A stretch of 62,783 nucleotides of DNA, counting the filler. It is 7 parts of 7 records of this genome, joined end to end, with 100 filler letters (N's around TTAATTAATTAA, not from the genome) between each part and the next. Parts side by side here need not be neighbours in the genome. Positions count along the whole stretch, not along the records: positions 33,732 to 44,056 come from SRR31147125_27723; 6 more parts are not named here. One strand, 5' to 3'. Positions 1-62,783 of the stretch are shown here, one piece after another; the stretch's first letter is position 1, and the number at the start of each line of letters is the position of its first letter. The translations under genes and the position numbers were made by a program. The notes below the pieces were generated by a model, which ran no database searches, was not told the DNA's origin, and worked only from the letters and a program-made list of their open reading frames with translations.

Positions 1-3000
1 CCCCCCTGATTCGGCCTGTTCTTCGGAACGATGGCCCAGACCTTCTTGGCACTCACCGAATAGAGTCCGATCAGCTCGTTGTCCACATCAGCACTGAGAG
101 TGAAATCTCCGCCGGCGGTAATCGTCGCACCGCTGTTGAGATAGGATTCAGCGATCGCAGTGGTCTGCATGTAGGTTCCGCCAATGGACCCGGCAACACC
201 GAGAAAGGTCGGCGAAACCCCGAGACCAAGCGGACTGACCAGGTTAATACTGGACATCGACGAGCTTTCGATGGTCACATCTTCAGATGCGTTGATGGTG
301 GCGGCATTGATCACCACACTGCTGTCCGCGCCTGCCAGGTGCAGATCAAACGGAACGGAGAGGCTCACGCCGACGTAGGTGGTCATCAGCGTGTCGATCG
401 TCGTCTTTATCGTCGTTGCCGTGTTGAGGGCAAAGTTCTCCCAGTTGATGTCGGTTTCAGCTATCGTGCCTATCGGGTCATCATCCTGATAGAGCAGGAG
501 CGGCAACTGCGACGCACTCAGCTGGATCGACTCTGAAATCTTCACACCAACAGTTTCAGTCTCGTCCGCGATATCCTCACCACCGGGGCCGATCGAGAGG
601 ATCAGCCGGTAAGGCCGGACCTCCTGGACCACGAAATCGACATCGTTGTACTTCGATCCTTCCACGGAAATGGTCTGGCCGGCCACGAAACCGCTCTTGA
701 CGAAATCGGTGTCGCCGTCAAAGATACCGTCGATATACGGAGCCGGGCTCAACTCATCGTTATCCGGGTTCAGCGCGGTTACGAAGGTCAGCGTTCCTTC
801 TACCTCCGCAAAATCGGTGCCATTGAGCAGATCGGCAAGACCATCTTCCCACACTTCATAGCCAACCTTTCTCGCCGATGTTGCCGCCGTACTGATCAAC
901 ACGTTGGCGGCAGTCATGGACACGTTGTCTTCGATAACGATCGATGCCTCGGCCTGCTGGATCGTAAAGGACGGCAGGAACAGCGTAAGCCAGTCGGCCC
1001 AGCTCGGCTGGACGCCGCCATAGGAGGTGATGCGTATGTCTCCGGATTCGGAGACCAGCTCGATCCCGTCGGCGATGGTTACAGACGTCGCAGAACTGAG
1101 GATAATGTCCCCTTCCATCCATATCTTGTTCTTACTGTAGGTCGACGTGTCGATATGGATTGCTTCGATATCACGCTGCCAGATCCCACCGGGCGCCGGG
1201 CTGGACTGGTACAGGGTATAATCCGGAAAAATGTCGTCGCCGGCACCGCCGTCGAATAGATCCGTCCCGCCGCTCCACAGGAACTCATCATTTCCGTCAC
1301 CGCCGTAGAACATGTCATCGCCGGTGGTTCCCTTGAGCCTGTCGGCGTAAGGTGAGCCAACAATCACTTCAATGGATTCAACCGAGTCACCCTCGGCATC
1401 GCCGCCTGACAACGTCTCGGTTCCAAGATCGATATCGACCGATGCGGTCGAATCTTCATAGGAGACCGTATCTTCCCCATCACCGCCGATCAGCGTGTCG
1501 CCACCGGCACCGCCGACCAGCAGGTTATCGCTGCTGTCGCCGACCAGGGTGTCGCCATATGCCGATCCGATCACGTTTTCGATACCGAAATAGGTATCTC
1601 CGGCAGCCTCACCCGTGTTGAGCCCCGGTGTCTCCAGATAAACCGTGACCGACGTATCGCTGTATTCGTAGGATATCGTATCGTTGTCGACATCTTCGCT
1701 GTCGGAAGCTCCTAAGAGGTAACCAAACAGTGCATCGGCACCGGCACCACCGATGAGGGTATCGGCTCCCGATCCGCCGATGAGGGTATCATCACCGCCC
1801 AGCCCCATCAAGATATTGTCATTGTCGCTGCCGATCAGCAGATCGGAGAACGGCGTACCCGTCAGATTCTCGATATCGACGATCTGATCGATCCCGCTGC
1901 CAATCGTATCCTGGAAACCTTCACCGGAGAGATCCACCACCACACCGGCGCTGCTGTTCTCATAGGACAGGGTATCAGTGCCGAGACCACCTTCTATATA
2001 ATCGCCACCATCCTGCTCATGGATGAAATCGTCTCCCTCGTCGCCGAGGAGAATGTCACCACCGGCCATGCCGAATATCTGGTCATGCCCCTTGCGACCC
2101 TCGATAATGTTGTCCTGTCCATCTCCAACCAGCGTATCATCATGGTTTGAACCAATGATGTTGACCATTCCGCTCAGCGTATCAGTGGAACCGTACCCGT
2201 CGACACCGCTGCCGGTAATCAGATTGACAGCAACACCGCCAGGATCATCCGTGTACGAAACCGTGTCCCGGCCACTGCCGCCAATCAAGATATCCTCGCC
2301 ATCATTGCCGATCAGCACATTATCCGAACTATCCCCGGACAGGATATCGTCGAACTGCGAACCGCTCAGATTCTCTATATCGACGTAAGAGTCCCCTGCA
2401 GCCTCTCCGACATTATCTCCGGGCTCGTCCAAATATACCTCCACGCGCCCAACTGCCTCCGCATAGGATGCGGTATCCAGGCCAATGTCATCATCGCCCG
2501 CACTGTCCAGGGTGAACCCAAAAAGCGCGTCACTACCCAACCCGCCTTCCAGGATATCCGAATCACCGCCGCCTATCAGGGTATCATCGCCCGCGCCGCC
2601 CCTGAGATAGTCGTTGCCGTCGCCGCCGGAGAGCACATCGGTACCGGCACCGCCTTCGAGTTCGTTAGCCAGTATATTGCCGGTAATCGTATCAGCATAA
2701 GCGGATCCGACAACATTCTCGATCTCGGTGATCTCGTCGCCTTCGGCCTCGCCGCCACTGGTCTCACCCGTCGCCAGGTTAATGGTAACTCCGCCGGAAT
2801 TCGCATACGTTATCGTATCGCCACCGACCCCACCCTCGAGTACATCCGCGCCAGCTCCACCTTCGAGAAGATCATGCCCGTCTCCGCCGGAGAGGATGTT
2901 GTCGCCCGCGTCACCGATCAGGATATCTGCGCCGGCCGAGCCGGACAGGTTTTCAATCCCGTTCAGCGTCTCGGATACGTCGCTTCCCCACACTGCGCTG

Positions 3001-6000
3001 CCTGTCACCAGGTTCGCGGTTACACCGGCAAACCCGAGGTTGATGAATAATGTGTCGTAGGCAGCCGTATCGTTGCCGGCTCCGCCGTATATTTCATTTA
3101 TACCCAGCCCACCTTCGAGCAGATCATTCCCGGCCTCGCCATAGAGAAAATCCTTTCCATCACCGCCGAGAAGATGATCGTCGCCGTCACCACCGTACAA
3201 TCGATCTTTGCCGCCACCGCCCAGAAGAATATTGTCCTCCTGGTTGCCGTACAGATAGTCGTTTCCTGATCCACCGAGCACACCCTCAACGCCTATGGCC
3301 TCGATATTGTTTGGGTTTTTTCCTGTTGCAAGGTCGACTTTAATCCCTTTTGTAAAATCGGAATAATCAAGGATATCCGTTCCATCAGGTCCACCGTCCA
3401 GGATACCGGAAAAAGACGTTCCCTTTTCTATCGTAAACCAGTCTCCTCCCTGACCACCGACGATTGAAACGATATTGGAAACACCGACAAGCGAACTGTA
3501 GTCATCCGTTGCCGAAACGCTGCCATCCGCATGGAGCGTGAACGTAACAGCGTTGTAGGCGATAGAGAAATCCAGGGAATTGTCACCCTCGTCATCATCG
3601 AGGACATCATCTCCCCACTGGTCACCAAACAGATAGGTATCCTGCCCCCGACCTCCGAGAATCTGATCATCCCCGTCTCCACCCTCGATGGTATCTCCAC
3701 CACGATAGCCTTCCAACCGATCATCTCCTGCCCCCCGGCCAACACGTTGACCAAATCGTTTCCTTCAAGAACGTCATCATGATCGGAACCAGTCAGGTTC
3801 TCGACGGCGATGAGAGCATCCTGGTTTCCAAAACCATCGGTTGCCCTTCCCTGCGCACCGGCAAACCCGAGCTCGACAATTACTCCGAAAGGATCATACT
3901 GGTAGGAAACCGTGTCTTCTCCATCTCCGCCGTCAATCGTGTCCGCCCCGCTGCCGCCGTCAATCGTGTCGTCACCACCGCCGCCCGCAATGTGATCATC
4001 ACCCAGGTATCCGAAGAAAATATTATTGCCGCTGTTTCCGGTCAGGACATCAGAGAAATCCGAGCCGAGAATATTCTCCACCTCATCGAGCGTATCACCC
4101 TCCGCCTGCCCCCTGAGGCTTCCCCCGTCTCCAAATTGACCGTCACGCCAGCGTCAGAGTCCGTGTAGCTCACCCCATCGCTGCCTGCGCCACCATGAAG
4201 CATGTCGCTGCCGAAACCACCATCGAGCACGTCGTCGCCCGCGTCACCGAAAAGAGCATCGTGACCTGAAAAACCGAGGAGGATGTCGTTGCCGCCAGCT
4301 CCGTAAATCGTGTCGCTGCCAACTCCGCCCCGGATGATATTGTCTTGCTCATCGCCGGTGAGTGTGTCTGAAAAAGAACTTCCGGTCAGGTTTTCAATAT
4401 CAACCAGTTCATCAGATCCTGTTTCCAACCCGGTCAGCTGGCTTCCGGAGAGCGAGAGGTTGACAGAAACACCGTGATAGGCACTTTCGTATGATGCGGT
4501 GTCGCTTCCATCGCCACCCAGAAGGCGGTCATCACCACCTCTGCCCTCGAGGATGTCGTCGCCTTCTCCGCCGCTGAGCTCGTTGTCGAACTCATCTCCA
4601 ATAAGGAGGTCACTGTAGTCCGAGCCGGCCAGGTTCTCCACTGCCGACAAGGTGTCGCCGGCAGCCTCACCGGACAATCCCAGACCAAGACCCAGATCAA
4701 CCACAACCGTGTCATCTGCATTCTCATATGACGCATCATCAGTCCCATCACCGCCATCGAGATCATCCATCCCGAGACCGCCTTCGAGGATGTCGTCGCC
4801 TGCTTCGCCGTACAGCTGGTCATCACCGGACTCGCCTTCAAGCGTATCAGCCCCGCCGCCGCCATAAAGCTGGTCCGCACCGTCGCCGCCGCTGATAACG
4901 TTGGCCGAACTATCTCCGATCAGGATATCATCACCCGCTGACCCGCTCAGGTTGTGAATATCATAGAACTCGTCTCCCGCCGCGTCACCGGTGTTCTCGG
5001 TCGAGTTGCCCAGGTTTACCATCACACCATCCGAGGTGTCGCGGTAATCAGCAGTATTAGTGCCGGCACCGCCGCTCAGGTAATCTGCGCCGCTTCCGCC
5101 GAGGAGGCTGTCATCTCCATCCTCACCATACAGGTCGTCGTCCCCGCTGCCGCCTATCAGGATGTCGGCCGCACTTCCCCCATGCAGCTCATCGTCCCCG
5201 CCAAAACCAGCGAGCATGTTGATTCCCGATCCGCCAATCAGAACGTCATTGTAAGCGGACCCATAGAGATTTTCGATGCCTGAAAAGGTATCACCGGCCG
5301 CATCGCCGGTATTCAGCGAGGTATCCGAAAGCGACACATACACGCCGCTTCCTGCATCACTGTAGGAAACCGCATCACTGCCAGTTCCACCAACAATCTC
5401 GTCCGCGCCGATCCCGCCCACCAGGATATCCGCACCGCCGTCACCCTCGATGTAATCATCGCCGCCGCCGCCATAAATCACATTGTCATCATCGCTGCCA
5501 ATCAGGACATCGTCAAACCCGGAACCACGAAGGTTCTCCACGCCGCTTATCGTATCGATACCGGTGGACGTTCCAGTGTCCTGCTGCCAGTCAACGCCGA
5601 GCACGACCTGTACCACATCCGTCGCATTCTCATAGGAAACGGTATCGACACCGTCCCCCCCGACCAGCAGGTCGTCACCGCCGAGGCCTTCGATGATGTC
5701 GTCGCCCGTGCCGGCGAAAATCATGTTGTCGTTATCATTCCCGCCTATGATGTCATCGTACTCGGAACCGAAAATACCATCGATGTTGATGAGGTTGTCA
5801 GACCCGCCGCCACCGGTGTCCTGGTATCCGGAATGTGACAGAAATACGGTGACCCCGGCTTCCGCGTCGGTATAGCTGACCGTATCGAAGTCCCCCGAAT
5901 TCGGTTCATCAGGACCGGCCTCGAATCCGTCGATGTCATCATCGCCGAGTCCCCCCACAAGGTAGTCACTGCCGGAACCGCCCGACAGAGAGTCATCCCC

Positions 6001-9000
6001 CGCATCACCGATCAGCGTATCGTCACCGCCTGCTGCAGCTATGGTATCATTCCCCAGACCACCGACCAGAACGTTATCGTTTGCATCACCGATCAGCACG
6101 TCCCCATAGTCGGTGCCGACAACATTTTCAATGCCACTCAACTGATCTCCGGCAGCATCGCCGGTATTGACCGAGTTATCCGTCAGGCTGACGGTGACTC
6201 CTGCTGTAGCATCAAGGTAGGACACGATATCGTTGCCGCTGCCGCCGGCTATGATGTCACCCTCTGCACCGCCGGAGAGCTGGTCATCACCTTCTCCCCC
6301 GTCAAGTGTGTCGATCCCCTGCTCACCTGCCAGCAGGTCATGCCCTCCGTTGCCGATGAGCTCATCTGCCCCGCCACCGCCAAACAGCATGTTGTCCTGA
6401 TCATCGCCGATCAGAATGTCGTCGTACGCAGAACCAATCAACGATTCAACCGTATCGAGCGAATCAACTCCCTGTGAACCGGTATCCTGAGCATCGCTTC
6501 TGCGCAGGTCCACGGTTACCGAACCGGTCGCGTTTTCATATATCCCGATATCGAATCCGTCACCACCCGCCAGGACATCGTCGCCGAGACCGCCCTCGAG
6601 CAGATCATCGCCGCCGCCGCCACGGATCGTATCATCACCCAGCCCGCCATGGATGTAGTTGATCGCCGAATTGCCGATCAGCAGATCATTGCCCGAGCCG
6701 CCAATGACATTATCGATCATGCTGACCCCGGCAGTTCCTTCTGCAGCAGCCGTCGCGCCGCCATCTGCCGACTCCAGCTCAACCGTTACGCCTGTGGTGT
6801 ATGCAGAGTAGTCCAGCGTGGTTACAAATTCCCCGGCACCTGCCAGTGTACCGGCAAAGATTGCCTGATCATCGAATGCAAACGTCGTTGCTCCACCTGC
6901 ACCAACAATACTTTCTATACCATAGACATCGCTGAGGAGATTGACGCCGCCGCCGTCAGCGGCGCTGAACGCCCCCGCCAGGTGCAGCTCAACAGTCAGC
7001 GTATCGGTTACTGCTGTGAAGTCGACGGTGTCAGGAGTCTGAGATGCCAGAGAGTCGCCCGGTATACCGAGCTGTACGGGAGTGGACCCAAGGCCCGCCT
7101 CGGTTTTCAGGTCGGTAATCAGGTTGGAGACGCTGGTGATCGCCTCACCGCCAAGCAGCTGCAGCAATGCGGAAAAATCGTCGATTATCGTATCCTGCCC
7201 GAAGCCGTCCTCGAATGCATAGACGTCCCCGTCACCACCACCGCCGAGGAAGTCATCACCGCCTGCTCCAGTCAGGCGGTTCGCCGACGCATCACCGATC
7301 AGCACGTCCGCAAACTCGGAGCCGCGAACGTTTTCCACGCCCTTTATTGTGTCGGTTCCGGCACCGATCGTGTTCTGGGCTATGGGAATCCACAGGTTCA
7401 CGAAAACCGCGTCGCCTGCATTCTCATATGATACCGTGTCGGCCCCCGTGCCGCCGATAAAGGTGTTGTTGCCGGCACTCCCGATAAAGAGGTCATCGTA
7501 ATCCGACCCCTCAACTCCTTCAATCGATGTAAACGTGTCTGTTCCCGCTCCGAGGGTATCCTGGCCGATACCGCTGATACCGAGGTCGACGGCTATCGCT
7601 TGTTCGGCAAGCGTGTACGATGCCAGGTCGGTGCCGACACCGCCGTCCAGCGTATCATCACCCATCCCCCCTTCCAGGGAATCGTCACCGCCGCGCCCGA
7701 ACAGATTGTCATCCCCGAGGCCGCCGTAGAGAACATTTCCGGTTCCATCCCCATACAGCCAATCGGCAAAGTCACTGCCCACCACTCCCCTGATCTGCGT
7801 CAGCGTATCCTGGCCGCCGCCCCCACTGGTGCTGCCGCTGCCCAGATCCACCGTCACCGCTGACTCGGCGAGTGCATAACTGGCGATATCCTCATCACCG
7901 GAGAAATAATCGATCACATAACTATCCAGCGTCCCTCCATCGAGGATGTGCTGGGCAAGTTCAGGCCCGAAGAAATCGGTGAGCACCGTCAGGTCTGTCG
8001 TGAGAATCGCGGTAGCCAGGTCATTCTCTATACCCCCGGCGATGAAATCGTCACCGGTTCCGCCGTCCAGCGTATCGACGCCGTCCCGACCGTAAAGCGT
8101 ATCAGCGCCCCCGCCGCCGGCCAGATAGTTATCTTCCTCGTTCCCCCAGATGGTGTCAGCACCGCTTCCGGTGACAACATTTTGGATATTGTAGAGATTC
8201 TGTTGCTCGTGCTCGGTCTTGTAGTACGCACCGATGCTTATGCCAATTACCGGGAGCGTGACCCCAAGATTAACCTCCACATCAGTCGTGAAATCGGAAA
8301 AATCCAGGGTATTAATGCCGCTGTCCGTGTTGTCCAGTCCAAGCAGCTGGAAGACGGTATCTTCAGCGCCGATGCTGCCGCCGAGCTGTGCACCGTTCTC
8401 GAATACAAACCGGTCGTCGCCCTGGCCGTCTATAATGTTCTCGACATTGGCAACCCTGAACAGGGAGTTGGTGCCGTCGGTTACCGATACCGTGTTGTCG
8501 CTGTGTATCGTGAATAGAAGATCAGCCGTAACCCGCCTGAAATCGAGCGTGTCGTTGCCCCCATCACTTTCTTCGATGATGGTATCAAACCCCCAGCCGT
8601 CCTGGAATACATAGGTATCGTTGCCCGACTCCCCGGTGAGATGATCATCGCCCTCACTTCCATCAATCACGTTGTCGCCGACCGTTCCGCTGACTATATC
8701 ATTCAGGGTCGTGCTGGTGATATTGTCGATGTCGACCAGATCATCCAGATCCTGAATAACCCCGGCTGCCGACGCGACAAAGGAAATGGTGTCCTCGGCG
8801 GCCCCGCCGATCATGTCGAACACATCCGGGCCGGAAACCACCGTATCGATATTTTCGATCCCCGTCGTCCCCGTTGCTTCCCCTGTTGCCAGATTCACCG
8901 ATACCGGTGATTCATAGGCTGAGTAGTCGAGGGTGTTGATGGTGCCGCTGCCGCCGTCGATAGAGCCATCGAATGCCGCCCCGGCCTCGAAGATGAAGGT

Positions 9001-12000
9001 ATTTGTACCGCTGCCGCCGATCAGCCTGCCGATATCGGAAACAAAGCTGAGTGTCGAGCTGTCTGCAATCAGACTCAGTGCAGAGTCTGGTATGAAACTC
9101 AAGTGGTTCCAGATCCCGGAACTGTTGTCCACGGATACGGTGCTGTCCGCATGCAGGTAAAAGCTCAGATTGTCGGATGAATCACTGAAGTCGAGAATAT
9201 TGCTGCCGGTTATATCGTCTATTACATCATCGCCCCAGTCGTCGCCGAACCTGAATATGTCGTCGCCGAAACCGCCAGCCAGCGTATCGGCTCCCCCACC
9301 GCCATAGATGACATTAGCGGTACCATCACCGGTCAATATATCATCATACGCTGACCCCTGCAGATTCTCGATATTTTTGAGGATATCGACACTTCCTGAA
9401 CCATCGGTGGCCTTCTCCTTGACAAGGCTGGCATTTACCGCAGAACTGTCCTCTTCATAGGATGCGGTATCATTGCCCACTCCACCGTCGAGCAGATCCG
9501 CCCCACCGCCGCCGATCAGCGTATCATCGCCGGCCAGGCCTGAAAGCTCATTGTCGTTCTCATCACCAACGATCAGATCGTCATATGCGGAACCAACGAC
9601 CGATTCGATCTCCGCCAGGGTATCGGTCCCCTCCTCTCCACCGCTGCCGATATTTCCATCACTGGCAAAGTCCTGGCTCAGGTTGACGGTCACCCCGGCA
9701 CCGCTGTTGACATAGGAAATCGTATCACTGCCAAGCCCGCCGAAAAGGTGATCGCTGCCCGCCCCGCCGGTCAGCGTATCATCGCCGTCCCCACCAATCA
9801 GCAGGTTATCGTGCTCATCACCGGAAATTGTATCATCGCCGCTGCCGCCGATAATATCCGTGATATTGGTAAATGATCCGACCGGCAGATAGGTTTGAGT
9901 CTCATCTGTGGCGTCCACGGCCTGTACGTTTCCATCTTCGAGATCAATGGTGAGATGGTCGGTGTAGTTCGAGAAGTCGAAACTGTTGCTCCCACCACTC
10001 CCCCCGTCGATAAATCCGCTGATGACGGAACCGGCCTCAAAAACAAAGGTATTACTCCCATCCGTCTGTGGATCAGTCGAAGATGAGCCAACCAGGTTCT
10101 CCACCATGGTCCGCTCTATGAAACTGCCGCTCTCATCAAGATCACTGACCGATACGGAATGCGCGCCCTCTATCGACTCAACACTCTCGCTTCCTGCAAC
10201 GTCGCCGTGGATCGTAAAGAGCAGGTTCAAATTGGTGCCCGAGAAATCAAGCGTATCGTTACCATGATTGTCGTACTCCTGGATGGTGACCGGTGACCAA
10301 TCTGCACCAAAGAGATACGTATCGTCACCGGATCCGCCGATTACCGATTCGAAATGATCGTACGCCCTGTTTTCAGCATCCGGATTAACCACCAGACGCG
10401 ATCCGGCTTGAAGATTAACCACCAGGCCGTCCGCTGTACTTGAGAAATCAATAGTGTCGAAGCCTTCACCCGAATTCTCCTGGATCGAATCAGCCGACCA
10501 ATCACCTTCAAGGACATACGTGTCGTTTCCGGCGAGGCCGACGAGCGTATCCGTTCCCATACCTCCTTCCAGAACGTTGTCTGAGTCGTTACCGGTGAGC
10601 GTGTCGTCGCCGGAACCACCGATACTATTCGCAACGTTGGTCACAGTACCTGCAACACCGGTCGCCGAACCGGTATTAAGATTGACATCTACAGAACCAC
10701 TCCACCCTGAATAATCGAGGGTGTTCACCCCGTTCGCTCCGGCATCGATGCTGCCGTTGAACAGCGCCCCTTCCTCGAAGATAAAGCTGTTGTTACCGGA
10801 ACCGCCAACGATCTTCTCTATATTCCGGACTCTTGTGAGGCTGCTGGAAAATGTTTTTTCCTCCCCCGTTACCAGGTCGACATCTCTAGATGTTGTGGTA
10901 ATCGAAACAGAACCGTCATCGTGTATCGTGACCTCCAGGTCGGTACCAACTGCAGAAAAATCCAAGGTATCTTCGGTACCAGAGCTGTCTGCGACGATAT
11001 CATCACCCCAGTTATCCTGGAACTGGTAGGTATCGTCACCTGCCCCCCCGGTGAGGGAATCGTTCTCTCGCTCATTACTGTAAAGCGAATCATCCTCGTC
11101 CGTTCCTTCGATCACCTCCATCAGGTGCTCATAACCGCCTGTGTCGATCACGCTGCCGAGCGAGGCTGTCTCAACGCCACCACTTGTTGACTCGAGAACC
11201 CAGTCTCCCCCAAGGGAGGGATGACCGGTCGCATCGTCGGATGCGCTCACATCTGCCCCGGTCAGAACGGCAAGAGCATTGACAAAGCTATTGTCCGCAT
11301 CTCCAGCGCTGATATTACAACCGTAAAGCAGAATATCGCCGTCAGTGGTCAGCGCATCTCCCCAGGTCTGTAACTGCTCACTTCTCTCCGAGAGCGTATC
11401 CAGTGTCAATTCACTGTCACCAAGCTGCAGGGACCCCGGTGTACCATGCGAAAGTATGTGTATCGCCGTAATATCACTTCGCTCCGCGAGAACCGAGGTC
11501 AGTTCAGCAATCCCATCCTGATCACCTTGGAGTATCACTTTCTCATACACGTCACCCGTTGATGATCGCTCAGGGAGCTGATCCGCAAGATCCAGGTATG
11601 CAGCTACTGAGCTGTCCACAACAACCAGTTGTAAGACCTCTTCGGCAGCTTCATCAGCAACTGTTTCCTCAAGGCCCTGTTCCACCGACTGAGAGCCCGG
11701 CTCCTCAGTCGGGTCGAGCAGCCCCACGTCCTCGCCTGGACCCGCCGTTTCCGCAGATTCACCTTCCGAGGTAGAGAGAAGATACTGACCGGAATCCTGG
11801 TTTTCGGCAGAGAGAAGATCCGACATCTGGTCATCCGGAATAATATCTTCAGGGGCCGATTCGGTTAGAGCTGTGGTTTCATTGGCCAGGGACCCGGGTA
11901 CATCCTCCCTGGGCTGGTCAGGGCTGGTTGACTCTGCTGTTTCGAGATCGGATCCCGACCCGGGAACTTGTTCACTGTGCGCGGCATCCTCAGGGTCTGC

Positions 12001-12186
12001 CGTATCCAGCTCAAATGGCTGCTCGATAGCCGGAGGAATGATTACATTTTCGGGCTGTTCTATACCTAAATCTGCTGACAGGAGTATTCTCGGCTCCAGC
12101 GGTTCAAACTGCATTTTCCGCCGAACGGTGACCTTACCCTGTTGCTTTCGCTTTCTGTTTCGATTTCTTTGCAGACGCTTCAACAT
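1..12186 (-). CDS. Giant secreted RTX/calcium-binding repeat protein (adhesin-like) with N-terminal LEPR-XLL motif and DUF4347 domain; >4,000 aa, 3' end outside the window; two homopolymer frameshifts (~4110, ~3733)
   Basis: ORF 4042..12186 begins with a basic stretch, then [13 protein letters not shown], then a DUF4347-like segment ([10 protein letters not shown]...DILLYGC...ASDDATG...GGDWVLE) and dozens of GGxGxDxLxG nonapeptides. Adding one G at the C5 run 4109-4113 joins ORF 3428..4081. Adding one G at the C6 run 3731-3736 gives a frame I read without a stop down to position 1. Confidence 0.9.
1230..11100 (-). repeat. Protein-level tandem repeats: RTX nonapeptides interleaved with longer DTxSY...V.V.L...GDT...IEN..GS...D.L.G modules and DTLDFS...F.IH.D..VSV modules
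   Basis: Recurring motifs in the translation; degenerate at DNA level; boundaries approximate. Confidence 0.85.
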
Positions 12187-12264
12187 GACATCACCCTGAT
12201 GTTATTGTTTGCCGGCTATCACATCTCTCAGGTCACCCTGTGATTCTTGTTGCAATACAGCAGT

Positions 12265-12642
12265 TTAATTCAGCACGACTACCAGTTCGTCGCTCAGGGC
12301 CTGATACGGTTGCCTTTCAGCAAGTTGTCCCTGGCGGGTGGCAGGATCAGACAAATCTGTTGAGTCACCGAACTCAATGCGATCTTCCGCAAGCCCCTTT
12401 GCCGATAAAACCTTTTGAATATAAAGTGCTCTCTCCAGCGGTCGGATCATATCGCCTTGTGCAGCACGTGGGACCGATAGGACAAGCTTCGTGTGAGGCT
12501 CACTGATCAGTGTATCGACAAGCATGTCGAGAGTGTTCAGGAGCGGCTCGCTCAAATTCAGTGAATTCGGTTGAAAATCCCGGATTATCAACGAAATCGT
12601 CTTTTTCAGAAACGGTTGGAACAGGTTGCTTTTCGTTCTCAT
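12265..12642 (-). CDS. Degenerate OmpA-C-like domain, probably the frameshifted C-terminus of the TolC protein
   Basis: FQPNSLNLSEPLLNTLDMLVDTL...ERALYIQKVLSAKGLAEDRI resembles the OmpA C-terminal pattern. It overlaps the TolC tail in another frame and ends 78 nt before the giant-protein start. Confidence 0.45.
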   Translation of the reverse strand: MRTKSNLFQPFLKKTISLIIRDFQPNSLNLSEPLLNTLDMLVDTLISEPHTKLVLSVPRAAQGDMIRPLERALYIQKVLSAKGLAEDRIEFGDSTDLSDPATRQGQLAERQPYQALSDELVVVLN

Positions 12643-14161
12643 ACCCGGCTGGAATCTTGCTTCCGGCGTTTTTCAGGACCACCGGTTCGATTTCATCATA
12701 AGGAGTGAAATCGTCCCCGTGCTGCACATCAAGGTCAGCCTGCTGTTCAAGCAGCCACGCATGTATCGCAGAGTTTCTCGGATCGGTGAGATCGGCAACA
12801 GGAAACCATTCGTCAAGTTCAATCAAGTCCTGGGGGCTGAGATTGCCGACCGCCGCTTTCAGTTTCAGGCTGTTAAGAACATAACGGTATCGTGCCCGGG
12901 CGTAGTCAATACTGATAAGTGATACATCACGCTCTGCATCAAGAACATTGAGGCTCGTGTAGAGCCCCGATGTGAACCCTTCCTGCTTTGCTTCCAGGGC
13001 AAGCCGGTTCGCTTTGACCGATTGTTCCAGCGCTTCAATCTGACTCAACGCTGTCGTCACCCCAAGGAATGCGGAGCGAACCCTTCTGCTCACCCCCCTC
13101 TCCTGTCTGATCAGCTCCTGTCGGGCAGCGCTGAGCTGATAGCCGGCCTCCCTGACCCGGGAGCTGATCCCCCCCTGGTAAAAAGGCATCGTCAGGCGAA
13201 GACTGACATCGAATGTATCGAACTCACTGCCCCCGCCGTATAGTGAATCATCGGAGTCTTCATTGTTATACCGGCCCACGACGTTTACGCGGGGATAATG
13301 CCCCGACCGCTGCCTGCTGACCTCGTATTCGGCTACCTCCACCGCATGCTTGCGCATCTCAATGGCCGGGTTCTGGTCCAGCGCCGCCTGGGTCCAGCTT
13401 TCAAGGTCTATCGGCTCCGGCGGCAACAATTCGATTTCACTTCGCAGTGGATTGAGGTCTCCGGGAGGTTGTCCTGTCGCCTCCTCAAGAGCCTGTATCG
13501 CATCATCAAAAAGGTTTTCAGCCTCTATGACAACAGCCTGATTCGTCGCTGATCGGGCCTTTGCATCATAGAAGTCAGTGATAGGTACCAACCCGAGATC
13601 GAAGCGCTCGGTGGCCAACTCGAGGTGTTTTTCCACCGCTATATGCTCAGATTTAGCGTAATCAAGCTGATCTCTTGCGGCCAGTGCCTGAAGGTACAGA
13701 TCGGTGGTTCTGACAATCAATTCCTGCTGGGCGACGAGATATCCAGCTGCGGCCCAGAGACTCTCTTTCTCAGATTGGGGAATTCCGACGTAGAGACCAT
13801 AGTCAAAAATGGGCTGGGAGAGAACGAGACCATACGCAGTGGTACCATAGTCGGTCTTCCCTTCGGTGTAGACATCGTTATCGGTCTGCTCTACATCCTG
13901 GGAGGTATATGTGTAGCTCGCAGATCCGGCAAGGGTCGGTAATAACCGTGCGATTGCCTGTCTTTTCCCTTCATCTGTCGCCAGTTTCTGGAAATGAACA
14001 GCATTGAAAGCCGGGTCATTCTCCTCCGCCAGCAGATAGACATCATGTAAGCCTGCGGCACTACCGGAGGCTGCCGCACAAAACAAAGAACTAAAAGAAA
14101 GAAAATAACAGACCGAAGACCATACTATAGTCCCAAATGAACCTGTCTGCAGTTGCACCAT
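12500..14161 (-). CDS. TolC-family outer membrane protein (type I secretion)
   Basis: Signal-like N-terminus and two OEP repeats (QAIARLLPTL, LSQPIFD, SGHYPRV, LTMPFYQGG, VLDAERD). ATG at 14161 follows GGGGAGGA. Lies directly upstream of an RTX protein. Confidence 0.9.
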   Translation of the reverse strand: MVQLQTGSFGTIVWSSVCYFLSFSSLFCAAASGSAAGLHDVYLLAEENDPAFNAVHFQKLATDEGKRQAIARLLPTLAGSASYTYTSQDVEQTDNDVYTEGKTDYGTTAYGLVLSQPIFDYGLYVGIPQSEKESLWAAAGYLVAQQELIVRTTDLYLQALAARDQLDYAKSEHIAVEKHLELATERFDLGLVPITDFYDAKARSATNQAVVIEAENLFDDAIQALEEATGQPPGDLNPLRSEIELLPPEPIDLESWTQAALDQNPAIEMRKHAVEVAEYEVSRQRSGHYPRVNVVGRYNNEDSDDSLYGGGSEFDTFDVSLRLTMPFYQGGISSRVREAGYQLSAARQELIRQERGVSRRVRSAFLGVTTALSQIEALEQSVKANRLALEAKQEGFTSGLYTSLNVLDAERDVSLISIDYARARYRYVLNSLKLKAAVGNLSPQDLIELDEWFPVADLTDPRNSAIHAWLLEQQADLDVQHGDDFTPYDEIEPVVLKNAGSKIPAGYENEKQPVPTVSEKDDFVDNPGFSTEFTEFERAAPEHSRHACRYTDQ

Positions 14162-14643
14162 CGTTTGTCCTCCCCTTTTGATTTCGCTACCAAAGCGACA
14201 GACCAGGCAAAATTTCAAATAGATAAGAGGAGGAAAGAGGAGGAAAAAACCACCTACTCTGAGCGAAACACACCCCTCTCTATGATTTGAAAATCACCCA
14301 CATACACATCCTCCTGTTTCAGAATAACATACCAGGGGGATACAATAAACAGTTATAAAGGCTTCGCGCGTGCTGTGCTAGAAGGACAGAACAATTCTTC
14401 TTGATCTGAGAAAACAGGAGGGACGATTATTTACTATGATAGACCTGCATCAGGTAAAGGCTGAACGGCTATATTGAATCTGTTTGACTTAAAGGGGCTT
14501 TGAATAATTGTCTTGTAGCCCGAAATCGATGGAGGATGTGATTTTTTATATTCCCAATATATCAAGTATATATCTGCGGTCTGTGGACGTTTTCAACAGG
14601 TCCTTGGTGCTTGAGCCAAAATCTGAAGGGATACATGGATATT

Positions 14644-16278
14644 TCAAAGTTCCCTCATAACAAAGTTTTTTTGTTTTACGTGAAACTTCCAAGGCTCAGA
14701 CAACTCCTCTTTTCGTATCACAGTCCAGTAGCGTTGCTCCTCCACACTATCCGGAAAATCACTGCTGTAATGCAGGCCTCGGGACTCCTTCCGGTTCATC
14801 GCGGAGACCACAATCATCATTGAAATCTGAACCAGATTTCTCAACTCAAGCATATTCCGATTCAAACCGTGCTGGCGGTAGATCGATTCAACCTCCTTTG
14901 CTATCGTTATGAGCCGCTCTCTGGCCAAATCGAGTCGCCTGCTGTTCCGTACAATACCGACATAGTTCCACATCGTACGCCTGAGCACATCCCAGTTGTG
15001 TGAAATCAGGACGTGTTCATCGACGAACTTCTTGTGATCCCCATTTGCGCCCTGAACCTCCCCTTCCGACCAGTCTGATTCTATAGACGCCCGGTTATCC
15101 ATGCAGTAAGTAGCGGCTTTTTCAGCATAAACAACAGCCTCAAGCAGTGAATTGCTGGCCAGCCGATTCGCACCGTGCAGCCCCGTACAGGAGGCTTCAC
15201 CGATAGCCATCAGCCCATCAATAGAACTGTTCCCCCATGAATCAACGAGAATGCCACCACAGAGGTAGTGAGCAGCGGGCACTACCGGGATCGGCTCGGA
15301 TCTGATGTCAATACCAAAGGATCGGCACTGTTGATAAATGCCTGGAAACCGATCCTTAATAAAACTGGAATCCCGATGACTGATATCGAGATACACACAA
15401 TCCTCTCCGCTTTCCTTCATTTCCTGGTCAATCGACCGGGCTACCTTATCTCTCGTCGCCAATTCGAGCCGTTCATCATACTTTTCCATAAACCGCTCTC
15501 CCCGATGATTAACGAGAATCGCTCCCTCGCCCCGAACAGCTTCGGATATCAGGAAATTCTTGGCCTGGGGATGGTAGAGACAAGTGGGGTGAAACTGGAC
15601 AAACTCCATGTTCGCAAGTTCAGCCCCTGCCCGCGATGCCGCAGCAATACCGTCACCAGTCGATATATCCGGATTACTGGTGTACAGGTAGACCTTCCCT
15701 ATTCCCCCGGTACAAACGATCGTCCGGTGCGCCCGTATTCTTGTAAGTTTATCTGTATTATCGAGAATATACGCCCCACTACAACGAGTGCCATCAGGTG
15801 TATTGGAAGTGAGGAGATCGACCAGGAGATGGTCTTCATACAGACTAATTCGAGGATTCTCTTTCGCTCTCTCTAACAGTGTTTGTTCTATTGCTCGACC
15901 AGTCAGGTCGTATGAATGAGCCACTCTCCTGAAGGAGTGCCCCCCTTCCCTTCCTAGACTGAGTCCTGAGCCATTTGCCCCCTTAACAAAATCGACCCCA
16001 TACGAAATCAGATCCTGAACCCGATTAAACCCAGCCCCGACAACAGCTGACACCACCTCATAATCGCACAGACCAGCACCGGCTATCAGTGTGTCCTCCA
16101 CATGAGAATCGATAGAATCCTGTTCGAGATCCAAAACAGCAGCAATACCGCCCTGAGCAAGGTTTGTCGCACTGTCCGCGATCCCTTTCTTTGTAATGAT
16201 CGTTACATCAGCAAACTCCGCCATCCGGAGACCACACGACAAACCCGCGATACCACTACCAATTATTAAAATTTCCAT
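14644..16278 (-). CDS. nadB: L-aspartate oxidase
   Basis: IIGSGIAG FAD motif, AQGGIAA, EGGHS, EFVQFHPT, LISEAVRGEG, AAHYLCGG, GLHGANRLASNSLLE, ESRGLH. Start moved to ATG 16278 because the upstream 'MFHVEQ' is the parS palindrome read as codons. Confidence 0.95.
   Translation of the reverse strand: MEILIIGSGIAGLSCGLRMAEFADVTIITKKGIADSATNLAQGGIAAVLDLEQDSIDSHVEDTLIAGAGLCDYEVVSAVVGAGFNRVQDLISYGVDFVKGANGSGLSLGREGGHSFRRVAHSYDLTGRAIEQTLLERAKENPRISLYEDHLLVDLLTSNTPDGTRCSGAYILDNTDKLTRIRAHRTIVCTGGIGKVYLYTSNPDISTGDGIAAASRAGAELANMEFVQFHPTCLYHPQAKNFLISEAVRGEGAILVNHRGERFMEKYDERLELATRDKVARSIDQEMKESGEDCVYLDISHRDSSFIKDRFPGIYQQCRSFGIDIRSEPIPVVPAAHYLCGGILVDSWGNSSIDGLMAIGEASCTGLHGANRLASNSLLEAVVYAEKAATYCMDNRASIESDWSEGEVQGANGDHKKFVDEHVLISHNWDVLRRTMWNYVGIVRNSRRLDLARERLITIAKEVESIYRQHGLNRNMLELRNLVQISMMIVVSAMNRKESRGLHYSSDFPDSVEEQRYWTVIRKEELSEPWKFHVKQKNFVMREL
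14672..14687. promoter_or_regulatory. Degenerate parS site inside the 3' end of nadB
   Basis: TGTTTTACGTGAAACT, 14/16 match to TGTTTCACGTGAAACA; reads as ...FHVKQ in NadB. Confidence 0.6.
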
Positions 16279-16303
16279 AACAGACCGTATATCAGACCCC
16301 CAT

Positions 16304-16319
16304 TGTTCCACGTGGAACA
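16304..16319. promoter_or_regulatory. parS: parS centromere-like site (perfect palindrome)
   Basis: TGTTCCACGTGGAACA, a 16-bp perfect palindrome matching the chromosomal parS consensus, 116 nt upstream of parA. Confidence 0.92.
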
Positions 16320-16435
16320 CTACCGAAAACCATACTCAGTTGAAAATAGACCAAAACTCAAATAAATGTTGAGTGTGATTGTTTTACTGGTATATATAGA
16401 CTCTAGTCTACTTTTCACTATCAGGGTATACCACA

Positions 16436-17209
16436 ATGAACAAGAACTCAACCGTTATCGCTGTTGCGAACCAGAAGGGTGGCGTAGGAAAAACAACCAC
16501 CGCAGTCAACCTCTCCTGCGGTCTAGCCTTACGCAACAAGAAAACGCTGCTTGTGGATTCCGATCCGCAGGGGAACGCCTCCAGCGGAGTTGGAATCAAG
16601 TCTGCAATGCGCGACAACCATCTCTATCATGTATTGTGTGGAAGTAAATCTGCAGACACTTCCGTACAGGGGACCAGTATAAAAAAGTTGTTTGTACTTC
16701 CTTCAAATATCGATCTTGTGGCGGCTGAACTTGAACTTACCACGAAGAAGAATCGAGAGAAGTACCTCAAGAAAGCACTGAAGCCACTTTTCACCGATTA
16801 CGATTATATCATTATTGACTGTCCCCCTTCCCTGGGGTTGTTGACGGTCAATGCACTGACAGCTGCTCATTCTGTCCTTATTCCCATGCAGTGTGAATAT
16901 TACGCAATGGAGGGACTGGCGCAGCTGATAAACACCATCCGGTCTGTGAAACAATCCTTGAACAAACAGCTCTACATCGAAGGATTGCTGCTCACAATGT
17001 TCGACAAAAGAAATCGTTTATCTCACCAGGTGGCTGAGGAGATTTTTAATCATTTTGGGGATCAGACGTTTACAACCCGCATCCCGAGAAATGTTCGACT
17101 CAGTGAATGCCCGAGTCATGGGAAAACAATCATGGAGTATGATAACAAATCAACAGGAGCGCTTGCTTATCGGGCACTCGCTCGTGAATTTCTCAAGCGA
17201 CAGGAGTAA
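16436..17209 (+). CDS. parA: Chromosome partitioning ATPase ParA/Soj
   Basis: NQKGGVGKTTT deviant Walker A, DSDPQGNAS, IIDCPPSLG, PMQCEYYAMEG, IPRNVRLSECPSHG. Confidence 0.97.
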   Translation: MNKNSTVIAVANQKGGVGKTTTAVNLSCGLALRNKKTLLVDSDPQGNASSGVGIKSAMRDNHLYHVLCGSKSADTSVQGTSIKKLFVLPSNIDLVAAELELTTKKNREKYLKKALKPLFTDYDYIIIDCPPSLGLLTVNALTAAHSVLIPMQCEYYAMEGLAQLINTIRSVKQSLNKQLYIEGLLLTMFDKRNRLSHQVAEEIFNHFGDQTFTTRIPRNVRLSECPSHGKTIMEYDNKSTGALAYRALAREFLKRQE

Positions 17210-17212
17210 ATT

Positions 17213-18088
17213 GTGGCCAAAAACATCGGACTGGACGGGCAGGGGATCAGCGCACTATTTGGTGAAACAGAAAGTGAAGAGTCGTACTTTGAGTGCTCGA
17301 TTGCCCAGATTGTACCCAATAAATATCAACCCCGATTGATGTTCGACCAGGGAGAACTGGAAGAACTTGCGGACTCTATCCGGCAGAACGGAATCATTCA
17401 GCCACTGATTGTTTCCAGGGTCAGCAAGAAGAAGTTTAACCTGGTAGCTGGTGAGCGGCGTTTACGGGCCTCGAAACTAGCAGGCCTGAAAACCGTTCCG
17501 GTCGTTGTTCGAGATATATCCAGCGATGACGAGATGTTGGAATTTGCACTTATCGAAAACATCCAGAGAACCGACCTTAATGCGCTTGAAGAGGCAGAAG
17601 CATACAAAAAGCTTATCGATCGATTTGGTCTCACACAGGAAGAGGCTGCCCGGAAGGTCGGAAAAAAACGTTCAACGGTTGCCAACTCACTGAGGTTGTT
17701 GCAGCTCCCCGATTATATCAAGGACGATCTGCTTTCCGCTACATTGACGGAAGGGCATGCACGCGCATTGCTCGCACTGTTGTCCACACCTGCAACTCTG
17801 AAGGAAATTCGGGATCAGGTTATTTCCAAACAGCTTTCGGTCAGGCAGACAGAACAACTAATACGCTCGGCAACGAAACAGGCTCCACCGAAAAGTCAGC
17901 CGAAAAAAAAGGAGCTGGGATTTTCAAAATCGATCTGTAAATCATTTGAGAATCAGTTGACCAACAAACTCAGTTCTCAGGTTAGTATCAACCAGAACGG
18001 GAGCAGGGGAAAAATCGAGATTTCCTACTATTCGTACGATGACCTTGAAAGAATTATCGCGATGGTAGCCGAAAGTGAGACTATTTAA
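17213..18088 (+). CDS. parB: Chromosome partitioning protein ParB/Spo0J
   Basis: PNKYQPR, GIIQPLIV, VAGERRLRAS, ALIENIQRTDLN, HTH with KKRSTVANSLRLL, GHARALL; 3 nt after parA. Confidence 0.97.
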   Translation: MAKNIGLDGQGISALFGETESEESYFECSIAQIVPNKYQPRLMFDQGELEELADSIRQNGIIQPLIVSRVSKKKFNLVAGERRLRASKLAGLKTVPVVVRDISSDDEMLEFALIENIQRTDLNALEEAEAYKKLIDRFGLTQEEAARKVGKKRSTVANSLRLLQLPDYIKDDLLSATLTEGHARALLALLSTPATLKEIRDQVISKQLSVRQTEQLIRSATKQAPPKSQPKKKELGFSKSICKSFENQLTNKLSSQVSINQNGSRGKIEISYYSYDDLERIIAMVAESETI

Positions 18089-18115
18089 CAATCAACCGAA
18101 ACCGATACCAGTGTT

Positions 18116-18577
18116 ATGATCAGGAAAATCCTACTAGGCATACTATTCTTTGTTTTAATCACAACATCTTCAACCCTTGCACTGGCCAAAATGGTCAGCG
18201 TTGTTGGAGACAATGTAAATCTTCGATCGGGGCCAGGTACCAAATATTCAGTAAAGTGGAAATACGGTAGTGGTTTTCCTCTCAAAGTACTGAAAGAGCA
18301 AGCGGGCTGGATGAAAGTAGAAGATTTTGAGGGTGATACAGGCTGGCTGTACAAAAAACTCACCTCCAGATCCGGGCATATGATCGTCAAGGTTCACAAA
18401 AATCAGGATACTAAAATAAACATCAGGAGTGGTCCCGGAACCAGGTATAAAATAGTCGGCAAAGCATATTATGGTGTTGTCTTCAAAACCATTAAACAAC
18501 AGAATGGCTGGGCCCATATAAAACATGACAGCGGACTGGAAGGGTGGGTTAAGCGCTCACTGTTATGGGGTTTTTAG
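18116..18577 (+). CDS. Exported tandem bacterial SH3 (SH3b) domain protein
   Basis: Signal peptide, then two repeats: VNLRSGPGTKY...GW..V.D..G..GW and INIRSGPGTRY...GW..I.H..G..GW. Confidence 0.88.
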   Translation: MIRKILLGILFFVLITTSSTLALAKMVSVVGDNVNLRSGPGTKYSVKWKYGSGFPLKVLKEQAGWMKVEDFEGDTGWLYKKLTSRSGHMIVKVHKNQDTKINIRSGPGTRYKIVGKAYYGVVFKTIKQQNGWAHIKHDSGLEGWVKRSLLWGF

Positions 18578-18868
18578 TGATACCGTCCGACATGACCAAT
18601 TTTCACGGCAACACCTTTCAGGGTATCCGTACTGCGTTGCACTTACACGACGATCTCGATTAATTAAGGATACCTTTAAACCATCTGGTTCTGGTTAAAC
18701 AACAGGGTAACCCGGCAAACGACACGTATACTACTGATATTTAAGGGTTAATATACAACGCGTAACATTTTTGGTGCGACTTTTCAGGCCTGCAATTGAT
18801 TATTCATGTTTTCCCAGAAGGTTCCTTAAAGTTCAGAAGCAGCAGATAATTCAGATGAGTACCGGATC

Positions 18869-18902
18869 AAAAAAAGCCTGGCTGCAGCAAAGCAGCCAGG
18901 CT
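18869..18902 (-). terminator. Rho-independent terminator downstream of the tRNA
   Basis: AGCCTGGCTGC-agcaaa-GCAGCCAGGCT stem-loop with an A7 run on the left (U-tract on minus). Confidence 0.8.
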
Positions 18903-18909
18903 ATATGGA

Positions 18910-18938
18910 TGGCGGAGAGAGAGGGATTCGAACCCTCG
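18910..18938 (-). tRNA. 3' fragment of a tRNA, most likely tRNA-Ser, cut by the contig end
   Basis: Minus strand reads CGAGGGTTCGAATCCCTCTCTCTCCGCCA: T-arm, acceptor strand, G discriminator, CCA. The anticodon is not visible. Confidence 0.8.
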
Positions 18939-19038
18939 NNNNNNNNNNNNNNNNNNNNNNNNNNNNNNNNNNNNNNNNNNNNTTAATTAATTAANNNNNN
19001 NNNNNNNNNNNNNNNNNNNNNNNNNNNNNNNNNNNNNN
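18939..19038. other. Artificial contig spacer
   Basis: N44-TTAATTAATTAA-N44 (stops in all six frames). Confidence 0.99.
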
Positions 19039-19059
19039 AAAAAGTAAAATAGATATATC

Positions 19060-19806
19060 ATGTTACTCATTAAGAATTTACATGTTTCAATAAACGGAAA
19101 AGAGATCCTTAAAGGATTGAATTTAGAAATCAAAGCAGGTGAAGTACACGCTATCATGGGACCTAATGGTACTGGTAAGAGTACTTTAGCTTCAGTAATC
19201 TCCGGGAAGGAAGGTTATGAAGTAACTGCAGGTGAAATATATTATAAAGGAAAAGATATTCTGGATATGTCAATCGAAGACAGATCGAGAGAAGGTATTT
19301 TCCTTGGGTTCCAATATCCTGTTGAGATTCCTGGTGTTAGTATGACTAATTTCATGAGAACAGCAGTTAACGAACACCGAAAATATAAAGGACTTGATCC
19401 GATGCCAGCTCATGAGTTCCTTGCTAAGATGCAGGAAAAGAAGCAATTGGTTGAGATCAATGCTAAGATGGAAAACAGATCTGTGAATGAAGGTTTTTCA
19501 GGCGGTGAGAAGAAAAAGAATGAAATTTTCCAGATGGCTATGTTAGAGCCAAGTCTGGCTATTCTTGATGAAACGGATTCAGGATTGGATATCGATGCTT
19601 TAAGAATTGTAGCTAATGGTGTTAATGCATTAAAAAATGAAGAAAATGCAACACTTGTAATTACACACTATCAGCGTTTATTAGATTATATCGTTCCTGA
19701 TTTTGTACACGTGATGTATGAAGGTAAGATTGTAAAATCCGGTTCTAAAGAACTTGCTCTTGAGCTTGAAGAAAAAGGGTATGAGTGGTTGAAGAACCAT
19801 GCATAG
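19060..19806 (+). CDS. sufC: Fe-S cluster assembly ATPase SufC
   Basis: HAIMGPNGTGKST, FQYPVEIPGV, RSVNEGFSGGEKKKNE, LDETDSGLDIDAL, ITHYQRLLDY. Confidence 0.97.
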   Translation: MLLIKNLHVSINGKEILKGLNLEIKAGEVHAIMGPNGTGKSTLASVISGKEGYEVTAGEIYYKGKDILDMSIEDRSREGIFLGFQYPVEIPGVSMTNFMRTAVNEHRKYKGLDPMPAHEFLAKMQEKKQLVEINAKMENRSVNEGFSGGEKKKNEIFQMAMLEPSLAILDETDSGLDIDALRIVANGVNALKNEENATLVITHYQRLLDYIVPDFVHVMYEGKIVKSGSKELALELEEKGYEWLKNHA

Positions 19807-19843
19807 TCAGGTAACATGATGTTTAATCTTCAATCTTAGAAAC

Positions 19844-21256
19844 ATGGAAAAATTACAAAGAATAATAGATATACAAAATAAGGCCGTTTCATTATTTGAG
19901 AATGAGTTTGATAATTTTACTCAATATGATTCTCAAAGGGTGGCTGAACAACGTAAGGAGGCTATTGAGATATTTAAGACTCAGGGTTTTCCTACACAAG
20001 CGCTCGAATCTTGGAGAAACACCAAGCTTGCAAATAATCTGAATTATAATTTCCAGTTTCAGACTAAGTCACCTAATTCGGATGTGGATATTGATAAAGT
20101 ATTTCAATGTGAGATTCCACATTATGACACTCATCTGAACATGAATTATAATGGCTGGCATCTTGCAAAAGATACAAACCTGACAAAACTTGATAATGGA
20201 GTTGTTATGGGTTCTGTTGCTGTTGCCCGCAAAGAAATGCCTGAATTGTTCGAAAAGCATTATGGAAAATATGCAAATATTGAACAGGACGGGTTAGTGG
20301 CTATGAATACAGCTTTAGCTCAGGATGGTGTATTTATCTATATCCCGGATAATGTGGAAGTAGACAAAACAATCCAGATCGTTAATTTGATTAATCATCC
20401 TGATCATGTATTTCTTCAATTAAGAAACCTTGTAGTTCTAGGTAGAAATGCAAAGGCTACTTTGCTTCAATGTGATGATTCACTTAATCATGAAGCTGGA
20501 TTTATTAATAGTGTGACTGAGGTGTTTTTGGATGATGGAGCAAAACTTGATCATTACAAACTTCAGAATATAAATGATCATTCAGCCTTGATCAACACTA
20601 TTTATTTCCACCAATCAAAAGATTCTTCTCTGTCAACGAATTCCATCACTCTTAATGGTGGATTGATAAGAAATGATTCCTATGTGGCTCTTACTGGTCG
20701 TGGTGGAAGTGCTGATGTATATGGTGTTTATCTTATGGATAAAGAACAGCATGTAGATAATCAGGTGCATGTAGATCATCAGGTTCCTGATTGCTATAGT
20801 AATGAGTTGTTCAAAGGTATTATTGATGATAATGCTTCTGCTGCTTTTAATGGCTATGTTCATGTTCATAGAGATGCTCAGAGAACTCAGGCATTCCAGA
20901 ATAATAAAAATATAGCCCTTACTGATAAGGCGGTAATTAATACAAAACCATTCCTTGAAATCTATGCTGACGATGTTAAATGTAGTCATGGTGCTACAAT
21001 TGGACAGCTGGATGATGATGCTTTATTTTACATTAAATCAAGAGGGATTAGTGAGTATAATTCGAAGCTGTTATTGATGTATGCTTTTGCTGCGGAAGTA
21101 GTGAATACAATAAAAATTGAACCATTGAAAGTTCGTGTTGATGATCTTGTGAAAAAGAGATTGAGAGGTGAGTTGTCTGTTTGTGATCAATGTGTATTAC
21201 ATTGTTCAACAAAGGAGAATACGATTTCTTTTGAGATTGACATGAGTAAAATATAA
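19844..21256 (+). CDS. sufD: Fe-S cluster assembly protein SufD
   Basis: NTKPFLEIYADDVKCSHGATIGQLD...FYIKSRGI; between sufC and sufS. Confidence 0.95.
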   Translation: MEKLQRIIDIQNKAVSLFENEFDNFTQYDSQRVAEQRKEAIEIFKTQGFPTQALESWRNTKLANNLNYNFQFQTKSPNSDVDIDKVFQCEIPHYDTHLNMNYNGWHLAKDTNLTKLDNGVVMGSVAVARKEMPELFEKHYGKYANIEQDGLVAMNTALAQDGVFIYIPDNVEVDKTIQIVNLINHPDHVFLQLRNLVVLGRNAKATLLQCDDSLNHEAGFINSVTEVFLDDGAKLDHYKLQNINDHSALINTIYFHQSKDSSLSTNSITLNGGLIRNDSYVALTGRGGSADVYGVYLMDKEQHVDNQVHVDHQVPDCYSNELFKGIIDDNASAAFNGYVHVHRDAQRTQAFQNNKNIALTDKAVINTKPFLEIYADDVKCSHGATIGQLDDDALFYIKSRGISEYNSKLLLMYAFAAEVVNTIKIEPLKVRVDDLVKKRLRGELSVCDQCVLHCSTKENTISFEIDMSKI

Positions 21257-21260
21257 TAGA

Positions 21261-22493
21261 ATGAGTGAAATCAAAAAGACAGATTTGGAATCGGTAAGGG
21301 AAGATTTCCCAACCCTGAACCAGAAGGTTTATGATAAGCCGCTTATTTATCTGGATAATGCTGCTACAACACAAAAACCTCAGGTAGTAATTGATGCTCT
21401 GACGCGATACTATACTGAATATAATAGTAATATTCATAGAGGAGCGCATTATTTGAGTCAGGTTGCAACAGAAGCTTTTGAACAGACAAGAGAGCATATT
21501 AAGAGTTATATTAATGCAAATTCTACTGCTGAAGTTATATTTACCAGAGGAACAACCGAAGCTGTCAATCTTGTTGCTCATTCATTTTGTAAAGCCTTTC
21601 TTAAGGAGGGTGATGAAATCATTGTATCAAATCTTGAACACCATTCTAATATTGTTCCCTGGCAGATGGCCTGTGAAAATTATGGGGCAGTATTAAAGGT
21701 AATTCCTGTTAATGAGAAAGGAGAATTGATAATCGAAGAGTTTGAGCAACTTCTTTCTGAAAAAACCAGAATTGTTTCAGTGGCTCATGTATCAAATGCT
21801 CTTGGAACAATCAATCCAATTAAGAAGATAATTGAGATAGCTCATAAAAGGAATGTGGCTGTTATGATTGACGGTGCACAGGGGATATCCCATAGCAATG
21901 TTGATGTTCAGGAATTAGATTGTGATTTTTATGCATTCTCTGCTCATAAGTTATATGGACCTATGGGAGTAGGTGTGCTTTACGGAAAAGAAGAATGGCT
22001 TGATCAAATGCCTCCCTATCAAGGAGGAGGTGAAATGATAAAAGAAGTAAGCTTTAATGGAACAACATACAACGAATTACCATTCAAGTTTGAAGCAGGT
22101 ACTCCTAATGTTGGTGATGTTCTCGCTTTTAAAGCCGCTTTAGAATATTTAGAGTCTGTTGATTTTAATGCCTTAATACAAAAGGAGCAAGAGTTGTTGG
22201 AATATGCTACTGCTAAGCTCGAAGCTATTGAAGGACTCAGAATCATTGGTACTGCAGAAGAAAAAACCAGTGTGATTTCCTTTATTTTGGATGGAATTCA
22301 TCATTTTGATGCAGGTACTATCCTGGATAAATTGGGTATTGCTGTTAGAACGGGGCATCACTGTGCTCAACCTGTGATGGAAAGATTCGATATAGCCGGA
22401 ACGATCAGAGCTTCATTCTCTTTCTATAATACTAAGGAAGATGTTGATGTTCTTGTTAAAGGAATTGAGACTGTAAAACAGCTATTTGGATAA
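21261..22493 (+). CDS. sufS: Group II cysteine desulfurase SufS
   Basis: YLDNAATTQKP, NIHRGAH, EHHSNIVPW, SAHKLYGP, FEAGTP, VRTGHHCAQP. Confidence 0.97.
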   Translation: MSEIKKTDLESVREDFPTLNQKVYDKPLIYLDNAATTQKPQVVIDALTRYYTEYNSNIHRGAHYLSQVATEAFEQTREHIKSYINANSTAEVIFTRGTTEAVNLVAHSFCKAFLKEGDEIIVSNLEHHSNIVPWQMACENYGAVLKVIPVNEKGELIIEEFEQLLSEKTRIVSVAHVSNALGTINPIKKIIEIAHKRNVAVMIDGAQGISHSNVDVQELDCDFYAFSAHKLYGPMGVGVLYGKEEWLDQMPPYQGGGEMIKEVSFNGTTYNELPFKFEAGTPNVGDVLAFKAALEYLESVDFNALIQKEQELLEYATAKLEAIEGLRIIGTAEEKTSVISFILDGIHHFDAGTILDKLGIAVRTGHHCAQPVMERFDIAGTIRASFSFYNTKEDVDVLVKGIETVKQLFG

Positions 22494-22602
22494 TATATTT
22501 GATATAGCTCATATTTTTTTAAGTAAGATATCAATTCTGTAAATTTGCACGGTTTAAATGTTAAATTTGTTTATAGCAGAAGGATCTCCAAATAATAAGA
22601 TT

Positions 22603-23028
22603 ATGACAATTAAAGAAATAGAAGAACAGATAATAAATGAATTCTCAATCTACGATGATTGGATGGATAAGTATAATTATCTAATTGAGATGGGCAAATC
22701 TTTACCTCTAATTGATGAGAAGTATAAGGTTGAAAATAATCTAATTACAGGTTGTCAAAGTAGAGTGTGGCTTCATGCAGAGTTTAAAGACGGGAATATC
22801 TATTTTACTGCAGATAGTGATGCTGTGATTACAAAAGGGATTATATTTATACTGATTAGAGTGATGTCGGGTCAACCTGTTGAGGATATTATGAAAGCTG
22901 ATTTTGCTTTTATAGATAAGATTGGTTTGAAAGAGCATCTCTCACCAACCCGTTCTAATGGTCTGACTAGTATGATAAAGCAAATCAGATTGTATGCAAT
23001 GGCCTTTAAAGCAAAACATAGCGTTTAA
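22603..23028 (+). CDS. sufE: Sulfur acceptor protein SufE
   Basis: DWMDKYNYLIEMGK, ITGCQSRVW, FTADSDA, LSPTRSNGL. ATG 22603 is preferred over 22558. Confidence 0.93.
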   Translation: MTIKEIEEQIINEFSIYDDWMDKYNYLIEMGKSLPLIDEKYKVENNLITGCQSRVWLHAEFKDGNIYFTADSDAVITKGIIFILIRVMSGQPVEDIMKADFAFIDKIGLKEHLSPTRSNGLTSMIKQIRLYAMAFKAKHSV

Positions 23029-23046
23029 TTTATAAATAGCATTGAG

Positions 23047-23358
23047 ATGAATAAAATTGAATTGGAAGCAAAGGTTGTGGATGTTCTAAAGACTGTTTAT
23101 GATCCGGAGATTCCTGTTAATATACATGACTTAGGATTGATCTACGAAGTAAAGATAGATGATGATTTAAATGTTAAGGTTGTAATGACCCTTACAGCAC
23201 CAAATTGTCCTGTCGCAGATTCAATGCCAAATGAAGTGAAGCAAAAAGTTAGTAATATGGAAGAAGTTCGATCCGCTGACGTTGAGCTTACTTTTGACCC
23301 TCCATGGTCGAAAGATATGATGTCGGATGCAGCAATGCTGGATCTTGGATTTCTTTAA
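23047..23358 (+). CDS. sufT: SufT/DUF59 Fe-S assembly protein
   Basis: VYDPEIPVNIHDLGLIY, MTLTAPNCP, LTFDPPW. Confidence 0.9.
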   Translation: MNKIELEAKVVDVLKTVYDPEIPVNIHDLGLIYEVKIDDDLNVKVVMTLTAPNCPVADSMPNEVKQKVSNMEEVRSADVELTFDPPWSKDMMSDAAMLDLGFL

Positions 23359-23367
23359 TAAAAATAT

Positions 23368-23396
23368 AACCCGGTTCTGCCGGGTTTTTCTTTTTT
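23368..23396 (+). terminator. Rho-independent terminator of the suf operon
   Basis: AACCCGG-ttctg-CCGGGTT followed by a T-tract, 10 nt after the stop. Confidence 0.85.
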
Positions 23397-23562
23397 ATAT
23401 AGCCACAAATTTCAAAAGCATATTTGATGTTGTGGCATATTTATTGCATATTTGTGACCTAAATCTATCCCGTTTTGAAACATGGTCTTGATCTGGATAT
23501 TCTGTTTTAAAGCGTAAACTGAAAATGTAAAAATCAAACAAAAACCATAAAACGAATTCATA

Positions 23563-23988
23563 ATGAAGAAAATTTGCTTATTGTTATTCGTATTCCTTGG
23601 AATGAATTATTTCGTATCAGCAAATAATTCTGAACTGTTTTCTTATGACTCTGAATCCTTAGAAAATGAGTTTAAAGCAATTGATAATTTGGAGCTAATT
23701 GTTTCTGACCAAATTGAACAAGATTATAATTTGATTATGCAAAATAATCAAGACTTGTTTAATGATTTGAAAGGAACTGGCTATGTGAAATCTCCTTCAG
23801 ATTTACATCACTCATCATTCGATTTTGAAAGCTTTTTCTATGGAATATGTTGCGCACCGGCAGGATGTTTCTCTATAATGCTGAGTGACTATTCTACCAG
23901 GGAAGAACGATTTTCATTTATTGTAGGAACTTCTTGTGCTATTGTAGGCTATACAGGAACGTTCTTGCTGTTTAACTTCCTTGATTGA
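23563..23988 (+). CDS. Hypothetical exported/membrane protein (141 aa)
   Basis: Signal peptide MKKICLLLFVFLG...VSA, acidic middle, two C-terminal hydrophobic segments. Confidence 0.7.
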   Translation: MKKICLLLFVFLGMNYFVSANNSELFSYDSESLENEFKAIDNLELIVSDQIEQDYNLIMQNNQDLFNDLKGTGYVKSPSDLHHSSFDFESFFYGICCAPAGCFSIMLSDYSTREERFSFIVGTSCAIVGYTGTFLLFNFLD

Positions 23989-24020
23989 TGTAGTTAAAGT
24001 ATAATTGATTAATAAGAAAG

Positions 24021-24050
24021 AAAAAAACAGCAATTTCAATATTGAAATTG
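24021..24050. terminator. Probable terminator hairpin truncated at the contig end
   Basis: A7-CAG, then the perfect 20-bp palindrome CAATTTCAATATTGAAATTG. Confidence 0.55.
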
Positions 24051-24150
24051 NNNNNNNNNNNNNNNNNNNNNNNNNNNNNNNNNNNNNNNNNNNNTTAATT
24101 AATTAANNNNNNNNNNNNNNNNNNNNNNNNNNNNNNNNNNNNNNNNNNNN
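24051..24150. other. Artificial contig spacer
   Basis: N44-TTAATTAATTAA-N44. Confidence 0.99.
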
Positions 24151-24867
24151 TTTTTTGATTTCTCCATTTGGATAATCGGCAATGGCAGCCAAATGTGTAA
24201 CTGGTCCGCCAAAAGGCATTGGTTTATGTTTTGCCACAGCTTTATAAACCACCAAATATTTTCCGTCGCGCATTTGCGTAACCGATGGATTGCTTGTCAT
24301 TAAAGCGTCCCAGGCGTTTTCATCCGTAGCAACATCTACAAAAGGTTTATCATTGCGGTGCCAGGGTCCATTGGGATTGTCGGCCCATGCAACTCCAATT
24401 CGCTGATTGTTACGATGCATAAAATTCAGGTTTTGCATGGCTTTACCATCACCCGTATTTCCCATATAATAGAGGTAATACTTACCATCGAATTCTTTTA
24501 CGGTTGGATTGTGCGTACACAAACCGTCCCAGTATTCTGCGCCACGTGCCGACAAAGCAACATCTTTAAATTTAAACGGCCCTTCCGGTTTTTCCGCGAT
24601 GGCATGCGCTACTTCTGAATGTGTAACCCATCCGCTAAAATAAGTTTCCTGTTTCCAACGAGAATAATACATATGATATTTACCATCCTCACCTTTTACT
24701 ACCGAACCACCCCAAACATAATAACCGTCTTCAGCTAACACCGAAGTTTTTGAAACGGGTTGTATCAATACTGAGAAGTCGGTAATGGGTTCTGTTTTTT
24801 TTGTTTCAGCACAAGCAAACAAACACAACACCAACAGTGTAAATAAAAGGATTTTAGTTTCTTTCAT
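24151..24867 (-). CDS. Five-bladed beta-propeller glycoside hydrolase-like lipoprotein (GH43/32/117 superfamily), 3'-truncated
   Basis: Lipobox LFAC; YVWGGSVVKGEDGKYHMYYSRW, PEGPF, HNPTV...YYLYY, RIGVAWADNPNGPW, SNPSV. Confidence 0.75.
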
Positions 24868-26296
24868 TTTCCATTTTTTTTAGGACCGAATTTCGGAGTT
24901 TTTCAATTCTTTTAGAATTACTATCCTGTGATTTCAATTTATACTCTTCAAAAGAATTTTGTAATTCAGGAGAATCGGGTAAAATACCATAATCTGTTGT
25001 TTCATTTTGCCATTTTTTTAAGCGCTCCCTCATATCGGATAATACTTTCTCGTAGACCTTATTTCCCACCAAATTTATGGTTTCAAAAGGGTCACTTTGA
25101 ATATCATAAAGTTCTTCTTCTGCCAAAGGCTCCACCAAACTCTTTTGAGCAGCATTCAATTCTTCATTTTTATTCAGAATATCTAAAACATGATAGATAG
25201 GATGGTTGGCTTTTCGATAAAAAGTGGCAGCCTCATTTATTGAAATATCATGTATATAGTTTTTATTGTAGCGATATTTTTGAGTTCGGACACTTCGCGT
25301 TTTTAACTCGGTCCCCCCAATTCTATCCGATGCACTAAAAACAGCTTTTCTTTCAGCATATTCATTTCCAATAAACGACTGTCCTTGCATCCACTGTGGT
25401 ATTTTAATACCCGCCAACTCCAAAGTTGTTGCACTTATATCAATAGAACTGTGCAGTTGGTTATTTTTTGTTCCTGCCCTAAATGTGGTTTTCCAATCCT
25501 CAGCATTTCCAGCTGTTATAATTAGTGGGATTCTCAATCCGGAATCGTAGGTAAACATTTTACCACGTGTCATTGGGCGACCATGGTCGGAGAAAAAACA
25601 AATAACCGTGTTCTTATCCAGACCTCGTTCGTGAATATCTTGCAATGCCATTTTTACTTTTTTATCCAGGACTTGGATACTCTCGTAGTAGGCTGCAAAA
25701 TCTTCGCGAACAACAGAATTGTTGGGATAATAAGGAGGAACATTCACCTTGTCGGCATTTACCGGGCGAACTTTATCTCTTGCAAAACTGCGGTGAGTAA
25801 GGCTAAAATTTACGACTGCAAAAAAAGGTTTACTTGCATCTATATCTTCCCATTTCGAAATGTCAAATTTTTCCCCTTCAGCTTTAAAAGACCAATCGTT
25901 TTTCCCGGTGGAATAAGCCGATTTAATATTGGCTGTTTGATATCCATTTTGTCTCAAAACCTCATTTAATGGCAATATATTCTCCGGCAATTCATTTTTT
26001 AATTCCTCGGAATAATAACGCATGTGGTGTGCGTTAATCGAAGTTTGATACATTCCGCTTGCCAGCGCAGTGCGGCTTGGAGTACATACGGCTGCAGTTG
26101 TAAACATATTTTCGTACAACACGCCCTGACCAGCCAAAGAATCGAGAGTTGGTGTATAAACCAGATTATTACCGTTACACCCCAAATCGGGCGACATGTC
26201 TTCGCACAGCAACCAAATAACGTTAGAAGATTTCGGTTGCTGCGAACAAGCCGCAAAAACCATTGATATAAATAGTATAATTATTAGTTGCTTCAT
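24854..26296 (-). CDS. Formylglycine-dependent (S1) sulfatase, lipoprotein
   Basis: NVIWLLCEDM, CTPSRTALASG (CxPxR), FFSDHG, EELYDIQSDPFET. Confidence 0.93.
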   Translation of the reverse strand: MKQLIIILFISMVFAACSQQPKSSNVIWLLCEDMSPDLGCNGNNLVYTPTLDSLAGQGVLYENMFTTAAVCTPSRTALASGMYQTSINAHHMRYYSEELKNELPENILPLNEVLRQNGYQTANIKSAYSTGKNDWSFKAEGEKFDISKWEDIDASKPFFAVVNFSLTHRSFARDKVRPVNADKVNVPPYYPNNSVVREDFAAYYESIQVLDKKVKMALQDIHERGLDKNTVICFFSDHGRPMTRGKMFTYDSGLRIPLIITAGNAEDWKTTFRAGTKNNQLHSSIDISATTLELAGIKIPQWMQGQSFIGNEYAERKAVFSASDRIGGTELKTRSVRTQKYRYNKNYIHDISINEAATFYRKANHPIYHVLDILNKNEELNAAQKSLVEPLAEEELYDIQSDPFETINLVGNKVYEKVLSDMRERLKKWQNETTDYGILPDSPELQNSFEEYKLKSQDSNSKRIEKLRNSVLKKMENERN

Positions 26297-26308
26297 TGCT
26301 TTGTTTCT

Positions 26309-27799
26309 TTAATTTAGTTTGGTTAATTTCTTTGCCTTATCTTCTTTTCCTACACCAAAATTGCGTGTTCCGGGAGGGGCGCCCCAAACACCATTTTTTG
26401 GTTTTTCTTCTGAATATGGCCGTTGGTACCAGTCTGGAACTTCATTCTCAGAAATCTTATCGCCGGTGAGCTTTTGCCACTTTCGAAACACTTTCCGAAG
26501 TTCTTTTAGTTTTTCTTTGTATTCTGGCAAATCAACCAAATTATTTTCCTGATGAACATCGATTTGATAATGATACATTTCTTCCGGCTCGCGAGGAAAA
26601 CGGAAAGCATCTTTTTGTAAATCTGTCAATTTCCCGGCATTGTTCAGTTTGATCATATAATCCACGTAACCCCGCTGTCCCACTGCACTTCTTTCAGGAT
26701 GACCGTTCCAAACATAAACAAAGCCATCTGTGTCGCGCACCGACCGAAAACAGTTGGAATAGCCGTGCCAGTTTTGTTCAGAGAAAATGTATTTGTTTAC
26801 ATTTTTGGCCTGTGGATTAAGGAATAAAGGCAAAACAGAACGCCCCTGAAAAGTAAAGTCATCGGGATTTAATCCGGCGAGATCGATAAAAGTTGGGGCC
26901 AAATCAATGGTACTAATCAACTGCTTGCCACTTTGCCCTTTTTTTATTTTTGCCGGCCAGCTAACAAGCATTGGCGTTTTCATTCCCCCGTCGTAAATAT
27001 GGGCTTTCGAGCGCCAGAATGCCCGGCCATTATCAGCGATAAACACAATCAAGGTATTTTTGTACACCCCTTGTTGCTTTAGTTTATCGATTACCTTTCC
27101 CACGTATTGGTCGAGGCGGTGAATTTCATCGTAATAAATCGCCAGTTCATTTCGCATGTATTCTGTGTCGGTTATATACGGCGGCACGTACACATCGTCG
27201 GGCGAATGCACCTTTGGAGCTGTCCACGGTGCATGCGGGTCATGGGCGGCAAACCACATAAAAAAAGGCTTGTCTTTTGGGCGGTCTTCCAGCACGTTCT
27301 CCCAATTCTCGCTACCCGATTCACCTCCTTTGTGGTCAGTATGGTCGAAACCATTTTTTACAGGGCCACTGGCTTCCAGCCAATGATATCCAATGTGCCA
27401 TTTCCCGCTTTGAGCTGTGTAATAGCCTGCTTTTTGCAATACTTCCGGGAAATAATCTATCCCATCAAAAAACTCGGGAAAGGGAACATTGTATTGCGGC
27501 AAGGCCCCTGTTGCTAGATCTGTTTGCCCATTGGAAACGGGCCAGCGCCCGGTAGCAATGCTAGCCCGACTGGGACTACAGTTCGCAGCAGTCAGATAAG
27601 CATTAGTAAAGGTTATGCCCTCGTCAGCCAGTTTTTGCAGGTTGGGTGTTTTTATCCCCTGATTTCCATAGCAACTAATATCGTTACAGCTCAGGTCGTC
27701 CGCTATTATCATGATAATATTGGGACGTTCAATTTCGTAATGCTGAGCCGCGGCTCCAAAGCATGAAAAAATCAATATTATAAATAGTAGTTTATTCAT
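26309..27799 (-). CDS. Formylglycine-dependent (S1) sulfatase
   Basis: RPNIIMIIADDL, CSPSRASIATG, GKWH, DPHAP, FIADNG. Confidence 0.94.
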   Translation of the reverse strand: MNKLLFIILIFSCFGAAAQHYEIERPNIIMIIADDLSCNDISCYGNQGIKTPNLQKLADEGITFTNAYLTAANCSPSRASIATGRWPVSNGQTDLATGALPQYNVPFPEFFDGIDYFPEVLQKAGYYTAQSGKWHIGYHWLEASGPVKNGFDHTDHKGGESGSENWENVLEDRPKDKPFFMWFAAHDPHAPWTAPKVHSPDDVYVPPYITDTEYMRNELAIYYDEIHRLDQYVGKVIDKLKQQGVYKNTLIVFIADNGRAFWRSKAHIYDGGMKTPMLVSWPAKIKKGQSGKQLISTIDLAPTFIDLAGLNPDDFTFQGRSVLPLFLNPQAKNVNKYIFSEQNWHGYSNCFRSVRDTDGFVYVWNGHPERSAVGQRGYVDYMIKLNNAGKLTDLQKDAFRFPREPEEMYHYQIDVHQENNLVDLPEYKEKLKELRKVFRKWQKLTGDKISENEVPDWYQRPYSEEKPKNGVWGAPPGTRNFGVGKEDKAKKLTKLN

Positions 27800-27805
27800 T
27801 TCAAC

Positions 27806-30672
27806 TTATTCCTCCAGTACATTTATTTTTGAAATATATTCTTTATTTGAACCTTCCTTAATATTGACGTAGTAATAAAAACGATTGCCACCTGTTGCAA
27901 TATCTGACGAGAATTCAAAAGGATATTCGCCATCTTTAAACAAGTTATATTTTTCGCCATCATTGCTGTAATAAAATTCAACTGATTTTACCTTCTCAAA
28001 ATCTGCTTCAACCCAAACATAATTACTCGACAAACCAGCAACCATCTGAATTCTGGCCGCTTTTACTACTATCTGGTCAGTAAGCGATTCTTCTCTAAAC
28101 AAATGCTGTGAATTCCTTACTGCTTCACATTCATATTTACGGTGAATTTCAGGAAGCCTAATCCGCGGATTGCTAATTTGCAACATGGTAATCCCCCGAC
28201 CTTTTAGTTCCAAGTTCAACGAATTATTCTCTGCTACTACACGCTTACTTTCACCGTCATATAATGTCATATTTTTGCTGTCAATTTCATCCTTAAATTT
28301 GACTTCAAACAATTGTCTTTCTTGTGATTGATTTGTGAAAATCACAAAAATATTTGTTTCATCATGTGCTACTATATAATTCAACTGGGGATTTGAGATA
28401 TTAATTAGACCACGCTCAAACCACAACCAAAGATTTTCTTTTCCAAAGGCTTTCCCTGGCTGGTGCCCATAAACTCTCATATCAAAATAAGCATAGCCAT
28501 ATTGCCGTTCAAATGGAAAATCAACCATACCATCCGATAGCAAATAGGCATCAGAAATTAGATAATCAATCGACCATCCCAAATGAACTGGAATGTGATG
28601 GTAGTAAATGCAGCTTAAATCAGGACCTTGCACCGGATATTTAGGATCAAAAAAGCTATCAGTAAATCCGGTATTGTAATACCCTGGATAATTTCCCCAT
28701 CGACCAACGACAGCATTTCTTGCATACATCTCATATGTCGGATCTCCAGTATGTTTTGCTAATCTTAAAAAATCCGGTGTCCAGGGTGCCTGAAAGATCA
28801 GACGGTTTACTTTACGCCTGTCACTCGGAGAAAAGATCCATGCTGCTTGTTCAAACCCCATTCCTACGTTAGACACCTGCCAGGCAGGAACCTTTTTTCT
28901 GAAGGAGGATTTAGCTGTTTTCGAAAAGTTGACGATTTCGGATCCATATCATAGCCTAAGCGATAACCACTATCTTCACGGGCCATAAAATTCCCCGGCA
29001 GGTCACCTTCAAACTTATTGCCTTTATGAATAACAATGCTATCTTCTGGAAACAATGGCTGTGTCCAGATACCTGTTTTCAGGATGTCAGCTCCCCGTTG
29101 TGCTACATCCAGATATTTTTTCTCACCTGTAACTTCAAATAAACGAAGTAGGCTCTCAAAATCAGGTAAAAACTGACAAAGGAAGAATGGCTCAAGTCCC
29201 ATATCACCTATTGCCTGCTTAGTTATATTTTCATCAATATACAGGTCAGCATACACCCGGGCAGTATCCAAAAAACGTTTCTCCCCTTCAGACAAATAGC
29301 GAGCTATCCATTCTGCAAATTCAGATGAATGTGCAATCCCTTTTGTTGGTTTAATCTGATTATTTACAAAAGCCTGCTCTTTAAAATAAGGCATAAAACC
29401 TTTGGTCATATTATGACAACCAAAGTAAAATGAAGAACCAAAATAGTCTATTGGGCCATTCATTGCTCCTTTATCGTAGTGCCCGGTATTATCAGGAATT
29501 GGCGAGAAATGCAACCCGGAACGGGATAAAGTATACTCAATAGATGGGATAACGCGCTTTTTATACAGTTCTTCATCACCGGTAAGATGAAACAAAGACA
29601 TCATTACCATTGGAACTGCTTGGGTTGCACCATTTTTCGACTCGATTTGATAAAAGCCCTTGGCGCGTGGCCACCATCCACTGTGCTGATCATCCTTCAC
29701 CAAATCAATCATATTCAAAATTGCATCAGTGAGGTTTTCCTTCGTATTTTCCCTGTAATCGTGCAAGCCGTAAATTTTTTGACAAACATTCTGAAACGAT
29801 TTGATACAGTTTGAATTATCAATTGTAATTTTAAAATCAAGCGATATGATTTGCTTATTTTGATCTTCTGTATTTACTGGTCCGCAAATGGTTGGGTGCA
29901 CACGCCCCAAATCATCTCTTATTTGCATCCCAAAATGACGGTTCAATAAAGACGGCCACTCATAAGGCATCTTATCCAAGCTGGCTGCAATCCCATAGCT
30001 GAAATGCATATCATTTTGGGTAATATTTACCATGGAAACAGGTGTCGGTAATTGTGGATCAAAAAGAGTATATGGTTTATCGGGGAAGCGTTTTTGTTGC
30101 CACATCATTGGCATTAAAAGTTCATTTATATTTTGGTGATTCTCAGCCACAAATAAACGATACCCCAATGAATAATTGTTTGCTGTTTTGGGTGTGAAAT
30201 TCATGTTTACATTGAAATGAGAAGCCCCCTCCGGTAATTCCCACTCTACAATTAAATCGCCGAAGTCAATTCCATCAAATTCTAAAATAATTTTATTGCC
30301 CTTTTTTAAAGCTCTCTTCGGAAAACATTGTAAAGAACCTGGAGTTGAAAAGGCTGACCAGATCTTATTTTCTTCTATTCTCTCGTTGCCCTTCTCCAAC
30401 CAATATGAATAATAAACATCTTGGGTAAGTTCCAAATTAGTTACATCGAACAAAAAATAAGCTTCCTCCGATGCATTTATTGGAACTTGTTTTTTTATTC
30501 CTTTTTCATAAATAAAGATATCTGGAACAACCTTGTTTGTCCCATTATTATGAATGTTCTTAAATCGAACAGACAAGATTCCATTATCAAGTTCAGGAGT
30601 TTGCGAATTGGCTTTCTGAGCTGAAAATATAACAAAAATCAGTGCTATATATAAAGTTGTTGTTTTTATCAT
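27806..30672 (-). CDS. Large uncharacterised exported protein (~955 aa once rejoined), split by a frameshift at ~28895
   Basis: ORFs 28864..30672 and 27806..28876 join as ...PPSEKKVPAWQVSNVGMGFEQ if one A is added to the run at 28893-28898. Has a signal peptide and sits in a PUL. Confidence 0.75.
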
Positions 30673-30765
30673 TTTAATTCATGTATTTTTTTCCATGAAA
30701 TGTCATGGAGGTAATAAAACATTATTTGGATTTACTTTTATTTTTAACTTTCTATATTTCAAACA

Positions 30766-31690
30766 TTACCACTCCAAAATTTCATCGTTCCAGAAAAGTT
30801 GCGCTAACCTAAAATCACTTTCATTACCCGATGAGCGAGATAAATACCACTTTCCATCTAAATCCTGAACCACTTCTGCAGCGTGCCATGGAAAGATACT
30901 TTTTACTAAATCTTCTGACTCCCACAAAAATGGACTTTCGCTCCTAAAAACTTCCTCAGCGCCGTGCGGCCAAGGGCGAGCCGACAGGAACATGTAATAA
31001 TATTTCCCGCGTTTTACAACGAAAGGAGACTCCACATTTGGTTCTTCGGTGTGTTCATCGAAACAGATTTTTGGCCCGTTCCAATTTACCAAATCGGTGC
31101 TGGTGCTGTATCCCACTACCCAGCGTTTATCATCTTTCATCATCGAGAAATACATAATCCATTGTTCATTAACCTCATCACGAAAAACCATGGGGTCTTT
31201 ATTTTTCAGGTTAGGATTTGAATCGTTGCTCCAAGCAAAAAGCGGTTCTTCTGAGTAATGTTCCCATTCGAATAAATCTTTTGAAGTAGCCAAACGAATT
31301 TCGCGGGGAATGCCGATATTGGTAAAAAACATGTAATACAAATCCTCATACTTTACAATATGTGGCGCCCAAATTTCCTCTTTCTGGTACACAAAAGGCT
31401 CGTTTTTCCCAGCCTTCTTGTGTTAACGAGTCTGCGGTTAGGTGGATAAATGTCTTATTTCCTGCTTCAATACCGTACAAATGCCATTTTTTCTGTTCCG
31501 GATGGTAAATGATTGAATGATCGTAGGCGTAAGGCATTTTGTAAATGGTAATTTGTTCTCCAATAACGATAGTATCTACCTGAGTTGTGGCTGTATTTTT
31601 TAATTTTGAACTTCCCACTCCGTTACATGCACTTATTCCCCAGATAACGACTAAGATTGGTAAAGTAATCAACAGTTCTTTTGTTTTCAT
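30766..31690 (-). CDS. Beta-propeller glycoside hydrolase lipoprotein (GH32/GH43-like), split by a frameshift at ~31405
   Basis: Lipobox ISAC; DHSI, WAPHIV, KDPMVF, ESPFVV. ORFs 31346..31690 and 30766..31392 meet at the T5 run 31403-31407. Confidence 0.78.
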
Positions 31691-31849
31691 TTTTACAGGT
31701 TTCTATATATTCTTGTATCAAATATTTCTTTTAAAATCATCAGTTCATATTGAACCGGTATCCCATTTCTCTCACTTACTTTGCCAAATAATAACACTTA
31801 TATAAAAACAATTAATGGTCACTTGTTAAAGATAAAAACTAATGTAGTG

Positions 31850-31880
31850 AAAAAAGGCCTGCCAATATGCGACAGGCCTT
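31850..31880 (-). terminator. Terminator/attenuator hairpin after susD
   Basis: AAGGCCTG...CAGGCCTT with an A6 run on the left (U-tract on minus). Confidence 0.7.
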
Positions 31881-31910
31881 CTAATCTAACCAAACTAAAC
31901 TATGTGTGGG

Positions 31911-33631
31911 TTAATTGTAACCCTCATTCTGTTTTATTTCGTAACCATTTGCTTCGTACAATTCTCTTTCCGCTTGTGGAATTGGCATAAGATAATCGCG
32001 TGGAGCTGTAAAATCACGTTCATGGGCATTTTGCCAGTTACCGTTTAACCTTGAATCATAGGCATGGTCAACAACAACACCATCAATCAAAAGCGTGTGC
32101 CAGTTGTCATATTCAGAACGGTCGCCATAAGTAACAACACCATCATTATCGATACTTGGAATACTTGTTGGGCTTGCATTTTTAAAGTCTAAAATACGGC
32201 CGATAAGTGGTTCACTACGAACTTTCTCTGCAATTCTCCAACGTAACATATCAATATAGCGGAAGCCTTCGTTGGCTAACTCTACGCGACGTTCCATACG
32301 AAGCACCTTACGCATTTCATCTTGCGAACCAGCTGTTACCATTGGGTAGTCGCCACCATTCCAGGCACGCTCACGTAACATATTTAAGGCATCTGCAGCT
32401 TCCTGCATACTTCCATTCGATTCAATTTCAGCTTCTGCTTTAATCAATAGAATTTCTCCCAAACGCATCAGAATAATATCATTGTACGCCTTATTTATAT
32501 TTACAGCAAGTGATGCCTCGTCAACATATTTTTTCCATAAATAACCGGTTAATCCAGCAGGCCACTGTGCCGAGCGACAATCTTCGTTGGTAACCCGTTG
32601 TTTAACACCATCAACAAACTTCCATGTTTTTAAACTATCACGATGTGACTCGTAAACATAACCAGCCCACTCATCTTGCGAAAATACAATTGAAGCACGC
32701 AAACGGGGATCACGATTATCCCAAGGATTCTGGTAGTCATATTCCGGATCTTCATCAATTGGCAGTCCATTATTTGTTGGATAAGCATCAATCAAATTCT
32801 GAGTAGGAAGCATTTGGCTGAAAATACTTCCGAAACGATACCCCATTCTTAAGGGGAAATTATGTGAACGTCCCCATGCTTCATCAAAAGGAACACGCAT
32901 CATTGTTTCACTATTATTTTCACCAGCCAGTGTAAACAATTCGTTATAATTAGGATGCAAACTTAAACCTTGAGCATTTGCAGCAGAAATTGCTGCATCG
33001 GCTGCATCAGCGGCAACATCATACTTTTCATTGTAAAGTGCAATTCGTGCTTTTAAACCTTGTATAACGGCCAAAGTAATTCGTTCCTGAGATCCTGTAA
33101 GGTCTGTGTTAATTTTTGTTGCGGCATCATCTAAATCACTTAACAATGTGCTTACAATTTGTTCTTTTGGTGTACGTGGTAAAAATCCACCATCGGTTGA
33201 AGTAGGCAGAAAATCTAAATAGGGAACATCGCCAAAAAACTGAATCAGAAAATGATAATAGTATGCCCGAAGCGTTAAAGCCTGTGCTTGAAAATCTTCA
33301 TATTCAGCCACTTCCATCGTTTCCTGAGCACGTTCCATATTTTGCAACATATTATTGGCCTGGCCAATTGCTTTATAATAGGCGCTATAAAGTCCATCGA
33401 ATCCGCTGCTTGGATCATGAATACTGTTGCTCAATGCCCTTAATCCGAAGTGTTCATCGGTTATACGGTATAACATATCATCGGTAAGAATAGCATCCAT
33501 GTAGAAAGTTACCGGCATTCCTTCGGTATTAGGAGTCCACAGGCTTCCATGTATGGCATTAAGAGCTAATTGCAACTGATTTGCATCTGAAAAGAACGTA
33601 ACATCAGTTGGATTCGACAAGGGTTCGAGTT
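31911..33631 (-). CDS. SusD/RagB-family glycan-binding lipoprotein, 5'-truncated
   Basis: LRAYYYHFLIQFFGDVP, RDPRL, TGYLWKKY, MRLGEILLIKAEA, ERRVELANEGFRYIDMLRW, PIPQ...QNEGY. Confidence 0.93.
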
Positions 33632-33731
33632 NNNNNNNNNNNNNNNNNNNNNNNNNNNNNNNNNNNNNNNNNNNNTTAATTAATTAANNNNNNNNNNNNN
33701 NNNNNNNNNNNNNNNNNNNNNNNNNNNNNNN
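33632..33731. other. Artificial contig spacer
   Basis: N44-TTAATTAATTAA-N44. Confidence 0.99.
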
Positions 33732-33748
33732 AGGCGGGGCTGTTTAAT

Positions 33749-34465
33749 CTAGCAAATTGATTTATGGTTCTCAACTTCAATTAAGTATTTTTGTAGCCAC
33801 TCGTATTTACATTTTACCGAAATATCAGATGCCTGTAATCCATCAGTAATCAGCTTCCTTACATCATTCAAAAAGGTGTTGTATTCATACCCTGGTTCAG
33901 TATCCATACCCAAGAAGTTCGTGTAATAGTAATTATTCTCACAAGGACAAAGTAAATTTAATACCAATTCTTTTTCTTGATCTTTTGTATGTAAATAACT
34001 CGGATTGTTATATGCAAAGTCAACTAGTACTGGATCGACAACAATTCTGGGATATATAGCAATTTTTGATTCCATTTCATATGCTTTTATCATAGCTGGC
34101 CCGACAACAACACCTCCATCGTGAAACACATCGCCCAGTGTTACACCACCTCTAATTAATAAACCCATTGCTATCAAATCTATCTGCATAGAAATAATAT
34201 CAAATAGGACGCCAAATATGGCACCTTCCTTTGATATGTCATAAGAAATAACAATAGAATCAGAAAATGCGGTTAACTCTTTGCCAATATCAAATTTAAT
34301 CCCTGTAGAATTTTTCCGACTGCATTCCATATTCTTTAGTTCAACTAGACTTTCAATTAGTTTAGCTCTGAACTGAACATCTTCAGTCTTTTTAACAATA
34401 TTCTTGAATCCCAATATATCTAAAAAGACTACCGCTTTTTTCTTGTAGTTTAAATCTATAGACAT
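33749..34465 (-). CDS. Stand-alone, divergent class III nucleotidyl cyclase-like protein
   Basis: VVFLDILGFK (first metal Asp), AFSDSIVI (second Asp), LIRGGVTLGDV, and VGPAMIKAYEMES (equivalent of GxxVNxAxRME), then YPRIVVD. Confidence 0.72.
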   Translation of the reverse strand: MSIDLNYKKKAVVFLDILGFKNIVKKTEDVQFRAKLIESLVELKNMECSRKNSTGIKFDIGKELTAFSDSIVISYDISKEGAIFGVLFDIISMQIDLIAMGLLIRGGVTLGDVFHDGGVVVGPAMIKAYEMESKIAIYPRIVVDPVLVDFAYNNPSYLHTKDQEKELVLNLLCPCENNYYYTNFLGMDTEPGYEYNTFLNDVRKLITDGLQASDISVKCKYEWLQKYLIEVENHKSIC

Positions 34466-34553
34466 AATAATACTCTTCTTACTGTTTATATATTTTATTA
34501 TGGCCCTGATTAATTCGACTCTCTTACTCTCTGGTGTACTGGCATAAATTAAT

Positions 34554-35099
34554 TCAATTTATCAATTCTAACAATTTTTCATATAACTTAGCTGTAGCCA
34601 TTGCATCTCCCAATGCTGTATGTCGGCCTTGAACAGTAATTCCGAAGTGTTTAAAAGCTGAGGCCGAACTAGATAATTCAAGTTCAATTTTATCTGCATC
34701 TTGTAAAAATCTAATTATCGAGTATGTATCAACAATTCTGTGAGAAAAATGCTTACTAAAACTTCTACGATTATCTCTAAGCAATTTTTTTATAAAAGCG
34801 ATATCGAATTGAGTATTATGACCTGCCAAGTTAGCTAAACCATTACTATATTTACTACAAAAATATAATAGACTATTTATGGCTTCTTTTTGCGATACTG
34901 CTTTCTGGTTATGTAGTTCTTCGTTAAATTTATTGATTTTTTGAGCTCCGCTTGTCACACAATATTTCTTGGATTTTATGAAAATTTCAATAGTATCTAT
35001 AACTCCATGGCCTTGTTCCCAAGCAACACAACCAATAGACAATAAAGAGTGTGTCTGCGGGTCAATTCCACCTGTTTCCGTATCAATAAATATCAGCAT
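34554..35099 (-). CDS. DEDDh 3'-5' exonuclease (DnaQ/RNase T/Orn-like)
   Basis: ExoI FIDTETGG, ExoII AGHNTQFD, VDT, ExoIII HTALGDA. GAGGT RBS; start overlaps the upstream stop (ATGCTGA). Confidence 0.92.
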   Translation of the reverse strand: MLIFIDTETGGIDPQTHSLLSIGCVAWEQGHGVIDTIEIFIKSKKYCVTSGAQKINKFNEELHNQKAVSQKEAINSLLYFCSKYSNGLANLAGHNTQFDIAFIKKLLRDNRRSFSKHFSHRIVDTYSIIRFLQDADKIELELSSSASAFKHFGITVQGRHTALGDAMATAKLYEKLLELIN

Positions 35100-35884
35100 T
35101 GTTTTACCTCTTCTTGAAATTCTATTAATTCTCCATTATCAACATATTTTTTGAGTTCTCTAGAGTGGGATTTTATAGTTTCTATTTCATCTGAAATGTA
35201 GTTAAAAAACTCTCCGCCTTTATTAGCTTTTATTGCAGGAACCGATCCTTTTTCAGGTTTCTTATGATTGAAAAAAGACATGTAACAAGTATCATTGATT
35301 CTGTAGTAGCTTGCTTGGAGAGAATGATTAAATGCATAAACTTTAGCCCCTATATCTAAACAATCATGAATACATTCTAAAATGCGAGATTTTGTTTCTC
35401 CTTTTTTTTCAGGTAAAAAAGAAAAGCGCCTATCAAACTCTTCCATACATTCTTCTATTTGGGGGTTAGGAACATAGCAATTTATTGTTCCGCCACTTTT
35501 TATGAACTTTTCAAGGATATCTCTGTTACTTTCCCGCCATGTTCTTCCGTATACAAAGATCACATCCAACGATTTTGCCTTCTCTAATTCAACATCCCAA
35601 TTAATTCTTAAAAAGTTAAAATATATAGTCTCTATTCCGCTCTGATCAATATTATTTGATATTCCAATTAGTTTTCTAATTTGGAGCGCAAATGTATACT
35701 TCGCAATTGTTTCCCATAAGACATTTGCTAATAATGCTGTTGCTCCTGCAGACATAACCGTTATTAGGAAAATACGCCATGTATCATTAGCGATCTTTTC
35801 TAACAGAAAATAACTAACGAAAAACAAAGCAATAGCTGAAAAACCGCAGACGCATACAATTTTCCAATTAACTTGCTTGCTCAT
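35093..35884 (-). CDS. Two-TM membrane protein with a C-terminal PLD-like/DUF5919-like soluble domain
   Basis: Two N-terminal hydrophobic helices, then SGIETIY...W...AKSLDVIFVYGRTW...GGTINCYVPNP...SYYRINDTCYMSF...P.I...GGEFF. No HKD motif. GGAGG RBS. Domain call is from pattern memory. Confidence 0.6.
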   Translation of the reverse strand: MSKQVNWKIVCVCGFSAIALFFVSYFLLEKIANDTWRIFLITVMSAGATALLANVLWETIAKYTFALQIRKLIGISNNIDQSGIETIYFNFLRINWDVELEKAKSLDVIFVYGRTWRESNRDILEKFIKSGGTINCYVPNPQIEECMEEFDRRFSFLPEKKGETKSRILECIHDCLDIGAKVYAFNHSLQASYYRINDTCYMSFFNHKKPEKGSVPAIKANKGGEFFNYISDEIETIKSHSRELKKYVDNGELIEFQEEVKQC

Positions 35885-35981
35885 TTGCTTGCCTCCATCG
35901 TTATATTAAACTTGAAATATTTAGACCATTCCTTCAAATTGAAGTTCCCAAGATAATCGTAATAATCAATGTTGCGCTTTG

Positions 35982-36002
35982 AAAAAAGCTCTGCTGGCTT
36001 TT
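35982..36002 (-). terminator. Weak hairpin possibly ending the BREX transcript
   Basis: Minus strand AAAAGC-cagcaga-GCTTTTTT in the 269-nt gap after the desulfurase. Confidence 0.35.
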
Positions 36003-36153
36003 GAAATATCAATTTATTTGTCATCAAGGCACTTAGTATCTCTCAGCAAAATTATATATGATTTTATTACCTGCAAGTATATTATTGTTCGCTGGAAAAC
36101 AATATTGGCCTGCAGTCATGCAGTTCTAAGCCCTAAAGAAAAATTTTTTGACG

Positions 36154-37284
36154 TTAAACACGCAATATTTTCTTTAAAGTTGTTACTATCATATTAACAT
36201 CGTCTGGGGTGTTGTATTTTCCAAACGAGATTCGTATAGTTCCATTAGCATATTTTGCTGGAATGTGTAGTGCTTTAATAACATGTGACAACTCCGTACT
36301 CATAGAATTACATGCTGAACCTGTTGAAATGGCTATACCAGCTAAATCCATTCTATGGAGTATGGCCTCACCATCTATCCCGTTTATTGAAATGCTCACT
36401 AGACCGGGAAGCTTTGGAGCATCACCGTTAAGGACAAAATTAACACCTGCATATTTCAATTGGCCAAGCAATGATGCCTCCAATTGAGTTTGCAAAGCAA
36501 TATTAACATCCATGAAGTCAATGTTATTTTTTAGGGCAGCACTCATCGCAATAATTCCCGAAATATTCTCTGTCCCAGCTCTCAAGTGTTTTTCTTGGTC
36601 ACCACCATGTGCGAAGGGCAATATTTCCGTTCCATTTTTTATATATAAAAAGCCAACACCTTTAGGCCCATTGAATTTATGCGCAGACGATGACAGCATG
36701 TCGACGTCCAATTCTTTTACATCAATTGGAACATGACCTACAGCCTGAACGGCATCAGTATGAAAATAGCTGCCGTTTTTATGTGCGATCTCAACCAATT
36801 TCCGTATTGGCTGAATGGTGCCAATTTCGTTGTTAGCATACATAACTGAAACGAGCCGTGTATCAGGCGTAATAAATTGCGATAGTGTTGATGGCTCAAC
36901 TACTCCGTATGAGCTTACGGGGAGATATGCAACGGGATACCCCTTATACTCCATGAAACTGCAAGCACGCAAGATAGCATGATGCTCAATAACAGATGTG
37001 ATTATAGAAGGCTTGTCCGCTCCGTATGTGGCAATACCTTTAATTGCCCAGTTATCACTTTCAGTTCCGCCAGAAGTAAAATAGATTTCATCTTCTTCAG
37101 CGTTGATGGCCTTAGCAATGATCCTGCGAGCTTCCTTGAGTGCTTTCTTTGGTGCTCTCGCAGAGGAATAAAGACTCGATGCGTTGCCGTATTCTTCAAG
37201 CAAATACGGTTGCATTGCATCATATGCACATTTATCCAGTTTTGTAGTTGCCGCATTGTCTGCGTAAATAAAGTGATTTTGCAT
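36154..37284 (-). CDS. Group I cysteine desulfurase (IscS/DndA-like), BREX-associated
   Basis: YADNAATT, FTSGGTESDN, HTDAVQA, SAHKFNGPKG, RAGTEN, STGSAC. ATG 37284 follows GAGG, 8 nt past the brxL stop. Confidence 0.93.
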   Translation of the reverse strand: MQNHFIYADNAATTKLDKCAYDAMQPYLLEEYGNASSLYSSARAPKKALKEARRIIAKAINAEEDEIYFTSGGTESDNWAIKGIATYGADKPSIITSVIEHHAILRACSFMEYKGYPVAYLPVSSYGVVEPSTLSQFITPDTRLVSVMYANNEIGTIQPIRKLVEIAHKNGSYFHTDAVQAVGHVPIDVKELDVDMLSSSAHKFNGPKGVGFLYIKNGTEILPFAHGGDQEKHLRAGTENISGIIAMSAALKNNIDFMDVNIALQTQLEASLLGQLKYAGVNFVLNGDAPKLPGLVSISINGIDGEAILHRMDLAGIAISTGSACNSMSTELSHVIKALHIPAKYANGTIRISFGKYNTPDDVNMIVTTLKKILRV

Positions 37285-37292
37285 ATACCGCC

Positions 37293-38741
37293 TCAATAAT
37301 TATATTTAATATCCGGAATATCCTTTTTCCCTGGAACATTGAATTCCCGTGGGTCAACAATACATAACTGTTTCTTTATTGTACGACGCATTTCCATTGC
37401 AGGTTCAAGGCAATACTTAATGAATTCCTCTGGTGCAATATCTGACTTTTTCTTTGCCTGCGGAAAAATTAGCTTTACAAAGGCCGTACACAATCTTTTA
37501 ATCGCAGTTAAATCGCGCAAATCCGGTTTTTCTGGAATCAGCAATGCTTCATCAACAATCGCTGAATAAATCATTTCATCACGAAGTGCATGTAATACTT
37601 CCGCAAAATACTCCGTATTTAGTGCCCACCCATTGGCAACAAGTCCTTGGTGCATTCGAGGAATTTCCCATCCGGGTATCATACCGTGAAATCTATCCAA
37701 AGTTGCCGATTCTCTAAAAATTGGGTTTATTTCTTCTACCATATTTGTATTTGTGTCAAATCTACTCGCGTCAATGTTACCTAATACTATGATACCGGCA
37801 TCAGCCTCAGTTTTTGAGTCAAACCCCTTGATTTCGCCAAACTCCATGTAGTCTTTTAAAGCGGTCTGAATTTGGCCGGACTGTTCAAATTTCATGGTTT
37901 GTATTTCATCAAATGCCACAAAATCAAACCGAGTAATCAGACCACCAGTCTTTTTAGCATTATCATAAATCAGTGAAGCTCTTGAAACTGTACCTCCTGA
38001 TATCAGCCAACCTCTCTTACTTATTTTATGAAAAACATAACTTTTCCCTGTACCTTTCGGCGCTAGTTCAATCAAATTGACGCGACGTTCAACGAACGGC
38101 AGGAGTCTTCGTAATACAAATAATTTTTGCTTTTCCGAATCATATCCATCTGGATTGTAATCTGCTGAAGAAATCAGTACGTCAATCCATTCTTCAGTCG
38201 AAAAATTTTTGCGTCCTTCACGATATACGCCAAAGTCTACTGTATAAGGACAGAAAGGGCTATAATCTACCATCTTAATATAACCATTTGCTTTTTTGCT
38301 AGAGTAATCTCGGCTCCAAACAAGCTCAACAATGCCCCAGTTCTCATTTTCCCGTAGCAGCGTTTCTTGCCACTTATCTGCGACTAAGTTTTCTGCAATT
38401 CCTCCTGCGCCTGACCGGGTTCCACCAAAATCGGGAAGTTCAAACGTTGTTTGTCCAGACTTTATATCCACTGATACACGTAGCCGTGCCAAAAAGCGGA
38501 CTGCCTCACCATTAATAAGTCGGAATTTTAATTGTTCAAAATCCTCTTGGCTTGGTATATAGGTCTTAATATACGTCGAAACGCGGTCAATATCTATTTC
38601 CCCATTTTCATCAGAAAATTTCATTACAAGCCAGTCTCGCATATATGATGGCAAACTCAAACTAGAGAAAAACTCTGTGCGTTTTGGATTTTTTAGAACT
38701 ACCATGTCTGGAAACACGTCTCGTATTTTTTTGTCGTTCAT
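37293..38741 (-). CDS. brxL: BREX BrxL-like AAA+ ATPase without the C-terminal Lon protease domain
   Basis: EEWIDVLI, RLLPFVE...NLIELAPKGTGKSY (Walker A), VAFDEIQ (Walker B), ESATLDRFHG.IPGWEIP; 482 aa. Confidence 0.88.
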   Translation of the reverse strand: MNDKKIRDVFPDMVVLKNPKRTEFFSSLSLPSYMRDWLVMKFSDENGEIDIDRVSTYIKTYIPSQEDFEQLKFRLINGEAVRFLARLRVSVDIKSGQTTFELPDFGGTRSGAGGIAENLVADKWQETLLRENENWGIVELVWSRDYSSKKANGYIKMVDYSPFCPYTVDFGVYREGRKNFSTEEWIDVLISSADYNPDGYDSEKQKLFVLRRLLPFVERRVNLIELAPKGTGKSYVFHKISKRGWLISGGTVSRASLIYDNAKKTGGLITRFDFVAFDEIQTMKFEQSGQIQTALKDYMEFGEIKGFDSKTEADAGIIVLGNIDASRFDTNTNMVEEINPIFRESATLDRFHGMIPGWEIPRMHQGLVANGWALNTEYFAEVLHALRDEMIYSAIVDEALLIPEKPDLRDLTAIKRLCTAFVKLIFPQAKKKSDIAPEEFIKYCLEPAMEMRRTIKKQLCIVDPREFNVPGKKDIPDIKYNY

Positions 38742-38758
38742 GACGGAACACCCCTCAT

Positions 38759-38962
38759 TTATAGGAACAATGTACAGCCCTGCTCTTTAAACTCCTGTAT
38801 TTTAATTTCTAAATCTTTTCTGCTACATTCTAAATATTCGGCAAGGCAATCAATGCAATAGAATTCTTCGCTATCAGGACCTAATAACTTTTTTGTTAAT
38901 GCTGTTTCATCTTTTTTTAATGCTTTATTACATTCACAACAAACATGTTTTCTTCGCGCCAT
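38759..38962 (-). CDS. Small Cys-rich, probably Zn-binding protein (67 aa) in the BREX operon
   Basis: MARRKHVCCEC...FYCIDCL...FKEQGCTLFL. ATG lies 1 nt after the pglZ stop, behind GGGGGA; stop is 17 nt before brxL. Confidence 0.8.
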   Translation of the reverse strand: MARRKHVCCECNKALKKDETALTKKLLGPDSEEFYCIDCLAEYLECSRKDLEIKIQEFKEQGCTLFL

Positions 38963-38963
38963 T

Positions 38964-41320
38964 TTATGGAAGTCCCCCCATGTTCCCAGTGCTGATTCCA
39001 CTTGCAATTGTCAATTTCGCTTTTTTATTCAGAAGTCGTCCATTTGCTGTGATCATTAGTTCAACGTCTCCACCACGTCCTATGCTCTCAAAGTACATAA
39101 GCCATTTTGTTGGATCGACGGTCTTTAAGCAATTACAAGTACCTCTATCAAGATCAATTTCCAACGAGTATACCGGAGCGTCAAATTGAATTTCTGTTGA
39201 AGCCTTACCACCTTTTGCTTTTAATTGTTCTGTTTGAATGGTAAACACTAGCGGTTTTGGAGGACCAGATCGCTTAAGGACTATCACTGGAACAATGCAT
39301 TCTTCCGGTGTTAAACCTCCATGCAATTCTCCTGCAATTGCAGTATCATCCGTATTACCACCTGCGGCATTTCCAGATTGTTTATAATGATTATAATCCT
39401 TCATTACCAGATACTGTTTACCCTCGAACTTGCATAATGCGACATTATCCAATAAATCTTCTGGTGCTGGGTCTTTTTCTAGCTTACAAAAGCGACCATG
39501 TGCCATTGCTACTGCTCCAGCAGGCAAAAAAGTATATGCAGAGTGAAAAGCCAATGCTGCTAAGCGACTGCTGCCATGATCGCCCGTCATAATGACATAT
39601 TCGTGTTCATCGAGCATAGATATAGCTTCTTGTGTAAGTTCGATAATTGCCTGTATTTGCCCCGCAATACAAGAAAAATAGTCATGATCATCTGGCATTC
39701 CTTTGTGCGAGAGGGTGTCTAGGCGATTACGTTTTATATACTCAAATTCATTTTTATCCCATTGTTCATTGAATTCGGTTTCAGAAGGGATGCGAGCAGC
39801 AGCGATATATGTCCTGTAATCAAATTTTAATTCCCTGCGCTCATCCAATATGTTACACACAAGCGACATCCATTCTAGTCCCATTCCATCGACCCAGAGT
39901 GCCTCGCAATCATGCCCGTTATACTCGGACAATAGTGAAAACCTCGTGTCCAAATTTTCAATGTCAGGGTATGACAGTGGCTTATCTACGACACGATTGA
40001 TAAACTTGTTTCGTTTGTACCACGAAAAATATTCTGTGTAGCTTTTATAATGAGATTTTGGAGTAGTCATATATGCAGATAGCTCTGGAAACACGTGCTT
40101 TACTTCAGCTGCTACCTTATTATAAGCTTCTGAAGAGCTGGCACTCGTTCGTAGCCAACGACATACCGTCTTAATAATATACGCTCGTTCTTCTTGTGTA
40201 GTTGCAGTAAGAAGTTCAAGAACGGTATCTGGCATATACCCATCCAATTCAGCAAAGAACTTTGCCGATGGAATGGCATTTCTAAGCCCTGCATAATGCT
40301 ACGCCTTTGCATAACCCAATCTGGTTTGCTTTTGATGTACGGAATAATATCATTGGCAACGTGAGATGCTACATCTCCCAATTCGCTTGGCAAAAGTCTA
40401 TGGATAATAGAGCCCACATAATCTTCAGGTGTATGTACCTGAAACCATATCCATACATATAAACGACTGATATCATCCAAAGCATCCCATCGGGAAATAA
40501 CGCTCGAGCTATCGAATTGCTTCAAGTTGATAGCTGTCAAAATCGCATTATCAACGCTACCATGTTTCTGCGTGTCTTTGAGAAGTTTTGCCCAGTATAA
40601 GTTATCTAAACAAGAAGGTGAAATAGAGTTAATTGAGTTATCAATTCCGGCTAAAAAATCATAGGGATTTTTAATTATATTGATGGTTACTGTCCCGAAA
40701 GTATCCTCACAGTCGTTATATTGAGACGTCACCAGCATAGCATTACCATCTGATAGCTTCGTTCTCCAAGTCAGCAGCCAATCTTTGAAGCCTGCAGCAG
40801 CATAATAATCCGGTAGGGCCTCACGGAACATATCAGAATAAATTGTAACGTAATATTGATTTTTTTCTGTATCATCTAATTGCCATAAAAAATCTACTTG
40901 CCGTGCATTCACTGTGCCTACGACACGTTCGAAAAGCTCAGATGCAGAAAAAACCGGCATAAAGACACGGGTTTGCGTATCAACAGAATATTGCTTACTC
41001 CAAAAATCTTCAAACTGCGAAGCTTCAGTTTGTGGACTTTCACGCCGAATAGCCATACGCAAATATTCTCCTATAGACAGCAGCAATATCTGTTTATTTT
41101 GTTCTTTACTGATACGAGCAATCAGTTTTGAGAAACGAGGATGCGTATCGTTGCCAGCACAAAATTCACCCAAGTTGAGTGTGAGATCACAGCAGGTTTT
41201 CAACTGATGGACAAGATTGTTGTACCCTTTCAAGCTATTGCAGAAAATAATACGAAGTGGATAACGTGAGATAATGCACCGCTCTTCATCAACTTTCTGC
41301 ATGATTTCTGTAATGTTCAC
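38964..41320 (-). CDS. pglZ: BREX PglZ alkaline-phosphatase-family protein (type 4-like, ~785 aa), split by a frameshift at ~40280
   Basis: LWVDGMGLEW, PSETEFN, LDTLSH, TGDHGSSRLA, HGGLTPEECIVPV. ORFs 40112..41320 and 38964..40247 join (GLENAIPSAKFFAELDGY) if one A is added at 40279-40281. AGGAGG precedes GTG 41320. Confidence 0.88.
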
Positions 41321-41338
41321 AATACGCCTCCTGTTCCC

Positions 41339-44056
41339 TTAATCAACAAAGAATTTGTAGAGCTCAGGATATTTCTCCATTGCTGATACGATACGTTTGC
41401 GCAAAATGTCTACGTTATAATGCATAACGTTTTTCTTTGCGTCAGTTTCAACCTTAACAGCATATTTTGCCTTGATATAGGTCTCCACAATGCCCGCAAT
41501 TTTTCCTCCCTGATTTGCCCAACCGTATACATTTGGCCCACACTGAACTCTAATTTTTGTATAGATTTCATCCTGATATACTACGAAATCTTCACGGAAT
41601 CTTTCTCCAATCTGTTCAAAAAACTTGTTGGTAATAAAATGAGCGTCCCGTAAGTAGGAAAAATCTCCCATAGTGAAATATTTGTTAGCATTATAAAGAT
41701 CATTATCGCTTACAAGCTTATTGTGGTTAATATCAGCTACACAAGTAAAAAATGAAATGTCATCTTTAGGAACAACCCATTGGATCGGTACCTGAAAATT
41801 CTTACACCAAGCATCCACAGTATCGAAACCACTAATTTCAAGCCACCGTGATGTCAAAAGTGTTTTGTTATGCTCATGTTTAATTGAATTCAGAGAACGA
41901 CTGATCACTGCCTCAAAAGCCGGAAGGGCAGTACTATAATCCCACTCTTTTGCTTCGTTATAAACCGTTTCAACATCATCGTCACTGTATGGAATTCCTT
42001 TTGCTGCGATATATTTTTCAAGCAACACTTTGGAGCTACCAACGTTTTGCCAGGCATTTTTACCATGTTGCTTTAATACGGTGACTAAATTTTCTCTGTC
42101 GGCTCGATCAACATTTTGCCATGGAGTCTGCGTAAGCTTGTACATCAAGTCCAGTGCGTCAAACCATGGGAAGTTCATTGCTGCAATAACTGTTCCCGGC
42201 ACTTTCATAATAGAGAAACAATTTTTCATTGTTTTAATATGCCCTGATAAGGTCTTTTCCGTAGTGCCAAGTGCATCGTTTAGTTCATTTATGACAGAGT
42301 ATTCCAAAGTTAAATCTGCAAGTTTATCTTTAACCTGTTCCTCGGTCCATGTATCAATATTTACTTGCATAAGCCTTTTTACAGCATCAAAAAGCTCACT
42401 ATCATTTAATCGCAATGAGTCTACCAGCCCTTGCAGCTCCTCTGATTGCGCACACAGGAACGACTTAAATGCTGAATACCTAAGAGATTCATTTCCATAG
42501 TTATCGGCAAATGCTTTACGTATTTTCCCCTTTCCAGTAAAGAGGTTAATGACCGTAGCCATTATCTCTTCTTGATCATCTCCATCGCGCTTTTGTGTAA
42601 ATTTATAAAAACCGTCAATTGCGGCATCATAGGTAACCTTTGCATCAATCCCACCGACCGCATTAATATCAACATATTTTAAAGCCCAGAGTGGTACACC
42701 TGAAGCAATTATTTTAGCACACAACGAATGTCTAGCACGTTCTTCATTCGGGATTTCATTTTCAATTAAATTGAAAACTTTACTCAAGTATGGCTTAAAT
42801 TCTTGCCATATTTTTGAGCCAGAAGAAAGCGTATGATTGATTACTTTTTCTTGACACATTGCAAGAATCATGGATGCTAAATTTTTCTCTGAAAGGGGGA
42901 AAGGATTTGAATCGCTATTTACCCAGTTAAAGTCACTGCCTTTCCAAAACCGAAATACAAAACCTAGTAGGTAAACACAAGTATGGTTATTATAATAGCC
43001 AAATGGAGGTTTCTGTAGTTCTAACCAAAGTGCATCAAGGGGGATCTTCGCACCCTGTATCATTTTGCCATGAATGTAGGCAGCCAGCTGAGCTACAGCC
43101 TTTGCAGCAGGTGAACCTGACGAAAGTTCGAGAGACTCAATAGTATCTATATCCCATAATTTTGCTGTCTTTACCGCATTTTCTATATTCTTGATCTGTG
43201 CATTGTTTGGCGAGTTAAGTGTCACGCCTGCCAGGGCTGTACTTTCATGAGCTTTTTTGTACGCAGTATTGGTCTGCACAACAAGCTCAGGGGCAGCTTG
43301 GAAAACGGCAAAAATCACATCATTCTTAATGCGTTTGCGTAGCTCTCCAGAGCCAAAGATATTCTGATATATTTTCTCTCCGTAAAAAGCAGCAAGCTGA
43401 CTATTGATAGCACTGCCACTCCACGTCTCACGGATGGTTGCCATCTCTAATTCATATTTTTGCTTTGAGGCATCCTTTCCGTCTTCATTGGCCAATTCAT
43501 AATTCGTTTTAGAACGATACCATGAATTCAGAGTCTCATAAGAGAGGGGCTCCTTTAAAACGCAGAAAACCATACGACCGGTATCGTTTTGTTTGACATA
43601 GTCCTGAATTTTTGTTTGTACTGGTACATAATGACTATTTTCGGAAATGACAACGGTTAAAAGCCCAATTTTATAGGGGCTTTTAGTAAGCTCAGCTTCT
43701 ATCTCCTCATAGCGCTGCTTTATGCTTTGTGTATCCTCAGAGCATGCAGCAATACACATACGTGAAAATGTCGCATCATTTTTATCCCAGAGTTGATTCT
43801 CGATTGACTTAGAAAATTCTCCACCTTTGCGGAAAAGCATATATCTAGTATTGTCCTTTGCCGTTTTCTCCAGACGTACATCGAATTTTTCCACATTACG
43901 GCCATATGGTAGTTCTAAACGTGCGTCTTTCCCATTAGGCGTTTCAGCAAGCAACAAGATATCGCTGTCGTGCAATCCTTGCAGACATTCATCAACTTTC
44001 TCAGGCTTTAATTGCCCGGCGAAACATCGCCGTAAAGTGTTTCTCGTCGCATCGAC
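41339..44056 (-). CDS. C-terminal ~905 aa of a large BrxC/PglY-like protein, 5'-truncated (ATPase motifs not in view)
   Basis: Frame is open to the contig end, contains LQKPPFGY, and ends 18 nt upstream of pglZ. The call rests mainly on gene position. Confidence 0.65.
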   Translation of the reverse strand, partial: VDATRNTLRRCFAGQLKPEKVDECLQGLHDSDILLLAETPNGKDARLELPYGRNVEKFDVRLEKTAKDNTRYMLFRKGGEFSKSIENQLWDKNDATFSRMCIAACSEDTQSIKQRYEEIEAELTKSPYKIGLLTVVISENSHYVPVQTKIQDYVKQNDTGRMVFCVLKEPLSYETLNSWYRSKTNYELANEDGKDASKQKYELEMATIRETWSGSAINSQLAAFYGEKIYQNIFGSGELRKRIKNDVIFAVFQAAPELVVQTNTAYKKAHESTALAGVTLNSPNNAQIKNIENAVKTAKLWDIDTIESLELSSGSPAAKAVAQLAAYIHGKMIQGAKIPLDALWLELQKPPFGYYNNHTCVYLLGFVFRFWKGSDFNWVNSDSNPFPLSEKNLASMILAMCQEKVINHTLSSGSKIWQEFKPYLSKVFNLIENEIPNEERARHSLCAKIIASGVPLWALKYVDINAVGGIDAKVTYDAAIDGFYKFTQKRDGDDQEEIMATVINLFTGKGKIRKAFADNYGNESLRYSAFKSFLCAQSEELQGLVDSLRLNDSELFDAVKRLMQVNIDTWTEEQVKDKLADLTLEYSVINELNDALGTTEKTLSGHIKTMKNCFSIMKVPGTVIAAMNFPWFDALDLMYKLTQTPWQNVDRADRENLVTVLKQHGKNAWQNVGSSKVLLEKYIAAKGIPYSDDDVETVYNEAKEWDYSTALPAFEAVISRSLNSIKHEHNKTLLTSRWLEISGFDTVDAWCKNFQVPIQWVVPKDDISFFTCVADINHNKLVSDNDLYNANKYFTMGDFSYLRDAHFITNKFFEQIGERFREDFVVYQDEIYTKIRVQCGPNVYGWANQGGKIAGIVETYIKAKYAVKVETDAKKNVMHYNVDILRKRIVSAMEKYPELYKFFVD

Positions 44057-44156
44057 NNNNNNNNNNNNNNNNNNNNNNNNNNNNNNNNNNNNNNNNNNNN
44101 TTAATTAATTAANNNNNNNNNNNNNNNNNNNNNNNNNNNNNNNNNNNNNNNNNNNN
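44057..44156. other. Artificial contig spacer
   Basis: N44-TTAATTAATTAA-N44. Confidence 0.99.
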
Positions 44157-45253
44157 TATCGCAACGAAATTACATTTTTAATAATGCAGCATACCCTGGG
44201 TATACATTAGCGACAGCTGTTAATTCAGATTTACGTTGGGAGACTACAGAAAAAACAAATATCGGTATTGATGCAGGATTATTCAACAACCAGCTATATA
44301 CAAATATTGACGTATTTATTGAAAACACAAAAGACTTACTTTTTAGAGATCCTATTGCTTATTCAACAGGATTGTCGGGTTCTCCTTTTATTAATGCCGG
44401 AAAAGTAAAAAATACCGGAATGGAAATATTACTGGGGTACCGTCAAAAAATCAATAACGATTGGTCATTCGATGTTAGTGCAAATGCAACTCACGTTAAC
44501 AATGAAGTTGTTGATCTGGAAGGACGAGATTTTAGTACCTCGGGAATCATAGAAGGGCATCCGGTAAATTCATATTATGGTTATCAATCAAACGGATTGA
44601 TTTATACCCAAAATGTTTTGGATGAAAACCCACATCAAAGCGGTAAAGATATTGGAGATATATGGATAAAAGATATAAATGGTAGAGATGAAGATGGTAA
44701 CCTTACAGGTTCACCTGATGGTGAAATCAATTCGGCCGATCGGGGTATTATTGGAAACCGTTATCCGGATCTTGTGTATGGCTTAATGGGTACAGCTAAT
44801 TACAAACAATGGACATTTCAACTACAATTGCAGGGTTTGCATGGTGTAGATAAAGCAATTTATGCTGGAGAATATAACAATGCTTTCCATTATTTTACTC
44901 ATTGGGCAATGAACCATGAGGCTTCGATTTTGGATAGATACCACCCTACTAAAAATCCAAATGGAACAATGCCAAAAGTTTCTACGGCTGATAGCGGACA
45001 TAATTTCGACTTTTCTGATTTTTGGCTAGAGGATGCTTCATACCTACGGATTAAGAATGTAAACCTCAATTATTCTTTTAATCAAAGTTTTTGCGAGAAA
45101 CTAAATGTAAATAGTCTAGGTGCATATGTAAGTGTACAAAACCTATATACGTTTACCAGTTTTCCAGGTACTGAGGTCGACACCAACGCTGATCCATATA
45201 CAGGTGTTCCCCAACCAACAACATGGACTGTTGGATTTAAGGTTTCATTTTAA
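44157..45253 (+). CDS. SusC/RagA TonB-dependent transporter, C-terminal part
   Basis: Frame open from the contig start: NSDLRWETTEKTNIGID, NAGKVKNTGME, SDFWLEDASYLRIKN, terminal ...GFKVSF. Confidence 0.93.
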
Positions 45254-45284
45254 AATGTTTCATACGATTAAAATAAACAAAAAG

Positions 45285-46940
45285 ATGAAAAATATTATTC
45301 AATATAAAAAGATAACATTCTTTATATTAGGCTTCACACTAATACTAAATTCATGCGACGAAAAGGAATTTTTAGATAAATACCCGCTTGACCAACCTAA
45401 CCCTGAAAATTTCTTCTACGATGAAACCTCTGCTCAATCTGCAATTGCAGCATCATTTGAGCCATGGACTCAGTCAAGTTCTCATATGTATTCCCGTGAT
45501 ATGATGATAATTTTTGATGGAATGACAGACGATAGCTATTGGAGGCCAAACCGGTCTTCATCTATTCAACAGGAACGATGGGATATTACACCAACACACT
45601 CTGCTATTTCTACATATTGGAGAAGTGTTTTTAGAAGTATAAATGCAGCTAATTTTGCAATAGAAGGTATTCCTAATTCTATAGATGAAAGTTTTACAGA
45701 AGAAGAACAACACCCATATATTGCTCAGGCAAGATTTATGAGAGCTTTCGACTATTTGTTCCTTACTACATTTTATGGAGATGTTCCTTTGGTTACAAAA
45801 ACATTGTCGTCTTTTGATGAATTTGATCAACCGCGCACCAGTAAATCTGCGGTTTTTGAACAGATAATTGAAGACTTTGAATATGCAAAAGAACACCTTC
45901 CAACAGAATGGCCAGATGCAGTAGGAGCGCCAACAAAGGCTACCGGAGCAGCATTTTTGGCTAAAGCATATTTATACAATAAAGATTACGTAAATGCTGA
46001 ATCTTCAGCAAGGGAAGCCATTCAAATTGCAGAATCTTCTGGTTATAAAATGCTGGATGATTATATGGCTGTATTCGATGGAAATAATGAAAGAAATGAA
46101 GAATTATTATTTTACTTTTCTTATTTACCAGATTTAGAGGGCTATTCAACAAATTCAACAATCCAAAGAATTTGCAGGGATTTACCCGGGGAATTTAGAA
46201 CAGTATTTGGTGCCGCAGGATGGGGATATGCACTTCCCCAGCGTGATTTGTATGATGCGTTTGAAGAAGGCGACCCAAGACGGACATTTACGATGTTTGC
46301 CCCTGGTGATACTTTTGGGTATTTTTCCGGTTCCGAAGCTTTTATCTATAAGCATAATAAATATGACGATCTTGGCCAGTTAATAGAATATGAGACAACT
46401 TATAACAATGGCGATCCGATTGAATATGACTACAGATGGTCTCCAACAGGAATGAATGTAAGGAAGTTAACAAATAATGTTGGAGATTTGGCAAATACAG
46501 GAAGGGATGGACTGGATCAACCTCTAATGAGAATGTCTGAACTTTACCTTTTCCTAGCTGAGGCATTGGCAGAACAAGGTGATGACGAAGCACTTGTATG
46601 GGTAAATAAAGTGAGAGCTCGTGCATCTGTGAATATGCCGCCAAAAACAACTTCTGATGGAGATCTTGTTGATCTTGTGAGGCATGAAAGAAGAGTAGAA
46701 TTAGCCATGGAGGGCATTCGCCTTTACGATTTAATGCGTTGGGGGTGCATAGGTGATATATTTGCAACATCAACTTCTGTAAAAAGACATTTTTATTCTG
46801 ATTATATGACAGAAGAAAATGAACAAACAAGATTTGATGCCCCTCTATTAGATTTACCTGCAAATTTATTGTTCCCAATACCCCAGGACGAAATCGATCA
46901 AAATAGTAGCATCAGCTCAAATAATCCTGGATACGATTAG
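45285..46940 (+). CDS. SusD/RagB-family lipoprotein
   Basis: Lipobox LNSC, QARFMRAFDY...YGDVP, MRMSELYLFLAEA, ERRVELAMEGIRLYDLMRW, PIPQ...NNPGY. ATG 45285 is preferred. Confidence 0.94.
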   Translation: MKNIIQYKKITFFILGFTLILNSCDEKEFLDKYPLDQPNPENFFYDETSAQSAIAASFEPWTQSSSHMYSRDMMIIFDGMTDDSYWRPNRSSSIQQERWDITPTHSAISTYWRSVFRSINAANFAIEGIPNSIDESFTEEEQHPYIAQARFMRAFDYLFLTTFYGDVPLVTKTLSSFDEFDQPRTSKSAVFEQIIEDFEYAKEHLPTEWPDAVGAPTKATGAAFLAKAYLYNKDYVNAESSAREAIQIAESSGYKMLDDYMAVFDGNNERNEELLFYFSYLPDLEGYSTNSTIQRICRDLPGEFRTVFGAAGWGYALPQRDLYDAFEEGDPRRTFTMFAPGDTFGYFSGSEAFIYKHNKYDDLGQLIEYETTYNNGDPIEYDYRWSPTGMNVRKLTNNVGDLANTGRDGLDQPLMRMSELYLFLAEALAEQGDDEALVWVNKVRARASVNMPPKTTSDGDLVDLVRHERRVELAMEGIRLYDLMRWGCIGDIFATSTSVKRHFYSDYMTEENEQTRFDAPLLDLPANLLFPIPQDEIDQNSSISSNNPGYD

Positions 46941-46959
46941 AATATTATTTATAGCCATT

Positions 46960-46994
46960 ATCAATCCCTGATGGAATATTAATCAGGGGTTGAT
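46960..46994 (+). terminator. Hairpin after susD
   Basis: ATCAATCCCTGAT-loop-ATCAGGGGTTGAT followed by T-rich sequence. Confidence 0.55.
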
Positions 46995-47107
46995 TTAAAT
47001 TTTTATTCCATTATTTATTGACAGACGTTAGATTCTTCACCTTTGAGAAGTACATCTTCTTGCATGTGAAAAGAATCCACAAATCATAATGTTTTTAAAC
47101 AAATAAT

Positions 47108-48451
47108 ATGAACTCTGATAGAAGACATTTTATTAAAGCAAGCATGCTTGTAGGAGGCGGAGCAATGTTGAATCCTTTAGGAACAAAATCTTTATTTGCT
47201 TCAACAACAAAAAAGACAGTAAAAATAGGTTTTGTAGGTACGGGTTTAAGAGGTTTAGCATTGATAAAGCAATTGTTGAAATTAGAAGGTGTAGAAATAC
47301 CTGCAATCTGCGATATCGATCAGGAGAATCTGAAAAAAACCGAAAAACACATCATTAATTCCGGACATAGGCCTCCAGATACATATTCACGAAGCGAAAC
47401 AGATTATAAAAGACTGTGTGAACGTAACGATTTAGATTTAGTGATGACAGCTACACCTTGGGAATGGCACACTCCGATATGCCTTGCTGCAATGGAAGCT
47501 GGAAAGAATGTTGCTTCGGAAGTACCCATTGCTGTTACCGAAGAAGAATGCTGGAAATTAGTAGAAACCTCTGAACGTACGGGTAAATTTTGTACAATGC
47601 TTGAGAATGTATCGTACTTGAAAAATGTTATGACTCTTTCAAAGATGATACACCAGGGTGTTTTTGGTGAAATGTTACACGCCCAGGTTGGGTACCAACA
47701 TGATATACGCCCCAGAAGATTCAATGATATAACCCTTGATTACTACAATAAAACAGGACTTCCCCATTGGCGTATCAGGCATCACGAAAAGAAACATGGC
47801 AATTTATACCCAACACATGCTATTGGCCCTGTTGCACAATGGATGGATATTAACAGGGGAGATCGTTTTTCGTATTTGGTCTCCATGGAAACTCCTTCAT
47901 ATGGTTTGAATATCTATGCTGGGAGGGAGTTTGGAGAAGACCATCCGCTTGCCAGGAAAAAATATATACACGGGGACATTAACACAACGCTGATAAAAAC
48001 AGTAAAAGGTTTAACAATAACCCTATATCATGATGTAGCTACTTACCGTCCAAGGGATTTAGTAATGAGGGTGCAAGGAACAGAAGGAATATATAATTCC
48101 AGTGATGGAATTTATATTTATGGTAAGAGCAAAGAAGATGAGGTTTGGGATGATTTTAACAAGGTACCGTATGTAAAAGATTATTTACCAAAACTATGGA
48201 AAGAACAGGGCAACAATGCTGTTGGTGCAGAGCATGATGGTGGAGACTACCTGGAAATGTATCGTCTCGTTGAAGGCATTCGCCAAGGCAAAGAACCAGA
48301 TATTGACGTATATGATGCAACTACATGGAGTGTAATTACCGAACTCACTTCCAAGTCTGTGATAAATGGTAGTAAACCCATACAATTCCCAGATTTTACT
48401 AAAGGAGCATGGAAATCTCGTTCACCCAAAAATTCAATTTTTATACAGTAG
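47108..48451 (+). CDS. GH109-like NAD+-dependent glycosidase (Gfo/Idh/MocA fold), Tat-exported
   Basis: SDRRHFIK twin-arginine signal, GTGLRG, ATPWEWH, ASEVP, MLEN, GNLYPTH, DVYDA.TWS, FPDFTKG.W. Confidence 0.88.
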   Translation: MNSDRRHFIKASMLVGGGAMLNPLGTKSLFASTTKKTVKIGFVGTGLRGLALIKQLLKLEGVEIPAICDIDQENLKKTEKHIINSGHRPPDTYSRSETDYKRLCERNDLDLVMTATPWEWHTPICLAAMEAGKNVASEVPIAVTEEECWKLVETSERTGKFCTMLENVSYLKNVMTLSKMIHQGVFGEMLHAQVGYQHDIRPRRFNDITLDYYNKTGLPHWRIRHHEKKHGNLYPTHAIGPVAQWMDINRGDRFSYLVSMETPSYGLNIYAGREFGEDHPLARKKYIHGDINTTLIKTVKGLTITLYHDVATYRPRDLVMRVQGTEGIYNSSDGIYIYGKSKEDEVWDDFNKVPYVKDYLPKLWKEQGNNAVGAEHDGGDYLEMYRLVEGIRQGKEPDIDVYDATTWSVITELTSKSVINGSKPIQFPDFTKGAWKSRSPKNSIFIQ

Positions 48452-48459
48452 TTAAGCTT

Positions 48460-50467
48460 ATGAAATTTTATCTTGAAATATTAGTTGGAATCTTTATATT
48501 GTTTGGCACTTCTTTAAAAACGAAAGCTCAGGAATTAGATAGGTTTGCAGAAATTGGTAATAAGACATCTGCCATTAGAACGCATTTACTAGAATTCCCT
48601 CAGCCTCCTGCACTGGATTCAATATTTTTAAATTTTCATAAAGGTGATAAATATGCATTTAAACCGATAGATAAACTAGATACGCAGGAAGAGTTGGTAG
48701 AAGAATTAGAAAAAATGCGCTCTTCTTATTCCTCCTATATGAAAAATTATGCCCCAGCGATTGAACAAAAAAGAGATATCCTGAAATTAAACAATTTTAA
48801 GTGGAAAACTGAATCGGAAGTTGACAAAGCAAATTTTGGCGATTTGTTAATTGGTAATAGCAAATGGGAAGAAGTAGAAATACCCCACTATGGTGAACCC
48901 GTTGGCGAAGCAACAACCTACTATTACAAAGAATTTGAACTGGATGACGCCATGCTTGATAAAGAAGCTTTGTTTATCCGCTTTAATGGGGTTGATTACA
49001 TAGCCCAGGTCTTTATGAACGGTTACTATTTAGGAAGTCATGAAGGCTTTTTTGCACCGTTCGAATTTAATTTCACAGAAGTAGCGAAGAAAGGAATAAA
49101 CAAGTTGCTTGTAAAAGTAATAAACCACAATGTTGGGGCAAAAGGAGAAAAAATTTATGCAGCAACAGGACCGGGTTACGACGAACCATTATTAGGCTGG
49201 CACCATTGTCCCGCCGGGATGGGTATCTACCAAGATGTTTTTGTGGAAGCACGTTCTCACATTCATATAAACGATGTATTTGTTCGTCCCTTGCTAGAAA
49301 CAGAAAGTGCAGAAGTATGGCTTGAAATTAATAATACTAAAGCACAACAAAAAAACATAAAAATTTCGTATAGTGTTTTCGGTCAAAACTTTAAAGATAC
49401 AATATGCCAAAATATTGTCTATTCACCATCAACAGTGGTTGTACCAGGGGTAGGCGATCTTGCAAAATCATCTGACGGAAGACACGTTAAACTGCCACTT
49501 GGACTAGGTTCCAACTTTTACAAGTTTAGTTTTAAAATACATGCCCCAAAAATTTGGAACAATCAAACTCCATGGCTTTATCAACTACAGGTTAAAGTCC
49601 TGAGTGAAAATGGAGAAACATTGGATATTCAAAAACAACAATTTGGGATGCGTTCTTTTACAATGGATACGACAAGCATACCCAAAGGAAAATTATTTCT
49701 TAACAACAATCCGGTAAGACTGAGAGGTGCTAATACCATGGGACACCTGCAAGGATGCGTAATGCGCAAAGACTGGGATCAGCTCCGTGATGATATTCTG
49801 TTGGCTAAAATTTGCAATATGAATTATATCCGGCTAACACAACGCCCTGTTCAACAAGAAATTTATGATTATTGTGATATGCTGGGGATGATGACTCAAA
49901 CAGATCTGCCTTTATTTGGAGCATTAAGGCGCACAAAATTTTCTGAAGCTATAAAACAAGCAGAAGAAATGGAAAGACTGATAAGAAGTCACCCGTGCAA
50001 TATCATGGTTAGTTATATAAACGAACGCTTTCCCAATGCCGAAGGTCATCCGCAGCGCAGTTTCTCTGATTATGCTGATTACGAAAAATTTTATACCGCA
50101 GCAAACGAGGCCGTCTTAATAGCCAATCCGGACAGGGTAATAAAACCGGGTGACGGTGATTATGATCCTCCATCTCCAGGACTCCCAGACAACCATTGCT
50201 ATAATTTGTGGTATAATGGTCACGGACTTGGTGTTGGTGAGATGCACAAAGGATTTTGGCAACCGGTTAAACCCGGATGGCTCTATGCCTGCGGAGAGTA
50301 TGGTGCAGAAGGTTTAGATCCGGTAAATACAATGGAAAAGTATTACCCGGAAAATTGGTTAAAAGAATCAGATGGTGTTTGGAAACCAGATAACATCAAT
50401 AAATGCCAAACTTCTGCATTTCATGTAATGTGGTATGATGAGCAATCAACAAAAAAAGCTGGGTTAA
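48460..50467 (+). CDS. Glycoside hydrolase family 2 protein, 3'-truncated
   Basis: FNGVDY...HEGFFAPFEF, GIYQDV, W...PWLY, FGMR, RSHP...INE (acid/base), GEYGAEG (nucleophile). Confidence 0.85.
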
Positions 50468-50567
50468 NNNNNNNNNNNNNNNNNNNNNNNNNNNNNNNNN
50501 NNNNNNNNNNNTTAATTAATTAANNNNNNNNNNNNNNNNNNNNNNNNNNNNNNNNNNNNNNNNNNNN
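50468..50567. other. Artificial contig spacer
   Basis: N44-TTAATTAATTAA-N44. Confidence 0.99.
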
Positions 50568-50787
50568 TAATGTAATCGATTACATTTATTCTACACCTGT
50601 TTTTTTTAGAAATCAAGGATTGAATTTCCTTGAAATACGAAAATAAAGGAATAATTTGTCCAAAAGGCGTTGTATTAAGAGCGCCCGTACAATACCCCCC
50701 TATCATTTCGACAGGGGATGTGCTATAACTACCGGACTCTATTTTTCTGTACACAGAAATCGCTTTTTACCCAATTTGGAGAATATA

Positions 50788-52265
50788 ATGACATTCAATA
50801 ATCTGGGACTCAGGCCTGAACTGCTTAATGCAGTCGAAGGGAAGGGATATTCCCGGCCGACTCCCATTCAGATCGGAGCAATTCCTCCGATATTAGAAGG
50901 ACGTGATGTCCTCGGCGGCGCCCAGACCGGAACCGGAAAGACCGCTGCCTTTACTCTGCCGCTGCTGCAGCTTTTAAGCCAGTCAGGCATGAAACCCTCC
51001 CGGCATCCCCGGGCTTTGATCGTCTGTCCGACCCGTGAGCTGGCAGCTCAGATCCGGCAGTCCATCGTCGACTACGGGGTGAATCTGCCCTTTAAATCCG
51101 ACGCCCTCTTCGGAGGAGTCAAAATCAATCCTCAGATCACCCGTATCCGGGGCGGACTCGATATTGTGGTTGCTACACCCGGACGACTTCTCGATCACCT
51201 GAATCAGAGAACTCTGAACCTTTCGCAGGTTGAATACCTCATCCTTGATGAGGCTGACAGAATGCTGGATATGGGGTTTATTCGTGATATCAAGAAAATT
51301 ATCGGCATGCTCCCCCCGAAGCGACAGAATATGCTTTTCTCCGCGACCTACAGCAAGGAGATTCGCAAGCTTTCAAAGGAGCTTTTGAACAATCCTGTTC
51401 TTGTCGAGGTTAATCCCGAAAACAGCGCCGCCGAAACGGTGGAGCAGGTGGTTCACCGGGTTGAGAAGGCTCACAAGCAGCACCTCCTTTCCCACCTTAT
51501 AAAAGAAGAGGACTGGTATCAGGTGCTCGTTTTTACAAGAACGAAGTATGGCGCCTCGAAACTGGCCCGGAAGCTGAAACAGGCGGGGATTCCCTCGGCG
51601 GATATTCACGGCAACAAGAGCCAGGCTGCCCGAACCCGGGCATTGAAGGAATTCAAGGCCGGTAAGCTCCAGGCTCTGGTGGCCACCGATATTGCGGCCC
51701 GGGGGCTGGATATCGTCAAGCTCTCCCATGTGGTGAACTTCGATCTGCCCCAGATTGCCGAGGATTATGTCCACCGTATCGGCCGGACAGGCCGGGCGGG
51801 AGAAGAGGGACTTGCGGTTTCTTTCTGTGCATCGGATGAAAGGGATAAGCTCAAAGCTATCGAGAAGCTTCTGGGACGCAGACTGCCTGTGGTGAAGGCC
51901 GAAGGTTTTAAACCGCCTCCGCCTGCCGTGCAGCAGGGTGCCGGTCAGCAGAATGCCACTTCCCAGAATTCCCGAAAGCCCGGGCCCGGAAGGCGTCCGA
52001 ACGCGCCGAGCGAGGGGGAAGAACCCGCCGGGAAGACAACTGGAACCCCGGCAATCGTTCCGGTGATGAAGAAGGCCGGAACAGCCGTCCTTCCAGTACC
52101 GGGCGAAACTCCTCAAGCCGGGGCCAGGGAGGACCTTCGGGCCGTAATCCCCGTACCGGTCATAATACCTCGAGCCGGAACATCGGCGGCTCTGAGAGCC
52201 GGAGCGGCAACGGACGTAACAGAGGTAGAGGGCAGGGGAGACGTCAGTCCCCGGCTTCGGCATAA
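50788..52265 (+). CDS. rhlE: DEAD-box RNA helicase (RhlE-like); tail frameshifted at ~52016
   Basis: PTPIQ, AQTGTGKT, PTRELA, TPGRL, DEAD, SAT, ARGLD, HRIGRTGRAG; ATG 50788 follows GGAG. One extra G at 52014-52018 restores an R/G/N/S-rich tail ending at TAA 52263-52265. Confidence 0.9.
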
Positions 52266-52551
52266 ATAAGTCCACATTTCTATTCACTGCGGCGCCGGGA
52301 CCACCGGGGCTGTGGGGGCCAGATGTTCCGCTCAGGAAGAAGTCCTGGGCGGCGGTTCGATGAGTATTCAGAAACAGCTTTTTGCTTCCCGATCATTGCA
52401 TTCCGGTTTAAATAGATTATACTTTCTTCAGGGTTAATACTTTTCAAATTCGGCTTTATCATCCTGGCTCCTTGCGGGCCGGGCTGTGAAAAAGACTCGT
52501 TTGAACTGGAGGTTGAGAGGAGGGGTCTGAACTGCCTTCCGACAATTGACT

Positions 52552-52914
52552 ATGAAGAACATTATGCTTGTTGATGATGATATGAATATCAGGACGTCAC
52601 TGTCCCGCGAACTGCGTTTCAATAATTACAATGTTATTCCTGCAGAAACGGGTCTGATGGGTATAAACAAGCTGCAGAAGCAGGCCGTTGATCTTATCAT
52701 TGTTGATCTTCGTATGCCGGTGATGGGCGGACTTGAGTTTATAAGGGAAGCCTCAACCGATTTTTCCCATATCCCTGTTATTATTCTCTCGGGAACTGTC
52801 ACCCGGGAGGTTATGGAAGCCCTTAAACCTTATCGTGATCAGGTTGTCGACGTGATCGCAAAACCCTGGGATCCCGATTACCTGCTGGATATTATCGCAG
52901 CAGCCCTCTCCTGA
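52552..52914 (+). CDS. Single-domain response regulator
   Basis: IMLVDDD, DLIIVDLRMPVMGG, PVIILSG, AKPW. Confidence 0.92.
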   Translation: MKNIMLVDDDMNIRTSLSRELRFNNYNVIPAETGLMGINKLQKQAVDLIIVDLRMPVMGGLEFIREASTDFSHIPVIILSGTVTREVMEALKPYRDQVVDVIAKPWDPDYLLDIIAAALS

Positions 52915-52919
52915 TACCT

Positions 52920-55418
52920 TCAGCTTTCGGCCTCACTGTTCTCTTCACCGATGGGGAGCCTAATTGTAAAAACCGCCCCGCCTTCGGGTGAATTTGTAGC
53001 TATAATTTCTCCCCGATGCTTATTCACCACGATATCGTATGAAATGTTCAGCCCCAGACCGGTTCCCTTTCCGATAGGTTTCGTCGTAAAAAAGGGATCA
53101 AATATATTATCTATAATGTCCGGGGGAATCCCGGGACCGGAATCCTGTATCTTGAAACAGGCTTTCTCATCCTCCAGATAGGTGTCAATCTTGATCAGAC
53201 TATTGATCCGATCATCATAGCCATCAACGGCTTGTGCTGCATTGACAATCAGATTCAGAAGTACCTGGTTGATTTCTCCTGCTGAGCACCAGACTGGTGG
53301 AATTTCACCATAGTTTACAATAACATCCCCAATGAATTTCAATTCATTTCCCGCAATGGTCAAGGTTGTTTCTGTGGCCTGATTCAGGTCATAAAAGTTG
53401 TATCTTGCTTCATTGTCGATCCGGGAAAAAGAACGCAGACTGTTGATGATACCCAGGACTCGTTCAAATCCTTCCTCATTTTCCTCAAAAATCGCCTCTA
53501 TGTCCTCTACAATATGATTAAAATTATGCTCATTCAGTAGTGATCGGAGGTTCATTCCGGGGGCATCTGAGGATTCCTTCACACCGTCCAGAATATTCCG
53601 GATCTTACCGAAATAAGTCTTAAGAGAGTGGGTATTGCTTTTTATGAAACCGATAGGATTGTTCAATTCATGGGCTACTCCGGCAGCGAGGCGGCCGATG
53701 GAGGCTAACTTTTCCTCCTTCACTAATGTGGCCTGGGCCGTAATGAGTTTCTTATTCAATTCTTTGAGCTGCTGTTCTGTTTTTATCTGATTGGATATGT
53801 CCTCTTTAATCGCAATATATCCTGTGCTTTTTCCATCATGATTTTTGATGGGGCAGATAACTGCCAGTTCCCACATGGTTTCTCCGTTTTTACAGAGATT
53901 ATGAAAGGTCCCTTTCCAGATATTTCCATTAGAGATTGTGTCCCAGAGTTCTTTATAAAAAGCTGTATCCTGGGTTCCCGTTTTCAGGATCCTTGGATTT
54001 TCCCCCTGGCCTCTTTCAAAGTATATCCGGAGACCTCTGTGAATCTGGGATTTACATAATTGATATTCCCTTTCAGATCGGTGATAACAATGGACGCAGG
54101 ATTCTGCTCAATGGCCTGCTTGTAAATAAGAAGCTTTTTCTCCCTCTGATGTTTAGAGAGGGCAATGGCCAGAATATCCCCGATAAACACCAAATCGATA
54201 TTTTCAAGAAAATTGTGAACCGGGGCGGTACTGAGGTGAATTGAAATCATCCCTGCATTTTTCAGGTTCAGGAATACAGGGATGAAAATTAAAAACCCCT
54301 GCTTATAGGGGGCGATGGATTGGATATCCACCGGAACAGATTGCCCCGAGGTCAAATCAAATGTTGTGGGGGTGTCAAAGGAGTGGTAAATCTCTTCTCC
54401 ATGTTGAATTCTACTCATATCCACTGTCCCGTTCTTCCACACCGAACGGGTGAGGTGGCTGTTTTTCCTGAGGATTATCTCGCATTCCCGGGCCGAAAAA
54501 ATTTTCCCCGATGATCCGGGTGAACTCTTTTAAAAATCCGGTACTGCTTTCTCCGGAGAGACTAATGATAACCTGAAACAGTTCATTCACCAGATTTCTG
54601 AAGTTCAACTGAAGTTCAAGGGATTCTTCAACTTCAACCCTGTGGAGTTTATTGCTGATCTGTTTATTGATCGCCGAAAAGGTTTGAATATCCTCCAGGG
54701 AAAAGGGAAATTTTTCCTCCGAATCTTCCTCCAGGAGGTGGAGTTCGATTAGATTTTTCCCATCACTATGTGTTTCCATATGCTCTGAAAGAACCCATTG
54801 GCTCTCTTCAAAAGCGGGAGAATGAAATTCCTTTCCTTTGTAAAACATTCGGGTGCTGATGTTCTCTGCATTGGCAAAGGCGGTTGGAATAATTTCCAAT
54901 GTCTTCCCAATGAAGTCTTCTATTGTATTTCTTTCTTCGATCGCCTGTGAAATTTTGAAGAAGGCATCCAGTTCTCTCAGTTGGGTCCGGAGCTTCTCGT
55001 TGCTTTTATGGATTTCCGCCTCGCTGGATGTTCTCTGAACTTCCAGAGTTATTCTTTTTAAGGCAATATTCAGGACCAGTTTCATATTAGGAATGGTGAA
55101 AGGCTTCAGGAGCAGACCGTAGGGATTGGTTTGTTCTATATTGGTGATCGTTTCTTCGTCGATACTGCCTGTGATGAAAATAGAGGGAATACCGTATGAG
55201 GCCTGGAGTGAATTGGCCAGGCTGATTCCGCTGAATGCTTCATCAATATTGACATCCATAAAAAGCAGATCGGGCTTACTATTTTCTACCTCTACATAAG
55301 CGGAGGATATGGTGTGAGCCTGACGAACCTTATGGTAACCGGCAGAGTTCAAAGCGACATTGAGAAAGTCGGAAAACGGTTCATCATCATCGATTACAAG
55401 TATGGCGGGATCAGTCAT
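52920..55418 (-). CDS. Hybrid sensor kinase (receiver - sensory region - PAS - NtrB-type kinase), split by frameshifts at ~54500 and ~54000
   Basis: Receiver (ILVIDDD, DLLFMDV, LKPF). The PAS domain reads through as ITDLKGNINYVNP...G.NPRILKTG...FYKELW after one base is added at 53998-54006. Kinase motifs EKLASIGRLAAGVAHELNNP, DSGPGI, FDPFFTTK..GKGTGLGL. Confidence 0.85.
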
Positions 55419-56607
55419 CTGTGTACTTTCTTGGTAAAGAAAATGAAAATCTGGCACCGCCGAGAGGGCTTCGGCTGCAACCGATTTTTCCCCTGTGTTT
55501 CTGGGTAATGATATCTGAACAGATACTCAATCCCAGGCCTGTTCCCTCACCGACCTCTTTAGTTGTGAAAAACGGATCAAAAATTTTGGTCATCAGATCC
55601 TCCGGAATACCGGGCCCCGAATCCTCAATGGATAAACTCACGGTTTCGGAGTCATGGGAGGTCGTGATTCTGATTACACCCATATTCTGGGATTTTACAG
55701 TTTCAATTGCCTGGGCTGCATTTATAATAAGATTCAGGATGACCTGGGTAACAGCACTGCCAAAGCACTCAACCCTTGGAGTCCCTGCTGTTTCATTTTC
55801 AATTCTGGCTATGTGTTTGTATTGATTTCGGGAAACATTGAGTGTATGTTTCACAGCCTCACTCAGGTCCAGAGGCTCTACCTTCTGGATTTCACTTTGT
55901 CTGGCAAACTGCTTCAGCTCCGAGGTGATACTCGCTATCTGATTGACTCCCTGCTCATTTTCCAGGATGATGGCGGCCATGTCCTCAAGTGCCTCCGAAA
56001 GTCTTCTGTAATCTTCTTCGTTGATTCCAGCCTGATCTTTGTATTCCCCGCATAAGTTTGAGATGAGGTCCCTGTATCTGCCCATACTTCTGTTGTTGCT
56101 TTTTATATATCCAATCGGGTTGTTTATTTCATGGGCGATGCCTGCGGCCAGGGTCCCTATGGATGCGAGTTTTTCCTGCTGAGCCATGGTGCTGTAGAGT
56201 TCATTCAGTTTGTTGTTGGCCTCGAGCAGTTCCAGATTCAGCCGGTTTGTATTGATGCTGAAATCTATGTAACCACTGATATCAATATAAATAGAGTGCA
56301 TCTTCCTCCAGTCAGGTCCCACTTCCGGAAAGCTGAACTCCAGACAGGTTATGAGTTTTCCTTCAGAATCTTTGAGAAGAGATTCCTGCTTGATCATCTC
56401 TCGATTTCCGGAGAATGAGTTGAGCAGAGAGACCCGGGACGTCGGATCACAGTAGAGGGATTCGGCGCTCTTCTTGTCTGCTAATTGGAAACCGAACTTC
56501 TGAATGCACTCTCTGTTGGCATCAAAAATTCTGTCCTCCTCATCCGTGGAAATCATCATAATTTCTCCGCTACCCCTGAGGAGGGTGATTAATTTCCTGT
56601 CATTCAT
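55411..56607 (-). CDS. Cytoplasmic NtrB-type histidine kinase with an N-terminal PAS-like region
   Basis: QQEKLASIGTLAAGIAHEINNP, NLIINAAQA, DSGPGI, FDPFFTTK..GEGTGLGL. Confidence 0.92.
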   Translation of the reverse strand: MNDRKLITLLRGSGEIMMISTDEEDRIFDANRECIQKFGFQLADKKSAESLYCDPTSRVSLLNSFSGNREMIKQESLLKDSEGKLITCLEFSFPEVGPDWRKMHSIYIDISGYIDFSINTNRLNLELLEANNKLNELYSTMAQQEKLASIGTLAAGIAHEINNPIGYIKSNNRSMGRYRDLISNLCGEYKDQAGINEEDYRRLSEALEDMAAIILENEQGVNQIASITSELKQFARQSEIQKVEPLDLSEAVKHTLNVSRNQYKHIARIENETAGTPRVECFGSAVTQVILNLIINAAQAIETVKSQNMGVIRITTSHDSETVSLSIEDSGPGIPEDLMTKIFDPFFTTKEVGEGTGLGLSICSDIITQKHRGKIGCSRSPLGGARFSFSLPRKYTDD

Positions 56608-56951
56608 TGGGAAATCCTGAATTCAAAGAAGGATGAAAAACCGAGGAGATCCATTACATCCTTGATCTGTGGCGGAATATCCAGAATTGTGAGTTTGACG
56701 TTGTTTTTCTTACACTGGATCAGAGCGGTTGCAAAACTGCCGATCCCCGTTGAAGACGCATAGAGGAGTTTATTCATATTCAAAACCAGTGAACTGCCGG
56801 GGGTGAGTGTGGCTATTGTGTTCATTAGATATTTCAAGAAAGCCGGGGAATTGTCGGTCTCGAGCTTGCCATCCAGATGAAGGGTTACATCGGTCTCTGA
56901 AGTGGAGGTAATGCTGATGGATAGATTTTTTATCTCCATGGCTTTTTTCAT
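56604..56951 (-). CDS. STAS-domain anti-sigma-factor antagonist
   Basis: LHLDGKLET, LVLNMNKLLYASSTGIG, VMDLLGFSSFF; 4-nt overlaps with both neighbours. Confidence 0.88.
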   Translation of the reverse strand: MKKAMEIKNLSISITSTSETDVTLHLDGKLETDNSPAFLKYLMNTIATLTPGSSLVLNMNKLLYASSTGIGSFATALIQCKKNNVKLTILDIPPQIKDVMDLLGFSSFFEFRISQ

Positions 56952-57628
56952 TCCTTTAACCTTATGGATAACAGGGTGACATCATCGTGAAAAGATTTAT
57001 CATGGCTTAATTCCTGAAAGCGGGAAATAATAGCCGGAAGAGATTCTTTATCCCGGCAGCTGGATAGGAAGACCTCTTCAATCACTTCGTTCGGCAGGGT
57101 GCTCCGATCCTCTGAAATTTCAAGCAGGCCATCGGAGAGTAGAAATATATGGTCGCCGCCGTGGAGTTTTATGCGTGTGTTTGTGTAGGAGGCTTCTTCG
57201 GATATATTCAGACAAATTCCATCCCGATGAACCTGAAAGACCTTATCTCCTCTGATAATAAAAAAAGGAGATTGTCCTGCATTGGAATAGACGAGGTGCT
57301 GCTGGTTTAGATCAATGAGCAAGGCCGAAAAAGAGATCAGGATATCTGGAAACTGTTCCAGTTCCTGTCCGATCCGCAGATTAAGCCATTTGAGGAATTC
57401 CGCGGGACTGATATCTTTATCAAGTTTTGGACGCACGTAATCATTGAAAATTATCGACTTCAGTATGGTCGTGATAAAGGCCGCCTTCAGTCCATGACCG
57501 GCAACATCACCCAGGAGGATAAGAAATCGGTTTTCCTTGAGTGAAATGATATCATAATAGTCACCTCCGCAAAAAAGGGCCGGGAGGGGTTGGTATATGA
57601 CATCAAATTTTATCTGTTCCAGGTGGGG
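56948..57628 (-). CDS. SpoIIE/RsbU-type PP2C phosphatase, 5'-truncated
   Basis: Frame open to the contig end: GGDYYD, LGDVAGHG, YSNAGQ, LLSDGLLE, HDDVTLL. Confidence 0.9.
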   Translation of the reverse strand, partial: PHLEQIKFDVIYQPLPALFCGGDYYDIISLKENRFLILLGDVAGHGLKAAFITTILKSIIFNDYVRPKLDKDISPAEFLKWLNLRIGQELEQFPDILISFSALLIDLNQQHLVYSNAGQSPFFIIRGDKVFQVHRDGICLNISEEASYTNTRIKLHGGDHIFLLSDGLLEISEDRSTLPNEVIEEVFLSSCRDKESLPAIISRFQELSHDKSFHDDVTLLSIRLKE

Positions 57629-57728
57629 NNNNNNNNNNNNNNNNNNNNNNNNNNNNNNNNNNNNNNNNNNNNTTAATTAATTAANNNNNNNNNNNNNNNN
57701 NNNNNNNNNNNNNNNNNNNNNNNNNNNN
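57629..57728. other. Artificial contig spacer
   Basis: N44-TTAATTAATTAA-N44. Confidence 0.99.
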
Positions 57729-57841
57729 AGGATAATTATAAAGTTGGTCGGACTGTTACTTCCTTTTAAATTCTTCGCTTCCAGATTAGAACTCAAAAGG
57801 AATAGGGAGATTAGGAGAGAAGTGTAGGTTATTTTCAGCAT
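57729..57841 (-). CDS. N-terminal fragment of a probable further sulfatase
   Basis: MLKITYTSLLISLFLLSSNLEAKNLKGSNSPTNFIII: a signal peptide followed by a sulfatase-like first strand, cut by the contig end. Confidence 0.55.
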
Positions 57842-57977
57842 AATTACCGATTTATAATGTTGATTTTATTAGTATCATATCAATGGTAGTTTTTTATTCA
57901 TCCGATGACGATAAAATAAAAACCGATAGTCATCGCATGAATATTGCTACAGTTCACGCCTTACTTGACACTTGCAA

Positions 57978-59309
57978 TTACTCTTTTGGAAGCGAATCCT
58001 CCCACTCAGTAAACAATAGTTGAAGTTCCCTGGCTTTTTCAGGAAAAGTCTTGGACAAGTCGCGTCTTTCTCCTATGTCGTCAGATAAATTAAACAACAT
58101 TGCATCGTGCTTATCTTTCTGGTATTCAACCACCAATTTCCAGTCGCCTCTACGAATTGCCCAGTCGTTTCCGCGTTTCCAGAATAAATTTTCATGAGGC
58201 GCAGCATCCGGATTTTCTCCTTTCAGAAAGGGCAAAATATTAACCCCATCAAATTGATAATCATCGATATTTTTAAGATTTATAAACGATGCCAGAGTTG
58301 GAAGAATATCGAGGTTGATTACAGGCTTATCGTATTTTGTACCCGGCTGAATTTGTCCGGGCCATTTAATAATATATGGAATCCGAATTCCACCTTCCAA
58401 ACAATCGCCTTTCCATCCACGGAATGGTCCGGTTGACGACATATCGCCCAACTGACCTCGCGGCGAACCATTATCACTAATAAAAATTACTACAGTATTT
58501 TCCGACAGGCCTTCTGCCTCCAGTGTTTCAACAATTTTACCTACTCCGTCGTCCATACCCAAAGCCATGGCAGCCAACAGCCTGCGGTTTTGGCTTTTTA
58601 TAAAATCAACACGTTGAATGTATTTATCGGGCGCTTCCCACGGAAAATGAACAGCGTTGTAAGTAACGTACAAACAGAAAGGATTTCCGGTTTTTTCGGG
58701 ATGGTTTCGTTGAATAAAGTCTACAGCTTCATCGGTAAAAACATCGGTTGTGTATCCTTCGTAATCAATAATCTCGTTATTGCGGTACATCGGACGAAAA
58801 TCGAGGTTTTTTGTATATGTTTTTTTAGCATTAAAAAACGAATGCGAACCTCCCAGAAAACCATAAAACTCGTCCCAACCACGTTTGTTTGGTCGTAATG
58901 ATTCCTCTTCTCCCAAATGCCATTTTCCAATAATTCCTGAGTAATAACCGGCAGGTTTTAAAATCTCGGGCATTGTTTTTTGTTTTTTGAAAAGGTCGAG
59001 ATGCGGGTCGTTCTCACGATTGTTTTGCCCATTGGTAAAACGTTGCTGGTAAACACCTGTTAAAAGTCCGCAACGCGATGGCGAACAGATAGAAGATGAA
59101 ACATAAGCTTGTGTAAAATAAGCACCATTTTGTGCCAGTTTATCGATGTTTGGAGTTAAAATATCATCAAAGCCGTGGTAACCAACATCGCCCCAGCCCA
59201 TGTCGTCGGCATAAATAATTACAATATTTGGAAGTTGTTTATCGTTTTGTGCAAAGCTGCCAATTGAAAAGACAACAAAAAGAAATGCTATATAAATTTT
59301 CAGTTTCAT
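57978..59309 (-). CDS. Formylglycine-dependent (S1) sulfatase
   Basis: PNIVIIYADDMGWGD, CSPSRCGLLTG, GKWHLG, NAVHFP, FISDNG, EGGIRIP. ATG 59309 is preferred. Confidence 0.95.
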   Translation of the reverse strand: MKLKIYIAFLFVVFSIGSFAQNDKQLPNIVIIYADDMGWGDVGYHGFDDILTPNIDKLAQNGAYFTQAYVSSSICSPSRCGLLTGVYQQRFTNGQNNRENDPHLDLFKKQKTMPEILKPAGYYSGIIGKWHLGEEESLRPNKRGWDEFYGFLGGSHSFFNAKKTYTKNLDFRPMYRNNEIIDYEGYTTDVFTDEAVDFIQRNHPEKTGNPFCLYVTYNAVHFPWEAPDKYIQRVDFIKSQNRRLLAAMALGMDDGVGKIVETLEAEGLSENTVVIFISDNGSPRGQLGDMSSTGPFRGWKGDCLEGGIRIPYIIKWPGQIQPGTKYDKPVINLDILPTLASFINLKNIDDYQFDGVNILPFLKGENPDAAPHENLFWKRGNDWAIRRGDWKLVVEYQKDKHDAMLFNLSDDIGERRDLSKTFPEKARELQLLFTEWEDSLPKE

Positions 59310-59327
59310 GTTAATCTGCTTTTTCAA

Positions 59328-60683
59328 TTATTTTTCAACTTTATAACTTCCACAATAATCAGGTTGCCAGCCCCATTGTGGGTCAAGCATCATATCCGAC
59401 ATATCGGTATATATCTCCATTAGTTCCTTGAATTTTTTCGGATTATCCTTACTCAGGTCGTTTTGTTCACCGATGTCTTCTGCCAGATTATACAGTTCCC
59501 ATTTGTCATGGTCGCGGTGTTTTAGTATTTTCCAATCGCCTTTGCGCACTGCGTGGTGCCAAAGGAAACGCCAATACAGGAAGTTGTGTGGTTCACCCTG
59601 TTTCTCACCGGTTAAATAAGGCAAGAGGTTTTTTCCATCAAGTCGCCATTCTTTGTCAACCAAATTTCCGGTTGCAGCAATGGCTGTTGGCAAAATATCG
59701 AGCGATATTATCGGGAAATTAATTTCTTTATTTTCAGGTAAAACTCCTTTCCATTGCATACAAAACGGAACCCTGATTCCACCCTCGTAAATACTTCCCT
59801 TACATTCGCGCAATGGAGTATTATCTGCTCTTTCGCATTCTCCGCCATTGTCGCTGTAAAAAATTACAAGTGTATTTTCTTCTATTCCCTGCTCCTTAAC
59901 TGAAGACATTATCCTACCCACATTTTCGTCCATGCAATTTATCATTGCCAAAAAAGTACGGCGCTTTTCATCTTTTACATCTTTGAACTTCTCTTTGTAA
60001 ATTTCAGGAACCTGAAATGGTCCGTGTGGTGCATTAAATGGCACATACAATAAAAATGGATTTTCGCGGTCGGCATTCCGTTCGATAAACAAAGTAGCTT
60101 CGCGCCCAAAAGCATCGGTCAGGTATTCCTTTTCTTCCGGAACTGGTTTTTCTCCACGAAGTAGGTTCCCTTTTTCGTTATCGCCAACATAATATCCCGT
60201 CGCACCATTTATAAATCCGAAGAATTTATCGAATCCACGGTTTGAGGGATTTCGAAGCGGCACATTTTCTTCATGCCACTTTCCGATTAATGCGGTATTG
60301 TAACCCAACTCTTTAAAATACTCACCCATAGTTTTCTCGCGAAGCGGAATACCGGGAACAGTTTCTTTGGTACGACGGTAAGGGCCGGGATTATCTTCAA
60401 AACCAAAACGGTTTTGGTAGCGTCCGGTCATTAATCCGGCACGACTTGGTGCGCAGACCGGACAAGTTGTATAGCCATCGGTAAACCAAACTCCATTTTC
60501 AGCAATCGCATCAATGTTGGGAGTGGGCAGCTCTTCGCAACCCATGTAACCGGCGTCTTTGTAACCCATATCATCGGCAAGGATGATAATAATGTTGGGT
60601 TGTTTAATTTTTTCTGTTGCACTTACAGAGACAGAATGGAAAGCAAGAATAATTATTATAGCAAAAACAGCACGTTTCATCAT
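59328..60683 (-). CDS. Formylglycine-dependent (S1) sulfatase
   Basis: PNIIIILADDMG, CAPSRAGLMTGRY, GKWH, NAPHGP, FYSDNG, EGGIRVP. Confidence 0.95.
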   Translation of the reverse strand: MMKRAVFAIIIILAFHSVSVSATEKIKQPNIIIILADDMGYKDAGYMGCEELPTPNIDAIAENGVWFTDGYTTCPVCAPSRAGLMTGRYQNRFGFEDNPGPYRRTKETVPGIPLREKTMGEYFKELGYNTALIGKWHEENVPLRNPSNRGFDKFFGFINGATGYYVGDNEKGNLLRGEKPVPEEKEYLTDAFGREATLFIERNADRENPFLLYVPFNAPHGPFQVPEIYKEKFKDVKDEKRRTFLAMINCMDENVGRIMSSVKEQGIEENTLVIFYSDNGGECERADNTPLRECKGSIYEGGIRVPFCMQWKGVLPENKEINFPIISLDILPTAIAATGNLVDKEWRLDGKNLLPYLTGEKQGEPHNFLYWRFLWHHAVRKGDWKILKHRDHDKWELYNLAEDIGEQNDLSKDNPKKFKELMEIYTDMSDMMLDPQWGWQPDYCGSYKVEK

Positions 60684-60692
60684 TTTTGAATT

Positions 60693-62033
60693 TTATTTTT
60701 CGATTATAAATCCAAGTCTTTTCAATCCTCTATTTACGTCTTCATTTTTCATGAACAGATTCCAGCATAGTCCAGTTCTGTAGTTTTCAATCATTACCGG
60801 AATTGGTCCCTGGTCGATGGCCAAATAACGTGGCAGATACCAGTTTTCTGTTTGGCTGTATGCATCGTATGGTCCGTATTCTCCAACCAACGAATCGGCT
60901 TCGTTGTACAGGTAATCTAAAAACTGCATCGATTCTTTTGGAGTATAAGGAAATGAAGAAAGTGCAGCCGTTGGGGAAATAACGCCTAAGTCTCGCCCTG
61001 GACGGTGACCGGCATAACCTCGCATTGAATAGCTGGATGTTAAGCCCCATTGTTTTTCGCCATATCCTTTAAAACCTTTGGGATTGTCGAGTGCATATTT
61101 GTAGTGTATTTTAGCGTGATTCGTATTTAATTCCCAGTAATCGGCGTATTTATCTTTTAATCCTTTAGGATTTAAACCCAGGTAGGAATAATGAGCCCAA
61201 AACAAGGGGCCGGTTGGAGAATCGTCGTGTTCGTAAAAATTAAGAACCGTTGGTAATCCGTAATACACGGTATCTTCGGCGATTTTACCATCGAGCGCCC
61301 AACCCTTGTGGTAGGCTTCCGGTTGAATTGGGTGAGTTGGCGATGATGCAGCCAAAACGTACATAATTAAACATTCGTTGTAACCACCAACTGCAAAGTT
61401 CATTTCCCAACCGTATTTTGGCGACCAGTGCCAATACAAAACATCCTGTCCGCCCTGCGTGTACCAGTCCCATTCTACTTCTTCCCAAAGTGTATTAATG
61501 TCTTTAACCAATTGTTGCTCTTCGGCATTTCCTCCTTTAAAATATTCGGCAACTGTTAATAGTCCATGAATCATAAAGGAAGTTTCCACCAAATCGCCAC
61601 CATCATCTTTTTTGCTGAAAGGGGCAACTTTTCCGGTTGGACCGTTCAGCCAGTGTGGCCATGCTCCATGAAAACGGTCGGCTTTTGCCAGGTAATCCAC
61701 AATTCTCTGATACCTTGTAAGCGCTTCTTCTCTGCTTATCCAACCTCTTTCAATTCCAACCAGAATTGCCATTACTCCAAAACCTGAACCACCAAGCGTT
61801 ATTACATTCTGGTCGTTTTTAGGATAAACGTTATCTAAATGAATTCTTTCGCGTGCCAAACCAGAAACAGGCTCAGCACCATCCCAGAAAAACTGGAAAG
61901 TTTGGTATTGAACAGTATCAAGAAGTTGCTCTTCGTTTAAAACTACATTTTTTTGTTTTTTATTGTCGGGTACTGAACAACTTGCTAGAATTGTAATTGT
62001 TAGTAAACATGCAAATATCTTCATTTTATTCAA
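60693..62033 (-). CDS. GH144-like (putative endo-beta-1,2-glucanase, 'glucoamylase family') lipoprotein
   Basis: Lipobox LASC; TFQFFWDGAEPVSGLARER, GGSGFG, DRFHGAWPHW, DDGGDLVET, GPLFWAHYS, YLAIDQGP..MIENYRTGL. Confidence 0.85.
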   Translation of the reverse strand: MNKMKIFACLLTITILASCSVPDNKKQKNVVLNEEQLLDTVQYQTFQFFWDGAEPVSGLARERIHLDNVYPKNDQNVITLGGSGFGVMAILVGIERGWISREEALTRYQRIVDYLAKADRFHGAWPHWLNGPTGKVAPFSKKDDGGDLVETSFMIHGLLTVAEYFKGGNAEEQQLVKDINTLWEEVEWDWYTQGGQDVLYWHWSPKYGWEMNFAVGGYNECLIMYVLAASSPTHPIQPEAYHKGWALDGKIAEDTVYYGLPTVLNFYEHDDSPTGPLFWAHYSYLGLNPKGLKDKYADYWELNTNHAKIHYKYALDNPKGFKGYGEKQWGLTSSYSMRGYAGHRPGRDLGVISPTAALSSFPYTPKESMQFLDYLYNEADSLVGEYGPYDAYSQTENWYLPRYLAIDQGPIPVMIENYRTGLCWNLFMKNEDVNRGLKRLGFIIEK

Positions 62034-62783
62034 GTTTTCTTCTGACTATTATGTGAATTCTTTAATCGTTCACACCAAAAATTGGTTTAGCTTATTTTTG
62101 GTTGGCAAGTTATAGCGAGAAAGATTATTTGAGAAAAAAGCGACCTCAACGTGTTTACTTCATGTTCTAAAACACAATATTTTAGATACAACATTACTTC
62201 ATCAACACCAACCCGTACATTTATACTCCCCTATAAGACTGTTACTTACACTGAACTATATTTTAGAATAAAAATATTTTCTGGTTCTGTGAAGGAATGT
62301 ACTTATGAAGAAGAAATATAACTGGGGCGAATATCTTGACATTAGAAAACAGGAATTAGAGTAAACAAGAACTAAAAACTGAGCCTTAAGAGAATTTAGT
62401 TGAGGTCTTGCTTGTGTTTCAAATTATATTCAGATTAAAGATTCCAAATTTTTTTAGTCCAACATATTATTCTCTTAGCTTTATAAGTTAGTTAAAAATT
62501 ATTGCTTCAGAGTTCTAATCTATTTTATGAAACGGCTTGAAATAAATTTCAAGTTTAAAAAAGGATTGGAATATGCTTCCATTTAAAGGTATAGTCTAAT
62601 TGGATAACGGTTTTACAGGCGTTGTGGCGTTACTATTTAATTACCCTAAAATAGTAACGCTTAATTAAAAACTTTGATTCAATTTTCCTTTATGCAAAAC
62701 AACCGTCCTCATCCCAAATTGGAAACACTCCAAAATCAATTTAATCCAAATTACAAAAGGAATCGGAATAAATGGAAATAGTG

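Follow-up and report, generated by a model that had tools for sequence, protein, structure and literature searches.

The three co-oriented genes that follow a type 4 BREX operon in the 62,783-nucleotide stretch of DNA analysed here (the window) are best read as two separate, uncharacterised accessory modules at the 3' end of that operon, a reading to which we give a probability of about 0.6. The first module consists of g1 and g2, a conserved, undescribed and translationally coupled two-gene unit encoding a membrane protein and a DEDDh exonuclease; the second is g3, an independent gene whose product has the fold of class III nucleotidyl cyclases. The features of the locus are as follows.

36154 to 37296, minus strand: gene upstream of g1, a cysteine desulfurase, terminal gene of the type 4 BREX operon
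35885 to 36153, minus strand: spacer of 269 nt between the desulfurase gene and g1, likely the promoter region of g1+g2
35093 to 35884, minus strand: g1, a 263-aa membrane protein called as an open reading frame, first gene of the conserved pair
34554 to 35099, minus strand: g2, a 181-aa DEDDh 3'-5' exonuclease, second gene of the conserved pair
34466 to 34553, minus strand: spacer of 88 nt between g2 and g3, free of a terminator or stable hairpin
33749 to 34465, minus strand: g3, 238 aa, a stand-alone protein of class III nucleotidyl-cyclase (CHD) fold that ends in a C-terminal helical extension, an independent module
33632 to 33731, no strand: artificial contig-joining linker N44-TTAATTAATTAA-N44, which marks the end of the contig bearing the trio

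The position and shared minus-strand orientation of these genes, the 7-nt overlap in which the start of g2 lies over the stop of g1, and the gaps of 88 and 269 nt had been described in an initial annotation of this DNA and hold up here, as does its remark that the trio is more AT-rich than the BREX genes. The GC fraction is 0.327 for g1, 0.324 for g2 and 0.329 for g3, about 7 points below the 0.39–0.41 of the genes for the desulfurase, BrxL, PglZ and the BrxC-like protein. All three open reading frames are real genes, each with homologues (1,234 cluster representatives for g1, 661 for g2 and 383 for g3). The same annotation saw a weak hairpin in the 269-nt spacer; small stems are present there, but the fold is no better than that of shuffled sequence (z +1.10). 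Terminator-like sites are absent from both spacers, and the one between g2 and g3 forms no stable hairpin (z 0.44), so far as its sequence can tell leaving read-through from g1+g2 into g3 possible. One match to the Bacteroidota-type motif TAnnTTTG falls in the 269-nt spacer at 36047–36054, and across the window such matches occur at chance level (50 found vs 51 expected).

The window is joined from several contigs: linkers of the form N44-TTAATTAATTAA-N44 occur six times in it, against 0.02 expected by chance. The contig of the trio itself spans 33732 to 44056 (10.3 kb), and the stop codon of g3 lies 17 nt from its end; record 9 of the run X2 continues for 82 nt beyond that point. A SusD-like gene beyond the linker was rejected as a neighbour of g3 because it sits on the other side of this artificial join. 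Upstream, the contig encodes a BrxC-like protein, PglZ, an 82-aa CxxC zinc-finger protein, BrxL and a DndA/SspA-like desulfurase whose gene overlaps brxL by 4 nt. The BREX neighbourhood previously proposed for the trio is therefore real, and it can be specified as type 4 (phosphorothioation), with the cysteine desulfurase as its last gene; passages of PMC12914056 and PMC12839542 give the composition of this type as brxP-brxC-pglZ-brxL together with a cysteine desulfurase and a small zinc finger.

Evidence for a two-gene unit is that g1 and a DEDDh gene travel together. In all of the four g1 loci that were inspected directly, three from a metagenome scan (L035–L037) and one from viral contigs in IMG/VR (L040), the g1 homologue is followed directly by a DEDDh gene, which either overlaps it or is at most 80 nt away. 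The pairing of membrane protein and nuclease in the initial annotation is thus upheld. An indirect sign of the same linkage comes from contig sizes: the longest contig of 8 of 13 g1 homologues equals in size that of a DEDDh homologue (28563, 4170, 5497, 3481, 56214, 5220, 1740 and 1961), and the same is true of 4 of 10 further g1-family clusters. The linkage is specific. Among 82 loci with DEDDh relatives at 25–49% identity, a g1-family gene is found only at L040, which carries the closest of them (49%); phage and plasmid records contain only remote relatives of g2 (25–35% identity), none with a g1-like gene beside it.

Both families are sporadic. The g2 gene was found in none of 301 Lachnospiraceae genomes at E<=1e-25, and the g1 family in none of the 401 genomes sampled across a phylum; both sets were samples that included no positive-control genome. 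Further g1 loci came neither from the viral contigs searched with alignment A2, nor from single-protein searches with P0270 and P0271, nor from a plasmid tblastn with g1, P0386 and P0353; the g1-family protein of L040, used as a query, returned itself as the sole match.

The g1 protein begins with two transmembrane helices at about residues 10–31 and 36–57, followed at about residues 80–247 by a cytoplasmic domain of the PLD superfamily, which agrees with the two-pass, PLD-like protein first proposed. Its AlphaFold model (pLDDT 80.0) places helices at 7–30 and 34–82, and Foldseek matched this model to TrmBL2, TrmB, F13, Nuc and PLD at E 7e-7 to 1e-4. Structural alignment of residues 80–247 with VIA gave Z scores of 12.3–10.3, led by TrmBL2 (12.3), NucT (12.1), Nuc (11.9), SauUSI (11.7) and PLD (11.6), with the values for NucT, Nuc, SauUSI and PLD marking a PLD fold. 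The catalytic motif HxK(x)4D is absent from g1, which contains no HxKxxxxD. Its sole conserved histidine, H207, never varies among 14 close relatives but is kept by fewer than 90% of 88 family members, and the lysine two residues past it varies among relatives; this loss of the HKD motif was judged by alignment and secondary structure, not by superposition. Because a PLD/Nuc/TrmB fold is present without the catalytic histidine and lysine of the HKD motif, the domain is most likely a binding module, for a ligand or nucleic acid, and not a cleaving enzyme. A word search gave 13 homologues of g1, and a profile search at E<=1e-3 gave the 1,234 representatives, which are clustered at 50% identity; scans of Pfam, NCBIfam, PADLOC and PHROG assigned g1 to no family. 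The ESM Atlas returned clusters without names; the label DUF5919, borne by 35% of the members of one of them, gained no support when 88 members of the g1 family were scanned with Pfam, and the literature search found the word in no paper.

The nuclease named beside g1 in the initial annotation is equally secure. The g2 protein matches Pfam RNase_T (5e-16, residues 3–173) and the Cas-associated DEDDh model of PADLOC (1.1e-23), and all 45 sequences compared keep the residues D6, E8, D99, H160 and D165, which places three Exo motifs and the DEDDh signature in the protein. On these residues g2 is predicted to be catalytically intact. Prediction of a complex between g1 residues 78–263 and g2 yielded no support and was weighed neither way.

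What the pair does is suggested by its company. The wider neighbourhood can be viewed at two of the pair loci, L035–L037 being too short to display it, and both consist of restriction or defence genes: BREX in the present contig, and at L040 two HNH genes on one side of g1+g2 and a MrcB_N+NOV_C gene on the other. From these two informative neighbourhoods we infer a defence function for the pair; a membrane effector role for g1, a ligand and whatever chemistry the modules perform are likewise inferred. The pair would act as an antiphage or anti-mobile-element unit with g1 as its inner-membrane effector. In such a unit g2 may set the level of a ligand derived from nucleic acid (3' ends or short oligonucleotides), by removal or by production, and the pseudo-PLD domain of g1 would read the ligand that g2 controls. 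The analogy is with type III CRISPR loci, where DEDD or NrN nucleases stand beside a CorA membrane effector in SAM-AMP signalling (PMC10600005); g1+g2, however, has no dedicated synthase.

A non-immune role for the pair, either as an addiction module that couples a membrane toxin to the partner neutralising it or as a membrane-anchored nuclease pair for DNA uptake or processing by mobile elements, is possible at rather long odds. The tight coupling of two genes, their sporadic and mobile distribution and the location of one pair locus (L040) on an IMG/VR contig are all compatible with it. The complete invariance of five DEDDh catalytic residues would be unusual for a mere antitoxin, however, and the genes around the pair at both informative loci belong to restriction or defence.

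The third gene has a different distribution. No gene of the g1 or g2 family lies within 5–6 kb of a g3-family gene at any of 99 loci (34 genomes and 65 viral contigs), a survey of loci other than those of the closest g3 relatives (50–77% identity, P0001–P0014) and the closest relatives of the pair, among which a young lineage specific to the trio could lie. Conversely, g3 homologues are missing from all three g1+g2 loci with enough sequence (L036, L037 and L040), and none of the 13 g1 homologues has a longest contig of the same size as that of a g3 homologue. The unity of the three genes assumed by the initial annotation thus finds no support: their homologues rarely co-occur, the very outcome which that annotation had named as counting against it. 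The g3 family comprises at least 383 proteins, is found on 55 plasmids and 65 IMG/VR contigs, and had no match among INPHARED phages at E<=1e-8. Its members adjoin type I R-M, DRT4/6, AbiH, Abi_alpha and a TIR-STING effector, and the neighbour family most often shared is present at no more than 5 of the 99 loci; on plasmids, on prophages and in defence islands alike, its genes occur alone rather than beside a fixed partner.

The fold of g3 bears out the atypical cyclase that had been suspected. Its AlphaFold model (pLDDT 89.1) matched adenylyl cyclases in Foldseek (E 2e-5, probability 1.00), and VIA aligned it to 3et6_B at Z 15.2 (162 residues, rmsd 2.9) and gave Z>11 for about 20 cyclases, which identifies a CHD fold; Z scores against GGDEF domains are about 9–10. 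In 46 sequences of the family the residues F14, D16, G19, F20, F67, S68, R105, G106, H115, E132, R140, K220 and W223 are invariant, and D69 is kept in at least 90%. D16 (in FxDxxGF) and D69 (in FSDS) occupy the motif positions that we take to be those of the catalytic metal-binding pair, and by this assignment g3 appears to have both metal-binding aspartates. Where the assumed reference motif (N)xxx(R)xES would put the transition-state Asn and Arg, the stretch GPAMIKAYEMES has Ile and Glu.

The g3 protein has no match to PF00211 at E<=1 and no family in Pfam (E<=1), PADLOC or NCBIfam, its sole PADLOC match being AbiEii at E 0.0062; a profile of 46 family sequences found no cyclase among PDB sequences. 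It does belong to PHROG 23933 (1.2e-41). Probably g3 makes or consumes a nucleotide by itself.

At short range the three genes are nonetheless inherited as a block, because a run of another study (X2, record 10) has g3, g2 and g1 joined in the same way, at ~98% identity; this near-identical DNA of another sample is the only other place where the trio was seen together. In this element the trio could be co-transcribed and functionally coupled, judging from its arrangement. A bolder version of our reading, which we hold as tentative and would give poor odds, builds on this: g1+g2 would be a widespread unnamed immune system (more than 1,000 clusters) in which the DEDDh enzyme sets the level of a ligand, such as free 3' ends or short oligonucleotides that arise as a phage degrades or injects DNA, and a dead-PLD membrane effector reads it, and here a cyclase-fold gene would have been captured and co-transcribed to give a young three-part circuit. 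If that were true, the catalytically dead PLD sensor would be of a type not yet known in bacterial immunity.

It is somewhat less probable still, and in our judgement unlikely, that the trio forms one nucleotide-signalling cassette, in which g3 makes a signal that g1 senses with its PLD-like domain, thereupon perforating the membrane, and that g2 degrades; the signal could switch g1 on, as in Pycsar and CBASS, or restrain it, as in Panoptes. The three folds suit the three roles, and the genes share one orientation and an equal GC fraction (0.324–0.329), have no terminator between g2 and g3, and remain intact in the near-identical DNA of the second study. There is precedent in the established architecture of synthase plus 2TM effector, which passages of PMC12657218 describe for Panoptes (an OptS mCpol synthase with an OptE 2TM beta-barrel effector), and in the DEDD nucleases that partner a membrane effector in type III CRISPR (PMC10600005). 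Against these points stand the 0 of 99 g3-family loci with relatives of g1 or g2, the absence of g3 from 3 of 3 pair loci with enough sequence, the contrast in same-size longest contigs (g1 with g3 in 0 of 13, with DEDDh in 8 of 13), the occurrence of g3 singly on plasmids and prophages, and its failure to match the PycC models of PADLOC. Taken as a whole, the comparative evidence speaks against g3 as the maker of a signal for g1.

Phosphorothioate links resist exonucleases, and this is one attraction of the least probable account, in which g1+g2, with or without g3, would be an arm of type 4 BREX whose nuclease g2, stalled by such links, spares the phosphorothioate-marked host DNA and degrades unmarked DNA at the g1-anchored membrane. 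The pair does lie directly downstream of brxL and the desulfurase gene on the same strand, and passages of PMC12914056 report that type 4 BREX writes phosphorothioates and leave its restriction arm undefined, but BREX is present at only one of the two loci long enough to tell (L040 has HNH and MrcB_N+NOV_C genes instead), the pair is set apart from the operon by the 269-nt gap and by a GC fraction about 7 points lower, and the main text of PMC12839542, a survey of type 4 BREX components, contains no occurrence of DEDD, exonuclease or cyclase. We regard the account as very improbable.

If the pair of our preferred two-module reading is a defence system, it would bring a new sensor domain, the pseudo-PLD, and a mode of gating a membrane effector in which a DEDDh nuclease acts without a synthase. 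Despite its size (1,234 representatives at 50% identity), the g1 family has no model in Pfam, PADLOC or NCBIfam. The g3 family (PHROG 23933), whose members are cyclase-fold proteins encoded singly on mobile elements, is an inexpensive target. The locus also illustrates that being neighbours in a single defence island, with the contig breaking off 17 nt later, is a weak basis for claiming a multi-gene system.

The trio had not been recognised as a named system in the initial annotation, and it has no match in PADLOC v2, dated 2023. A literature search that lay outside supplementary tables returned no described pair of DEDDh nuclease and transmembrane protein or PLD-like transmembrane antiphage protein matching g1+g2, and no account of a stand-alone defence cyclase matching g3. 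Unlike CBASS, none of the three proteins matches a CD-NTase in PADLOC or Pfam, g3 having the class III cyclase fold. The likeness to Pycsar is closer: g3 shares the fold of solved Pycsar cyclases (VIA Z 11.9 with 8jsz, 11.4 with 7r65 and 10.7 with 8jsf), and a transmembrane protein is encoded close to it. However, g3 lacks a PycC match in PADLOC at E<=1 and a Pfam Guanylate_cyc match and aligns better with ordinary adenylyl and guanylyl cyclases (Z 13–15) than with those of Pycsar; g1 has no cNMP-binding domain, and the relatives of g3 have no conserved adjoining effector. Panoptes, as far as passages on it go, likewise combines a palm-domain nucleotide synthase with a nearby membrane protein that has two passes and a soluble domain able in principle to read nucleotides, and by analogy a guard-type logic is conceivable for the trio. 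Its OptS is a minimal Cas10-type polymerase in those passages, whereas g3 aligns at Z 15.2 with class III cyclases and at 9.7 with Cmr2, a Cas10-family subunit; the soluble domain of OptE is described as a beta-barrel, the sensors of such 2TM effectors being a beta-barrel (S-2TMbeta), CARF or SAVED, and that of g1 is PLD-like; and the system as described contains no nuclease, while the g1 and g3 families are uncoupled (0 of 99 and 0 of 3 loci). Type 4 BREX is the operon directly upstream of g1, but g1–g3 match no BREX model (BrxP, BrxC, PglZ, BrxL, desulfurase, zinc finger or BrxR), and the trio is set off from it by the 269-nt spacer and the lower GC.

The pair itself most resembles two other groups of proteins. 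In the CorA-DEDD/NrN module of type III-B CRISPR (PMC10600005), a membrane effector gene likewise adjoins a small intact DEDD-type nuclease, and g2 fits the DEDDh model; g1, by contrast, has no CorA match and differs in fold (2TM plus PLD-like), no signal synthase is linked to g1+g2, and neither cas10 nor any other cas gene was found among the scanned genes of the 10.3-kb contig (PADLOC) or the neighbours at L040 (Pfam). In structure, residues 80–247 of g1 come closest to the C-terminal domain of TrmB/TrmBL2 and the DUF1669 domain of FAM83 (Z 12.3, 11.6 and 10.8), whose PLD fold is non-catalytic, g1 too being without a conserved HKD; at identities of 7–16%, g1 differs from them in carrying its PLD domain on a two-helix membrane anchor instead of a DNA-binding HTH.

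Three co-oriented genes on the minus strand, encoding a protein with a 2TM anchor and a PLD-like domain (g1), a DEDDh exonuclease (g2) and a class III cyclase-fold protein (g3), were proposed in the initial annotation as one nucleotide-signalling defence cassette. The best supported arrangement is two separate modules, g1 with g2 and g3 by itself.

Features of the window discussed in the text
35884..35093, minus strand: g1 ORF, 263 aa
35099..34554, minus strand: g2 ORF, 181 aa
34465..33749, minus strand: g3 ORF, 238 aa
36154-44056, minus strand: type 4 (phosphorothioation) BREX, cut by the contig end
18939-19038: linker, N44-TTAATTAATTAA-N44
24051-24150: linker, same
33632-33731: linker, same
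44057-44156: linker, same
50468-50567: linker, same
57629-57728: linker, same

ORF calls reproduced the gene coordinates first reported, the 7-nt overlap of the g2 ATG with the g1 stop, the 88-nt gap between g2 and g3 and the 269-nt gap between the end of the nearest upstream gene and g1. The remark that these genes are more AT-rich than the BREX genes is right, because their GC content is 0.327 (g1), 0.324 (g2) and 0.329 (g3) versus 0.39-0.41 in five upstream genes. Both the 88-nt and the 269-nt spacer lack a terminator-like site and fold no more stably than their shuffled versions (z 0.44 and z +1.10, respectively); the weak hairpin noted in the longer one amounts to chance stems. The window contains six copies of N44-TTAATTAATTAA-N44 against 0.02 expected, which we take to resemble an all-frame stop linker of the type joining draft-assembly contigs. 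The window is not one molecule; at least seven contigs are glued together in it, and gene adjacency across the linkers is therefore artificial. The trio's contig extends from 33732 to 44056, with the g3 stop codon 17 nt from one end and the BREX operon truncated by the other, and the SusD-like gene at 31911-33620 is no real neighbour of g3. The first ~16 kb of the window have a GC content of 0.50-0.59 (0.45 in one 1-kb bin), which is mostly 0.32-0.44 elsewhere and rises again to 0.53-0.56 at 51-53 kb; from these shifts, the glued contigs may derive from more than one source organism. On another contig, a 704-aa ORF (48409-50523) has a partial-length match to the PADLOC model CARF_m8--CARF_Beta-galactosidase_LolE_TM (1.5e-25), a match most likely confined to the glycosidase-like part.

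The g1 and g2 genes belong together. Scanning metagenomes with the g1 alignment yielded three g1 loci (L035, L036 and L037), and scanning viral contigs with the DEDDh alignment yielded one more (L040, IMG/VR); in all four, the g1 homologue is immediately followed by a DEDDh gene, which overlaps it in L036, L037 and L040 and is 80 nt away in L035. Contig sizes lend indirect support: for 8 of the 13 g1 homologues, the longest contig is equal in size to that of a DEDDh homologue (28,563 and 56,214 nt among them), as it is for 4 of 10 further g1-family clusters. Among 82 loci encoding DEDDh relatives (25-49% identity), a g1-family gene stands beside the closest relative only; the link is specific, restricted to a close DEDDh subfamily. 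That the pair serves as a non-immune accessory is unlikely. In L040 (2153-6814), the pair sits between two HNH genes and an MrcB_N+NOV_C (type IV restriction-like) gene, and the upstream HNH gene, which shares 17 nt with the g1 homologue, may be in one operon with the pair there.

The g3 gene does not belong with this pair. No g3 homologue is present in L036, L037 or L040, where the gene after the pair is on the opposite strand (L036, L037) or is the MrcB_N+NOV_C gene (L040). A g1- or g2-family gene occurs within 5-6 kb of a g3-family gene in 0 of 34 genome loci and 0 of 65 IMG/VR loci, and none of the 13 g1 homologues has a longest contig equal in size to that of any of 120 listed g3 homologues. 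No neighbour family recurs in more than 5 of 99 g3 loci; g3-family genes lack any fixed partner. Elsewhere, the trio is found together only in near-identical DNA from run X2, a sludge metagenome of another study, in which a 940-nt contig corresponds to 34203-35142 with 17 differences and runs from g3 through the spacer and g2 into the end of g1. Run X2 also has pieces of the desulfurase gene and brxL, and run X3 has g3 and part of g2. These near-identical junctions show that, at strain level, the block is passed on as a unit; they do not show an evolutionarily conserved system. A signalling circuit of all three genes, for which this shared block would speak and against which the tabulated loci count, is decidedly improbable. 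The combination was rightly said to lack a system name, as no match was found, but as a cassette it does not stand: it is unnamed because the combination does not recur.

The trio does lie behind a BREX operon, as first described, with BrxL (PADLOC, 1.3e-186), PglZ, a BrxC-like protein and a cysteine desulfurase encoded upstream. PglZ is detected by PADLOC as two overlapping ORFs (38964-40247 and 40112-41320), a 402-aa N-part and a 427-aa C-part sharing 136 nt in different frames, which reflects either a frameshift in the gene or misassembly at low coverage (depth about 2-5, sequencing run X1). The BrxC-like ORF of 878 aa, a weak PADLOC match, extends towards the contig end, the start of the DndA/SspA-like desulfurase gene (E 1e-130) overlaps brxL by 4 nt, and an 82-aa zinc-finger ORF with two CxxC pairs (CxxC..CxxC; 38759-39007) lies between pglZ and brxL. 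The PADLOC scan showed no PglX in this operon, which is cut by the contig end. Type 4 BREX is outlined as brxP-brxC-pglZ-brxL and as writing phosphorothioates (PMC12914056), and its make-up as outlined in published accounts agrees with the upstream gene set (PMC12839542, PMC12914056); the neighbourhood is therefore a known system that the contig end truncates. The pair adjoins this system in the window, and its being a type 4 BREX accessory is very improbable.

The g1 protein matches no Pfam, NCBIfam or PHROG family. Its AlphaFold model (pLDDT 80.0, 14-sequence alignment) has two long N-terminal helices, which span two hydrophobic stretches, and then an alpha/beta domain that Foldseek relates to TrmBL2, TrmB, F13, PLD, Nuc, BfiI and Zucchini (E 7e-7 to 1e-4); for residues 80-247, VIA gives Z of 12.3 to TrmBL2, 12.1 to NucT, 11.9 to Nuc, 11.7 to SauUSI and 11.6 to FAM83B. 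The description of g1 as a 2TM protein with a PLD-like sensor is a fair one. The HxK(x)4D motif is absent, H207 is invariant in 14 close relatives and below 90% across 88 family members, and the near-invariant positions in those 88 are W57, F65, G83, W96, Y112, P139, Y194, V215, P216 and G224. The PLD-like domain, carried on a 2TM anchor, is probably catalytically dead and would bind a ligand or nucleic acid. A profile search found 1,234 representatives at E<=1e-3, with 669 remaining at 1e-10 and 186 at 1e-30, almost all of them 245-280 aa long and aligned end to end, a much bigger family than word-based search had suggested; with members in 0 of 401 sampled genomes, it is sporadic despite its size. 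By sequence, g2 is a DEDDh exonuclease, as first annotated, with matches to Pfam RNase_T (5e-16, residues 3-173), PADLOC DEDDh (1.1e-23) and PHROG 192 "DNA polymerase exonuclease subunit" (1.7e-29), and with D6, E8, D99, H160 and D165 invariant in 45 relatives. Among proteins of solved structure, sequence comparison places it closest to generic DnaQ, PolC-exo, Cas2-DEDDh, Orn and RNase T proteins (E 1e-8 to 1e-4).

The g3 protein matches no Pfam, PADLOC or NCBIfam family, its family matches PHROG 23933, and a 46-sequence profile found no cyclase among PDB sequences. Its predicted model (pLDDT 89.1) points to a class III cyclase domain, with Foldseek matches to class III cyclases (E 2e-5, probability 1.00) and VIA Z of 15.2 to guanylate cyclase (rmsd 2.9 over 162 residues) and 13-15 to many adenylyl cyclases; solved Pycsar cyclases score 10.7-11.9, GGDEF domains about 9-10 and the Cas10-family subunit Cmr2 9.7. 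Conserved residues include FxD16xxGF, FSD69S, R105-G-G, H115, E132, P139-R140, K220 and W223. The two aspartates (D16, D69) presumably occupy the positions of the cyclase metal ligands, and Ile and Glu occupy what we take to be those of the transition-state Asn and Arg; "atypical cyclase" is an apt term, with cyclisation putative. Relatives on 55 plasmid records are isolated hypothetical genes, with transposases, toxin-antitoxin pairs and repABC in their vicinity, and others neighbour type I R-M, DRT4/6, subtilases and integrases, or adjoin AbiH (L007, L010), an Abi_alpha/DUF2806 protein (L026) or a TIR-STING effector (L022). A near-repABC position recurs in several rhizobial and agrobacterial plasmids, with the g3-family gene 1-4 kb from the record start (plasmid records H10, H11, H16-H18, H21-H23; locus L123). 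In Chryseobacterium hispalense (L022:3942-6789), the effector gene (prok_STING 4.6e-39, TIR 8.5e-32) follows a 361-aa gene and precedes the g3-family gene by 52 nt.

By analogy, g1 would act as an effector at the membrane, its dead PLD domain reading a ligand derived from nucleic acid, and the DEDDh enzyme g2 would remove or produce that ligand; we give this reading, in detail, about one chance in four. The g3 protein would be a self-contained nucleotide-converting enzyme of mobile elements. Neither g1 nor g3 is named by any tested library, and the full-text literature searched holds no description of the pair or of the stand-alone cyclase-fold family; supplements may list candidates. The part worth following up is the conserved g1-g2 pair. 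Its nearest precedent, as far as the account in PMC10600005 extends, is the DEDD or NrN nuclease beside the CorA effector of type III CRISPR. Unlike those loci, the pair has no linked synthase, and the ligand would therefore come from the infection itself.
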